From: Raja brachyura
Lineage: Eukaryota
NCBI GenBank assembly: GCA_963514005.1
Contig: OY740781.1
Location: forward strand, 82,956,001-83,020,000
Length of the DNA stretch: 64,000 nt
Reading direction: 5' to 3'
Below the pieces are notes generated by a model that saw only the letters and a list, made by a program, of their open reading frames with translations, was not told where the DNA came from and searched no databases. Below are positions 1-64,000 of the stretch, piece by piece; positions within the stretch are counted from its first letter, which is position 1; each line of letters starts with the position of its first letter. Made by a program: the position numbers and the translations under genes.

Positions 1-27
1 CTGCCTACTGTTTCTGCACGAACTGCT

Positions 28-1113
28 ATGAGTGACGTTATCAGGCACACGACCGTAATGGCAACACAGCGCAGCCCACCCGCGGATAAACCCAAACTCA
101 GATATGGAAGACCGAAAACGGCAGAAGAACAAGGCCTGACTGAAGCACCAGGCTCAGGTAGGACATCCTCCCAGGAAAATGTGTCTATAAAGTTAAAGAA
201 AAAATCAGAGATGGAAGAACTTAAAACTTTTTTTACACAAGAAATAATAGAGTTAAAATCGGAATTGGCAACAAAAGAAGATATAGAAAAAATGAAGGAG
301 GAGATGAAAAAGTTAAAGGTTGAAATTTATGCCTCTACTCGGGAACTATCTGATAATTTGCGAAAGGAAATTGCAGAAATATTAGCAGAACAAGCTGCAA
401 TTACAGCAGAAGAGATGAATGCTAAAATAAAAAGCAACCTGGAAAAGGAGCTGGAACCTTTTGAAACTGTACTTAATGAGCAGTCGTCCACTATAAAAGA
501 CCTTGAGGAGATAGCCGAAACAAACACTCAGTCTATGAAAGCACTCCTGAAAGAAAATCAACGCTTATCTGAACAACTGGGCAAAATAACTGAAAAATGT
601 ATTGAGTTGGAAGGGCGCCAGCGAAGGCAGAACTTGAGAATCGCAGGTATTCGAGAAGGGAGAGAATCGAATCAAGATACCCGAGAGTTTACTGCAAATT
701 TACTGCAAAAGGTTTTATCTCTGGACCAGAAACCTTTATTAGCCCGAGCACACAGAGTAATGAGGCGTTATACAAGACCAGACGCCCCCCCCCCCCCCCC
801 AAGACAAATGATAGTGAAAGTCCAGTATGATCATATTTTGGAGGAGATGATGAACAAAATAGTAAGAAGCAGAAACCTCACATACGAAGGAGACTCTATC
901 AGCATTTATCGAGACTACCCAGCAGAGGTTTCTAAGAAGCGGAATGCGTTCAAGGAGACCAAAAGAATTCTGAGAGAAGTGAACAACGTGAAGTACACTC
1001 TGAGATACCCAGCCACTCTCAGAGTCACCCACAACCAGGAAGAACAGCAATTCAAAAACCCAGCAGAGGCACTGGACTTTGCCAAGAGGATCAAGAGTCA
1101 AGAGGAAGACTGA
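28..1113 (+). CDS. L1 ORF1p (coiled coil, RRM, CTD; Transposase_22-like), open 361 aa
   Basis: Heptad-rich coiled coil followed by L1 ORF1 motifs LEGRQRRQNLRIAGIRE, RAHR, ISIYRDY..EVSKKR, LRYPATLRV. Confidence 0.88.
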   Translation: MSDVIRHTTVMATQRSPPADKPKLRYGRPKTAEEQGLTEAPGSGRTSSQENVSIKLKKKSEMEELKTFFTQEIIELKSELATKEDIEKMKEEMKKLKVEIYASTRELSDNLRKEIAEILAEQAAITAEEMNAKIKSNLEKELEPFETVLNEQSSTIKDLEEIAETNTQSMKALLKENQRLSEQLGKITEKCIELEGRQRRQNLRIAGIREGRESNQDTREFTANLLQKVLSLDQKPLLARAHRVMRRYTRPDAPPPPPRQMIVKVQYDHILEEMMNKIVRSRNLTYEGDSISIYRDYPAEVSKKRNAFKETKRILREVNNVKYTLRYPATLRVTHNQEEQQFKNPAEALDFAKRIKSQEED

Positions 1114-2005
1114 ATGAAAGTTTCTAAGACGAACCTCATTGATAAATAAATCGTACCCTCACGACTGGAATGGGCTATGGGCTTGTGGTACTTAAAGAAG
1201 ATGGAGAAGGAGGTGGCTTGGAGACTCGGATGGGAGATACGGATTGGACATTCTTTTATGGATATTAATAATTAGAGTAATAACATTACTAATATTAACT
1301 AACAAATACTAAAAAATTCGGCGTAGTATTATTACTAATTTACAGCGCGGTACTAATACTAATTAAAGTTGATAATCTTCAATCAGGGATTAATATTTAC
1401 TTATGGCTGATTTAAATAGAATTAGATAATTATTAAGTATAATCATATAGAATATAAAGCTTGATTTTATTTACATCCCATGGTAATTTATTTTTCTCCC
1501 CCCTTTTTTTCTTTTTTTTAAATTTTTATTTATTTTTTTAACTTTTTTTTTCCTCCCTTCTTTTCATTACATTTTATGATATATCTTTAATTTGTTTCAA
1601 GTACAGATATTATTATATACTTGAATGATAGACACCGTATACATCAGATTTTATTACTCCGGTTAAATATTTTTATGAATTAATAATATTAAGGAGCTGG
1701 AAAGATACTAACGTCTACGGAAGTCCTTAGATTATTAGCCATGTTAGAATGGCTAACACTCACTGCACCAATCTTAGATGTAGTTTTTTCTTTCTTTGAG
1801 CACTCTTTTAACCTCTTAATCTATCCTTTTTTTAATATCACTTTCTATTATTATTTTACATTTGACTGGAGTTGTAAATCAAAGCAAAGGAGATATATGC
1901 GTGAGCATCACTTAAGGATCTTGAAATTCATCTATTTGAAGTTCGGGTGTAAGGTCGGGTATGTCGAGCTGAATCATTTGCTCTATTACAGACCCCCTTA
2001 GACAA

Positions 2006-5000
2006 ATGATGCAAGACTTAAAAACGAATATGGGGAATGGAGGAATAACGTTTTGCAGCTGGAACGTAAAAGGTATTAATGAACCAATTAAGAGAGGTAA
2101 AGTATTAGCACACCTAAAAGCACTCAAAACAGATGTGGCATTCATCCAAGAGACACATTTAAAAAAAGACGCAGAGCATAGATTAAAAGCCAAATGGATT
2201 GACAAAGTGTATCATTCTTCTTTGACACACAAATCAAGAGGCGTAGCAATATTAATCCGTAAAGCTACCTTATTTAAACATACTTCAACTATAACAGATA
2301 AAGAGGGCAGATATATTATCATAACAGGAGAATTATATACACAAAAAATGATTTTTGTTAACATTTACGGCCCAAATTTTGACAGTCCATCGTTTTTTAG
2401 GAAAATACTAAATACTATCCCAGAACTACCACAATACAATTTAATAATTGGAGGAGATCTAAATTGTACATTAGATCCTTACTTAGACAGATCATCAAGA
2501 CAACGGAAAACTAAATCGCATTCTAACGATCTAATAAATGCATATATAGATTCGAGCAATATTATGGATGTTTGGAGAATGGAAAACCCAACGGGACAAG
2601 AATACTCATTTTACTCATCAGTACATAAAACATACTCAAGAATAGACTACTTTCAAAACTTATTCCATTCACTTATAATTCAAAATACCACAATATTATA
2701 ATTTCAGATCATGCACCATTATCTTTTATGATTAAAATAACTGGAAAAATGGGGAAGCAGGGACAATGGAGACTCAACCGATAAATTTTAAAGGACAAAA
2801 CAACTCAAAACATTACAAAACAGATTGAGATCTTCTTTGAAACAAATGACAAACCAGAAATATCCCCGTTACTACTATGGGAAACTTTTAAAGCATATAC
2901 ACGTGGAATTATGATATCTTCTCAAGCATTCTATAACAAAGAGAATCGGAGGATACAGCAGGCATTGGAAAAAGAGATTAAGCAACTAGATATAGAAAAC
3001 GCTGCTAATCCAACCATGATTAAACATAATAAAATCTCTGCATTGAAATATAAATTAAATAAAATACAATCAGACCAAGTTGTAAAACTTTATCAATATA
3101 CAAAACAAATACAATTTGAATTTGGAGATAAACCACAAAAATTATTTGCTCGTCAATTAAGAAAATTGGAGGGAGAAAAAATAATCCATAGGGTTAAATC
3201 AGATACAGGGGAATTATTAACACAAACCAAAGACATTAACGAGAGATTTCAGCAATATTATAAAAATTTATATTCAGTCAAAACGATAGAAAATCATATA
3301 GGAATAGAAACATTTCTAAAAAATTGTAATTTAAAGGAATTAGATATGGAAGACAGAGAATCATTAAACGCTGAAATAACAATTAAAGAAATCAAAGAAT
3401 CTATTAGGTCATTAAAAAATGGTAAAGCACCAGGACCGGATGGAATTGGTTCGGAATTTTATAAAATGTTTGATAATTTAATGATACCACGGTTAAAGAC
3501 ACTTTATGAACACATTTATACACAACAGAAATTGCCTGGAACATTAAATTAATCTATTATTACATTAATACCTAAATTAGATAAAGATTTGGAGGACCCA
3601 GGATCGTATAGAGCCATAGCTCTTTTAAACACTGATCAAAAAATATTAACTAAAATATTAGCACGAAGATTAAATATGGTGATCAACAAAATAATACACC
3701 CAGACCATACTAGATTTATACCAAAACGATACTCTTCATATAACCTGAGACGATTATTTAACATTATATACTCGAAAAGAAATACTAGCAAAGACCTAGC
3801 AATTATCTCATTAGATGCAGAGAAAGCTTTCAATCAGGTTGAATGGTCTTATTTATTCTCGGTTTTGGAATCCTTCCAGCTAGGAGAAAAGTTTATAACG
3901 TGGGTCAAATTATTATACACCAATCAGACAGCTAGAATACAAACAAATCAAATGTTATCAACTAAATTTAACTTATTCAGAGGCTGTAGACAAGGTTGTC
4001 CGCTATCACCACTACTCTTTGCGTTAGCAATAGAACCATTAGCACAGCGTGTGAGACTACACCCTGAAATATATGGGTATGAAACCAAAGAAACGGAAAA
4101 TAAAATTTATTTATACGCAGATGATGTATTACTCTATATTACAAAGCCTGAAATTAGTATACCTACCCTGCTAGATTTAATAACTCAATTTGGTCTACTC
4201 TCAGGATATAGAATTAATTGGAATAAAAGTGAACTTATGTCAATAATGGGAAATAACTCACACATATTACAACGATTCCCTTTTACGATAGCAAATGAAA
4301 AAATTAAATATCTTGGAATTTATGTATCAAAAAGACATGACTCTTTATTTAAATCTAATTTCCCACCTTTATTGAATAAATTACTTAAGAATATTCTATA
4401 TTGGAAAACGTTACCTATCTCAATGTTAGGTAAAATAAATGCGATAAAAATGATCTTTCTCCCGCAATTATTATATTTATTTCAAATGATCCCGATATAT
4501 CTTCCCAAAATTTTTTTTAAGAAGGTGGATTCTATAATTACAAATTTTATTTGGGATTATAAGAGCCATAGAATAAATAAGAAACATCTATGTAAAGCAA
4601 AAATAAGTGGAGGTTTAGCGTTGCCTAATTTTATGTTTTACTATTGGGCAGTTTATATTAAAAATATGAATTTTTGGTTGGAAGAATTAGATATACAGCC
4701 GAATAGGTTAAAATTGAAAAAGGAAGACTGCCTACCTTTTGAAATTAGCTCGATTATATTTGCTAATACCAAATTACATAAAAAATCTTATAGAGGAAAC
4801 CCAATAATAGAAAATGGGATACGTATTTGGAAACAATTAAAAAAATCTTTAAAATTGGAATGTATACCACTGGATCTTCAAATTGCAAACAATATCACTT
4901 TTAAACCCTCTAGGATGGATAAAGGTTTTTCACAATGGAAAAATTATGGAATTAATAAGATACGGGATCTCTATAGGGAAAACCTTTTTCTTTCATTTCA

Positions 5001-5806
5001 AGAATTACAACAAAAATATGGACTACACTCAAAAGAATATTTTAGATATTTACAAATTAGAGATGTTAAATCAAATACACAAGAATTTAGAAATAGAAAG
5101 ACAGAAATTCTAGATGAATGTTTAAATAAACATCCGAACACAGAAAAATTAATCATATATTTATAATATTTTATTGGAAAATGATGCACCACCGTCGGAA
5201 ATATATAGGCAAGCATGGGAAAGTGAATTAGGACAATCAATTAGTTTAGAAGTATGGGAGGAAAGTTTACAACATATACACTACTGCTCATTAAATGCCA
5301 GACACTCTCTGATACAATTTAAAATTTTACATAGATTACATCTCTCAAAGTCCAAACTAAATAGAATTTTTCCAAATGTTTCTGCTATTTGTGACAAATG
5401 TCAACACCTAGAAGCCAACCTAACACATTCATTTACCAAATGTATTAAAATTACAAATTTTTGGTCAGAAATTTTTAAGATAATTTCGAAGGTAGTTAAT
5501 ACAAATCTATATCCAGATTCCAAATTAATTATATTAGGCATATTAGAAACTGATCAATCACTAACAACAAAACAATGAATTTTTATTGATTATAGTTTAA
5601 TAATTGGTAAAAAATTAATACTAAAATTTTGGAAAGGTCCTACCAACCCCACTATTAAAATGTGGATTACAGAAATGTCGGAGACACTTCATTTGGAAAG
5701 ATTAAGACTTGTCCTCTCGGACAGGCTAGATCAGTTTAGAGGAACATGGTCTCCATTTATTGATTATCTAAAGGGACAAATGGGCTCGGTTCGAGGGCCT
5801 GACTGA
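2006..5806 (+). pseudogene. L1 ORF2 (endonuclease/reverse transcriptase) disrupted by frameshifts and stops
   Basis: SWNVKG, IQETH, GGDLN, SRIDYF and SDHAP endonuclease motifs; KAPGPDG, SLDAEKAF, RQGCPLSP and YADD RT motifs; CDKC..H...C knuckle. Split over ORFs 2006, 2911, 3589 and 5174; the frame resumes after TGA 5576-5578 and ends at TGA 5804-5806. Confidence 0.92.
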
Positions 5807-7415
5807 AACCTGGACGGGGAATGGATGAAGAATTATATATAATAGATCACTGATATATCTCCAATGTAGAATAGAATGTTTAAAACTCCACTCATATTAT
5901 TGATTTTCTATTTTTATTATTATTTTAATTTATTTTATTATTTCTTTCTATTAATTTCCTTCTTTATTAAAAATAATAAAAAAATATGTAGAAGTATAAA
6001 CAAGAATGACTGTAAATTTTATAAATATTAAGAATGTATGAGATGAATAGTAAATTCTTTTGTTCCTCTTTTTTTTCTTACATTTTAAATTGTCTTAATA
6101 TGTATCAATATGCATTAACTTCTAATAAAAAATATTAACAAAAAAAAGGCAGTTCAGGGAAGAATGAGAGTAATAGAGGTAGGTACATTGTGGGAGTGGG
6201 TGATGAATGAATGAATGCATCAGGTTGTGGAGAGAAGCACAAATTGTGGGCATGATTGTGAGTGTGAGTGCAAATGAGCATCTCTGCGTACAACCTTGCA
6301 CTTGCATACTTATTTCTGCCAGGTCTGTGCAACACTGATCTTTAATCAACATGATCTCCTTACACTTTGAATGGATCAAGCCGTCAGGACCATATGGAGA
6401 CTATTGTCCAATACCCACCCTGGTCAAAAGAATCCACATACTGGCATCTTCCGCTCAGAACTGGAATGTCAAATATCATTTTTGATCCAGTATGTGTTTG
6501 ATGACTACCCTGTTTTAATAGGCCAGTGATAAATGGATCAATTTGCCCAATAATGCATCATAACTTTCTGTCCATTTCCAATTACTCCAACCTATTGCTT
6601 TGAAAAGTGTACTTTTTTTAAAATCAGTTATCATAGGATTTAAAATACTTGTAAGATCTGCACTTAAAAAAAATAGCTGTTAGGAAAAATAATCAATAAA
6701 ACTAAAACATCTCACAGGGTTACAACGCTCAAAGTTTCAAGACTGAACTGTAGTTGAAGAGCAAAGTGCACTCTATGTTTTACTGTTCAACACTAACTCA
6801 TGAACAGCAATCCAATAATCACGAGAAGAACAATGGGCCAGCATTTTCTGGCACATTAACAGCAGGTTCAATCTCCATGCTGTTATTAAGGTGTGAATCA
6901 TTCAGCTATTTTTGGTAAGAAAGGGATATCTCACCAGTTACAAATTACCAAATATTACTGGAAAATAGAAGCTTATCATCAAACTACTTTCTGAACATTA
7001 CACTTAGGTGCATTAATCACCAATTAAATCAATACAGCAAATTAAGGCCATTACTTAGCTGTGCAAGGACTAGAAGTGACAACATTTACATTCCCACAAT
7101 ACCATTCCACATTGGAAAGCAAACTACTTGACACCAGGGACTCTTATTATCAGAGTGGTTAATTATTTGAGTTTATAAATCGCTCGCCATTTCCTTGTGT
7201 ATTTCATTCTTTCAATCACTATTTTGTTTTAAACTGTATCTGATTTAACTCTAATTCATGCCTTTGTCTCAGTCCTTAAAATCTCCTTGACCTGAAGTTG
7301 CGGGTTTAATAATGATAAAATTTTCAGCATTCGCTGTAATTAATCGGCAAAACTGATATCAACGTCCAATGTCTATATGTGTACAAAAGAATTAGTCATA
7401 CTGCCCTGCCCTCCA

Positions 7416-7838
7416 CAATAGACAATAGGTGCAGGACGAGGCCATTCAAGCCAGCACCGCCATTCAATGTGATCATGGCTGATCATCCACAATCAGTACC
7501 CTGTTCCTGCCTTCTCCCCACATCCCCTGACTCCGCTATCTTCAAGAGCCCTATCTAGCTCTCGCTTGAAAGTATCCAGAGAACCAGCCTCCACCGCTCT
7601 CTGAGGCAGAGAATTCCACAGACTCACAACTCTGTGTGGAAAAAGTGTTTCCTCATCTCCGTTCTAAATGGCTTACCCTTTACTCACGGGATGCATTGTT
7701 GCAGTTTTTATTGATGCAGTTGGCATAGAACCTGTGATTTGATGTAAACTCAATGTTATCAGCCATGATCACAATGAATGGCGGTGCTGGCTTGAAGGGC
7801 CGAACGGCCTCCTCTTGCACCTATTTTCTAGGTTTTCT
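7416..7838. mobile_element. Two CR1-type LINE 3' fragments in opposite orientation (minus ~7416-7681, plus ~7758-7838)
   Basis: Both match the CR1 3' tail (gaatggcggtgctggctcgaagggccgaatggcctactcctgcacctatt) that follows RT ORFs elsewhere in the window. Confidence 0.8.
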
Positions 7839-8379
7839 TATACGCAATTCTAATATTAATTATTAGATTTGGTATAAATGGAATAATATTCACTGTAAAA
7901 TCTGAAAATGTCTTTTAAAGTCATCAAAATGTATTTTCGGCATATAATCTGAAATATCATTGATTAGCTTTAAATGCAATGTGGAATGGAATGCTTTATT
8001 GTCACGTGACAAGGCAGTGAAACTCTTTGCTAGCATACCCAATGTATGCAAATAGTCGCCACATAAACGGCGTTTACAAAGGTACAAAGTACCCCGTGTC
8101 GCCTCCCCCTTTGTTCTCCCCCCCCGCCCATCATCACAACGGTCATTCCCCCCCCCCACCCCACGCCGGGTCCTTCATTGTTTTTTACTTGTGCAGTTGA
8201 CTTGCAGATACACTTGCCTTTGAGATATACTAAGCAGCCAATCAGTGAAGATATTTGATAACATTATTGTTACTGAATGCTACTGATAACACCTGGCTTT
8301 GATTCATGCCTAAAAAGGAGACTGCAGAATAAATCTTTGTGGACAGACTTCTTTCAGTTTAGCATTATTCATCATTCTT

Positions 8380-9311
8380 CCAAATGCTGGCCTACAAATC
8401 TTCCATTATAGATGAAGCTCTCACTAGGGTCTCCTCGATATCCCACAGCTCCGCTCTTAGCCCCCCTCCCCCATTTGTAACAAGGACAGTCCCCCTTGAC
8501 CTCACCTTCCACCCCATCAGCCATCGCATACGGCATATAATCCTCCAACTTTTTTCGCCACCTCCAACAGGATCCCACTACTGGCCACATCTTCCCATCT
8601 CTTCCCTTCTGCCTTCTGCAGAGACTGTTCCCGCCGTAACTCCCTGGTCAATTCGTCCCTTCCCACCCAAACCACCCCCTCCCCGGGCACTTTCCCCAGC
8701 AACCGCAAGAAATGCAACATTTGTCCCTTTACTTTCTCCAGGACTCCATCTAAGGACCCAAACAGTCTTTCCAGGTGTACAATACACCAAGCAATTACAG
8801 TTAACTTGCGCATCTTCCAACCTCATCTACTGTATCTGCTGTTCCAGGTGTCAACTTCTCTATATCGGCGAGACCAAGCGCTGGCTCGGCGATCGTTTAG
8901 CTGAACACCTCCGCTCAGTCCATCGTAACCAACCCAATCTCTTGGGTTGCTCAGGACTTTAACTCCCTCTCCCATTCCCAATCTGACCTTTCCGTCCTGG
9001 GCTTCCTCCATTGTCAGAGTGAAGCCCAGCGCAAATTGGAGGAATAGCACCACATATTTTGTTTGGGTAGTTTACACCCCAGCGGTATGAACATTGACTT
9101 CTCTAACTTCAGATAGCCCTTGTTTTCTCTCTCCTTCCCCTCCCCATTTTTAGTTCTCCTACTAGCCCTACTGTCTCTGTCTACTTTCTATCTTTGTCTC
9201 GCCCCCCCCCCCGCAGTCTGAAGAAGGGTCCTGAACCGAAACGTCGCCCATCCCTTCTCTCCAGAGATGCTGCCTCACCCGTTGAGTTGCTCCAGCATTG
9301 TGTGTCTACCT
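8380..9311 (+). mobile_element. 5'-truncated Penelope-like element (Neptune type) with GIY-YIG endonuclease remnant and hammerhead-like 3' motif
   Basis: ORF 8384..8962 contains SSNLIYCICCSRCQLLYIGETKRWLGDRLAEHLRSV; the 3' UTR has CTGAAGAAGGGTCCTGAACCGAAACGTC at 9218-9245. Confidence 0.88.
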
Positions 9312-11039
9312 ATAAATCTGGGGTGTTGATTAAGGAATTACAATGTTGGTCCAATAATTCATCAAGATCTCAGGTGCCAGTCGATCCATTTCTATTAATA
9401 TGCAGAGTACTTTTTGTTGCACTGACGAGTTGGGGCAAAATTGTAAGCTGATAGGATAACTCAGTAGGTACTTCCCTCCAATATGTTCTGGGCCTCATAT
9501 AGGTTTGATTTCAATGTCTGTGTGTTCAAACAGTTAACATAGATCAATGGAAAGCTGCTGGTGGTAGCAAGTAGACATATTTGGATTTTTTAAATCAGTG
9601 ACATGTGGCTTAGAAGTTATTTAAATTGAAGATTTAAACTGGCACAGATTTCCCAAAGTAAAAAAACATAAGCAAATCCATCAAAAGACTAACGTTACCA
9701 GAAGAAATGCTGTTACACTCTTTAGTTATTGGCAACTTCCATTTAGCTCATAAACCAGAATAATTATACTTCCAGATCTATATGTTTTACCTGTGATAAT
9801 GTGTTCACTCCTGCAACAAAGTAGAAGTGTCTGTGGTAAGAGCAAATTGGTCCAAAATAAGAGTGCAGAAACATTTAATGGTACAAAGCTGTTCTCATAA
9901 ACAAGCTTCCTGTGTGGTAGGAAAAGAAGAGAACATAAAATATGACAGAACCGATTCTTATCAATTTTATACTTCACACTGCTGTTGACTATGAAAATTA
10001 CAGCTAACTGAGCAAGTAATTACACCAGCAGAAACAAGTCTTGCATTATGACTGGCAATCACTACAAATCACTGTATCGATCTTTTTCACTTATCTTCCT
10101 CTATTCAGGCAAAATTACAATACACCAAGCCACACACCAGATGAGAAATAATAATACATCCAAGCAGTTTCATGAAAGACTAAGGGAGATTAGTGTTCAA
10201 CCTACTGAATTAAAAATATTTTTGCACTCTGCAGTTAGTGGCATGCAGACTCCATCAGTCTGAAACAATGGATCACAGTTTGCTGCCGTTTAATATTTCT
10301 GAACACAACCAGTTATACATTTATCCACTTCCTTCAGCTCAATTCCTTTTCCCGTCACAAGTGGCTGGAAAGTGAGATGCTAAGCGAGGGCAAAGAGCAC
10401 CCATCAAGTCAAACCTGGTCACGTTTATTGTCAAAAGGACACAAAGTGCTGGAGAAACTCAGCGGGTCAGGCAGCACCTTTGAGGAACGTGGATAGATAA
10501 TGTTTTGCGTCAGGACCTTTCTTCAAAAAAAAAGGAAATAAAAAGCAAAATAATCATAAAATGTTATGTACATTTATTAACTTCTTTAGATAAACATTTG
10601 AAGACCTTATTAAAAGGCATTTAATAAACTTCTGAAATCCTAGCCTAAATTACAATTGATGCGCGAAAACCTGGTCAAAGTAAATGCTCTGAATGTGGTT
10701 TTACTTTTTCAATATGTCCTAGATATGCAACCTAGCAATGGAATAAAAAAGTAGCTTGTGCTCAGACGTCCAGCTGTTGAAAGTCACAGCCTGTGTAAGT
10801 ATTTTTTATCATTCTGCAAGGTTTCATTGGAGTTTCAAAACAGAATTATATCTTCAGCCGTCTGGCAATAACAAAAGCTCCAAAACGATATCAGTGTTAC
10901 AGGTGAAGAAGTATATCCTGAGGTGCCAGTTACAGGAACTTTATTCTCTCCATGGAAGTTTTTCAGCTTCTGTTCTGACTGAATTTATCAGAGGAATACC
11001 ACTATAATAAATAGCATTTAACCTCACACATTGTCCACC

Positions 11040-11665
11040 AGGTGGCGCCAGCAATGGCTGCCTCGCCACCAGTCTATCTGTCCCTTCCTTCTTTGTGTTT
11101 TAATTGTATGTGTTAAATGTATGTTTTTAATGTTCTTTAGCTTGTTTTATGTGGGGGTGGGGGTGTTGGGGGAAATGTTTTAAAATCTCTTACCTTGACG
11201 GAGATGCGATTTTTTTCGGCATTGTATCCCCGTCCACACTGAGGCCTAACATCGAGGAGTTGGCAGCCTTTGCTGGAGACCGACTTTGAGAGCTCCAGCC
11301 GCGGGTGCCTGTGGACTTACCATCACGGAGCTGGCGATCCCTTGCCAGGGACCGACCTCGGAGCCTGCGGACTTTAACATCGCGGAGCTTGTGTTCTCTG
11401 GTTAGAGACAGACTTCGGGAACTGCAAGCCGCAGGAGCTTTGACCGCCCCGACTGCAGATGGTTCAACTGCCCTGACCCCGGGAGAATAAAGAGGAAGAA
11501 AACTAGACTTTTTTGCCTTCCACCACAGTGAGGAATCCGCTGTGTTGGATGTTTATGTTAACCTTTAGGTAGTTGTGTGTCTTGTTTCTTTTTTTTCCCC
11601 ATATGGGTGTATGGTAGTTTGCATATCACTGTAACATAATTGGTACATAAAAGACCTTTGAAACA
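11040..11665 (+). mobile_element. GC-rich non-autonomous retroelement with a Rex1/Babar-like 3' tail
   Basis: GC-rich body with repeated gactt..catcgcggagct motifs; the tail cactgta..taattggtaca resembles the minus-strand tail at 17972-18060. No coding capacity. Confidence 0.45.
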
Positions 11666-12609
11666 TTAATATTTCACTCTCAATTATTGTCAATTATTGC
11701 CAATTCAGCCCATTTATACTTCAAAAAACTGATCTGTCAACACTTAACCTTGAGGCACAATGTCATGTGGTTTAAAATTCTGGAAAGTGTCACACACACA
11801 CATCAACCTTCTTGATTTAATTTGCAACTTCTGTAGAGTTAACTCGACTCAGAAGTGTTAAGAGCACCCCAATTTGGGGAAAGATTGCATATTGTTACTT
11901 CAATAAAGCATGGACGTGGGGGCATCATTCCAGGATTAACCCACCTGTGTGTGTAAAGGCCCTTTGGGAGAAGAGCGTGTAGAGACTCATCATCAAGGTT
12001 CACACATGACTCGGAGATCACATAGAAACCGTACCAGAGAAGAGTTAGCAACAATAAAAGTATAACAAAGCAAGAAGTTAACATCCTCCGTGTGAGGAAT
12101 GAATGGATGAAAATAATTCATGTTCATCTCTTTTTCATTCTTGTCTGAAAGCTTTTTAAATGGCAGGGGCTCGGCAAGATGAAACAGCGACAGGCTAAAG
12201 CTTCATGATTGATCTTGAATTGTTCATCACAGGGGTACATTCCAGCCTTTGGCGACAGGTGCATTCTACCACTATCATATTAATGGGCTGTAGAACTTCA
12301 TACAATTGAACTAGCATGTTATTTCAGAGACTTGTCCTGAAGCAAGGCTACAAACTGCTGAATAATACAAATAGAAAGTCAAAAAAATGCTGCACCTACT
12401 ACCCATAAACTGTGATAGGTCTATCCCAAGCATACAATTTCAAAACTGCACGCAATCTTTGGTAAAGAGAAACCTCAGTAAATTAATACATTATTTTTTG
12501 TAGCAATTACTTCTCAGGTTTATTATACATGAAGAGTCATTTAATCTCACATAATCTGGTCCTTCAAGAGAAAGGGCAAGGTGGGCACAATGGCAAGAAA
12601 TCCATAATA

Positions 12610-12755
12610 GGATCAGCTGCACAGCATAAAATCGCCCGGTTGCCCAGCACTTCAACCCTCCCTCCCATTCCCACTCTGACCTTACCCGCTGAGTTTCTCC
12701 AGCATTTGTTTTGTCTACCTTTGATTTTTCCAGCATCTACAGTTCTTTCTTAAAC
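12610..12755 (+). mobile_element. Internally deleted Penelope-like 3' fragment
   Basis: gttgcccagcacttcaac (GIY-YIG C-terminal VAQHFN region) fused to the acccgctgagtttctccagcat...cttaaac terminus. Confidence 0.7.
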
Positions 12756-12989
12756 TATTAAATATATTTCCATGATTTTTTTCCCACACATTCAGATAGT
12801 TCTGGAGAACACCTTTGAAGCAAACTCACATCTATTATATAGGATTTTTTTTTATCCACAGCCAATTTATCCACAGATGATGTGAATTTGCCAATAAAAA
12901 AACATTTCAATGGCAAACACGAGTTTTTATTGTACTGGCACGCCTAGAAAGATTAGCTCCGGCATTGGGATCTTTCCTGAGGACTGCAA

Positions 12990-13265
12990 TGACCAGGTTT
13001 AGGAATAGCTACTTCCCCACAGCCATCAGGCTATTAAACTTGGCACGGACAAAACACTGAACATTAATACCCCTTTATCTGGTATTTGCACTTCATCAAT
13101 TTGTTTATTCGTGTGTGCATTTACGTATGTAATGGTATATGGACACTCTGATCTGTTTTGTAGTCAACGCCTACTATGTTCTGTTGTGCTGACGCAAAGA
13201 AAGAATGTAATTGTCCTGTCAGGGACACATGACAATAAACTCTTTTGACTTTGACTCTTTTGACT
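12990..13265 (+). mobile_element. Rex1/Babar LINE 3' end
   Basis: accaggtttaggaatagctacttccccacagccatcaggct (RFRNSYFPTAIRL) and tail gacaataaa followed by (ttgact)n; similar copy at 39480-39745. Confidence 0.65.
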
Positions 13266-15244
13266 AATAACATCCAAAAATTACTAAGCCATCAGTGGAA
13301 CCCCCCCGATCGTTCTTTTGATACAATTGGTAGTCAGTCGCTTTTGCAAAAAGTGAATCAAACAATCTCATGCAAATTTGGAATTCGCACGTAGCCTTTC
13401 ATTCCCTGTGAGGCAAATGTTGCATAATTGCAAATAAGATATAGATCCTAAGCTACAATGACAATCGCTCACAGCACAATTTGTTCAGTTGGACTGAGGT
13501 CAAAACGCAATTACAGCAGAACAAAATATTCTGACCACAAAGTGGAAAATTGAAAAACAAAAATATTTTTTGCTATCAAAGACTGATGTTCTCTTCATAC
13601 ATTAATTCTGCTGAATTATTGCTATGAAATGCAGGTATGGTAAAGCTTCCAAACAACTGGAAATGTACTGCCCATTATCAGATGCATGATAATCATCTAT
13701 CCAAATATACTTAACACATTACCCAAATATCAGTGGTTATATGATCAGCATCTTCTAGATGTTCATACTTGTAATTGTACTTTTGTTAATAAATCTACAA
13801 AATAAAACATAACATCTACCATACTAAGAACATATTTGGAGAACAGGCTGCACGTACAATTTGTAATCCAGCAGCTAAGAAAACCAGCAATTTATATTGG
13901 AGACACTGTTTGAGTTATACACATGCCACAAATGACCACCTCACTCAGAAAGTCTCAAATATATGACACAGAGAAGATTCCCCAAACTATTAAAACCGTT
14001 GCCTCCATCAATACAATCCGATTAAATATAAGGAACATGTCCACATAGAAACAGTTGGCTTCCTGCTTCTCGAGGCAAGCTTCTCTAAAAAAACCCCATC
14101 TGGTCTGAACTGGTTTCTGGCTTGCTATAAACAATAAGGTTGGTTAAAAGTAGTATTGTCAACTCATTCTATATTAAACAGCATCAGACTAGAACAGAGC
14201 AGCAAATGTGTTCGACTAATTCTTATCCAAGGACGAGATCATTTAGCAGTACCGACGTACCTATTTATTATAGGAACCCATTTTTACCCCATGCAGTTTT
14301 GGTGTGGCCTCAGAGGGTAAAACTCACCTGATCTTGCAGTGTTTCTATCATGGTAAATTGTGCCTTTCATCAGTTAATGGAGCCTAGAGGAGCTCCTCTC
14401 TGATTTATCAGCACTCAGGCTGGTAAATCTACCCACGGAACTGCACCACTTTAAACTGACACTAGTTTAGTGGAATAAGCTAAGTGGAAGTGGAAAAAGC
14501 ACCAGCTACCCAGAGACTGCTATGCAGATATTTTCTTCTTTATTTGGATTAAATTTTGAAAATGCAAATATATTTAAACTATTTTAAATGTGTCTGAATA
14601 TTTTCATGGCCTAAAATTTTAATTACATTTTTAATAGCTTTATTTTTTATAGTGCTTTGGAATGTTTCGGAACATGAACATGAAAAACATTCACAAACAA
14701 CTTGGACGGCAGCCAGCGAGTCAGGAGACAGGGCTTCATGGCCTGTCAAGATAATTCTTGGAGTTGAATCGGACACTTACGCTTGGAAAACCTTTAAGCC
14801 TGCCTCTCAGTGGAAGACTGCACCAGGGTCCACACAATTTCAAAGTCAAGTGACTGGCAAACGTGGGTAGCTTGTTGTTCGGAGGGAAATTCCTCCCGCT
14901 GACTTTTAACCACAACCTACATGCCTTGCAAATGCAGAATGTGGAGTAAAAATATGGAGCAAGGTACCACCTGTTTGTACATGCAGCTTACCAACAAACT
15001 GAGAATATCTCAGTCAAAACTATCAGTTCACAAGGCAATATTGACCAAATGAACAGCAAGAAACAAAAAAAAACAGAACTGCTGAAAATACTTTAACATG
15101 TCAGAGTGAAATCAAGTTAACATTACAGGTCAATGACCCTTCATCAGAGCAATGGTGAAATTGCATCAAATGATTCACACTCCACACACGTTGCCTGAAC
15201 TGTTATATATTTTGAATAATTTCTGTTATTTTTTTTTCTCAGAC

Positions 15245-15705
15245 TTGTGTGGGCAATGGGCAGGTGCTATAGACCTACAAGGGAAGGTAGACGCTCCCGC
15301 CCCCATGAGTCTCGGGCAGATGGGGCTCCTCAGCCTGGTAAGGCAGTCCATCTAGGAGAGGGAAAACTCAGATTTAAAACCTCCACTGCCTTGTGGCCAT
15401 ATCCAGTCATGGAAAAGGCTCCTGGAGTAAACCTCAAGAAAATCAAGAGTCGGAGCCCCTAAGACAGTTCTTCATTGTCTACAACCTTGCTCTGGCAGCT
15501 CCTGTGACGGCACCGGTACCAAACTGTAACAACCCTGCTGTTCCTTTTGATCGATCAGCGACGTGGAGAGGGGGGACGTGCTGCATGGACAACAGCCTGT
15601 CCTCCATATGACATTGCCCAGGCTTGCATCCAACCACACATCACCTGCAAACTAGGATGCATCACCCATGGTCAGTCATGATCGAAGGGGGCCTACTACT
15701 ACTTA
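15245..15705 (+). mobile_element. Short non-autonomous retroelement, possibly RTE-derived, ending in (TAC)n
   Basis: Motif ctcctcagcctggtaaggcagtccatctaggagagggaaaactc resembles RTE-clade 5' UTR sequence as recalled; ends ggcc-tactactact. Confidence 0.4.
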
Positions 15706-15874
15706 ATCTGTAGTATTTAAGAAAGAACTGCAGATGCTGGAAAAATTGAAGGTAGACAAAAATGCTGGAGAAACTCAGCGGATGAGGCAGCATCTATAGT
15801 ATTCTTCATTTCAACCGAGGAATACATAGCATGTCAATAACAGAGAAATTCATGCACTCTATATGCATGCTTTT

Positions 15875-17810
15875 TAACACAGGTTGTATAAAACCAATTT
15901 AATTGAATTTTTCGAGGAGGTAAACAAGTGCATCAATGAGTGCAGCGCAGTACATATGGTTTGCATGGACTTCATTAAGACCTTTGACAAAATCCCATAT
16001 GAATGGTCCAAAAGGTTAGGGCCCCATGGAATCCGGAGCAATTTGGCAAACTGGATCGAGAATTGGTTTGGTAATAGGAGTCAGAGGATAATGTTAGAGG
16101 GTTGTTTCAGTGAATAGATAGATGCCTGTTACTAATGATGTTCCTCAGGGGTCATTGCTAGTATCTTTGTTGTTTGTCATTTCATGAATGATTTATTCTT
16201 CTTCTTTCATGTCCTTATGCTATATAGTGGCTCACCACTGCTGTACACATCGGTGCGCTATTGGAGTGTTAAGTGCAAGATCTGCAGTAGTACATAGATT
16301 ATCCAACAATGGGCATTGCAGTAGGTGTTGCATTGTCTGGGTCTGTGCCACATTCACAGGTTGTTGTACCCTCGATGAAGCCCCATTTGTGCATTGTCAC
16401 CCTTGACCGCCTGACCCCCGTTTGCAGTTGGTTGAGACATCTCCAGTTCAGCCAGTGTTCATCAGCTCCTGGTGGTAAGCGCTCTGCTGCTGGTTTGTGT
16501 CCATCTTGGTGGAAATAGGGACAGTGGCTAATAGGGAAATAGGGACAAGATGTTCTTCCACATCTGGAGGCAAGCTTCAGTTGGTGGTTTCCAATGTGGT
16601 GATGCTGGTTAGGAAGCTCTTACAGGATTTTAACCACCGAGGAGGGGGCACATGGTTGTGTAATGGGTGTCTGTCGTCTGTCAGTTGTTTCAGACACTGT
16701 CCTACTTGCAACAGCTTTCCTGATGTCTGGGGGAGCAATGTCAGCCAGTAGGTAGACGTTGTTTATGTCCGTAGATCGGAAGCCACCAGTGATGCTACAG
16801 CAGCTGACATTCAAGGATGAGTCATGTGTAGACTCTTTGCATGTGCAGATCTCTCCCAAGCAGGGCAGACGTGTTCTGCAGCACAGAAGCAGAGTGCGAA
16901 GGCTGTGGTAAGTATTGTTGTTGGATTGGCACCCCATTTGGTGGTGGTGAGTTTGTTCAATATGTTGTTGCAGGTGCCCATCTTCCCGTTAGTTATTTCC
17001 ACACGTCTTGAATGGGAGTGTGACTCCAAGGTAGATTGGGTTTGGGCAATGTGTTAGTGGGAATCCAGACCATGTGATGTGTAGTTGATGGTTAGCCTCT
17101 TGGTTCCTCATGTGGAATACACAGACCTGTGTTTTCAATGGGTTGGCACGCAGCTGGTTTTCCTCATAGTATGAAGATAAACCGGTGAGTGCCTCTATCA
17201 GCATCGTCTCAACATCTTGGAACTGTGTACCCATTTGGTTATCTAATGTAGGGGACACATTCAGCAAGCTCATGGATGACACAAAAATTAGCAGAGTGTT
17301 AGATAGTGTGCAGGGTAGTCTTAGGCTACAGAGCAACATTAATGTTTTGCGAAATGGGCTTCAAATGGCAGGTGGAGTTCAACCCAGTTATTGAGAGGTG
17401 AGATAGACACCTCTGGGGCACCTAAGCAGGTCTGGAGAAAGGAAAGTGACAAAAGGTTCAGAATCCTTCTTCAGACGTTACGACCAAAAACATCACCCTT
17501 TGCTTTTCTACAGAGATGCTGCCTGACCCACTGAATCCTCCAAAACTTGCATCCATCTTCAGTATAAACCTGAATCTGTAGTTCCTTCCTACATTAATTG
17601 TGTGGTGATGTATTTTGGGAATACCAAATAGGCTAAGATGGATTCCATGAATGGTAGGATCTTAAGGAGTATTGACAAACAGAGGGACCTTGAATTACAA
17701 GTCGAGATCCTTGAAGCCAACAGTACAAGCAGATAACATAGTGAGGAAAACATGGGATACCGATTTTCATTAATCAGGACACCGAAGACATAAAAAGGTT
17801 ATGCTTCTGG
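15875..17810 (+). mobile_element. Old degraded CR1 RT fragment interrupted by a Vingi-like LINE and a Penelope-derived hairpin
   Basis: TNLIEFFEEV, MDFIKTFDKIP and WIENW in ORF 15884; the RT continues after 17230 with SKLMDDTKI. Confidence 0.75.
16190..17225 (-). mobile_element. Vingi/Ingi-like (I-group) LINE 3' fragment
   Basis: Minus-strand peptides LRANPLKTQVCVFH, WGANPTTILTTAFALCFCAAEHVCPAWERSAHAK and LLADIAPPDIRK; short (GAA)n tail near 16195-16205. Confidence 0.7.
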
Positions 17811-17971
17811 GCAGTTCTGGACACAAAATTATCAACGCGATGGATCGTAATTAAATGCTTACAGCAAAGTTTGTCTGTAACATTTTCAGAAGCGTTTCAT
17901 TTCTAATAATTTGTTTTCACTGCGTGTCTTTTTTCAAATTTTCAAATAAATCTGCACATTAGCTTCAGCCA

Positions 17972-18240
17972 TAAGTTCAAGTTTCAAGTTCACATTTATT
18001 GTCACATGCACCAATTGGTACAGTGAAATTTGGGTTCCAATACAGCCATACGAATAAAACCCAACACACGATAGAATTGAACACAAACATCCCCACACAG
18101 CGGAATCAACGTTTCCCACTGTGAGGGCAGGCAACAAAGTTCAGTCATCTTCCTTCCTTTTTGTTGTTCACCTGTGGTCGGGGCCTCCTGAGCCCACCAC
18201 AGTCGCCGCTACAGGCGGTCCGATGTTCAGGCCCTCTTAT
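17972..18240 (-). mobile_element. Non-autonomous element with Rex1-type tail
   Basis: Reverse complement reads cactgtaccaattggtgcatgtgacaataaa followed by (aacttg)n. Confidence 0.5.
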
Positions 18241-18634
18241 TCTTCAGTTCCGGGTCCCTTTCTCATTGCTTCTGAACTATCTAGGGATTCTCACACACCC
18301 TTCATTCCCATATTCTACCCTCTCCATCACCCACACACTCCTCCCACAGGGTCCACTCTCCCCACTGTTCCCATCTGCCAACCCTACCTCCTTTATTTGG
18401 TTTTGTGCTTCACCTTCCTTACCATCTATTGTATCCCAGCCCCCATAGCTATTTAGACAAAATATTTATTCCTACAGTAATTTCTGGTCTTCTTGCCCCT
18501 AAATGCAAGAATTCATTTTTAGAATTTTATTTGGAAATGAGCAGATTTCCCGAAAAATCAGGGAGGGTTTGGAGGGGGGCTGCATGTGGTTACGTTGCAT
18601 TCAATCAGTGCAACTTGCAGAGCAATGGCAAATT

Positions 18635-19100
18635 AAGACTGAAGGAACTCAGTGGGTCAAGCTGCAACTACAGAGGGAAATGGACAGGACTCTTCCTCTG
18701 GTCTGAAATATTAGAGGGAGATAGCCAGTATAGATAGATTGGGGCAAAGGTGGTGCAATAATTGATAAGTAATATGTGGATGCAAGTGAGGAGGCGTTGA
18801 TTGGCAGATGGAGTCAGATGGGAGGAGCGAAAGGTCTAAATAGCTATGGGGGCTGGGATACAATAGATGGTAAGGAAGGTGGGGGGGGGGGGGGGGGGAG
18901 GGGTAGATAGGAAGTTCTGTCCCTCTACCTTGCAATTCGCCTGACTGGCTGAGGACAGACAGGCTGCTGTGAGAATGGGAAGAAGAAATGAAATGGTTTG
19001 CAACTAGGAGCACCAGATGCCCATGATTGAGAGAGAGCAGCTGCTCGGCAAAACGGTTACCTTGTCTGGACTTTGTTTTACCTGCAGAAACATCAATTTG
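18635..19100 (-). mobile_element. Degraded Penelope-like 3' fragment
   Basis: Minus strand reads LLVANHFISSSHSHSSLSVL (GIY-YIG C-terminal region) and carries the gacccactgagttcc tail. Confidence 0.6.
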
Positions 19101-19209
19101 TTTCTATGTCTAGGATGGGGTTGAATGTCATGTTGTATTGAGCGATGCTGAAGGAAATCAGGGTAATCCCTGCAATTATGCAAGACCCTGGTGAAACTCA
19201 CCGACTGCA

Positions 19210-19534
19210 GTTTAGTTTAGAGATACAGTGCGGAAACAGTTCCTTTGACCCACCAGGTCCGCGCCGACCAGCGATCCCCGCACATTAACACAAGCCTACA
19301 CACGCTAGAGACAATTTACACTGATAAGAAGTATACAAACCCAAGCCAATTAACCTACAAATCTGTATGTCTTGGGAGCGTGGGAGGAAACCGAAGATCT
19401 GGAGAAAACCCATGTGGTCACGGGAGAACGTACAAACTCCATACAGACAGCACCCGTAGTCGGGATCAAACCCGGGTCTCTGGCGCTGCAAGCGCTGTAA
19501 GGCAGCAACTCCACCACTGTGCACCGTTGCGCCC
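19210..19534 (-). mobile_element. tRNA-derived V-SINE (HE1-like)
   Basis: Minus strand has a tRNA-like head (gggcgcaacggtgcacagtgg...gacccgggtttgatcccgac), a V-domain-like core (ggagtttgtacgttctccc...ggtttcctcccac) and a (ctaaa)n tail. Confidence 0.85.
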
Positions 19535-19894
19535 TAAGTGTAGTCTGATATATTTTCCCAAGGAAGGATCTATTTGCAATAGAAGTGCATCAATGGTTCG
19601 ACTGATATCCAGGGATTGGATTCTGAGAGAGTGAGCAGACTGGCTTAGCTATACTCTCAAAGTTAAAAGAACAAGAAGCGATCTCTTTGAATTGTACATT
19701 GTACTACATTGCACTACATTTTTATTATGTAGAAGTGACAATTCACTCAAGTAGGATGTCTAGAACCAGGAACCAGTGTCAAAATAATGGATCAGGCTTT
19801 CAGGACGGTGACAAGAATAACAGTGACAAGTTTGTTCACCCAATGGGTGCTGAATCTTGAAACGCTCTATTTTTATGGTTAATGGTGGCTGAGT

Positions 19895-20100
19895 TAAGAC
19901 ACAAAGAACTGGAGATGTTAGTTTACAAAAAAAGACAGAAAGTGCAGGAATAACTCAGTGGGTCAGGCAGCATCACTGGAGAACATGGATCGGTGACATT
20001 TTGGGGTGAAGATGGGTCCTAACCCAAAACATCACCTATCCATGTTCTGCAAAGATGCTGCCGGACCCACTGAGTTATTCCAGCACTTGGTAGTTTATTT
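19895..20100. mobile_element. ~200 bp foldback made of two Penelope-like 3' ends joined head-to-head
   Basis: aataactcagtgggtcaggcagcatc...atggatcggtgacattttggg is inverted relative to cccaaaacatcacctatccatg...gatgctgccggacccactgagttatt. Confidence 0.75.
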
Positions 20101-21039
20101 TAGCATAATTAAGGCAGATATCAAAAGATTTTTGTGCATTACGGGAGGCCAGAAGTCTATGGCAACTGCTATGTGATTATTGTTGAATCTGAGCTCGGCA
20201 GATAATGCTGGCCCTGATGACAGCCCATTTAATCTTTGGAATAAGAATACACCTCCAGGCAATCTCCATCATGCCCTTTAATTTAGATAAGAGGGATCAA
20301 TGGCTTTATCTTCTCCTCCCTAACCTTGGGGCACTGAAAGTATTGTTGTGATACACCAACATCCTGATCAAGGTCAGCTAAATCAGCAGCCCTTGGTGCA
20401 AACAAAATTAAATGTGGAAAACATACAAAAATATTTTATGGAGAATACACCGAAAAGAACACTAAATAAACATCACCTATTCCTTCGCACCATAGATGCT
20501 GCCTCACCCGCTGAGTTTCTCCAGCATTTGTGTCTACTATTTTGTCTACTTGAAACTAAGATCTTGGGCAAAATGCTGGGTGTTGAATGCAGTCTTTTAA
20601 AAGTTGGAGAGGAAGAGTGGTTCAGAGATAGCACCCCAGCTTGAGCCCACACCAGCTGCAGTCTGCTGCTGCTAATGACGAGGCAAGGGAAGTGAGAGAA
20701 CACAAGATTCAAGATGAAAGTACATGATTGGAAATGCATAAAATGCTGAACCATGCAGATTGTGAAAGGATGGAGAGAGGGAGGATGGGCAACAAAGCTA
20801 GAAGTTAAAAACTTAGAATTGAATGAATTGGTGCTGAGGAGGCAAGTTCAGAAGAGCAAGAATAGAAAGGTCACCAAACCAGTGAAAGGCAGAATATAGA
20901 CGGCTGAACACAAGCAAATCATACTTTGTGAAACTGGGCAAGAAATGTGTTCCATAATTTAAATGTATAAGTGACAAAAGTACAGTTAAGCTTATTGCCC
21001 AGAATGCAAGGAGAGAGATAAACCCAAATCTTATTCAAA

Positions 21040-21470
21040 AAGTGACACAAAGTGCTGGAGTAACTCAGCGGTTCTGGCAACACGTCTGGAGAACATGGAT
21101 AGGTGGCGAAGAACTGCAAATGCTTGTTTAAACCGAAGATAGACACACAAAAAGCTGCAGTAACTCAGCAGGTCAGACCGCATCTCTGGAGAAAAATGAA
21201 TTGGTTAGGTTGAGTCAAGTCGAGACCCTTCTTCTGTCTGAAGAAGGGTCTCGACTCAAAACATCAACTATTTCATTTCTACAGAAAGGCTGTCTGACCC
21301 GCTTAGTTACTCCAGCTTTTTGTGTCTATGGATAGGTGACATTTTGAGCAAGGACCCTTTTTCAGACTGGCACCTATTCAAGTTATCCAGTGCTTCTGCC
21401 TTACCCACTGAATTGCTCCAGCACTTTGTGTCTTTTTTTGTAAATCAACACCTGCAGTTCGTCGTTTATC
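21040..21470. mobile_element. Nested pair of Penelope-derived foldback elements
   Basis: Inner hairpin (~21106-21327) with apex gtcgagacccttcttc-tgtct-gaagaagggtctcgac is flanked by an 11 bp direct repeat atggataggtg (21095-21105, 21328-21338) inside an outer hairpin. Confidence 0.8.
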
Positions 21471-22577
21471 CAAATGTTGGTCAATCTGATTCATCAACAC
21501 AGATCCACCATACCCATAGTAACAACAAATAAAAACCATTATAAGTATATAGTTGAGAAATACATTAAAAATTAATTTTGCAGCATGTCTTCTGCATTTT
21601 GTTCAAAGAAAAATTGCTAATATTGAAAAAACTTTTCCAGGTGTACAGTAGAGATAATTCAGTCTTTCAGCAATTCAAATGCCCAGGAAAGAAAGATTAC
21701 AAAACATGGTGGACACCGACCTGTCCATCACAGGCACTGACCACCCCATCTAAGGGACCTGCAGGAGGTGCTCTTCAGAGTAAGAATTTCCTTATTCCGT
21801 TGTGGTACACATGGTAAGTAAACTTAACTCTTGAAAAATTACACATTTTGACACCAAGTGCTCACTGGCCAAGAATAGGAATAATTAAATGTACTATTGT
21901 GTACTATTATGTCTCTCTTCATTTCAGTTTGTTCCAACATAGTGACCTAGTTGAAACACCAGTGTGGGGGAGATAGATCAAAATACCTCCTTGATGTACA
22001 ATACCATGACTCTATGATCGATGAATAATTTAAAAACTCACAGATCATTCACACCAGTTCATGATCTACTCTTCAAGTGTTAAAGAACACAATCATGCAA
22101 CAGAACAATGAAATTCCTACTTGCTGCAGTTTAAGAGTCCCATAAACATAATTACACAGTTAAATATATATTAAACTAAATTCCTGTTTTATCCTATCTG
22201 GGTTTTGCTATTGATGTTTTGATTTGGTATGCTGATATTTCAGGACCAGGATGAGCTAGCTGCACTGTCAACCCACCAACAATCACTGACATCTTGGAAT
22301 AAATACTTAGAATAATAGCTGGGAAAGTACTGGAGATGGTAACGTATGAAAGAAAATTTCTGTCATCCCATGATCCATAATGTAATCTTACAGAAATTGT
22401 ACTCATTGTGGAAAAGAAAAAAATCAATCTATTCTGGGAAAAATAGTTACTGGAATACACACAAGAATTATTTTAAATAATGAGTGGAGTCGCAGTCATT
22501 AGTTTCTATTTGGTAAGCCCTGGGAAAATCCCAAACCAAAAAAATACAAAATCACATGCTCAACACCGAGAAACAGA

Positions 22578-23910
22578 GAGGGTTACACAAAAAGCTGGAG
22601 AAACTCAGCGGGTGCAGCAGCATCTAAGGAGCGAAGGAGATAGGCGACGTTTCGGGTCGAGACCCTTCTTCAGACTGGTCAGGGATCAGGGAAACGAGAG
22701 ATATAAACAGTGATATGGAGAGATAAAGCAAGAACAATGAGTGAAAGATATGCAAAAAAGTATTGGTGATAAGGAAAGCAGGCCATTGTAAGCTGTTTCT
22801 GGTGTGAAAATGAGAAGCTAGTGCGACTTGGGGGGGGGGGGGGGGGGGAGATGGAGAAGGAATGTCAGGGCCCGAGGGCTGAGGGAGAGGTGGGGGGGTG
22901 GGGGGGAAAGGAGCAGTCTGGGTTAACAGAATTGAGAAAATTCAATGTTTAAGCCCAGAGGATGCAGACTCCCCAAGCGGAATATGAGATGTTGTTCCTC
23001 AAACTTGCGGTGTTGTTCACTCTGGCCATGGAGGAGGCCCAGGACCGAGAGGTCGGATACGGAGTGGGAGGGGGAGTTGAAGTGCTGAGCCACCAGGAGG
23101 TCGGGTTGGTTATTGCGGACCGAGCGGAGGTGTTCGGCGAAACGATCGCCTAGCCTCCGCTTGGTCTCACCAATGTAGATTAGCTGGCATCTGGAGCAAC
23201 GGATGCAGTAGACGAGGTTGGAGGAGGTGCAGGTGAACCTCTGTCGGACTTGGAATGACTGCTTGGGTCCCTGAAAGGAGTGGATGGGGGAGGTGAAGGA
23301 ACAAGTGTAGCATCTCTTGCGGTTGCAAGGGAAAGTGCCCGGGGAAGGAGTGGAGCAGGAGGGAAGGGAAGAATTGACGAGGGAGTTGCGGAGGGAGCGG
23401 TCTCCGACCTCTCGGTCCTGGGCCTCCTCCATGGCCAGAGTGAACAACACCGCAAGTTTGAGGAACAACATCTCATATTCCGCTTGGGGAGTCTGCATCC
23501 TCTGGGCTTAAACATTGAATTTTCTCAATTCTGTTAACCCAGACTGCTCCTTTCCCCCCACCCCCCCACCTCTCCCTCAGCCCTCGGGCCCTGACATTCC
23601 TTCTCCATCTCCCCCCCCCCCCCCCCCCACCCCAAGTCGCACTAGCTTCTCATTTTCACACCAGAAACAGCTTACAATGGCCTGCTTTCCTTATCACCAA
23701 TACTTTTTTGCATATCTTTCACTCATTGTTCCTTATCTCTCCACATCACTGTTTATATCTCTCGTTTCCCTGATCCCTGACCAGTCTGAAGAAGGGTCTC
23801 GACCCGAAACGTCGCCTATCTCCTTCGCTCCTTAGATGCTGCTGCACCCGCTGAGTTTCTCCAGCTTTTTGTGTAACCCTCGATTCTCCAGCATCTGCAG
23901 TTCCTTCTTT
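22578..23910. mobile_element. Penelope-like element (Neptune type) with inverted pseudo-LTR: ~480 bp inverted arms around a 345 bp spacer
   Basis: Arms 22578-23057 and 23403-23881; minus ORF with CNRKRCYTC linker and SSNLVYCIRCSRCQLIYIGETKR GIY-YIG; direct repeat aacaccgagaaacagaga at 22562-22579 and 23911-23928. Confidence 0.92.
23786..23813 (+). ncRNA. Minimal type I hammerhead ribozyme-like motif in the Penelope pseudo-LTR (mirror copy on minus at 22646-22673)
   Basis: CUGAAGA, extra A, helix II GGGU-CUCG-ACCC, GAAA, palindromic ACGU, GUC. Helix I pairing is short, so activity is unproven. Confidence 0.65.
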
Positions 23911-24356
23911 AACACCGAGAAACAGAGAACCGTTCTCGACCAACAAAATTTCGTAATGGTTTCTGTTTTCCTATTTACTCAAGTCAGGGGGAAGAAGTGG
24001 CAAATACCGCTACTCGGACGGGAAGTGAAAGAATAACTGAATGTAATACATTTGTAATTATAACTGTACAAAGGATACACGACCCAAGGCCCATTCCAGT
24101 GCTCTTTCATTTCCTGTACATTTGAATTTCCCCCACCCCACAAAAAAAAAGAATTTTGGTTTAAAGACTGTTCCTTGTGCCCTTAAATTGTGTGCTCGTT
24201 AGAATGGTATACTTTAAAACTGCGACCAACTGGGAAAGAATGACAGAAAACGAAAGGAGCACAGATTTCCCCACAAGGACAGGCAGGATTTGTCCATTCA
24301 CACTTTTCTTTACTATTTCCAAAGCAGAAAGAATTAACAAAGAGACCCAGACTCAC

Positions 24357-24790
24357 CAGCTGCCCGTGTCCATTACAGCAGAACCGTGAGGGCGAGGTTG
24401 TTACAGCAGTAGTCCTTCTTTTTGATTTTTTTGTTAATCAGGCACCAAAACATTTCAGTTGTTGGGTTATCCAGTGTGTGTGTGTTGTCCGAGCAGGAGC
24501 CCCCCTCCCCTCAACATCCACTCACTGCAGGTAGGCAGCAGGCAGGCAGAAAGATCTTAGAGCCCCTCCAGTAGCTTTGCTCAGGCACAAAGATCCTAGA
24601 GCCCCTCCAGTAGCTTTGCTCAGGCAGGCAGGCAGCAGCAGCAGCAGCAGGCACTCACACTCTGTCCCTCTCTCTCTGTCTGTCTGTCTGTCTCCTGCAT
24701 GCAAGTTGCACCCAGGCCAGATCAATCAACCCCCGCAGCCAGTCGCTGGCGGAGCATCTACCAGGCGCCTCAATCGCGCACGGAATATCC
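24357..24790 (-). promoter_or_regulatory. Probable first exon(s)/promoter of a gene divergent from COMMD8 (ATP10D expected by synteny, unconfirmed)
   Basis: Non-TE, locally GC/CpG-enriched sequence with (CAG)n and (TCTG)n tracts and two minus-strand GTGAGT donors (plus-strand actcac at 24351 and 24520). Confidence 0.4.
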
Positions 24791-26099
24791 GATGACATGA
24801 AGAGTGAATGCCTCAATCAAAGATACTACAGGAGCTGCAGTATCTTTGGCCTCAATAATCCCTCTGCAACATTCCTCAAGGGGATAAGGAGGTTACAGAC
24901 TAGATAGAACCGCTTTCTTTTCAGCTCCTGGCTGATAAACAAACAGCAGTCACATTTCAATTATAACAACCACAATAACTTGAAAAAATATCACAAAGAA
25001 GTTTAATGCTGAAGGGTCTCGACCCTTCTTCTTGCGTGTGGCGTGCACAGCCTAAAGTTGGAGGACAACTTGTTGGTCTCGACCCGAAACATCACCCATT
25101 CCTTCTCTCCAGAGATGCTGCCTGTCCCGCTGAGTTACTACTCCGGCTTTTTGGGTCTATCAAAGTTTAATGCCACCCAATTCCTTAATTTTAAATAAAA
25201 ATCTAATGAACTCTTATTCATAGTAAGGAAGGAACTGCAGATGCTGGTTTGCACTGAAGATAGATAACAAAATGCTGGAGTAACTGGCAGCATCTCTGGA
25301 GAAGTGGAATGGGTAATGTTGTGATCCTTCAGATATTAATGGTTAATGAAAATGACAAATGCCTGCTGAATGCAGGAAATTCGATTTTTTTTAGACTTCG
25401 TTCTTATTTAACATACTTTCGTATTTAAAGTGAGCTGACATAATAGATCTGATAAAATCAGATCACATTTAAAAATACATTTGGACAAATATATGGATAG
25501 GAAGAGGTTAGAGGAATACGAGCCAAATGGACTGCCCAGAATGCCAACTTTGTCACCCGTTTAATGTCTCAAAGGGTATGGAAACATGCCTTTTGGCCTT
25601 GGTGGGATAAAGGTCTATTTCCATGCTGTATAGCTCCATGGCTTTAAAATGGTAAATATTTTAATATTGATCTAACTTACCCCTAAAGCCTTTCCCCATC
25701 TCTTCATTCTTAAAACTGCATGCAGTGTACCGGAAATAGTTTTAGACTGCAATTTGGCCGACATGTACCCATTGTTTTCATAAGTGGTGTTTCGGGTCAA
25801 AAGCCTTCATAAGACTTATTTTAGCGGGGGGGGGGGTGGAGGGGGAGACAGCTTGAGGGGTGAGGCAGGATATTCTATTCATGGAAATAGTATTATTTAA
25901 ACTTCTCCCAATACAGAATTAACAAACAAATAACATCCCGACAATCACTTGCTTCATGCATTTTCTTACCTTTTTGTTCAACAAAATTAACTCGCAAGTT
26001 GCCACACCCCATGTATCATTTTAAAACTCACAGATCATTCACACCAGTTCATGATCTACTCTTCAAGTGTTAAATCACTTAACAAAACAAGAACACAAT

Positions 26100-27290
26100 C
26101 ATGCAACAGAACAATGAAATTCCTACTTGCTGCAGTTTAAGAGTCCCATAAACACAAGTTAAACACAGTTAAATACATATTAAACTAAAGTCCAATAAAT
26201 GAATACATATTAAACTAAAGTCCAATAAATGAATACATATTAAACTAAAGTCCAATAAATGAATAACCAAGTATTCATAATAATACAATGACACTGTCCC
26301 TAGAAATTAATTGTTGCTTAAGTTAGTGTTGTGTAATGTTCAAGATCCTGATGGTTGCTGGAATAAAGCCGTTCTTGAACTTGGTAATGATGGTTTTCAG
26401 GCTCCTGTAATTTATTTTTGATGGTAGGCATGAAATGAGAGCGTGGCCTGGATAGTTTTGGTCTTTGATAATATTGATTGCCTTTTTGAGGCGACCCCTT
26501 CTGTAAATCCATTTAGTGGGGGGGGGGGGGGTTCAGTACCAGTGGTAGTAGACAAATTGTAGTGCGTCCAAAAGCTGCAGGAGTTGAAATGCATCATAGG
26601 CAATCTCTCACTTCAAAGTCGTTCATTACCATGGATGCTAGTGTAACCAGTTGGTTGTCATTGAAGCATGAAAACTTGCTCTTCTTGGGCACGGGTATGA
26701 CTGATATCCTTTAAAAGGAGGTAGGCACCTTAGCCCTGAGTAATGAGAGTTTGAGGTTACTGCAAACATTCTAGCCAACTGATCCGTGAAAGTTTAAAGA
26801 ATGTAGCCAGGTCCAAGGGTTCACCCTCTTGAAGGATCTTCTGACACTAGCCTCAATGATTAAGATTGCAGTGTCGTCGGGGGGTATTGGGGCCTGAGAA
26901 GGTACATTAATCTTCTCCATTTCAAAGGAAGCATTGAAAGCATTGAACTCATCCAGGAGTGATACCTTGCTGTTACCACTTTGTTTTGCCTTTGTAGATG
27001 CCACGTTCTTCAGATAACGCAACACGAAAATGCTTTAGAATAGTGTGCAGGACTGTTTCCCTGAAGGATCAGGCTGTCCAGCACTCTCTGCAGCCTCTTA
27101 CATTCCTGTGTGTTGGAATTATTGTACCAGGCTTTGATGCAACCAGTCAGGATACTTGCTACATTGCATCAGACGATTCATCGCCCTGTCCATCCGTCCA
27201 TGCCTTATTTGTGTAGCTAGAATTCCTGATATCTCCTTCCTGATGGTAGGTGTCCCAGTCATCAGAAAACATAGTGCTCATTTTGCTGGA
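26100..27290 (-). mobile_element. Rex1/Babar LINE fragments
   Basis: ORF 26771..27025 SLLDEFNAFNASFE...VRRSFKRVNP is a typical Rex1 pre-RT motif; a Rex1-type 3' region lies toward 26100-26520. Confidence 0.7.
26171..26265 (+). repeat. 30 bp tandem repeat, ~3 copies
   Basis: aatacatattaaactaaagtccaataaatg repeated. Confidence 0.85.
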
Positions 27291-27324
27291 TTCAATCCAT
27301 TGATATGTATTGACATGGATAGAG

Positions 27325-28315
27325 ACCTGGTTGGCAGACAGTAAGCAGAGAGTAGGAATTTACGGGTCCTATTCAGAATGGCAGGCGGTAACTAGTGGGG
27401 TGCCACAGGCTCAGTGCTGGGGCCCCAGTTATTTACATTTTATATTAATGATATTGACGAAGGAATAGAGGTAACATCTCCAAGTTTGTGGATGACACAA
27501 AGCTGGGTGGCAGTGTGAGCTGCGAGGAGGATGCTATGAGGCTGCATGGTAACTTGGATAGGTTGGGTGAGTGGGCAGATACATGGCAGATGCAGTATAA
27601 TGGGAATAAATGTGAGGTTATAGCCTTTGGTGGCAAGAACAAGAAGCACATCAGTCATTGAAAGTAAGCATGCAAGTACAGCAGGCAGTGAAGAAAACAA
27701 ATGGCATGTTTCCCTTCATACAGAGAGGATTTGAGTATAGGAGCAAGGAGCTCATAATGCAGTCATACAGGGCCCTGGTTAGACCACACCTGGAGTATTG
27801 TGTGCAGTTTTGGTCTCCTAATTTGAGGAAAAACATCCTTGCCATTGAGGGAGTGCAGCGTAGGTTCACGAGGTTAATCCCCAGGATGGTGGGACTGTCA
27901 TATGAGGAAAGAGTGGAAAGACTGAGCTCACATTCATTAGAATTTAGTAGGATTAGAAGAGATCTTATAGACACATATAAAATTCTTAAGGGATTGGACA
28001 GGCTAGATGCAGGAAAAATTAGTCCAGAACCAGGGGCCACAGTTTAAGAAAAAGCGATAGGCCATTTAGGACTGAGATGAGGAGAGTAGTGAATCTGTGG
28101 AATTCTCTGCCACAGAAGGCAATGGAGGCCAATTCACTGGAAGCTTTCAAGAGCGAATTAGTTATAGCTCTTAGGGCTAACAGAATCAAGGGTTATGGGG
28201 AGAAAGCAGAAACAGGGTACTGATTGTGAGTAATCAGCCACAATCATATTGAACGGCAGTGCTGGCTTGAAGGGCCGAATGGCCTACTCCTGTACCTATT
28301 TTCTATGTTTCTATC
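27325..28315 (+). mobile_element. CR1 LINE 3' fragment
   Basis: ORF 27658 [18 protein letters not shown]...EGVQRRFTRLIP; tail ends ttctatgtttcta. Confidence 0.88.
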
Positions 28316-30217
28316 ATTCCTTTCTCTGTATTTTATTTTGCTGTTGAATTATGGCTAACTTACATGCTGCATTCATCTGTCTAGATTCGGCCTTTTCTGC
28401 CCATCCCTGTACAGACTTTGCTGCCTCAGTTAATGTCACGTTTCATTTTTCTAAGGTGGTTAGTTCCTTCTTTAATCTAACAGTTTCACTTTCAAGCCTT
28501 TTTTTTTTAATATAAACACAGTTGGCTTTGTGTGCTGACAATTATCTGTCCCACTTGTGGGAGGTTTTATTTCTTTTTGGGAAGCCCCCTCACTTCCTTC
28601 AAACATTTAATCTTTGAGTACAGTTGCTTTTCTGGCTTATCCTACAACTCTGCCTCCCAACACCACAAACAGGTTTTGAGGAAGCATCAATGAAACAATG
28701 AGTCTTATGCCTTTCTGCCCTTTAAGATCGCCACAGAAAAAAGTGGTGACTGGTAGCACTTTTTGATCCTGGAACCGTTCACGAATCCAGTCTGAGAAGT
28801 CCCACAAGCTCGTTCACAGTATGCACTAATACAGTATACCAATAAGGCTGTGGAACAATCAGTTATATTTTAAAACAAACTATATGTTCCCTAGTACTGA
28901 AAACAAGAGTTAGTCAGGTGTCAAGTTAGTCTCGATTGTCAATGTGGAGAACAAGTTTATCTTATCTCATTGCTATATGTTCTTGCAGCTTATGATCCAA
29001 GGCTTTGTGATTCATTTGTTTTCCCCAAGAGAGTCTGCTTCCTGACATGGGGATGGTTAGCATACAGCTCCATTTTAGCTGAAAGGCAAGTTTTAACCTT
29101 TCTACAGCAGATTACAAATGAGGAATGTTTAATAAGTACATCAGTTGATGAAAGTAAGCAATAAAATGAAGCAGATGAATAAGAATACAAATTGTATTGG
29201 CCTTCATAGCTAGAATTCTTACTTAATTCTACAGTACAACGATGAGATCACACTTTGAGGATCATGTGTAGTTTACTGCTCATATTATAACGAAAGATGG
29301 ACTCCCTCTTACTATGGAAGGAGTGCAGCCAATATTCACCAAACTGATTCTTTGCATAGCAGGGCTGATATATAAAATTGATTGGGATGATTGGACTTTA
29401 ATTTACCAGCATTTAGAAGAATAAAAGGGGGGCTTTTTATAAAATCCTAAAGGGACTACACAGAACAGATGCAAGAGGAATAGTCCCAATGATTAGAAAA
29501 TCCAGAAGAAATGTTCACAGCCTTAATTTACAGGCTTTTTAGGCCAACAAATTAGGACTGAGAGGAGTAATGTCTACACTCATAAAATGGTGAACTGTGG
29601 AATACTATACCACAGAAGACAGGTGAGACCAAATCATTAAATATATTCAAACGTACTTGGAAATCCTTCTCATGGCTAAAGAGTTCAAGAAATATGGGGG
29701 AAAGGTGGCAGGGTGCTGGTTGGATGTAATGTTTAAGGTGATAATGTTCTACACAAGTGTTAAATTATACACATGCACACTATTCTCTCTAACTGATCAG
29801 CCAATGCAACCATACCCTTTCTATAGTGTAGTGTTTACAATGCTTCGGCCTTGCTCTATCCACCATTTTACAGTACCATACCATAATCTCCCTGTTCTTA
29901 TATTCTATGCTCCAGTTGATCAATACTAATATCCCATACATCTTCTATACTACCTTATACACACATGTTGCCACCTTCACTGATCCTTGGACTTGTACAC
30001 TAACGTCTCTCAATACTAACTCAGCCTTCACCATTCATTGTATAGAACCTATCCCTTTCACTCCTCCAACAGTGCCTCATTTCAAACATTTCAGGATTAA
30101 ATTCCAACTGCCATTGCTCTATTTTACAAACTGATCAATATATTTCTGCTTCTATAAAACGCTTTTGGACTGATCCCCATTTGGAACCTTGTCAAAGATG
30201 TCTCAAGATCAGTCCCT

Positions 30218-30352
30218 CAGTCTGAAGAAGGGTCTCGACCAGAAACATCACCCATTCCTTCTATCCAGAGATGCTGCCTGTCCCGCTGAGTTACTCCAGC
30301 ATTTTGTGTCTATCTTCAGTGTAAATCAGCATCTGCAGTTCCTACCTACACA
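30218..30352 (+). mobile_element. Short Penelope-derived 3' end starting at the hammerhead-like motif
   Basis: cagtctgaagaagggtctcgaccagaaacatcacccattcc...catctgcagttcc. Confidence 0.8.
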
Positions 30353-30594
30353 TCTGTCTCAAGTGCATATAGACCACATTAGGCACTGTCCTCATCAACA
30401 CATTTTCTACCCCATCGAAAAACTCACAAGCTGATTAAAAAATGAAACATAGGTTAGGCCACCATCACCAAAGATTGTTCACGGCCCTACTTTAGAACTA
30501 CATCTTATGGAGTAAGCAAAGCAATTTCATTGCCATTACTTGGAAATCTTCATCCAAGGTTGCAATATGAAAAGAAAATGTGCAATACCAGGAT

Positions 30595-31290
30595 TCAAGT
30601 TTGTTGAGTTTATTGTGAAATGTCAGTGAGATATAGGTACAGAGGAAAGTCACATAAACTCAGCCACACAAAAACAAATTACACATAAATTGTACAAGAC
30701 TTTCTAAAAGAAAGAAGTCTGTATAAATAACAAGACATATATGCAAAAACATAATTGGAAAGATAAAGAAATCCATGATAGTGCAAAAGGAAGCCCATTG
30801 TTGCGGTAGGTATTATGTAGTTGGTTCAAGATCCTGATAGTTAAAGGAAGGTGGCTGTTCCTCAATCTGATGTTATGGGACTTCAGGCTTCTGTATCTTC
30901 TGCTTGATGCAAGCAGTGAGAAGAGGACATGGGCCAGACGGTAGGGATCCTTGATGATAGATGTGATAGATTTTGAGGCTGTACCTCAAATAAATGCTTT
31001 TGATGGTGAGAAAGGTTAAGCCGTGAAGGACCGGGCTTAGTCCACTACTCTCTGCAGCCTCTTGCATTCCTGCGCATGGCCGTAACAGGCTATGATGCAA
31101 CCAGTCAGGATACTTTCAACAGTGCATCTATGGAAGTTTGTTACCATATTTAATGACATGCCAAACTTCCTCAAACTTCTAAGGAATTAGAAACACTGGT
31201 GCGCCATCTATGTGCTGGGCTGAGGACAGGTCATCGAAGATGTTAATGCCCAAGAACTTGAAGCCTCTAACATTCTTCGCCACCAACATT
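30595..31290 (-). mobile_element. Degraded Rex1/Babar 3' fragment
   Basis: Similar to 26300-27170 (gatgcaaccagtcaggatact; ttcaggcttctgtatct). Confidence 0.6.
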
Positions 31291-34200
31291 GTCGTTCCTG
31301 TATGACATCTCAGTGGATGTCACAATTCCAAACAGTATGGCTTCTTGTGCCTAATCAGCGTTAAATGCTTTATTTGTCTCTGAGACCACACGACGTGTTG
31401 CTCAGTAGTACGAGCTAAAACTCTTTAAAATTACAACAACATTTACATTTTTGAGCTGATGATTATATCACTCACAATTTCTCATAACTTTGGAGTTTTG
31501 TATGACAGATGAAAACTGACATTTCAAATGGCTGTAAATTAACATAGAAAATGGGCGCAGGAGTAGGCCATTCGGCCCTTTGAGCCAGCACCGCCATTCA
31601 ACATGATCATGGCTGATCATCCAAAATCAGTACCCCATTCCTGCCTTCTCCCCATATTCCTCGATTCCGTTAGCACTAAGTATTTTTCCAAACCACAGAC
31701 ATTGAAACCTAGGTATTCTAACCATCTGTGGAGATATCAACTAGTGAGCATGAGATACACCAGAGGTGAGTAATATTGCTTTCTTATATTCCCTTGTTTC
31801 ATGTTTAATATTTACATATTTTCAACACATGTTCTCCAATTTAAGAATATCACCGGCCATCGGAAAGATCTCCACCCTCTCAAAGATGGATGTGAATAAT
31901 TCACACACCTTATATACAAACAAAATACCTAAAAGCTTGCCTCTGTCTGAGTCGCCATTTTCTTCCTTTTTCCCACCAAAACAACATTTCTCTCCTCAAA
32001 CCCCTATCTGTAATTTTACTGCTACCTTGTTCCACTTTCAATCGCATTCACGGTATTCTTTGTTTTAGTTTTACATCAACATTTCTAACTGTCCTTTGCA
32101 ATCATGTGTGATTCTATAGCTACCCGTCTCCCTTTAAACTGACCTCTGACTGAGTGTGGAGTCAGAAATTCGATCCTTTTGGGCAAGTGAGCACCAGGAA
32201 GTAAGTAGTAATAAGCTTCTCCTAAAGGCACAAAGCTTCTTTTTCCCTTTATGTTACTTCTCATTGCCAATTATAATGCATCATAAGGTGGATCATGGAT
32301 ACCAATGGACTGCAGATATGTTTTACTGACAGTTACAAGACAAAGGAGTCTTGGACAGTTTATTCCAATTCTAATAGCAAGGAACCCCTTATATGCACAT
32401 GTGTTGACATTGACATTCTCTGAACATCTGACTTATTTATATAACTATATACAAACACATTATTATACTCTTCCCACCATTCTGAAAATCAACCATTCGC
32501 TGCTGCTCTCTGCTTTCTGAATTGGGGTCAATTTTCACCCACATTGCTACTGCCTTTTTTTATTCCGTGATGTACACAATTATTTATGTTAAAAGTCCAT
32601 TCACATCACATTTCCCTTATCAATCCTCTCTGTTATCTCATCAAGTAAAACCATCAGGTTATTTAAAGATAACCTGTGTTTAATAAATTCATACTAGCTT
32701 TCTGTTAATCAAAGCATACTTGTCCAAATCACTAGTGCTCAAATTAACTTGGAAACATTTCACCAAACTGCCTAGCTTGTTACGACAGGGTTTAACTGTA
32801 GAACCTTTTCTGCATAGATTAAAAATTAATATTAATTTATACATCTTAAATGAAGAGAAATGTATCCACCCAGTTTTATGAATCTTTGGGACTGTTTGCA
32901 CCATTCCAACATGGATGATTAATCAATGTATATTGTCGCAGCTGAGTAAAATAGATTTGGGGGTATTTAGAATGATGAGCAGGGGACTGGAGTTATTGAG
33001 AAATTTATATTACAGAGAGAAAGAATGCTCTTGCTTATATCTTCCAGCAGTCTAGCTACAACTGCAATTTCAATGATTCAATTGTCATTTCTTGTCACGT
33101 GTACAGAGGTGCAGTGAAATTTGATTTAACAGTCATACAAAAAAAGCAACAAAATACATAACTACATAAAGATTAAACATAGACTTGAACAGACGCCACA
33201 GCGGCGTGTGAGAATCTCCAAGGTGCACAGAATAAGCGGAGACCCACAGCCATCAGTTCAATGTCCGGGCTACACACATGCTCCTTCACCGTGATGTGAC
33301 CAGACTTGTACCGACTGCTGTCACTCTCTCTGCAGTCCCTGTCCACCCGAACAGTCAGAAAGCTGTCAACACTCTTACTAGATTATGGGATGTCCTCATG
33401 GAGCGATGTCCCCGCAAACACTGAGATCATTGCACTCACGGCACTCCCTCCGTGTCCTCACCAGTGCAGGCAGCACGTCCATCTTCTTTTTTTCCTGGAA
33501 CAGGCATTTGGTGTCCATATACCATACCCAGCTTCATCTTTTTTATTTTTCTAATGGGGTAGTTCTCCAGACATCACCGCTAAGACCTGTATCTATCATT
33601 CATCCTTAAATCACTTGAAAAGGTAGTCTTGAGTTCTCTTCCTAAAACGTTAGACAAGGCATTTCCATGGAGCTGTAAGAATTCTAGTATTTAAAATCAC
33701 CAATGAATAATAATATGCTTCTAAATCAAGGTGGTGTTTCTTGGAGGTGAACTTGCTGGTGTTTGCATGTACTCAAAGCACTTCCTTTCAGTGGTAGGTG
33801 GTTTGGTGCTTTAATAGTCCAGGTGAGTGACTGCAGTTCATTTTGCGCAGCCAGTGCCACAGGGAATTAATGTTTACAGCAGATGGGATATAATAAAGCG
33901 GGCTGCTTTATCCTAGATGGTGTTGAGCATCTTAAGTGTTGTTCAAGCTGCACTCACTCAGGCAAGTAGACAATTTTCCATCACAGTCTTGTGTCTTGTT
34001 TGTATTAGGAAGGTGAATCAGTTGTTATTGTTCTTGTGGTGGTAATACTTATTGTTCCTAATCTGGACTCTGGGATGATGATTGGAGGGGTGGTTTGGGG
34101 GGAGTTCTTGGCAAAGATAATGCCATTGAAGATCAAATGAAGGGAATTAGACCATCTTTCTGAAGATGGGGATTGACTGTCATATCATCATATATCTGAT

Positions 34201-34732
34201 GTTGTTTGGGTCTCTTTTATTAGTTGAGGAGTTGCACACAGAATTGTGCAAACACAAGCATGCATCCTCACTTCTGATCTAGAAGGAAGGTCACTGAAGA
34301 AACAGCAAATGATGGTTGGGCCAAGGGCACTGCCCCCAAAAAGCCTACACTAATGTCCTGAAGCTGGGGTAAATATTTTCCTTATTGACTCCAAGCATCA
34401 GAGGTTCCTTAATGTGACAGTCAAACACTGTTTTGATGTCAAGGGCAGTCACTCTCCATTCACCTCTGGAATCCAGTCTGTTTGTTCTTGGTTACTTAAA
34501 TTAAGGGACGTGCAACTGTAAGGTTGTGTTGTAGAGTACGAAAGAAAGGTAGAAAGTAAGAGCTTGAAAGAAAACAAACAAAATCACAATTGTGTTTTAC
34601 ATACTTTTCAGGTTGACACAAAGTATGATTTGTAGTCACTATTGTAACATTAGAAATATTAGCAAATGTGTGTATAGTTTGCTTTCACAAATAACAAGAT
34701 GATAACATATGTCGCCAGCAGCTTGTATAGCT

Positions 34733-35337
34733 ATAGGGAGGTTGCACGGCAGTCGGGTCACGACCCGTGACCCATACTGTTGCCACGCAACGCCAACTGG
34801 AGTACACGTGATGAACTGCAGGTAAGCACTTACCATTGTTTCCAGTGTTGCGGGCCCGTTAAAAACCGCCAAAATTGTCAATTTTGTCCAATTAACGCAC
34901 TTCAGAACCATGGGCGATTTTAATATTTTACAGCCAGATTTATCACTTCTGAAACTTTTTAGATATCAAAGGAATCAAGAAAAAACACAAATAATGCCTT
35001 ACTGTTGCTGAAATGCAGTGAGCAAATGCAATAATTGCCAATATTTTTAATCTTGATATCTGCATGGCCAATGTTCGTCAACCATTTTAGCTGTGGTTTC
35101 TTCAGCTCTGGCTTCTCTCTACCATAATTTCTCCTCACTTTTGTAATTCTAAAGTAGGATAAATGTCTCTCACGCTTACCCTGATTTCCACAATTATTTA
35201 CAGCGCAGAAAATGACAGAAAGTACACTTTTCGTGTATTAACAGTATATGCCGGAAGCTGCCATGTACCCCACATGGATTGAGCTGCTCCGTGCGTCACG
35301 CTCTTTGACCCGATGGCCTTACGTGCAACCCCCCTAT
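34733..35337. mobile_element. Non-autonomous TIR DNA transposon (~600 bp), superfamily uncertain
   Basis: Imperfect terminal inverted repeats ATAGGGAGGTTGCACG / CGTGCAACCCCCCTAT, extending to tcgggtca on both ends. Confidence 0.7.
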
Positions 35338-35989
35338 TGAGAATGTGACATCAGGAGGAAGTAGGTTGGAAGATGTCAGCGGGTCAGGCGGCATCTACAA
35401 ATGGCAGACAACTTTTCAGGTCAGGGACCTTCTTCAGAGTCAGTCTTTTTATGCAAGTTTCCAGCATCTGTAGTTTTTTTATACCCAGATGTTACTGTTG
35501 CCGCCTGTGACTATTCCCATCTAGTCCCACAAGAGAGATGGAAGCACAACCATCTTACAAACACCCGAGCAACGTACCAGCAGGCTGCAGTGCACATGGA
35601 ATGGTACCTCAGCACGTCCAGCGAAGCGAACCTGTAGGTCAGTCATACAGCATGGAAACAGGCTCTTCGGCCCAACTTGCCCATGCTGACCAACATGTCC
35701 CTTCTACACCGGTCCCACCTGCCTGTGTTTGGCCCATTAATCCCTCCAAACCTGTCCTATCCATGTACTGAAGAAGGGTCTCGACCCCGAAACGTCACCC
35801 ATTCCTTTTCTCCAGAGATTCTGCCTGTCCTGCTGTTACTCCAGCTTTTTGTGTCTTCCTTCGATTTAAACCAGCACCTGCAGTTCTTTCCTGCACCATC
35901 TCTGTACCTGTCTAAATGTTTCTTAAAGGTTGTTATCTTACAGTCCCCGCCTCAACTACCTTCCGCCATGCAGCTCGTTGATTGATGAT

Positions 35990-36450
35990 ACTGCAGAAGC
36001 CAGGGGTAAGAGAAGAGGGGAAAGGCTGCAGGGTCGGCAACCCGTGCACGCGCGAGTACAAACACACGCACGCGCTCGACGACCAAGCGGCTCGTGCACG
36101 AGCATTGTTTGGCGTGGCCGAGCGAGCACGCGCACGTACGCCCCGGGCCCGGAAGATGTCGCGGCTGCTGGAGAAGTTGCCGCCCGACGACTGTCCCAGG
36201 GTAAGTCAGTCAGTCGGTCGGTCAGTCAGTGGCGGCCGAGGGTCCCGCTCCCCCTCCACCAGCTGGGACTGGGGGGCGCCTGGATGGAGCCCGAGGCTGC
36301 AGACTTGCTGGGCGGCGCAGTGTCTACAGGAAGCGCGGCCCGGCCTGCAGACCCCACTCGGTCTATATTGGCCCTTCCTTCACCTGGTTCTGATCTTAAA
36401 ACGATTTTATGGAGTTTTTTTGCAGGCCGGCGGCATGAAAGGGCGTGAAA
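35990..36450 (+). promoter_or_regulatory. CpG-island promoter of COMMD8
   Basis: Dense CpG in an otherwise CpG-poor region; ETS-type CCGGAAG immediately before the ATG; NRF1-like GCACGCGC motifs. Confidence 0.8.
36156..36200 (+). CDS. COMMD8: COMM domain-containing protein 8, coding exon 1 (MSRLLEKLPPDDCPR)
   Basis: ATG in a CpG island; aligns to human LWRLQKLPAELGPQ; strong donor AGG|GTAAGT, phase 0. Confidence 0.85.
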
Positions 36451-37394
36451 TAAACAGTTTGCTTAGTGTTGGAAGGTTCTCGACCCGAAACGTCACCTCT
36501 TCCTTCTCTGCAGAGACGCTGTCTGTCCCGCTGTTACTCCGGCACTTTGTGTCTACCTTCCTTATTAAAAGTCGCCCCTTTTAAATCAAAACTACCAACG
36601 ATAACGTGTTCAAATGTTCATGGTGGTCCGTAGGGATTGTGTTGGGAAGTCCTTTGTTCATGATAACTAAAAACGATTGGGATAAATTTAGATGGGTTGG
36701 TTCGTAAGTTTGCAGATGATACCAAGATTGGTTGAGTTGCGGGCAACGAGTCAAAGTATACAGTGTACTAAGCAGGTACTGATATGGGCGTAGAAATGGC
36801 AGTTATAATTTACTCAGAGCAGGTGTGAAGTGTTACACTTTTGGGAGGTTGAATGTAAGGGGGAAGTCTACAGTTAATGGCAAGACCTTTAATAGCATTG
36901 ATACATAGAGGAATCTTGGGGACCAACATAACTCCTTGGAAGTGGCAACACAAGTAGATGGAATGGTAAAGAAGGTTTATGGTATGGTGATCTTCATTGG
37001 TCAATGAATGTAAAAGTCAAGAAGTCATGTTACAGCTTTATAAATAAATTAATTAGGCAGCATTTGGAGTATTGTCTGGCGTTCGGGTCGCCACATTACA
37101 GGAAAGATCTGGAGGAATTGGGGAGGGTGCTGGGTACTGTCTGGATTAGATGTGAAAAGATTATAGAATTATACTAGACCCGTTGGGTCCCATGTTCACA
37201 TGGGAGGCTGGTCCCCTGATGCAATATTCCACCTCTCCACCAATTCCAATATTGGTGGCCAGTGGGGGGGGTGGGGGGCTTTCTGTAGCACTGGTATGGG
37301 TTCTTGGGGTGGCAGCTCAGTCCCTCAAGTCATTTGTGCTGGCAGCTCTCTCACGACTGCTGGGCTAGCAGTTGACTCATGGCTATTCCTTGAA

Positions 37395-37740
37395 ATTCCA
37401 TTTCTAGCAGGGAGCAAGGCCACCAAATTCAAATCAATTTTCCTACCATTTCAAGCAGGGTGCAAAGCCACCAAATTTGTGCAGTTTCTTACCACTTCGA
37501 GCAGGGTGCAAGGCTACCAAATTCAAGTGCAGTATCATTCCACTTCAAACAGGGAGCAGGGCCACCAAATTCAAGTGCAGTTTCATACCATTTCAAGCAG
37601 GGTGCAAAGCCACCAAATTCAAATGCAGCTTCATACCGGGTGCAAGGCCACCACATTCAAATGCAGTTTCATACCATTTCATGCAGGGTGCAAGGCCACC
37701 ACATTCAAATGCAGTTTCATACCATTTCAAGCAGGGTGAA
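37395..37740 (+). repeat. 48 bp minisatellite (~7 copies) inside Helitron copy 1
   Basis: Unit gcagggtgcaaggccaccaaattcaagtgcagtttcataccatttcaa. Confidence 0.9.
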
Positions 37741-38082
37741 ACCACCATAAAACACCAAACTCACAGTTCAGTAGACATTCAGTGTGTTCAGTTGATTCAC
37801 AGCTCAGACAGAGTCCCTACCCCAGAGACTGAGCCATACCCACAATTCTGGGTTTTATAACCCCTCCCCCTCTCACTGGAACAGGTGTGGCCTTCATGAC
37901 GTGATTGACAGGAGAGAGATTCTCAACATTTTTTAAATATTAATGACACTTTTATTTTTAATTGATGGGAAGAATCCTTTGAACCTGCTGAGCGGAGGGG
38001 GACTGAGTAAGATGCCCAAAAATCACAGCCGTAAGTGGTAGTGTTTTATCTAAAATCAATATACAGTGCAAACAGGAAGTTA

Positions 38083-38460
38083 CCCAAAGCACCCAAACCA
38101 CCATTTGCAGTAGTGCCTTTTAACTTCAACCCAAAGCACCCAAACCACCATTTACAGTAGTGGCTTTTCACTTCAACCCAAAGCACCCAAACCACCATTT
38201 GCAGTAGTGCCTTTTAACTTCAACCCAAAGCACCCAAACCACTATTTGCAGTAGTGCCTTTTTACTTCAACCCAAAGAACCCAAACCACCATTTGCAGTA
38301 ATGCCTTTTTACTTCGACCCAAAGCACCCAAACCACCATTTACAGTAGTGGCTTTTAACTTCAACCCAAAGCACCCAAACCAACATTTGTAGTAGTGCCT
38401 TTTTATTTCAACCCAAACAACCATTTGCAGACAGTGCCTTGTTACTTGAAACCAACCATA
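38083..38460 (+). repeat. ~47 bp minisatellite (~8 copies) inside Helitron copy 1
   Basis: Unit ccaaagcacccaaaccaccatttgcagtagtgccttttaacttcaac. Confidence 0.9.
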
Positions 38461-39744
38461 TTTTAATTTTCAAACCACATTAAGGGCACTCACAGTTGAG
38501 CAGACATGTATTCAGTGTTGCTCAGAGCGATATGACCCTCTGGCTTCCTCCATCTTGCAGAGACTGAGTGATGCATTCCACTTCCGGGTTTTATAGTCCC
38601 TCCCCCCTCCCACCAGCAGGGGCAGCAGAGAGAATGGCAATTTTTAAACAAACATTAATATATCTCTGATTTTTCATCGTTGGGAAAAATCCTCCAGTTC
38701 AGGAAGGGGGGGGGGGGGGGGGGGCCTGAGTGAGGTGTCCAAAAATGACGGCCATAGGTAGCGGCGTTCTCTCGTAAATCACAGCACAGCGAGCCAAAAG
38801 TGGTCAAGATCAGACCTTTTGTAATATAGATAGCCACATGACACTTGCACCTCGCATGTGCCTGTTGCGCACGAACAGTCATTGAGCGGCCCGCGCAACC
38901 AGCCTTCCAACCAGCGCGTGTGACAATATACAATAGGTGCAGGAGTAGGCCATTCGGCCCTTCGAGCCAGCACCACCATTCAATGTGATCATGGCTGATC
39001 ATCCCCAGTCAGTACCCCATTCTGTGCATGGCAGGTTACAGATCCTGCAGGTATCGTCACCATTTCCCCCCTTAGCTTCTGCAGTAACCATATCAACTAG
39101 CTACAGTTGCTAGATGTGCTGAGGTACAGTTCCATGTGCACTGCATCCTGCCGACGCCCTGCTTGAGTGTTGGTAAGATGGTTGTGCTTCCATCTCTCTT
39201 GTGCGACTAGATGGGAATATAATCTCAGAGCTGATAATGAGAGGCAGAGGTAGGGTACACAATCAAAACTTGCCCAGCATGGAAATGGCAAATACTAGAG
39301 TTCATTGGGAAAGTTTAGAAGGAGATGTGCAGGGCTAGTTTTTTTCCCCCACAGAGATTGGTAAGTGCTTGGAAAATGAATGCAAAGGTGATGGAGGAGG
39401 CCAGTCAAATAGTGGCATTTAAGCAACTTTTATAACAGAAGGGAAAATTGGTTGTTGGTCTTTTAAAATGTTTCTCTTAACGTCCAGGTTCAGGAACTGC
39501 TTCTTCCCTACAGCCATCAGGCTATTAAACACGACAACAAATAAGCTCTGAAATGCAACAGACTATTATTATTATTGCACTATATTTGTTATTTATGGAG
39601 TATGTGTGCATGTGTACACACACACACACTGAACTTTTTTTCCTTCTCCCGTTATATACTATGTTTACATATTCTGTTGTGTTGCAGCAAGTAAGAATTT
39701 AATTGTCCTATTTGGGACATATGACAATAAAACACTCTTGACTC

Positions 39745-42365
39745 TCTCAATTTTCAATCCTCAAGGTCATCCCATCAAAAAACCTGATCAAATTTATGAG
39801 ACATGATGTTCCATGCACAGTCATACTAACTGTCCCTAATATTTCCAAATAAATCCTATCTGACAGAATCCCTTCCAACAACATTTCCATGATTGATGTA
39901 AAGCTCACCAGCCTGTTGTTTTCTGGCATCCTTGCTTTCCATCTTAAATAAAGGTACATTAGCTATTCTCCAGATTTGACAAACCTTACCCGTGACTACC
40001 AAAGATACAAAAATTGGGATGTGCAAATGAATGAGGTTTTTTGTGAAGGACTCATTGTTGGAGTGGGTAATGCCAACAATGAGGATATGAGAGAACCTCA
40101 CACTCAAGGTGATTGGAGCAGGTCGTTTGAGGAGAAAGAAACATCAACCAAGTGGCATGTTTTTAAAAGTCTGCTGACAAGAGCTCAGGATATGCACAAC
40201 CCTGTTAGAGTGAAAGGCAAAGCAGGCAAATGTAAGAAAGCTTGGCTGATGAATGAAAGTAAGGCATTGATCAAGAATAAGAAAAACATGGGACAGGTAT
40301 AGACAGCTGGGATCAAGTGTACCCCTGGATGAGTTTTGGGAACTAAGGAGGAAAGTAAAAAATGAAATCAGAATGGCAAAAAGGGTGTAGGAGACAGCTC
40401 TGTCAGATAGCATTAAGGACAAATTACAAATACATAAGGGAGAAAATGGTAACTAGAGAGAGAGTGGGACCCCATAGGAGTGAAAGCAGTCAATTATGTG
40501 TGAAGCCACAGGAGATAGGCAAGGTCCTCAATGAGTATTTTTCCTCTGCATTTACCAAGGAGAAAATCAGGAGGACGGAGGAACTAGGGGCAGTCAATGG
40601 AAGTGTCCTGACAGCAGTCAATGTTTTTGTCGAAGAGGTGCTGAAGGTACTATCGTGTATGAACGTGGACATATCTCCAGAGTCTAATCAGATATATCCG
40701 AGGACATTGTGAGTTACCCGAGAGGAAATTGCAGGGGCCCTGGTTGGAAGTTTTGACTCCTCTTTAAATACATATATTGTATATTATTGATTTGGACGAG
40801 GGGATTGAAGGCTTTGTGGCAAAGTTTGCAGATGTTATGAAAATAGATGGAAGGTAGTGTAGAGAAAGCAGGGACTCTGCAGAAGGACTTGGACAGGTTG
40901 GGAGAATGGGCAGAGAAGTGGCAGGTGGAATATAGTATAGCAAAGTGTGGAGTCATGCATTTTGGTAGTAGGAATAAAGGCATACACTATTTTCTAAATG
41001 TGGAGAGAATACAGAAATTGGAGATGCAAAGGGAGAGCTGGTGCAGGATTCACAAAAAGTTAATCTACAAGTTGAATTGGTGGTTTATTTCAAGAGGGCT
41101 GTATACAAAAACAGGGATATAATGCTGAGGCTCTATAAGGCGCTGGTAAAGCCGCATTTGGAATATTGTGAGCAATTTTGGGCACCATATCTGCGGAAGG
41201 ATGTGCTGGCTCTGGAGAGGGTCCAGCGGAGGTTTACAAGGATGTTCGCAGGATTGAATAGGTTAACCTATGATGAGCGTTTGTCGGCACTGGGCCTGTT
41301 CTCGCTGGAGTTTAGAAGAATGAGGGGGGACCTCATTGAAACACACAGAATAGTGAAAGGCTTGGATAGAGTGGATGTGGAGAGGATGTGTCTACTAGTG
41401 GGAGAGTCTAGGACTAGAGGCCATAGCCTCAGAACTAAAGGACATTCTTTTAGGAAGGAGATGAGGAGAAATGTCTTTAGTCAGAGGGTGGTGAATCTGT
41501 GGAATTCTTTGCCACAGGAGGCCGTGAAGTCAGTGGATATGTTTAAGGCAGAGATACATGGATTCTTGATTAGTACTGGTGTCAGTGGTTATGGGGAGAA
41601 GGCAGGAGAATTGGGTTAGGAGGGAGAGATAGATCAGCCATGATTGAATGGTAGAGTAGACTTGATGGGCTAAATGGCCTAATTCTACTATCACTTATGA
41701 CCTTATGACAGGAGAGTTGCTAGAAGACTGGAGGGTGGCAAGTGGTGCCTTTATTCAAGAAAGGCAGCGATGAAAATGCTGGGAACTATAGGCCAGTAAG
41801 CTTAACATCTGTAGTTGGAAAGTCACTGGAGAGTATTTTGAGGGATAGGATGTACAGTCATTTAGACCTACAAGGGCTGATTAGGGATAGTCAGCGATCA
41901 GGGATAGTCAGGGACTTGTATGCGCAAGGTCGTGTCACACAAATCTAATTGCTTTTGAAGACGTGACCAAAAAGGTCGATGAGGGCAGAGCTGTAGATGG
42001 ATTCAGCAAAGCATTCAACAAGGTCCCGCATGGTAGGTTGCTCCATAAGGTTTGATTGTATGGGTTCCAAGGAGAGAATCAGATGACACAGGTTTAAGGT
42101 GAAGGGGAAAAGATTAATAGGAATCTGAAGGGTACCTTTTTCACACAAAGGTTGGTGGGGGTATGGAACAAGCTGCCAGAGGAGGTAGTTGAGGCAGGGA
42201 CTATCCCAACATTTAAGAAAAAGTTAGACAAGTACATGGATAGGACAGGTTTGGAAGGATACGGGCCAAATGTGGACAGGTGGGACTAGTGCAGGTGCGA
42301 CATGTTGGCCGGTGTGGGCAAGTTCGGCTGCAGGGCTTGTTTCCACACTGTATGACTCTATGGCT
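39745..42365. mobile_element. Cluster of nested CR1 fragments, mostly + strand
   Basis: ORFs 40362, 40847, 41041 and 41742 carry VLNEYFSSAFT, DLDRLGEWAEKW, LYKALVKPHLEYC and GNYRPVSLTSVVGK; separate tails near 41705 and 42360. Confidence 0.85.
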
Positions 42366-42414
42366 CTACCCTAAGGATCTAGCAATTTCCTTATAAATCC
42401 TCCTTTCCAAATAC

Positions 42415-45400
42415 CATAGGTGCAGGAGGAGGCCATTCGGCCCTTTGAGCTAGCACCACCATTCATTGTGATCATGGCTGATCATCCACAATTAGTACCC
42501 AGTTCCTGCCTTCTCCCGATACCCCTTGATTCAGCTAGCCCCTGGAGCTCTAACTCTCTTTTAAATTCATCCAGTGAATTGGCCTCCACTGCCTTCTGTG
42601 GCAGAGAATTCCACAAATTCACAACACTGGGTGAAAACGTTTTTTCTCATCTCAGTTTTAAATGGCCTCCCTTTTATATTTAGGCTGTGGCCCCTGGTTC
42701 TGAACTCCCCCCTGGGATTTTTTTCCCGCATCTAGCTTGTCCAGTCCTTTCATAATTTTATGTGTTTCTATAAGATTCCCTCTCAGCCTTCTAAAGCCCA
42801 GTCTTTCCAATCTTTCCTTATATGATAGTTCCGCCATCCTGGGGATTAACCTTGTGAACCTAGGCTGCACTCCCTCGATAGCAAGGATGTCCTTCCTCAA
42901 ATTAGGAGACCGAAACTGCACACAATACTCCAGATGTCGTCTCACCAGTGCCCTGTACAACTGCAGAAGACCTTTTTACTCCTATACTCAAATCCTCTCG
43001 TTGTGAAGGCCAACATGCCATTAGCTATCTTCACTGCCTGTTATTACCTGCATGTTTACTTTCAGTGACTGGTGTACAAGGACACCCAGATCTTGTTGCA
43101 ATTCCCTTTTTCCTAATCTGACACCATTGAGATAATAATTTGCCTCCTTTTTCTTGCCGCCAAAGTGGATAACCTCACATTTATCTACATTATACTGCAT
43201 CTGCCCACTCACTCAACCTGTCCAGGTCACCCTGCAGCCTCCTAGCATCCTCTTCACAGTTTACACTGCCACCCAGCTTTGTGTCATCTGCAAATCTGCT
43301 AGTGTTACTTTGAGTTCCAACATCTAAATCATTAATATATATTGTAAATAGTTGCTGTCCCAGCACCGAGCCTTGTGGCACTCCACTCGCCATTGAGTGG
43401 CCTGCCATTCTGACAGGAACCCGTTTATTCCTACTCCTTTTTCCTATCTACAACCAATTCTCTATCCATGTCAATACCCTACCCCCAATACCATGTGCTC
43501 GAATGTTGTCCACTAATCTCCTGAGTGGGACCTTATCAAAGGCTTTCTGAAAATCCAGCTACACTACATCCACTGGCTCTGCTTCATCCATTTTACTTGT
43601 CACATCCTTAAAAAATTCCAGAAGATTAGTCAGGCAGGATTTCCCCTTCATAAATCTATGCTGACTTGGACCAATCCTTCTACTGCCATCCAAATGTGCC
43701 GTTATTACTTCTATAATAATTGACTCCAGCATCTCCCCCACCACCGATGTCAGGCTAACTGGTCTATAATTCCCCGTTTTCTCTCTCGTTCCTTTCTTGA
43801 AAAGAGGGTAACATTAGCTACCCCCCAATTCACAGCTAATCCTGAATCTATGGAACATTGGAAAACGATCACAAATGGTGGGAACGATTTCTAGAGCCAC
43901 CTCCTTGAGAACCCTGGGATGCAGACTATCAGGCACTGCCGATTTATCAGCCTTCAGTCCCATCAGTCTACCCAATACTATTTGTCGCCTAATGCAAATT
44001 TCTTTCAGTTCCTGTTTCCCTTGATCCTCTGGTACCTGGGAGATTGTTTGAGTCTTCCTTAGTGAAGACAGCACCAAAGTACCCGTTCAACTCTTCTGCC
44101 ATTTCCCTGTTCCCCATAATAATGTCACCTGGTTCTGCTTTCAAGGGACCCACATTTGTCATCACTAATCTTTTTCTCTTAACATACCTAAAGAAGATTT
44201 TACCATCCTTCTTTCTTGGAGAGCTTACCTTCGTATTTAGACAAAAATGCTGGAGAAATTCAGCGGGCGAGGCAGCATCTCTGAAGCAAGGAATAGGTGA
44301 CGTTTTGGGTCGAGACCCTTCTTCAGATTGATGTGGGGGTGGGGCGGGAAGAAGAAAGGAAGAGGTGGAGACATTAGGCTGTGGGAGAGTTGGGAAGGGG
44401 AGGGGAAGGAGGGAGAAATCAAGGACTACCTGAAATTAGAGAAGTCAATGTTCATACCGCTTGGGTGTAAACTACCCAAGCAAAATATGAGGTGATACTC
44501 GTTCAATTTGTGGTGGGACTCACTCTGGCCATGGTGGAGGCCCAGGACCGAAGGGTCGGATTCGGAATGGGAGGGGGAGTTGAAGTGCTGAGCCACTGGG
44601 AGATCAGGTTGGTTATTGCAAACTGAGCGGAGCTGTTGGGCGAAACGATCGACAAGCCTGCACTTGGTCTTACCTTCGTACTTCGTCTTTTCACCCCGTA
44701 TTGCCCTTTTTGTTGCCTTCTGATGTCCTTTGAAAGTTTCCCAATCCTCTGGCTTCCTGCTACTCTTTGCTATGTTATACACCGTTTTAAATTTTATACC
44801 GTCCTGAACTTCCCTTGGCAGCCACAGTTGCTTCTCTCCCCTTAGAATCTTTCTTCCTCTTTGGAATGAAATGATCCTGCATCTTCTGGATTATGCCCAG
44901 AAATTCCTACCATTGCTGTTCCACCATCATTCCTGCAAGGATTCTTTTCCAGTCGACCTTGGCCAGCTCCCTTCTCATGCCATCATCGTCCCCTTTGTTC
45001 AATTGCAACACTGACACTTCTGATTTAACCTTCTCCCTCTCAAGTTGCAGTTTAAAACTTGTCATATTATGGTCACTACCTCCCAGCGGTTCCTTTACCT
45101 TGAGTTCCCTTATTAAATCTGGTTCATTAGACAACACTAAATCCAGAATTGCCTTCTCTCTAGTAGGCTCCAATACAAGCTGCTCTAAGAATCCATCTCG
45201 GAGGCACTACAAACTCCTTTTCTTGGGGTCCAGAACCAACCTGATTTTCCCAGTCTAGCTGCATATTGAAATCTCCCATAACCACAGTGGCATTACCTTT
45301 GTTTCATGCCAATTTTAATTCCTGCTGCAACTTGAACCCTATTTCCAGGCTACTGTTTGGGGGGCCTGTAGATAACTCCCATTAGTGTCTTCTTACCTTT

Positions 45401-46880
45401 ACAATTCCTCAATTCTATCCACAGCGACTCTCCATTGTCAGTCCCTATGTCACCCCTCGTAAGGGACTGAATTTCATCCCTCACCAACAGAGCTACCCCA
45501 CCTCCTCTGCCCACCTGCCTGTCCTTTCTATAGGACGTATAACCCTGAATATTCAGTTCCCAGCCCCGATTCTCCTCTGTAATCCCCACAATGTCATATC
45601 TAGCAATCTCTAACTGAGCCTCAAGCTCATCCACTTTACTTCTTATACTTTGTGCATTCATATATACTCTCCTATCTCTTCGTGAGCTTTATGTCCCGTT
45701 AATTCTGGTGTTTTTCTTCACTTTTTCTGTATTCTCTTTCCCGTTAACTCCATTCTTGTATTTCCTATTTGTCTCCCCCCATTATTTAGTTTAAACCCAC
45801 CCGTGTTGCAGTGGCAAACCTGCCTGCCAAATTGCTGATCCCCCGCCTGTTAAGGTGCAACCCGTCCATTTTGTACAATTCACCCTTACCCTAAAACAGC
45901 TCCCAGTGGTCTAAGAATCTAAATCCCTGCCCTGTGCACCAGCTTCTCAGCCACACATTCAGATTCCCTAATCTCCCTGTTCCTGCCCTCACCAGCACGA
46001 GGAACTGGAAGCAAACCGGAGATAACCGCCCTGGAGGTCCTGCTTTTCAGCCTTCTTCAGAGCTTTCTAAAGTCACGGTGCAGAATCTCTTTCCACTTTT
46101 TCCCCGACGTCATTTGTGCTGACATGCACTACCATTTCCAGCTGTCACCCTTCCCCCTTGAGGATGCCCTGCAATCGTTCCGTGACGTCCTGGACCCTGG
46201 CACCAGGGAGGCAACACACCATCCTTGACTCCCGCTTGTTGCCGCAGAAACCCCTGTCCGTACCTCTCACTATGGAGTCCCCATCTACCACAGCTCTGCC
46301 TGACGTCTGTTTATTCGGCTTTGCCTCAGCGCCACGTTTTGACTCGCAGACCTGTCCGCCGTTCAGACTGCCAGTGTTTTCTGTCCCGACAGCTTCCAAG
46401 AGGGTGTACCTGTTTTCAAGAGGTACAACCCCCAGGGTCTCCTGTACTCCAAGCTTCCTTCCCTTCCTCATCGTCGCCCACCTTCTCTCTTCTGGTAACT
46501 TCGGTGTAACGATCTCGCTGTCCCGTTTTCCCAAATGATCCTGAGGTCATCCAGTTACCTCTCTAGTTCCCTAACACAGTTCTTCAGGAGCTGAACCTGG
46601 ACACACTTTTCACAGTTGTAGCAGTCAGAGGCACCAGCAGTGTCCCTGACCTCCCACATCCTGCAAGCATCACACTGAATCAGCTTGCCTGTCATTTCTT
46701 CACTGCGTCTCACCCTCGCCAACTTTTAGCATAGTCTCCTCACCTCGTCCTCCTCGCCGAAGACTCTCGAGCCAAAGAGTTGCACTTTTCTCACAAGGCT
46801 CTTCCCACGACAAGGCAGCTCTCCTAGAGCAAACTTTGCTTATATTAACTGATAAATTGACTAATTCACTAATTGGCTAA
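42415..46880 (-). mobile_element. Near full-length degenerate CR1 LINE with zinc-finger/SGNH-esterase ORF1 and EN-RT ORF2
   Basis: Minus ORFs: GDSIVRGTDRGFCG..CCLPGARVQDV (esterase), NAQSIRSKVDEL and LDLVLSN..GSDH (endonuclease), GVPQGSVLG and FADDTKL (RT); CR1 tail at ~42420. Confidence 0.9.
44236..44668 (-). mobile_element. Penelope-like 3' fragment inserted in the CR1, with 12 bp TSD
   Basis: cttaccttcgta duplicated at 44224-44235 and 44669-44680; GIY-YIG C-terminal peptide VAQHFNSPSHS; hammerhead-like motif at 44299-44326 (GAAA mutated to AAAA). Confidence 0.88.
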
Positions 46881-47030
46881 CTCACTGCTTTTCTAATTCA
46901 ATTCTTCAGCCAATACTCGCACTCCCTGCCGCTCCTCTGCCGACCTTGAAGGTATGGCAGAGGATCTTGAATTGTATGAATATGGTACTGTGCATTTTGA
47001 ATTTAAAATTTTGTATTTCCTTTTCTGCAG

Positions 47031-47186
47031 TTCATTCATAGAATAATTGATGGTATTTGTGGGCATGCACTTCCACGGTTTCGGGATTATGGAAATGTTT
47101 GGAGTCTTGTAGAATGGATGGAGGTACTGGAAGAGGCTACAGCATTTATCAAACATGCCTGCAGCAAACATTTGTCAGATGAAGAG
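47031..47186 (+). CDS. COMMD8: COMMD8 coding exon 2 (FIHRIIDGICGHALPRFRDYGNVWSLVEWMEVLEEATAFIKHACSKHLSDEE)
   Basis: Polypyrimidine tract plus CAG acceptor, GT donor, 156 bp phase 0; matches human [20 protein letters not shown]...LPDEE. Confidence 0.95.
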
Positions 47187-48169
47187 GTTGGTGGTAAAAC
47201 ATTTTGAATATGAATGAAGTCTTAACGTTAAATGTAAAATAATTTATGCCTAATATTTCTGTAAAATGACACAAAGATTGATCAGTAATCTTATTTCGCT
47301 ATGAGAACATTGATTCACTATTTCGCCACTCATCACGTAAATCAGGTTCTATACTTTCTGCTTATGTTGGTGAACAACATAATTTTTAAGACGTGTGCCT
47401 TTGCTGGAAACACTGACAGGCATATATTGTTGAGAGGAAGAGTTGTTAATATATTGTTTATTTAAACAAATCGGAATTTTTTTAAACAAAAACTGGAAAA
47501 TCCAGCTCATCTCTGCCTGTTAACCTACCAGCCCTGCCTAGCCTTATGGGAACGACTGCCCAGGCCCATAGCCAGCGCGGAGAAGCAACGCTAAATCCAG
47601 CTCATCTCTGCCTGTCTCACCGGGTTAACCTACAGCCCTACCTGGACTGACGGGACACCAGCCCGCAGCCGTGGAGTTAACCCTGCTTCTCCGCGCTGGC
47701 TGTAAGCCTGGGCCGTCATTCCCGCAAGTCCTGGCAGGGTGGTAGGTTAACAGGCAGAGTTGAGCTGCATTTAGCGCTGCTTCTCCGTGCTGGCTGTGGG
47801 CCTGGGGGCGCCACTTCTGTCTGACTCCTGACATCTTTGGCCGCCCCCGGACGGACGGGGATGGTCCAGTGGCGGTTCGGCAGCGATTGCGGCGCCAGAG
47901 ACCCGGGATTGATCCTGGCTGCAGATAAGGCGCAAGTCTATGTCCATGCCGCGGCAAGTCTGCCAAGAGTTTTTAATCGCTTGTGACCTTTGACAAATTC
48001 CATGATTACTTGTGTTTTTCGGAATACCGAACTCGCTTATTCTCAGGATCTCACTGGCATATCATCTCAGGGTGGGATCCTAGTCCCGTCCAGCTTCAGC
48101 AGTTTAATTATAGATTATCCCTCAATCAAGAGCTTGGAAACGATAATGTTAAGAGTGTTCATGAGTGGT

Positions 48170-48802
48170 ATACTTCATAATAAGAGGATTTCAGTACAGG
48201 AGTAAAGAGGTTCTGCAGTTGTATAGGGCTAAGGTGAGACCACATCTGGAGTATTGTGTACAGTTTTGGTCTCCTAATTTGAGGAAGGACATCCTTGTGA
48301 TTGAGGCAGTGCAGCGTAGGTTCACGAGATTGATCCCTGGGATGGCAGGACTGTCATATGAGGAAAGATTGAAAAGACTACGCTTGTATTCACTGGAGTT
48401 TAGAAGGATGAGGGGGGATCTTATAGAAACATATAAAATTATAAAAGGACTGGACAAGCTAGATGCAGGAAAAATGTTCCCAATGTTGGGTGAATCCAGA
48501 ACCAGGGGCCACAGTCTTAGAATAAAGGGGTCATTTAAGACTGAGCTGAGAAAAAACTTTTTTACCCAGAGAGTTGTGAATTTATAGAATTCCCTGCCAC
48601 AGAGGGCAGTGGAGGCCAAATCGCTGGATGGATTTAAGAGAGAGTTGAATAGAGCTCTAGTGGCTAGTGGGGTCAAGGAATATGGGGAGAAGGCAGGCAC
48701 GGGTTATTGATAGCGGACGATCAGCCATGATCATATTGAATGGCGGTGCTGGCTCGAAGGGCCGAATGGCCCCCTCCTGCACCTAATTTCTATGTTTCTA
48801 TA
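48170..48802 (+). mobile_element. CR1 LINE 3' fragment
   Basis: ORF 48165 [14 protein letters not shown]...TRGHSLRI; tail ttctatgtttcta. Confidence 0.9.
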
Positions 48803-49299
48803 TACAGATTCAATTCACAATTCCTCAAATTATGAAACAATCCATTCCTTCAATTAGCACAACATGAATATTAGGGCTTGGTCTAAGTGGTGAGTAATGT
48901 TTATGGCTATTTCTTACAAGACACTCTTAACTATGTTATTGATATTTTTAAATACTTCCGTAGTCAAGTCTCTCAACATCAGTATCCTGGGAAAATTGTA
49001 TTTTGACTTGCATTGTATTATTACTTTGACTGGGAACTAATTTGAATTGTTCACCCCAATAGATCAAATAGTACAAAAAAAATCAAATCGGGTTGGAAGT
49101 TGGCTTTTTTAAATGGCAGCTAACTTGGCATCCGACTACACAAAATCTTCCCTTCACCTTGAAGCAGAAGTTAGAAGGGTTATGAAGTACTTTCTATTTG
49201 TTGACCCACGGCTATGCTTTCTATCTTTGACTTTGTCTCTCAAACTTGAGATTTCTACTTTTGAGACGTACAGCAGGTTCATGAGAACATGTGCTGATT

Positions 49300-52200
49300 G
49301 GGAATACATCATTTGTAATTTAAAAGCTGTTACAGACATGAGGGTGCAGTGACACTGACTGAGAACTCAATGTTCCAGGTTATTCAAAGTTCCAAATGAA
49401 TAAAAAAAAGAAGAGGTGCATAGGTGTTATAGATATTGGATTGGGTGGAAATAAGGGATAGCTGGTAAAAGTAAACACACTCTGAGCCTTCAAAGTGTAC
49501 CCTCATTGGAGATTAATGCGCTGGTGAGCAACTCACAAAAGCATGTAAGAAGGGAACTGCAATTACCATGGGTGATTTAAATCTGTGTTTTGATTGGCAA
49601 ATCTTGCTGGTGAAAGTATCGTGAAAGGAATTTGTCGACTGCATCAGGGGTCATTTCTGAGAGCAAGTATGTTACTCAATGTGCCCTGGACCAAGTCATT
49701 TTAGGTTATATGAAGTGTAATTAAGTAGGATTGAAAGGAAATTTTGTTGTTAAGGAAATCTCTAAGGAATAATGATTGTAACGTTTTAGAATACTCGATA
49801 TACTTTATGAGCGAACTCCTCATATTTAAAACCGGTGTCCTTAACTTAGATCCAGGCAAATGCAAAGGCAAGAGTTATCGAGATAGACTGGGAAAATAAG
49901 CTAAAGGAAAGGTCAGTAATTGAACAGTGTATTTAATTTAATTTAGAGATATAGTGCGGAAACAGGCCCTTTGGCCCACCGTTCCGCACCGACGTGCGAT
50001 TCCCGCACACTAGCACTAACACTAGGAACAATTTATAATTACACCAAGCCAATTAACCTACAAACCTGTATGTCTTTGGAGTGTGGGACGAAACCGGAGA
50101 TCCCGGAGTAAACACACGCAGGTCATGGGAAAACGTACAAACTCCGTACAGACAAGCATCCGTAGTCAGGATCTAACCCGGGTCTCTGGTGCTGTAAGGC
50201 AGCAACATTACCAGTATGTCACCGTGCCGCATCGTTACACAACTATTTTATAATGTTCAGTATTAATATATACCAATCAAAATGTAGGACTAGATGAAAA
50301 AGATAAACCAACCATGGTTAACAAAGGACGTCTACGAAAATACTAAATCAAAAACTGGAACATGAAGTGGCATGAGATAATATCGTAGACCAAAGCATGA
50401 GGTTTTTTTGAGGAATCAGCAGCAGTCGGCTAGAAAAGCAATAAGTAGGGAGAAAGTTGATAATAAGATAAGTTGTCAAGTAATATCAAAACAAATAGCA
50501 TTGGCTTTGCTGGAAATGTGGGAGCCCTGGAGAGTGAGACTGGATAATTAATCAGGGGATGCAAGGGAATGGCAGTTAATTAAAACCAATTATTTGCAGT
50601 AGTCTTCACAGAGAGAGACTCAAGGTTGATACATTATTTTTAAATAGCAGAGGAAACCCTGTACCAATCTATTATATTGATTGAAGTATTGAAAAAAATA
50701 ATAGAATTGAAGGCAGACAAGTTGCCTGGACTTTCGCTTGCATCCAAGGATTTTAAAGGAAATACCAGCTGAGATGGTGGAAACATTCCCAAGTTCACGT
50801 TATAGGAGTAGAATTAGACCATTCGGACCATCGAGTCTACTCCATTGAATCATGGCTGATCTCTGCCTCTTAATCCCATTTTCCTGCCTTCTCCCCATAA
50901 CCCTTGACACCGTTCTAATCAAGAATTTGTCTATCTCTGCCTTAAAAATATGCACTGACTTGGCCTACACAGCCCTCTGTGGCAATGTGTTCCACAGATT
51001 AACTACCCTCTGACTAAAGAAGTTCCTCCTCACCTCCTTTCTAAAAGAACACCCTTTAATTCTGAGGCTATGACCTCTGGTCCTAGACTCTCCCACCATT
51101 GGAAACATCCTTGCCACATCCACTCTTATCCATGCCTTTCATTATTCTGTAAGTTTCAATTAGGTACCCCCTCAACCTTCTAAACTCCAACGAGTAAAGG
51201 CTCAGTGCTGTCAAATGCTCATATGCTAACCCACTCATTCCTTAAATCATTCTTGTAAACTTTGGTTTGAAGATTTTAATTCATAGTTCTGGGAAGTTAT
51301 CAGGGATTGAAACAATGCTAATGTGACACTCTTGATCATGAAGGGAAGGAGATAAAAAGTGGGAATCTATAGGCTGGTAGAGTCTGGTTATCTTAATGTC
51401 AGGCAGGAAGATGCTGGTATAGATGTGCAAGGAAGCAACATCGGTTGGGGAAATGCTGGTAATGATAAAACTAGGAATAAGGACTTGCAAAGCTGATGGA
51501 GTCATCGAATAGGGAAAAAAATAACAGGTCACTGAGAAAAGCTTATTCCAGTCAACCAAAACAATATCTTTGTGAAGGGCAACCACATATGAAAAAAGTG
51601 CACAAGATAAAAGATTGGAGTGTTGGAAAAAGTATATCAACGTGAATTGAAGACTGGTTATTCCATAGAAGACAGAATCTGTATAAGTCCATGTTTTCCG
51701 ACTAGAAAGGTGAATAGTAGAGTAGAATAGGACAGAGTTAAGATATCCAAGTTTGTTGAAGAAGCTAAAATAAATTGGTGTACATGCTGTGAAGATAATA
51801 TTTGGACCCTGCAACAGGTTATGGATCAATTGGACAAAGATTTAGCAAATTAACTTTAATGTGTAGAAGCGTGAGTTCATGCATTTAGGCAGGAGAAGTC
51901 AAAAGAGAGGCTATTATCAAAATGAGAGGTACTGCAAATCACAGGCCCACAGAGGGGTCTAGACTTTCTTGTATGCAAATCACAAAATAAAGGTGACAGG
52001 TGCAGCAAGTGGTCAAGAAAGCAAATGGTATTTGGCCTTTATTGCTTGGGTTTGGAGTTTAAAAATAGCAAAATATGTTACATTTGTGCATAGTGTTCGT
52101 GAGCTATACCTAGAACATTACAGTTTTGGTCACCTTTTTAGGAAAGGATGTACCAGCATTAGCATTAACTCAGAAGGGATGCATTGGGCAGACTTATGGG

Positions 52201-52630
52201 ATTGGAGGGTTATCCCTTCATGAATTACTAAAATGTTTAGACCTTCATTCTTTGTAATTTAGGCAAATGCATTGTAATCATATTGAAGCACAAAGATCCT
52301 AATGGAACGGATATGGATAAATGTTGAGATGTTTCCATCAGTGCTAGAGCCTCAAGTGAAGGTACATGGTTCTAAATGGCTGCTGCTTTATTTTGTAACT
52401 GAGTTGAGTAACTTCCTCAGAGAATTCGCAGAGAACGATGAATCTCTGGAGTTCTCTACCTTATGTATTGAGGAGGCCAGAAGAGTGCAGATATTTAAAG
52501 AGCAGGAAGATAAATATTTGGAAGATCACATAATTGAGGGCTAAGTGGATCTGGCATTGAAGAGGGGTTGAGCAGAACAGCCATTATTATATTGAATAGT
52601 TAGACATGCTTGACTAGCCAGGTGATCTGC
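49300..52630 (+). mobile_element. Very old degraded CR1, interrupted by a V-SINE and an antisense CR1 tail (~50800-51260)
   Basis: Remnants of endonuclease (atgggtgattttaa-like), KADK.PG (aaggcagacaagttgcctggac) and 3' regions in the expected order. Confidence 0.6.
49931..50230 (-). mobile_element. tRNA-derived V-SINE (HE1-like)
   Basis: Colinear with the copy at 19210-19534. Confidence 0.85.
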
Positions 52631-53175
52631 TCTTTCCTTGTGTTTTTGTATTGCAGTTGGAGTTCAAAAACATTGCATGTTCCAAACACGGAGCTTAGCA
52701 CTTTCTCAAGAACAATAAGGGTGGGATATCAATTCTGGGCTTGTCAGACACAGTCCACAGAAGAATAAACCTCAATGCCTTTCTAAAATTAAAATGCCTG
52801 CCAAGACTCCATGTTTGTAAAATTATAGACTGCAACTATTGATTAAATATCCGAATAAAGAATGTTGAAGCAAAAACCTCACTTATTGAACGAGAGCACA
52901 GTATTGATACTGTTATTGCGGACATGAGATGTTAAAAACATTTTGTGTTATAGATTGAGTACATGGAAGGTCATTGTTAGTAATTTCCTGGGCATTTCAT
53001 TAACTGGAAAGATGAAATGTATAGATATAAAACCAAGTACATTTCCAGCAGAGGAGGAACGTTGATCATCTTTGGTATTTCTGTCTGAAACAATTCAAAA
53101 TCAGTTCTATTGGCTTTCTGCCATGACATAGTCTTGTGTTTCTAACTGTCTTCTAAAGTTCGAACTGTCTTCTAA

Positions 53176-53524
53176 AGGGCCTGTCCCACTGTATGAGGTA
53201 ATTCAAGGGTTCGCCCGAGTTTTCCCCCCGATTCGAACTCGGAGAATGTCCGTAGCGGGTCCGTAGGAGTTTGTTGACGTGTTTTATCGGCTCGTAAGAG
53301 TAAAAAGCAACCATTTTTTTCATCACACGTATTTTTTTACTCATGGACAATTTTTTGCAGTGTTGAAAAAACGTCACGAGTTTACCGAATTTCCCGAGTA
53401 CCTACCGTTAGCATTACGAGCCGTTGCGAGACATCCACAAACTCCTACAGACCCACTACTGACATTCTCCGAGTTCAAATCAGGGGAAAACTCTTGAATT
53501 ACCTCATACAGTGGGATAGGCCCT
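53176..53524. mobile_element. PIF/Harbinger-type MITE with TAA target-site duplication
   Basis: TIRs AGGGCCTGTCCCACTGTATGAGGTAATTCAAG / CTTGAATTACCTCATACAGTGGGATAGGCCCT; TAA at 53173-53175 and 53525-53527. Confidence 0.88.
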
Positions 53525-53656
53525 TAACTAGAATATTAGCTTTAAGGCTTTAAAGTTTCAATTCAACAGTAAGGCAATTAATTTCAGTTCTGACGTATGA
53601 TTTATATTATGTTCAGTCATTAAAACATGTTTAATAACTTGTTTTTTTTATATAAG

Positions 53657-53809
53657 GTTCAACAGCAAGTGGATGGACTAAGTGCAGCCCATCAAGAAGC
53701 AATTTCTAGCTGTTTAAAAGTGAGAAAAGAGGAGCTCAGATGGGCATTAATTGAGAAAACCAATAGTGTGACATCTGCTCAACTACAGGATTTTGATTGG
53801 CAGCTAAAG
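53657..53809 (+). CDS. COMMD8: COMMD8 coding exon 3 (VQQQVDGL...SAQLQDFDWQLK)
   Basis: AG acceptor, GT donor, 153 bp phase 0; SAQLQDFDWQ is the start of the COMM domain as in human COMMD8. Confidence 0.96.
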
Positions 53810-53889
53810 GTATTGCAATAAAAGTGCTGTACCTATTGGGTTACTGTACAATCATTTTTTTTAAAGCAAACGTTCCTTCCCATTAATAT

Positions 53890-54970
53890 TGCTGCAATAA
53901 TGTTAGGGTTGATATGGCATGCAATCAGGTCCTTTGGCCCAACATGTCTGCCAGGCATTAGTTATACTTATATTAATTACATTTTGGACCCCATTGCCCT
54001 TGGCCTTCAATACTATGAGGCCATATATTTTTTTCATCAAATCCCGTCTGAATCTTCTATCTCTTAACCTAAAAATGTGTCCCCTGTTTGCAGGCACTTA
54101 TGCAAAGGGGAAAAGTTGTTTTTTACTATCTACCCTTTTTATGCTGCTCATAATTTTAGAATTCTCAGTGAGAATTCCCCTCTGCCTTGGGAAACAAACC
54201 TAACCACTCCAGTCTCTCCTCATCACTGAAAGACATGACAAATCTCCTCTGCAACCCACCAGTGCAATCGCATCCTTCCTTTGTTGGGGTGAGCAGCACT
54301 GCACACGGTACTCCAGCCATGTCCTACCTGTAGACGACCTCACGTTACAGCTGATAATGTGGATGATGAACGCAAGTATCCTGTACGACATCTTCACCAT
54401 CTTTCATCCATCTTTGCTTTTGCCTTTTGGGATCCTTGGACTTGTACACCAAGGTTCTTCTTCTGTTCCTCAATACTCCTGAAACCCTTCCATTCATTTT
54501 GTATATCCTAGCCTTGTTGGTCAATAGACAATAGGTGCAGGAGTAGGCCATTCGGCCCTTTGAGCCAGCTCCGCCATTAAATGTGATCATGGCTGATCAT
54601 CCCCAATCAGTACCTGCCTTCTCCCCATATCCCCCGACTCCGCTATTTTTAAGAGCCCTATCTTAACCTTGTAAACCTATGCTGCACTCCCTCAACAGCA
54701 AGAATCTCCTTCCTCAAATTAGGGGACCAAAGCTGCATACAATACTCCAGGTGTGGTCTCATTAGGGCTCTGTACAACTACAGAAGGACTTCTTCGCTCC
54801 TTATACTCAATTCCTCTTGTTATAAAGGCCAACATACCGTTCCCTTTCTTCACTGCCTGCTGTACCTGCATGCTTACTTTTAAAGACTGATGTACAAGGA
54901 CCCCCAGATCCCGTTGTACTTCCCCCTTTCCCAACGATGTCATTTAGATAGTAATCTGCCTTCCTGTTTT
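53890..54970 (-). mobile_element. Two antisense CR1 fragments
   Basis: Minus ORFs QRDLGVLVHQSLKVSMQVQQAVKK and LEYRVQCCSP; CR1 tail at ~54525. Confidence 0.75.
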
Positions 54971-55148
54971 TAGGGTCCTTAGACTTCCTGGTCCTTGGAC
55001 TTTTCAGGATTAAATTTGATCGGGCCTTACTATGACCTTTTTATGAACTAATAAATGATTTTCTGCAACTGAAGGCTACTCTCCCCATGATCAGCTATAA
55101 ACCTAGTCATCATAAGTTCTTCATCTGCATCCAGATTTTAAATATATA

Positions 55149-57180
55149 CTAGACTAAGTGGGACCCGATGGGTCCCAGCTTCACACGGGAGGGTTGTCCT
55201 CCAATGCAATATTCCAGCTCTCCACCAATATTCCAACTCTGGAGTGCTAGTATGAGTGTTGTGGGTCAAAGGGACTGGTTTCCAGAGGGCTAGTATGGAC
55301 ATTGTGGGCCAAATGGATTCTTGGGCTGGCAGCTAAGTCACTCTGGCCAGGCAGCATTTTAGGACCAAGACAGACACTTTTTGCAACCATTTTAGGACCA
55401 AGACAGACACTTTTTGCAACCATTTTAGGACAAAGACAGACACTTTTTGCAACCATTTTAGGACCAAGACAGACACTTTTTGCAACCATTTTAGGACCAA
55501 GACAGACACTTCTTGCAACCATTTTAGGACCAAGCCAGACACTTTTTGCAACCATTTTAGGACCAAGCCAGACACTTTTTGCAACCATTTTAGGACCAAG
55601 CCAGACACTTTTTGCAACCATTTTAGGACCAAGCCAGACACTTTTTGCAACCATTTTAGGACCAAGCCAGACACTTTTTGCAACCATTTTAGGACCAAGC
55701 CAGACACTTTTTGCAACCATTTTAGGACCAAGCCAGACACTTTTTGCAACCATTTTAGGACCAAGCCAGACACTTTTTGCAACCATTTTAGGACCAAGCC
55801 AGACACTTTTTGCAACCATTTTAGAACCAAGCCAGACACTTTTTGCAACCATTTTAGAACCAAGCCAGACACTTTTTGCAACCATTTTAGAACCAAGCCA
55901 GACACTTTTTGCAACCATTTTAGAACCAAGCCAGACACTTTTTGCAACTTATTTTAGAACCGCCAGACACTTTTTGCAACCATTTTAGAACCAAGACAGA
56001 CACTTTTTGCAACCATTTTAGAACCAAGATAGACACTTTTTGCAACCATTTTAGAACCAAGCCAGACACTTTTTGCAACCATTTTAGAACCAAGCCAGAC
56101 ACTTTTTGCAACTTATTTTAGAACCGCCAGACACTTTTTGCAACCATTTTAGAACCAAGACAGACACTTTTTGCAACCATTTTAGAACCAAGATAGACAC
56201 TTTTTGCAACCATTTTAGAACCAAGCCAGACACTTTTTGCAACCATTTTAGAACCAAGACAGACACTTTTTGCAACCATTTTAGAACCAAGACAGACACT
56301 TTTTGCAACCATTTTAGAACCAAGACAGACATTTTTTGCAACCATTTTAGAACCAAGACAGACATTTTTTGCAATCATTTTAGAACCAAGACAGACACTT
56401 TTTGCAATCATTTTAGAACCAAGACAGACACTTTTTGCAACCATTTTAGAACCAAGACAGACACTTTTTGCAATCATTTTAGAATCAAGACAGACACTTT
56501 TTGCAATCATTTTAGAACCAAGACAGACACTTTTTGCAACCATTTTAGAACCAAGACAGCCACTTTTTGCAACCATTTTAGAACCAAGACAGCCACTTTT
56601 TGCAACCATTTTAGAACCAAGACAGACACTTTTTGCAACCATTTTAGAACCAAGACATACTTTTTGCAAGCATTTTAGAACCAATAGGGACACTGTTTGC
56701 AAGCATTTTAGAACCAATAGAAACACTGCTTGCAAGCATTTTAGAACCAATAGAGACACTTTCTGCAACAATTTTACAACCAATAGACATTTTTTGGAAC
56801 CTTTTTAGAACCACATTAAGGGCACTCACAGTTGAGTAGACATGCGTCCAGTGCTATTCAGAGCTCAGAGAGACTGAGTGAGGTACACCACTGGTTTCCT
56901 CCATCTTGCAGAGACTGAGTGAGGCACACCACTTCCTGGTTTTATAGTCCCTCCCCCTCCCTTCAGCAGGGGAAGCAGAGAGAATGGGGAATATTTTTAA
57001 AACAATAATATCTCTCAGATTTTTCATCGATGGGGAAAATTCTCTGGTCCTGGGAGGCGGAGGAGGGCTCTGATCGAGGTGGCCAAAAATGACAGCCATA
57101 GGTGGCGGCGTTCTCTCGAACATCACAGCACAGCAAGCCAAAAGCCGTCAAGATCAGACTTTTAGTAATATAGATAGAGA
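55149..57180 (-). mobile_element. Non-autonomous Helitron, copy 2, with a 1.45 kb 33 bp minisatellite
   Basis: Minus 3' end gggaccc-atc-gggtccc hairpin, 7 nt, CTAG|T; 5' TC start lies within the (TCTA)n tract at 57174-57188; shares flanking modules with 37174-38830. Confidence 0.85.
55356..56812 (+). repeat. 33 bp minisatellite, ~44 copies
   Basis: Unit ttttagRaccaagMcagacactttttgcaacca; produces 11-aa periodic ORFs in several frames. Confidence 0.97.
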
Positions 57181-58744
57181 TAGATAGATAAATGCAGTGG
57201 TACACAATTAGTCACAGGCTACTAATTGCACAAACAACTCTAGACTGTTACTCACAGTATCCTGTCACTTATCCAATTCAAGATCCAATTTGCTAGAGTG
57301 GCGATGCAATAACCATATAACAATTACAGCACGGAAACAGGCCATCTCGGCCCTTCAAGCCCGTGCCGAACAACTTTTTTCCCTTAGTCCCACCTGCCTG
57401 CGCTCATACCATAACCCTCCATACCCTTCTCATCCATATGCCTATCCAATTTATTTTTAATATAACCAATGTTAAAGGAGAGACACAAGGACAAGTAACT
57501 CTACCTTACATCTTATTGATAAACTCACTAGGTACAAATTAGTGTCTCAGAGTTATGACTGAGCTAATCCTGAATATCTTGCATCCTTTTTTCTGAGCAG
57601 TTTAAAGGAACTGAATATAAACTGATCATCAAGGATTACCAGGCAGTTTAGATGGCAAGAAAATTATCATGGAAATTTACAAAACACAGAATGTTTTCAC
57701 AAAATAAACTCAATGGTGCAACCATGGTAAAATGGACGACGAGGAAGGTAGAAACAAGGAACTGCAGATTCCAGTTTACACAAAAGGGTCCTGACCTGAA
57801 ATGTCACCTATCCATGTTCTCCATAGATGCTGCCTGATCCACTGATGTACTCCTGCACTTTGTGTACTTTTGGATGATGAAAAGTTTGCTGGATGAAAAT
57901 GTACATGATAGAAGTATATAAAATCCTGAGAGATATTGATAGGGTGGACAGTTAGAACCTTTTCCCCAGGATGGAAAAATCAAATACTAGAGGGCATAGC
58001 TTTAAGGTGAAAGGGGCAAAGTTTAAAGGAGAAGTGAGGGGCATGTTTTTAACGCAGAGGGTGGTGAGTGCGAGGAATGGTAATTGGGGCAGATACCATC
58101 GTGGCATTTAAGAAACTTGTGGATAGGCATATTTATATGTTAGGAATGGAGGGATATGGATTATGTGCAGACAGATATGATTTGGTCTTGGCATCCTGCT
58201 CGGTGCAGACATTGTGGGCTGAAGGGCTTTGAAGGTGAGGATAGGATTTTAATGGGAGCTGAAAATATTCATGGGAGCTGAAAACATTCATGTTAAAGAT
58301 TGAAAGGTGCCAGCTGCATTGGTTAGGTTTTATATCCTGAAGGCACCCACAGGATATTTGTAACAGAATATGATTTTTCTATTTTGAATTTGCAACAATG
58401 TGCCTTAGTTCAGAACTCAATGAGCTGTGCACCAGAGGGTTAATAATTACAATCATAATTGACTGATCTTCAGGAAAGGCATGGTAAACTATTATTGTGT
58501 CTGCAAAAATTAAATTGCTTGGGGCTGAAGTGTATATTTGAAATAAAAATTGTCATCAATTGAATATATTCCTGAAGAAAACTTCAGTTCAAATATTTAT
58601 CCCATTTCAATTGATTTTAGTGGATTTAAATACATAGGAAGCAACTTTTCTACTCGTATATTGAGGTATTAGGTTTTAATCTAATGTAACATAATAATGA
58701 AGTTTTGTGTTTATTTAGCTGCAAAACAATTACAAGGACATTCC

Positions 58745-61700
58745 ATTAGAAACATAGAAAATAGGTGCAGGAGTAGGCCAGTCGGTCCTTCGAGCCTGCA
58801 CCGCCATTCAATATGATCATGGCGGATCATCCAACTCAGTATCCTGTACCTGCCTTCTCTCTATACCCCCTGATCCCTTTAGCCACAAGGGCCACATCTA
58901 ACTCCCTCTTAAATATAGCCAATTAACTGGCCTCAACTACCTTCTGTGGCAGATAATTCCAGAGACTCACCACTCTCTGTGTGAAAAATGTTTTCCTCAT
59001 CTCGGTCCTAAAGGAATTCCCCCTTATTCTTAGACTGTGCCCCTTGTTTTGGACCTCCCCAACATCGAGAACAATCTTCCTGCATCTAGTCTATCCAACC
59101 CCTTAAGTATTTTGTAAGTTTCTATAAGATCCCCCCTCAGTCTTCTAAATTCTAGTGAGTGCAAGCCAAGTCTATCCAGTCTTTCCTCATATGAAAGTCC
59201 TGACATCCCAGGAATCAGTCTGGTGAACCTTCTTTGTACCCCCTGTATGGCAAGAATGCCTTTTCTCAGATTTGGAGATCAAAACTGTACGCAATACTCC
59301 AGGTGTGGTCTCACCAAAACCCTGTACAACTGCAGTAGAACCTCCCTGCTCCTATACTCAAATCCTTTCGCTATGAATGCTAACATACCATTTACTTTCT
59401 TCTCTGCCTACTGCACCTGCATGCCTACTTTCAATGATTGGTGTATTCAATATAATTATGGAGAGAGTCAGAACTGGACCTAGGGTTGAGATTTTTGATT
59501 GGAGAAAGGCTAACTGTGAGGGAATGCGTAATGATTTAAAAGGAGTGAATTGGGACATCTTGTTTTATGGGAAGGATGTAGAAGAGAAATGGAGGACATT
59601 TAAAGGGGAAATTGTAAGAGTACAGAATCTTTATGTCCCTGTTCGGTTGAAAGGAAATAGTAAAAATCGGAAAGAGACACGGCTTTCAAGGGAAATTGGA
59701 CACTTGGTTCGGAAAAAGAGAGATATCTACAATAATTATAGGAGGCATGGAGTAAATAAGGTGCTAGATGAGTATAAAGAATGTAAAAAGAATCTTAAGA
59801 AAGAAATAAGAAAAGCTAAAAGAAGATATGAGGTTGCTTTGGCAAGAAAGGTGAAAGTAAATCCAAAGGGTTTCTACAGCTATATTAATAGCAAAAGGAT
59901 AACGAGGGATAAAATTGGACCATTAGAAAGCCAGAAGAGATGGGGGAGATATTGAACAATTTCTTTTCTTCGGTATTCACCAAGGAGAAGGATATTGAAC
60001 TCTCTGAGGTAAGGGAAAAAAGTAGAGTAGCTATGGAAACTATGAGATTCAAAGAAGAGGAAGTACTGACACTTTTGAAAAATATGAAAGTGGATAAGTC
60101 TCCAGGTCCTGACAGGATATTCCCTAGGACATTGAGGGAAGTTAGTGTAGAAATAGCAGGGGCTATGACAGAAATATTTCAAATATCATTAGAAACGGGA
60201 ATAGTGCCGGAGGATTGGCGTACTGCGCATGTTGTTCCATTGTTTAAAAAGAGTTCAAAGAATAAACCTAGCAATTATAGACCTGTTAGTTTGACGTCAG
60301 TGGTGGGCAAATTAATGGAAAGGTTACTTAGAGATAATACATATAGGCATCTGGATAAACAGGGTCTGATCAAGAACAGTCAACATGGATTTGTGCCAGG
60401 AAGGTCATGTTTGACAAACCTTCTTGAATTTTTTGAAGAGGTTACTAGGGAAATTGATGAGGGTAAAGCAGTGGATGTTGTCTATATGGATTTCAGTAAG
60501 GCCCATGGAAGGTTGGTTAAGAAGGTTCAATCTTTGGGTGTTAATGGCGGAGTAGCAAGATGGATTCAACAGTGGCTGAATGGGAGATGCCAGAGAGTAA
60601 TGGTGGATGGCTGTTTGTCAGGTTGGAAGCCGGTGACCAGTGGGGTGCCTCAGGGATCTGTGTTGGGTCCACTGTTGTTTGTCATGTATATCAATGATGT
60701 AGATGATGGGGTGGAAAATTGGATAAGTAAGTATGCAGATGATACTAAGATAGGTGGTGCTGTGGATAATGAAGTAGATTTCAAAGTCTACAGAGAGATT
60801 TGGGACATTTGGAAGAGTGGGCTGAAATCAAAATAGGACGTACATTGTAAATGGTAGGGAATGGAGAATGCTGTGGAACAGAGGGATCTAGGAATAACTG
60901 TGCATAATTCCCTGAAGGTGGAATCGCATGTAGATAGGGTGGTAAAGAAAGCTTTTTGTGTGTTGGCCTTTATAAATCAGAGCATTGAATATTGGAGTAG
61001 GGAAGTAATGTTAAAATTGTACAAGGCATTGATAAGACCAATTCTGGAGTATGGTGTAATTTTGGTTGCCTAATTATAGGAAGGATGTCAACAAAATAGA
61101 GAGGGTACAGAGGAGATTTACTAGAATGTTGCCTGGGTTCCACAGAGAAAGGTTGAACAAGTTAGGTCTTTATTCTTTGGAGCGCAGAAGGTTAAGGGGG
61201 GACTTGATTGAGGTCTTTAAAATGATGAAGGGGATAGACAGAGTTGACGTGGATAAGCTTTTCCCATTGAGGGTAGGGAAGATTCAAACAAGAGGGCATG
61301 AGAGTTAAGGGACAGAAGTTTAGGGGTAACATGAGGGGGAACTTCTTTACTCAGAGAGTGGTGGCTGTGTGGAATGATCTTCCTGCGGAAGTGGTGGAGG
61401 CAGGATCGATTTTAACATTTAAAAGTAAAGTGGATAGGTATATGGATGGGAAGGGAATGGAGGGGTATGGTCTGAGTGCAGGTAGATGGGACTAGGGGAA
61501 AATGAATGGTCGGCACGGACTGGAAGGGCCGAGAAGGCCTGTTTCCGTGCTGTAATTGTTATATGGTTATATGGTGTACCATGACACCCAGGTCTCTTTG
61601 CATCTCCCCTTTTCCTAATTTGCCACCATTAAGATAATAGTCTACCCTCCTGTTTTTGCCTCCAAAGTGGATAACCTCACATTTATCCACATTATACTGC

Positions 61701-62760
61701 ATCTGCCAGGCATTTGCCCGCTCACCCAGCCTATCCAAGTCACCTTGCAGCCTCCTAGCATCCTCACACCTAACACTACCCCCCAGCTTAGTGTCATCCG
61801 CAAACTTGGAGATATTGCATTCAATTCCCTCGTCCAAATCATTAATATATATTGTAAATAGCTGGGGTCCCAGCACTGAGCCTTGCGGTACCCCACTAGT
61901 CACAGCCTGCCATTCTGAAAAGGACCCGTTTAGTCCTACCCTTTGCTTCCTGTCTGCCAGCCAGTTCTCTATCCACATCAATACTGAACCCCCAATACCG
62001 TGTGCTTTAAGTTTGTATACTAATCTCTTATGTGGGACCTTGTCGAAAGCCTTCTGAAAGTCTAGATATAACACATCCACTGGTTCTCCCTTATCAACTC
62101 TGCTAGTTACATCCTCGAAAAATTCTATATGATTCGTCAGACATGATTTATCTTTTGTAAATCCATGCTGACTTTGTCTAATGATTTCACCACTTTCCAA
62201 ATATACTGCTATCCCATCTTTAATAACTAGCAGTTTCACCACTACCGATGTTAGACTAACTGGTCTATAATTCCCTGTTTTCTCTCTTCCTCCTTTTTTT
62301 AAAAGTGGGGTTACATTAGCTGCCCTCAAATCCTCAGGAACTACTCCAGAATCTAAGGAGTTTTGAAAAATTATCACTAATGCATCCACTATTTCTGTGG
62401 CTACTTCCTTGAGTACTCTGGGATGCAGACTATCTGGCCCTGGGGATTTATCGGCCTTTATTCCATTCAATTTATCCAACACCACTTCTCGGCTAACCTG
62501 GATTTCACTCAGTTCTTCCACCTTATTTGACCACCGGTCCCCTGCTATTTCCGGCAGATTATTTATGTCTTCCTTCGTGAAGACAGAACCAAAGTAGTTA
62601 TTCAATTGGTCTGCCATGCCATTGTTCCACATGATCAATTCACCTGTTTCTGACTGCAAGGGACCTACATTTGTTTTAGCTAATCTGTTTCTCTTCACAT
62701 ATCTATAAAAACTTTTGCAGTCAGTTTTTTATGTTCCCTGCCAGTTTTCTTTCATACAGT
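58745..62760 (-). mobile_element. CR1 LINE (RT and 3' end) split by an opposite-strand CR1
   Basis: Minus ORF 61559..62698 has KSPGPD, YLDFQKAFDKV, GVPQGSVLG and FADDTK; it continues at 59445-58745 to a CR1 tail. Confidence 0.92.
59446..61571 (+). mobile_element. 5'-truncated CR1 of a different subfamily nested in the minus-strand CR1
   Basis: ORFs 59377, 59940 (YADD) and 60861-61495; (gttatatg)n tail; tggtgta duplicated at 59439-59445 and 61572-61578. Confidence 0.92.
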
Positions 62761-63090
62761 CTTTCATTAACAGTTCATTAATCAACAGTTCTGTAATTGA
62801 ATAATCTAAAAGGCCCTCCTTTGTTCTTTTCACAAGAAAATGTTTGGCCTTTAAACTGCTGGATCCCTGCCTAAATAGTCAATTTTACCAAAGCAGCTCT
62901 AGTACTGAGCCATGGATAGTATCAGAAGCATTTGAACACCTGGATCAGATGCTGAATGTGTTGTATGCAGAATTTAAAGTCAGCTTGTATACTTTTGAGA
63001 GCAAAAATGTACAAACTATATTTAATCCATTGAATTCAACCAAAAGGAAAGCTAAATGTATATTTAATTTAATACCTGTTTGTATTACAG

Positions 63091-63246
63091 CTACCTCTTT
63101 CAAGTGATAAGATTGCTTTTCTTCAAACACCACTGCTGAACCTTGACCTCAATGTCAAGGAAAATGGAGTATTAAAACCTGTCACCATCGAGATGGACAA
63201 AGAAGAGCTGCAAACACTAATTCACTCCCTGGAGGCAGCAAATAAG
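63091..63246 (+). CDS. COMMD8: COMMD8 coding exon 4 ([26 protein letters not shown]...[10 protein letters not shown])
   Basis: TACAG acceptor, 156 bp phase 0; matches human [26 protein letters not shown]...LIQSLEAANK. Confidence 0.96.
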
Positions 63247-63593
63247 GTAGTTTTATAGTATTTGGGTCTGCACATGTATTTTGTGCTGACTTTTTTTGCA
63301 ATTGTTCCCAGTGTATTAATTTTCTGAATGTAGAATTTCATGTAGAATCCCTGCCTAAATAGTCAATTTTACCAAAGCAGCTCTAGTACTGAGAGGAGTG
63401 GAGTTTACGCAGTCGTTAGTAAAAAACAAATCTTCCAGTCGTTATTTCCAGTATAATTGATTTTAATTGAAGTTGTTGTAAATACAAAGAAGTGTCATAC
63501 AAATTGTAGCTTTCCGTTCTTTCTATCTGAACTGGTAAAATCTGTCTTCTCTTCCCGTGCCAGCTCCCATCTGATCTGATCACTCCCTGTCGT

Positions 63594-64000
63594 ATAGAAA
63601 CATAGAAACATAGAAAATCAGCAGGCCATTCGGCCCTTCGAGCCTGCACCGCCATTCAATGTGATCATGGCTGATCATCCAACTCAGTATCTCGTACCTG
63701 CCTTCTCTCCATACCCCCTGATCCCTTTAGCCACAAGTGCCACATCTAACTCCCTCTTAAATATAACCAATGAACTGGCCTCAACTACCTTCTGTGGCAG
63801 AGAATTCCAGAGACTCACCACTCTCTGTGTTTTCCTCATTTTGGTCCTAAAGGAATTCCCCCTTATCCTTAGACTGTGACCCCTTGTTCTGGACTCCCCC
63901 AACATCGGGAACAATCTTCCAGCATCTAGCTTGTCCAACCCCTTAAGAATTTTGTAAGTTTCTATAAGATCCCCCCTCAATCTTCTAAATTCCAGCGAGT
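63594..64000 (-). mobile_element. CR1 LINE 3' end running off the window
   Basis: Minus ORF 63684 RGDLIETYKILKG...TRGHSLRI; (atagaaac)n tail. Confidence 0.9.

Follow-up and report, generated by a model that had tools for sequence, protein, structure and literature searches.

A minimal type I hammerhead motif carried by the pseudo-LTRs of a young Penelope-like retrotransposon of Neptune type in Raja brachyura, probably a weak ribozyme

Known Penelope-like elements and the family in Raja brachyura

Minimal type I hammerheads have previously been published for metazoan Penelope-like elements (PLEs), including Neptune (PMC4209133), and the arrangement described here is therefore not new. The published motifs contain CUGANGA followed by H, a G10.1-C11.1 pair, GAAA-C-G-U-H and a helix III without a loop; they occur in both pseudo-LTRs (pLTRs) of elements whose copies are mostly single and truncated, and all of these features recur in the family analysed in this study. 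None of the 56 rows of that alignment comes from a cartilaginous fish. In the literature open to us we found no report of the motif in cartilaginous fish, of this family, or of end mapping for PLE hammerheads, although closed supplements and subscription papers may hold one. The PLE clades reported in vertebrates are Neptune and Poseidon, and the role of PLE hammerheads has been called unclear (PMC8557442).

Several described systems are close to the present one. According to PMC8557442 and PMC3846280, Neptune-type elements with an endonuclease have a single ORF with RT and C-terminal GIY-YIG, a CX2-5CxxC linker and a DKG motif, together with partial tandems, an inverted 5'-truncated copy, a 30-40 bp tail at one end and a target duplication, all of which we also observed. 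Unlike these elements, which have (TA)n targets, the family studied here shows 9-18 bp duplications in mixed sequence, and it consists mostly of 95-135 nt stubs with a sharp 5' end. For the Poseidon element PAc of Anolis (PMC11167929, in part), the hammerhead needs protein and is dispensable, and uncut RNA is the main template. The present family appears similar to PAc in having two internal starts of reverse transcription that give the tail, in the cutting and extension of both strands and in a mainly uncut template. It differs in that the PAc ORF starts inside the hammerhead, with the reverse-transcription starts in the ORF, whereas here motif and tail lie wholly in the 5' UTR; in addition, no RNA ends at the cut were found for PAc, whereas in the present family the DNA junctions give a hint that templates were occasionally cut. 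Non-LTR retrozymes (bioRxiv 10.64898/2026.07.22.740005, in part) are likewise short non-coding hammerhead-bearing derivatives of PLE pLTRs, but in the present family most copies are monomeric or form inverted pairs, and the autonomous element generates them afresh. Tandem units each with a full hammerhead, the mark of a retrozyme, were not found: the window copies are single or inverted, and the 58-63 nt arrays (see below) start at or after the cut and lack the core.

The element itself was recovered as a full copy (locus L113) in the order motif, ORF, motif, with the two motifs 3,988 nt apart and a partial tandem and inverted copy upstream. Its single intact ORF (P0001, 1,192 aa) encodes RT followed by GIY-YIG, with both Pfam matches scoring below the curated cut-offs (RVT_1, E 5e-4; GIY-YIG, E 2e-3). 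The linker is CNRKRCYTC (CX4CXXC) and a CxxC lies inside GIY-YIG, so that both the CX2-5CxxC linker and the CCHH arrangement in the endonuclease are present. In the accessible part of PMC8557442, such a linker marks Neptune or Nematis and is lacking in Penelope/Poseidon; Poseidon is thus excluded because the CX4CXXC linker is present. The motif was found in both pLTRs at L113 and at two further loci (L122 and L123), and the pLTR, the inverted copy and the one-sided tail were all identified. Motif and tail precede the ATG, which lies 163 nt after C3. A protein search of the animal's own genome gave 129,889 candidates, with several open frames longer than 1,100 aa among the 150 that were scored. 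From these sequence features, the motif belongs to a young PLE, probably of Neptune type, with a linker that fits Neptune or Nematis. The first-pass annotation had ascribed the motif to a Penelope family, and the intact RT and GIY-YIG element flanked by two motifs bears this out.

The motif and its copies

The window is the whole 64,000-nt stretch analysed (contig OY740781.1, positions 82,956,001 to 83,020,000). In this window, the exact 28-mer occurs at 23786-23813 (+) and 22646-22673 (-), as had been claimed, and 100 shuffles gave 0 matches. Both belong to two arms of one head-to-head insertion (22578-23915), bounded by an 18-bp target duplication and with arms 95-99% identical to the intact element L113; the two sites are thus exact as described, but they do not represent separately dispersed motifs. 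The features are as follows.

22562..22579, no strand: left target-site duplication, 18 bp, identical to 23911-23928
22578..23403 (-): left arm, 5'-truncated Penelope-like copy with ORF end including GIY-YIG (Pfam), pseudo-LTR and short 3' end; 98.9% identical to L113
22646..22673 (-): intact minimal hammerhead motif of the left arm
22923..23403 (-): C-terminus of the element ORF (157 aa), comprising the CX4CXXC linker and the GIY-YIG domain of the endonuclease
23400..23915 (+): right arm, shorter 5'-truncated copy with the last endonuclease codons, pseudo-LTR and long 3' end with tail
23782..23783 (+): C-4/A-3, the commonest begin point of the family's short copies by copy-end counts; initiator-like, putative RNA 5' end
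23784..23785 (+): helix I 5' strand (G2.2, U2.1), pairing with 23814-23815 only
23786..23793 (+): core C3-A9 (CUGAAGA) followed by one additional A; PMC4209133 Fig S3 gives CUGANGAH as the consensus
23794..23805 (+): helix II, 4 bp including G10.1-C11.1, with CUCG loop
23806..23813 (+): G12-A15.1, palindromic C15.2-G16.2, U16.1 and C17, fitting the descriptor gaaannuh; predicted cut after 23813
23882..23915 (+): Penelope tail of about 34 nt between the two preferred 3' ends (bimodal 3' ends); predicted by folding to pair with the 5' half of the core
23911..23928, no strand: right target-site duplication, 18 bp, identical to 22562-22579
8403..9316 (+): older endonuclease and pseudo-LTR copy, motif at 9218 with helix II mismatch
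10439..10525 (-): decayed stub
21145..21370, no strand: cluster of decayed fold-back pseudo-LTR stubs, motifs at 21209 (-), 21238 (+) and 21338 (-)
30218..30343 (+): older stub with a damaged motif at 30222
35768..35890 (+): older tailed stub whose helix II has gained 1 nt
44237..44674 (-): older endonuclease and pseudo-LTR copy, motif at 44299 with G12>A
12684, 15712, 20007, 20468, 25075, 35410, 36472 and 57784: further decayed stubs

The variants that had been listed are all present, namely those at 9218, 21238, 30222 (+) and 44299 (-) with at most 3 mismatches from the 28-mer and the one at 35768 with its 1-nt insertion. The core, helix II and the palindrome together are kept in 2 of the 13 window copies that were scored, those at 23786 (+) and 22646 (-). 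G12>A affects the copies at 44299, 21238, 20006, 21338 and 10499, a G.A mismatch lies in helix II of 9218, and 30222 has lost both G10.1-C11.1 and the palindrome. Throughout the 64-kb window the copies are single or inverted.

All 11 scored core positions (CUGANGA ... GAAA-N-N-U-H) match the consensus of PMC4209133. An extra A lies between 9 and 10.1, the palindromic 15.2/16.2 (ACGU) forms a duplex of merely -1.7 kcal/mol, and helix II, earlier drawn as 5 bp with a 2-nt loop, is in fact 4 bp closed by the CUCG loop (published span 3-7 bp). Helix II (4 bp) and its 4-nt loop are matched in the published row for a coral Neptune element, in which helix I has 3 bp. On these grounds the motif is a minimal type I hammerhead sequence in the pLTR of a PLE, and its reading as one in which A9 is followed by an additional nucleotide and 15.2/16.2 is palindromic agrees with the consensus of PMC4209133. 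The caveat that helix I has only about 2 bp was correct. It consists of U.G or U-A and G-C, its third pair would be A.C, and no longer helix I was found near the cut. Two bp is the lower limit of the published alignment (2-6 bp), in which 5 of the 56 rows have such a helix (Culex, three Drosophila species and Oikopleura), all of C-G type; a helix including the U.G pair is weaker than those. The stable helices I-III with loop-loop contacts of a canonical (Rfam) hammerhead were not found, with a 2-bp helix I and no helix III loop, and an Rfam scan of the window at E<=5 returned no hammerhead match. No second hammerhead family was found in the 1.15 Mb of sequence examined.

Such a motif is expected for PLEs, and this family adds scale and youth. 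The exact 28-mer has 50,608 copies genome-wide, evenly split between the strands (reversed control, 0), compared with about 9,000 in Xenopus and about 4,000 in coelacanth in the accessible part of PMC4209133; the downstream 33-mer has 67,600. The expectation that this genome carries a very large number of ribozyme-like motifs thus holds. Because the published search descriptor needs a helix I of at least 3 bp (PMC4209133, in part), it would miss this family, and vertebrate counts of such motifs may be far too low.

The suggestion that some copies lie on the sense strand of host introns is trivially true somewhere in the genome, because the strand counts are even, but no host gene was established in the window. 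Two exon scans there gave nothing convincing; at about 24400-24700 (-), CTG repeats occur together with an ATG and a strong donor site in what may be a first exon. Single masked copies are unlikely to cut host RNA.

We examined conservation in 183 older copies, which had to align up to the core, so that their selection favours conservation. Changes at the level of lineages affected 0 of 16 non-CpG core and stem sites compared with 13 of 57 downstream sites, which is not significant (p=0.058). In a sister subfamily (22 of the 183) the only changes to the motif are the U.G pair, a UUCG loop and GUU, which occur together. After insertion, the core decayed by 7.0% and invariant downstream sites by 7.2%, indicating that inserted copies decay neutrally and that constraint can show between source lineages only. 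Because of this neutral decay, a lack of excess core conservation among young copies, proposed earlier as a refutation, is the wrong test. Between lineages we found one-sided changes and no two-sided compensatory change, the search for double changes having mostly returned a passively copied A.A family. Candidate dead-motif subfamilies, marked either by G5>A (seen in 3 distinct copies) or by a helix II containing an A.A mismatch, were rejected since these stubs proved to be passengers in other repeats. Among the passengers, a composite repeat carries the decayed motif with G5>A (L027:328, L078:3568 and L164:5542), and a fold-back stub with the A.A mismatch sits inside another repeat with a fixed downstream flank (L462, L466-L468 and others), making up about half of the first 100 listed among 673 double-change matches. 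A tandem repeat with a period of about 4.27 kb and two truncated Penelope copies per unit was also seen (L499, C890:1-10000).

In folding calculations (up to 25 copies per group), helix II of the young family was about 50% populated in a 38-nt RNA and less than 1% in RNAs of at least 60 nt, and a modelled dimer lay 7-15 kcal/mol above the best fold. In a 133-nt RNA, the 5' half of the core was predicted to pair with the tail, a tendency that was not significant (z=-1.55; 8 of 200 shuffles were as good). The hammerhead is thus predicted to be masked in RNA of at least 60 nt, and cleavage would depend on a partner molecule and on assistance, as it does in Anolis and Schistosoma. The supposed activity of dispersed copies found no support, as these are single, have no partner in cis and adopt the hammerhead fold at less than 1% at 60 nt or more.

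Begin and end points of the copies

Because the family has intact ORFs and copies that number in the tens of thousands and are almost identical, the ends of reverse-transcribed RNA can be read from DNA. We mapped the ends of 142 copies picked by the downstream 33-mer in 755 kb, mostly around copies near the start of contig C1. At the 5' side, 63 of them begin at -5 to 0 relative to C3 (42 at -4/-3), 30 extend far upstream and 3 begin at the cut. At the 3' side, 126 fall into two clusters about 34 nt apart. Most copies are stubs of 95-135 nt with a sharp 5' end, and 127 of 139 head-to-head pairs combine one long and one short end, which corresponds to the one-sided tail already described for PLEs. 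Just 5' of the short 3' end, a small hairpin (23850-23865, +) is predicted at 93-98% and conserved across subfamilies, and it is a candidate recognition signal for reverse transcription.

It is likely that the pile-up 3-4 nt before the core marks the RNA 5' end, a start site deduced from DNA ends only. Loose ends in contigs of runs guessed to be RNA (24 runs, contigs only) lay at -2 to -4 in 3 of 4 runs, mixed with subfamily differences, and fit the pile-up. A non-C base before A-3 occurs in 4,464 copies genome-wide; by eye, it was G in 54 of the first 100 listed, against a local expectation of about 30. We considered this G as a cap signature and rejected it, as a cap would not be expected at the cut and yet 6 of the 8 stretches of extra bases there also finish with G; it marks run-off and not necessarily a cap. 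Taken together with PMC11167929 (in part), the copy ends suggest run-off at the RNA 5' end and priming of both target strands.

Our main reading, to which we give a probability of roughly 0.8, is that the motif, a minimal type I hammerhead by its sequence, resides in the pLTR of a young Neptune-type element and is likely a weak, dimer- or protein-dependent putative ribozyme cutting a small share of element RNA. Transcription would start at the pile-up before the core, and reverse transcription would start at either 3' end and run about 95-135 nt to the RNA 5' end, producing many short stubs, or start in the downstream pLTR, producing long truncated copies. Priming of both target strands would give the head-to-head pairs, in which a short end is joined to a long one. 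The majority of templates would be uncut, with a few percent or less beginning at the cut, and dispersed copies would already be dead when they insert and would in most cases be unlikely to cut host RNA. That nearly all templates appear uncut, with a weak sign of rare cutting, bears on the open role of PLE hammerheads.

Traces of cutting and competing explanations

To look for templates beginning at the cut, we counted genome-wide a pattern of three non-consensus bases followed by a 32-base match. Starts at 25, 27, 28 (the cut), 29, 30 and 32 numbered 50, 46, 182, 107, 102 and 191, respectively. The raw peak at the cut, above its neighbours 27 and 29, failed against position 32 (182 versus 191). 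Among the rows listed, 30, 30, 75, 30, 51 and 52 were examined at these positions (fold-back and tandem rows being counted without sequence inspection for five at 28, one at 30 and two at 32), from which 12, 12, 58, 7, 34 and 59 direct junctions were estimated. Tandem arrays and fold-backs starting at the cut were dismissed as a sign of cleavage, since position 32 has such too.

Direct junctions with a duplication of at least 9 bp differed in type: at least 2 extra bases were present in 7 of 8 at the cut but in 3 of 19 at 25, 30 and 32 (p=0.0009), the eighth cut junction being an array in which extra bases are likewise present at the true junction. Scaled up, junctions with untemplated bases amount to about 19 at the cut against 0-5 at each other position (p=6e-4), a post hoc comparison on small numbers. 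The extra-base criterion was picked after the first 30 loci per position, and the loci examined later, taken alone, showed such junctions in 4 of 45 rows at the cut, compared with 1 of 21 rows at position 30 and none of 22 at position 32. This enrichment may be a weak footprint left by cleavage from time to time, and it is far smaller than the pile-up before the core.

A census of insertions at positions 24-31 gave 39 matches, including about 10 slips in A runs, 6 A-rich insertions at the cut and about 8 unrelated ones elsewhere, which is anecdotal. Five separate insertions (L491-L494 and L498, on C18, C1334, C1357 and C3) have three extra A exactly at the predicted cut. They may derive from one source with a broken helix I or from repeated tailing and rejoining; in the former case, such a source may still have moved. 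It is conceivable, though we would lean slightly against it, that the germ line records a few templates that began exactly at the cut and left run-off junctions that carry untemplated bases, as well as A-rich inserts in some cases, the 2-bp-helix-I hammerhead cleaving in vivo at a few percent or less and being switched off by tail pairing. If true, this would be in-vivo evidence that a minimal Penelope hammerhead with a 2-bp helix I cleaves, and would place a hammerhead with a helix I of at most 2-3 bp at the very start of a transcript.

We also observed short head-to-tail arrays with units of 58-63 nt, each unit extending from the cut, or from a point just past it, as far as the short 3' end (L207-L211, L213-L216, L229-L230 and L361-L363; C1:74835259, C1:117724508, C2:55272482 and C1:93001512). 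One of them is enclosed by one target duplication and has the long tail at its end, and the arrays look like repeated template jumps in one insertion.

Of the alternatives, the one that survives best ties the core to promoter activity instead of a ribozyme. It would account for the 5' ends at the initiator-like CCAGTCT directly before the core, the pairing predicted between the 5' half of the core and the end of the tail, the scarcity of the hammerhead fold and the missing raw peak at the cut; moreover, the Anolis element does not need its hammerhead in vitro, and Naiads have none. We nevertheless consider it improbable, as the lineage changes are ones that a hammerhead tolerates (loop, U.G and H17 C>U), the same core is kept with unrelated flanks in the 56 published metazoan rows (PMC4209133, in part), and the junction types are enriched at the cut.

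That the ribozyme is an efficient processing step defining the ends of element RNA, with dispersed copies cutting host pre-mRNA, is much less probable still. Two motifs flank the full element, as a dimer requires, the exact copies are many and even on both strands, and the family sequence is present in contigs of the runs guessed to be RNA. However, only 3 of the mapped copies start at the cut against 63 before the core, single copies have no partner and the two arms of a head-to-head pair are on opposite strands, the motif is masked by folding, and a published single minimal hammerhead gave no cleavage. Finally, there is hardly any chance that the pile-up is a splice acceptor (pyrimidine tract, CAG|T) rather than a transcription start: the upstream sequence is rich in pyrimidines and ends in CAG, and a Drosophila Penelope intron ends at helix I (the D. 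virilis precedent), but short copies keep CAG or AG with unrelated flanks, and no common upstream exon was found in the loci examined.

Apart from this family, the window contains a 21-nt-unit array with long repetitive open frames on both strands (55247-56808). A near-complete non-LTR ORF2 with endonuclease and RT, interrupted by stops and frameshifts, lies at 1973-5578 (+), and we take it, by motif, to be L1/Tx1-like. Two RT fragments on opposite strands at 59377-62728 and further ones at 27616, 40978, 42658 and 48165 are presumably CR1-like.
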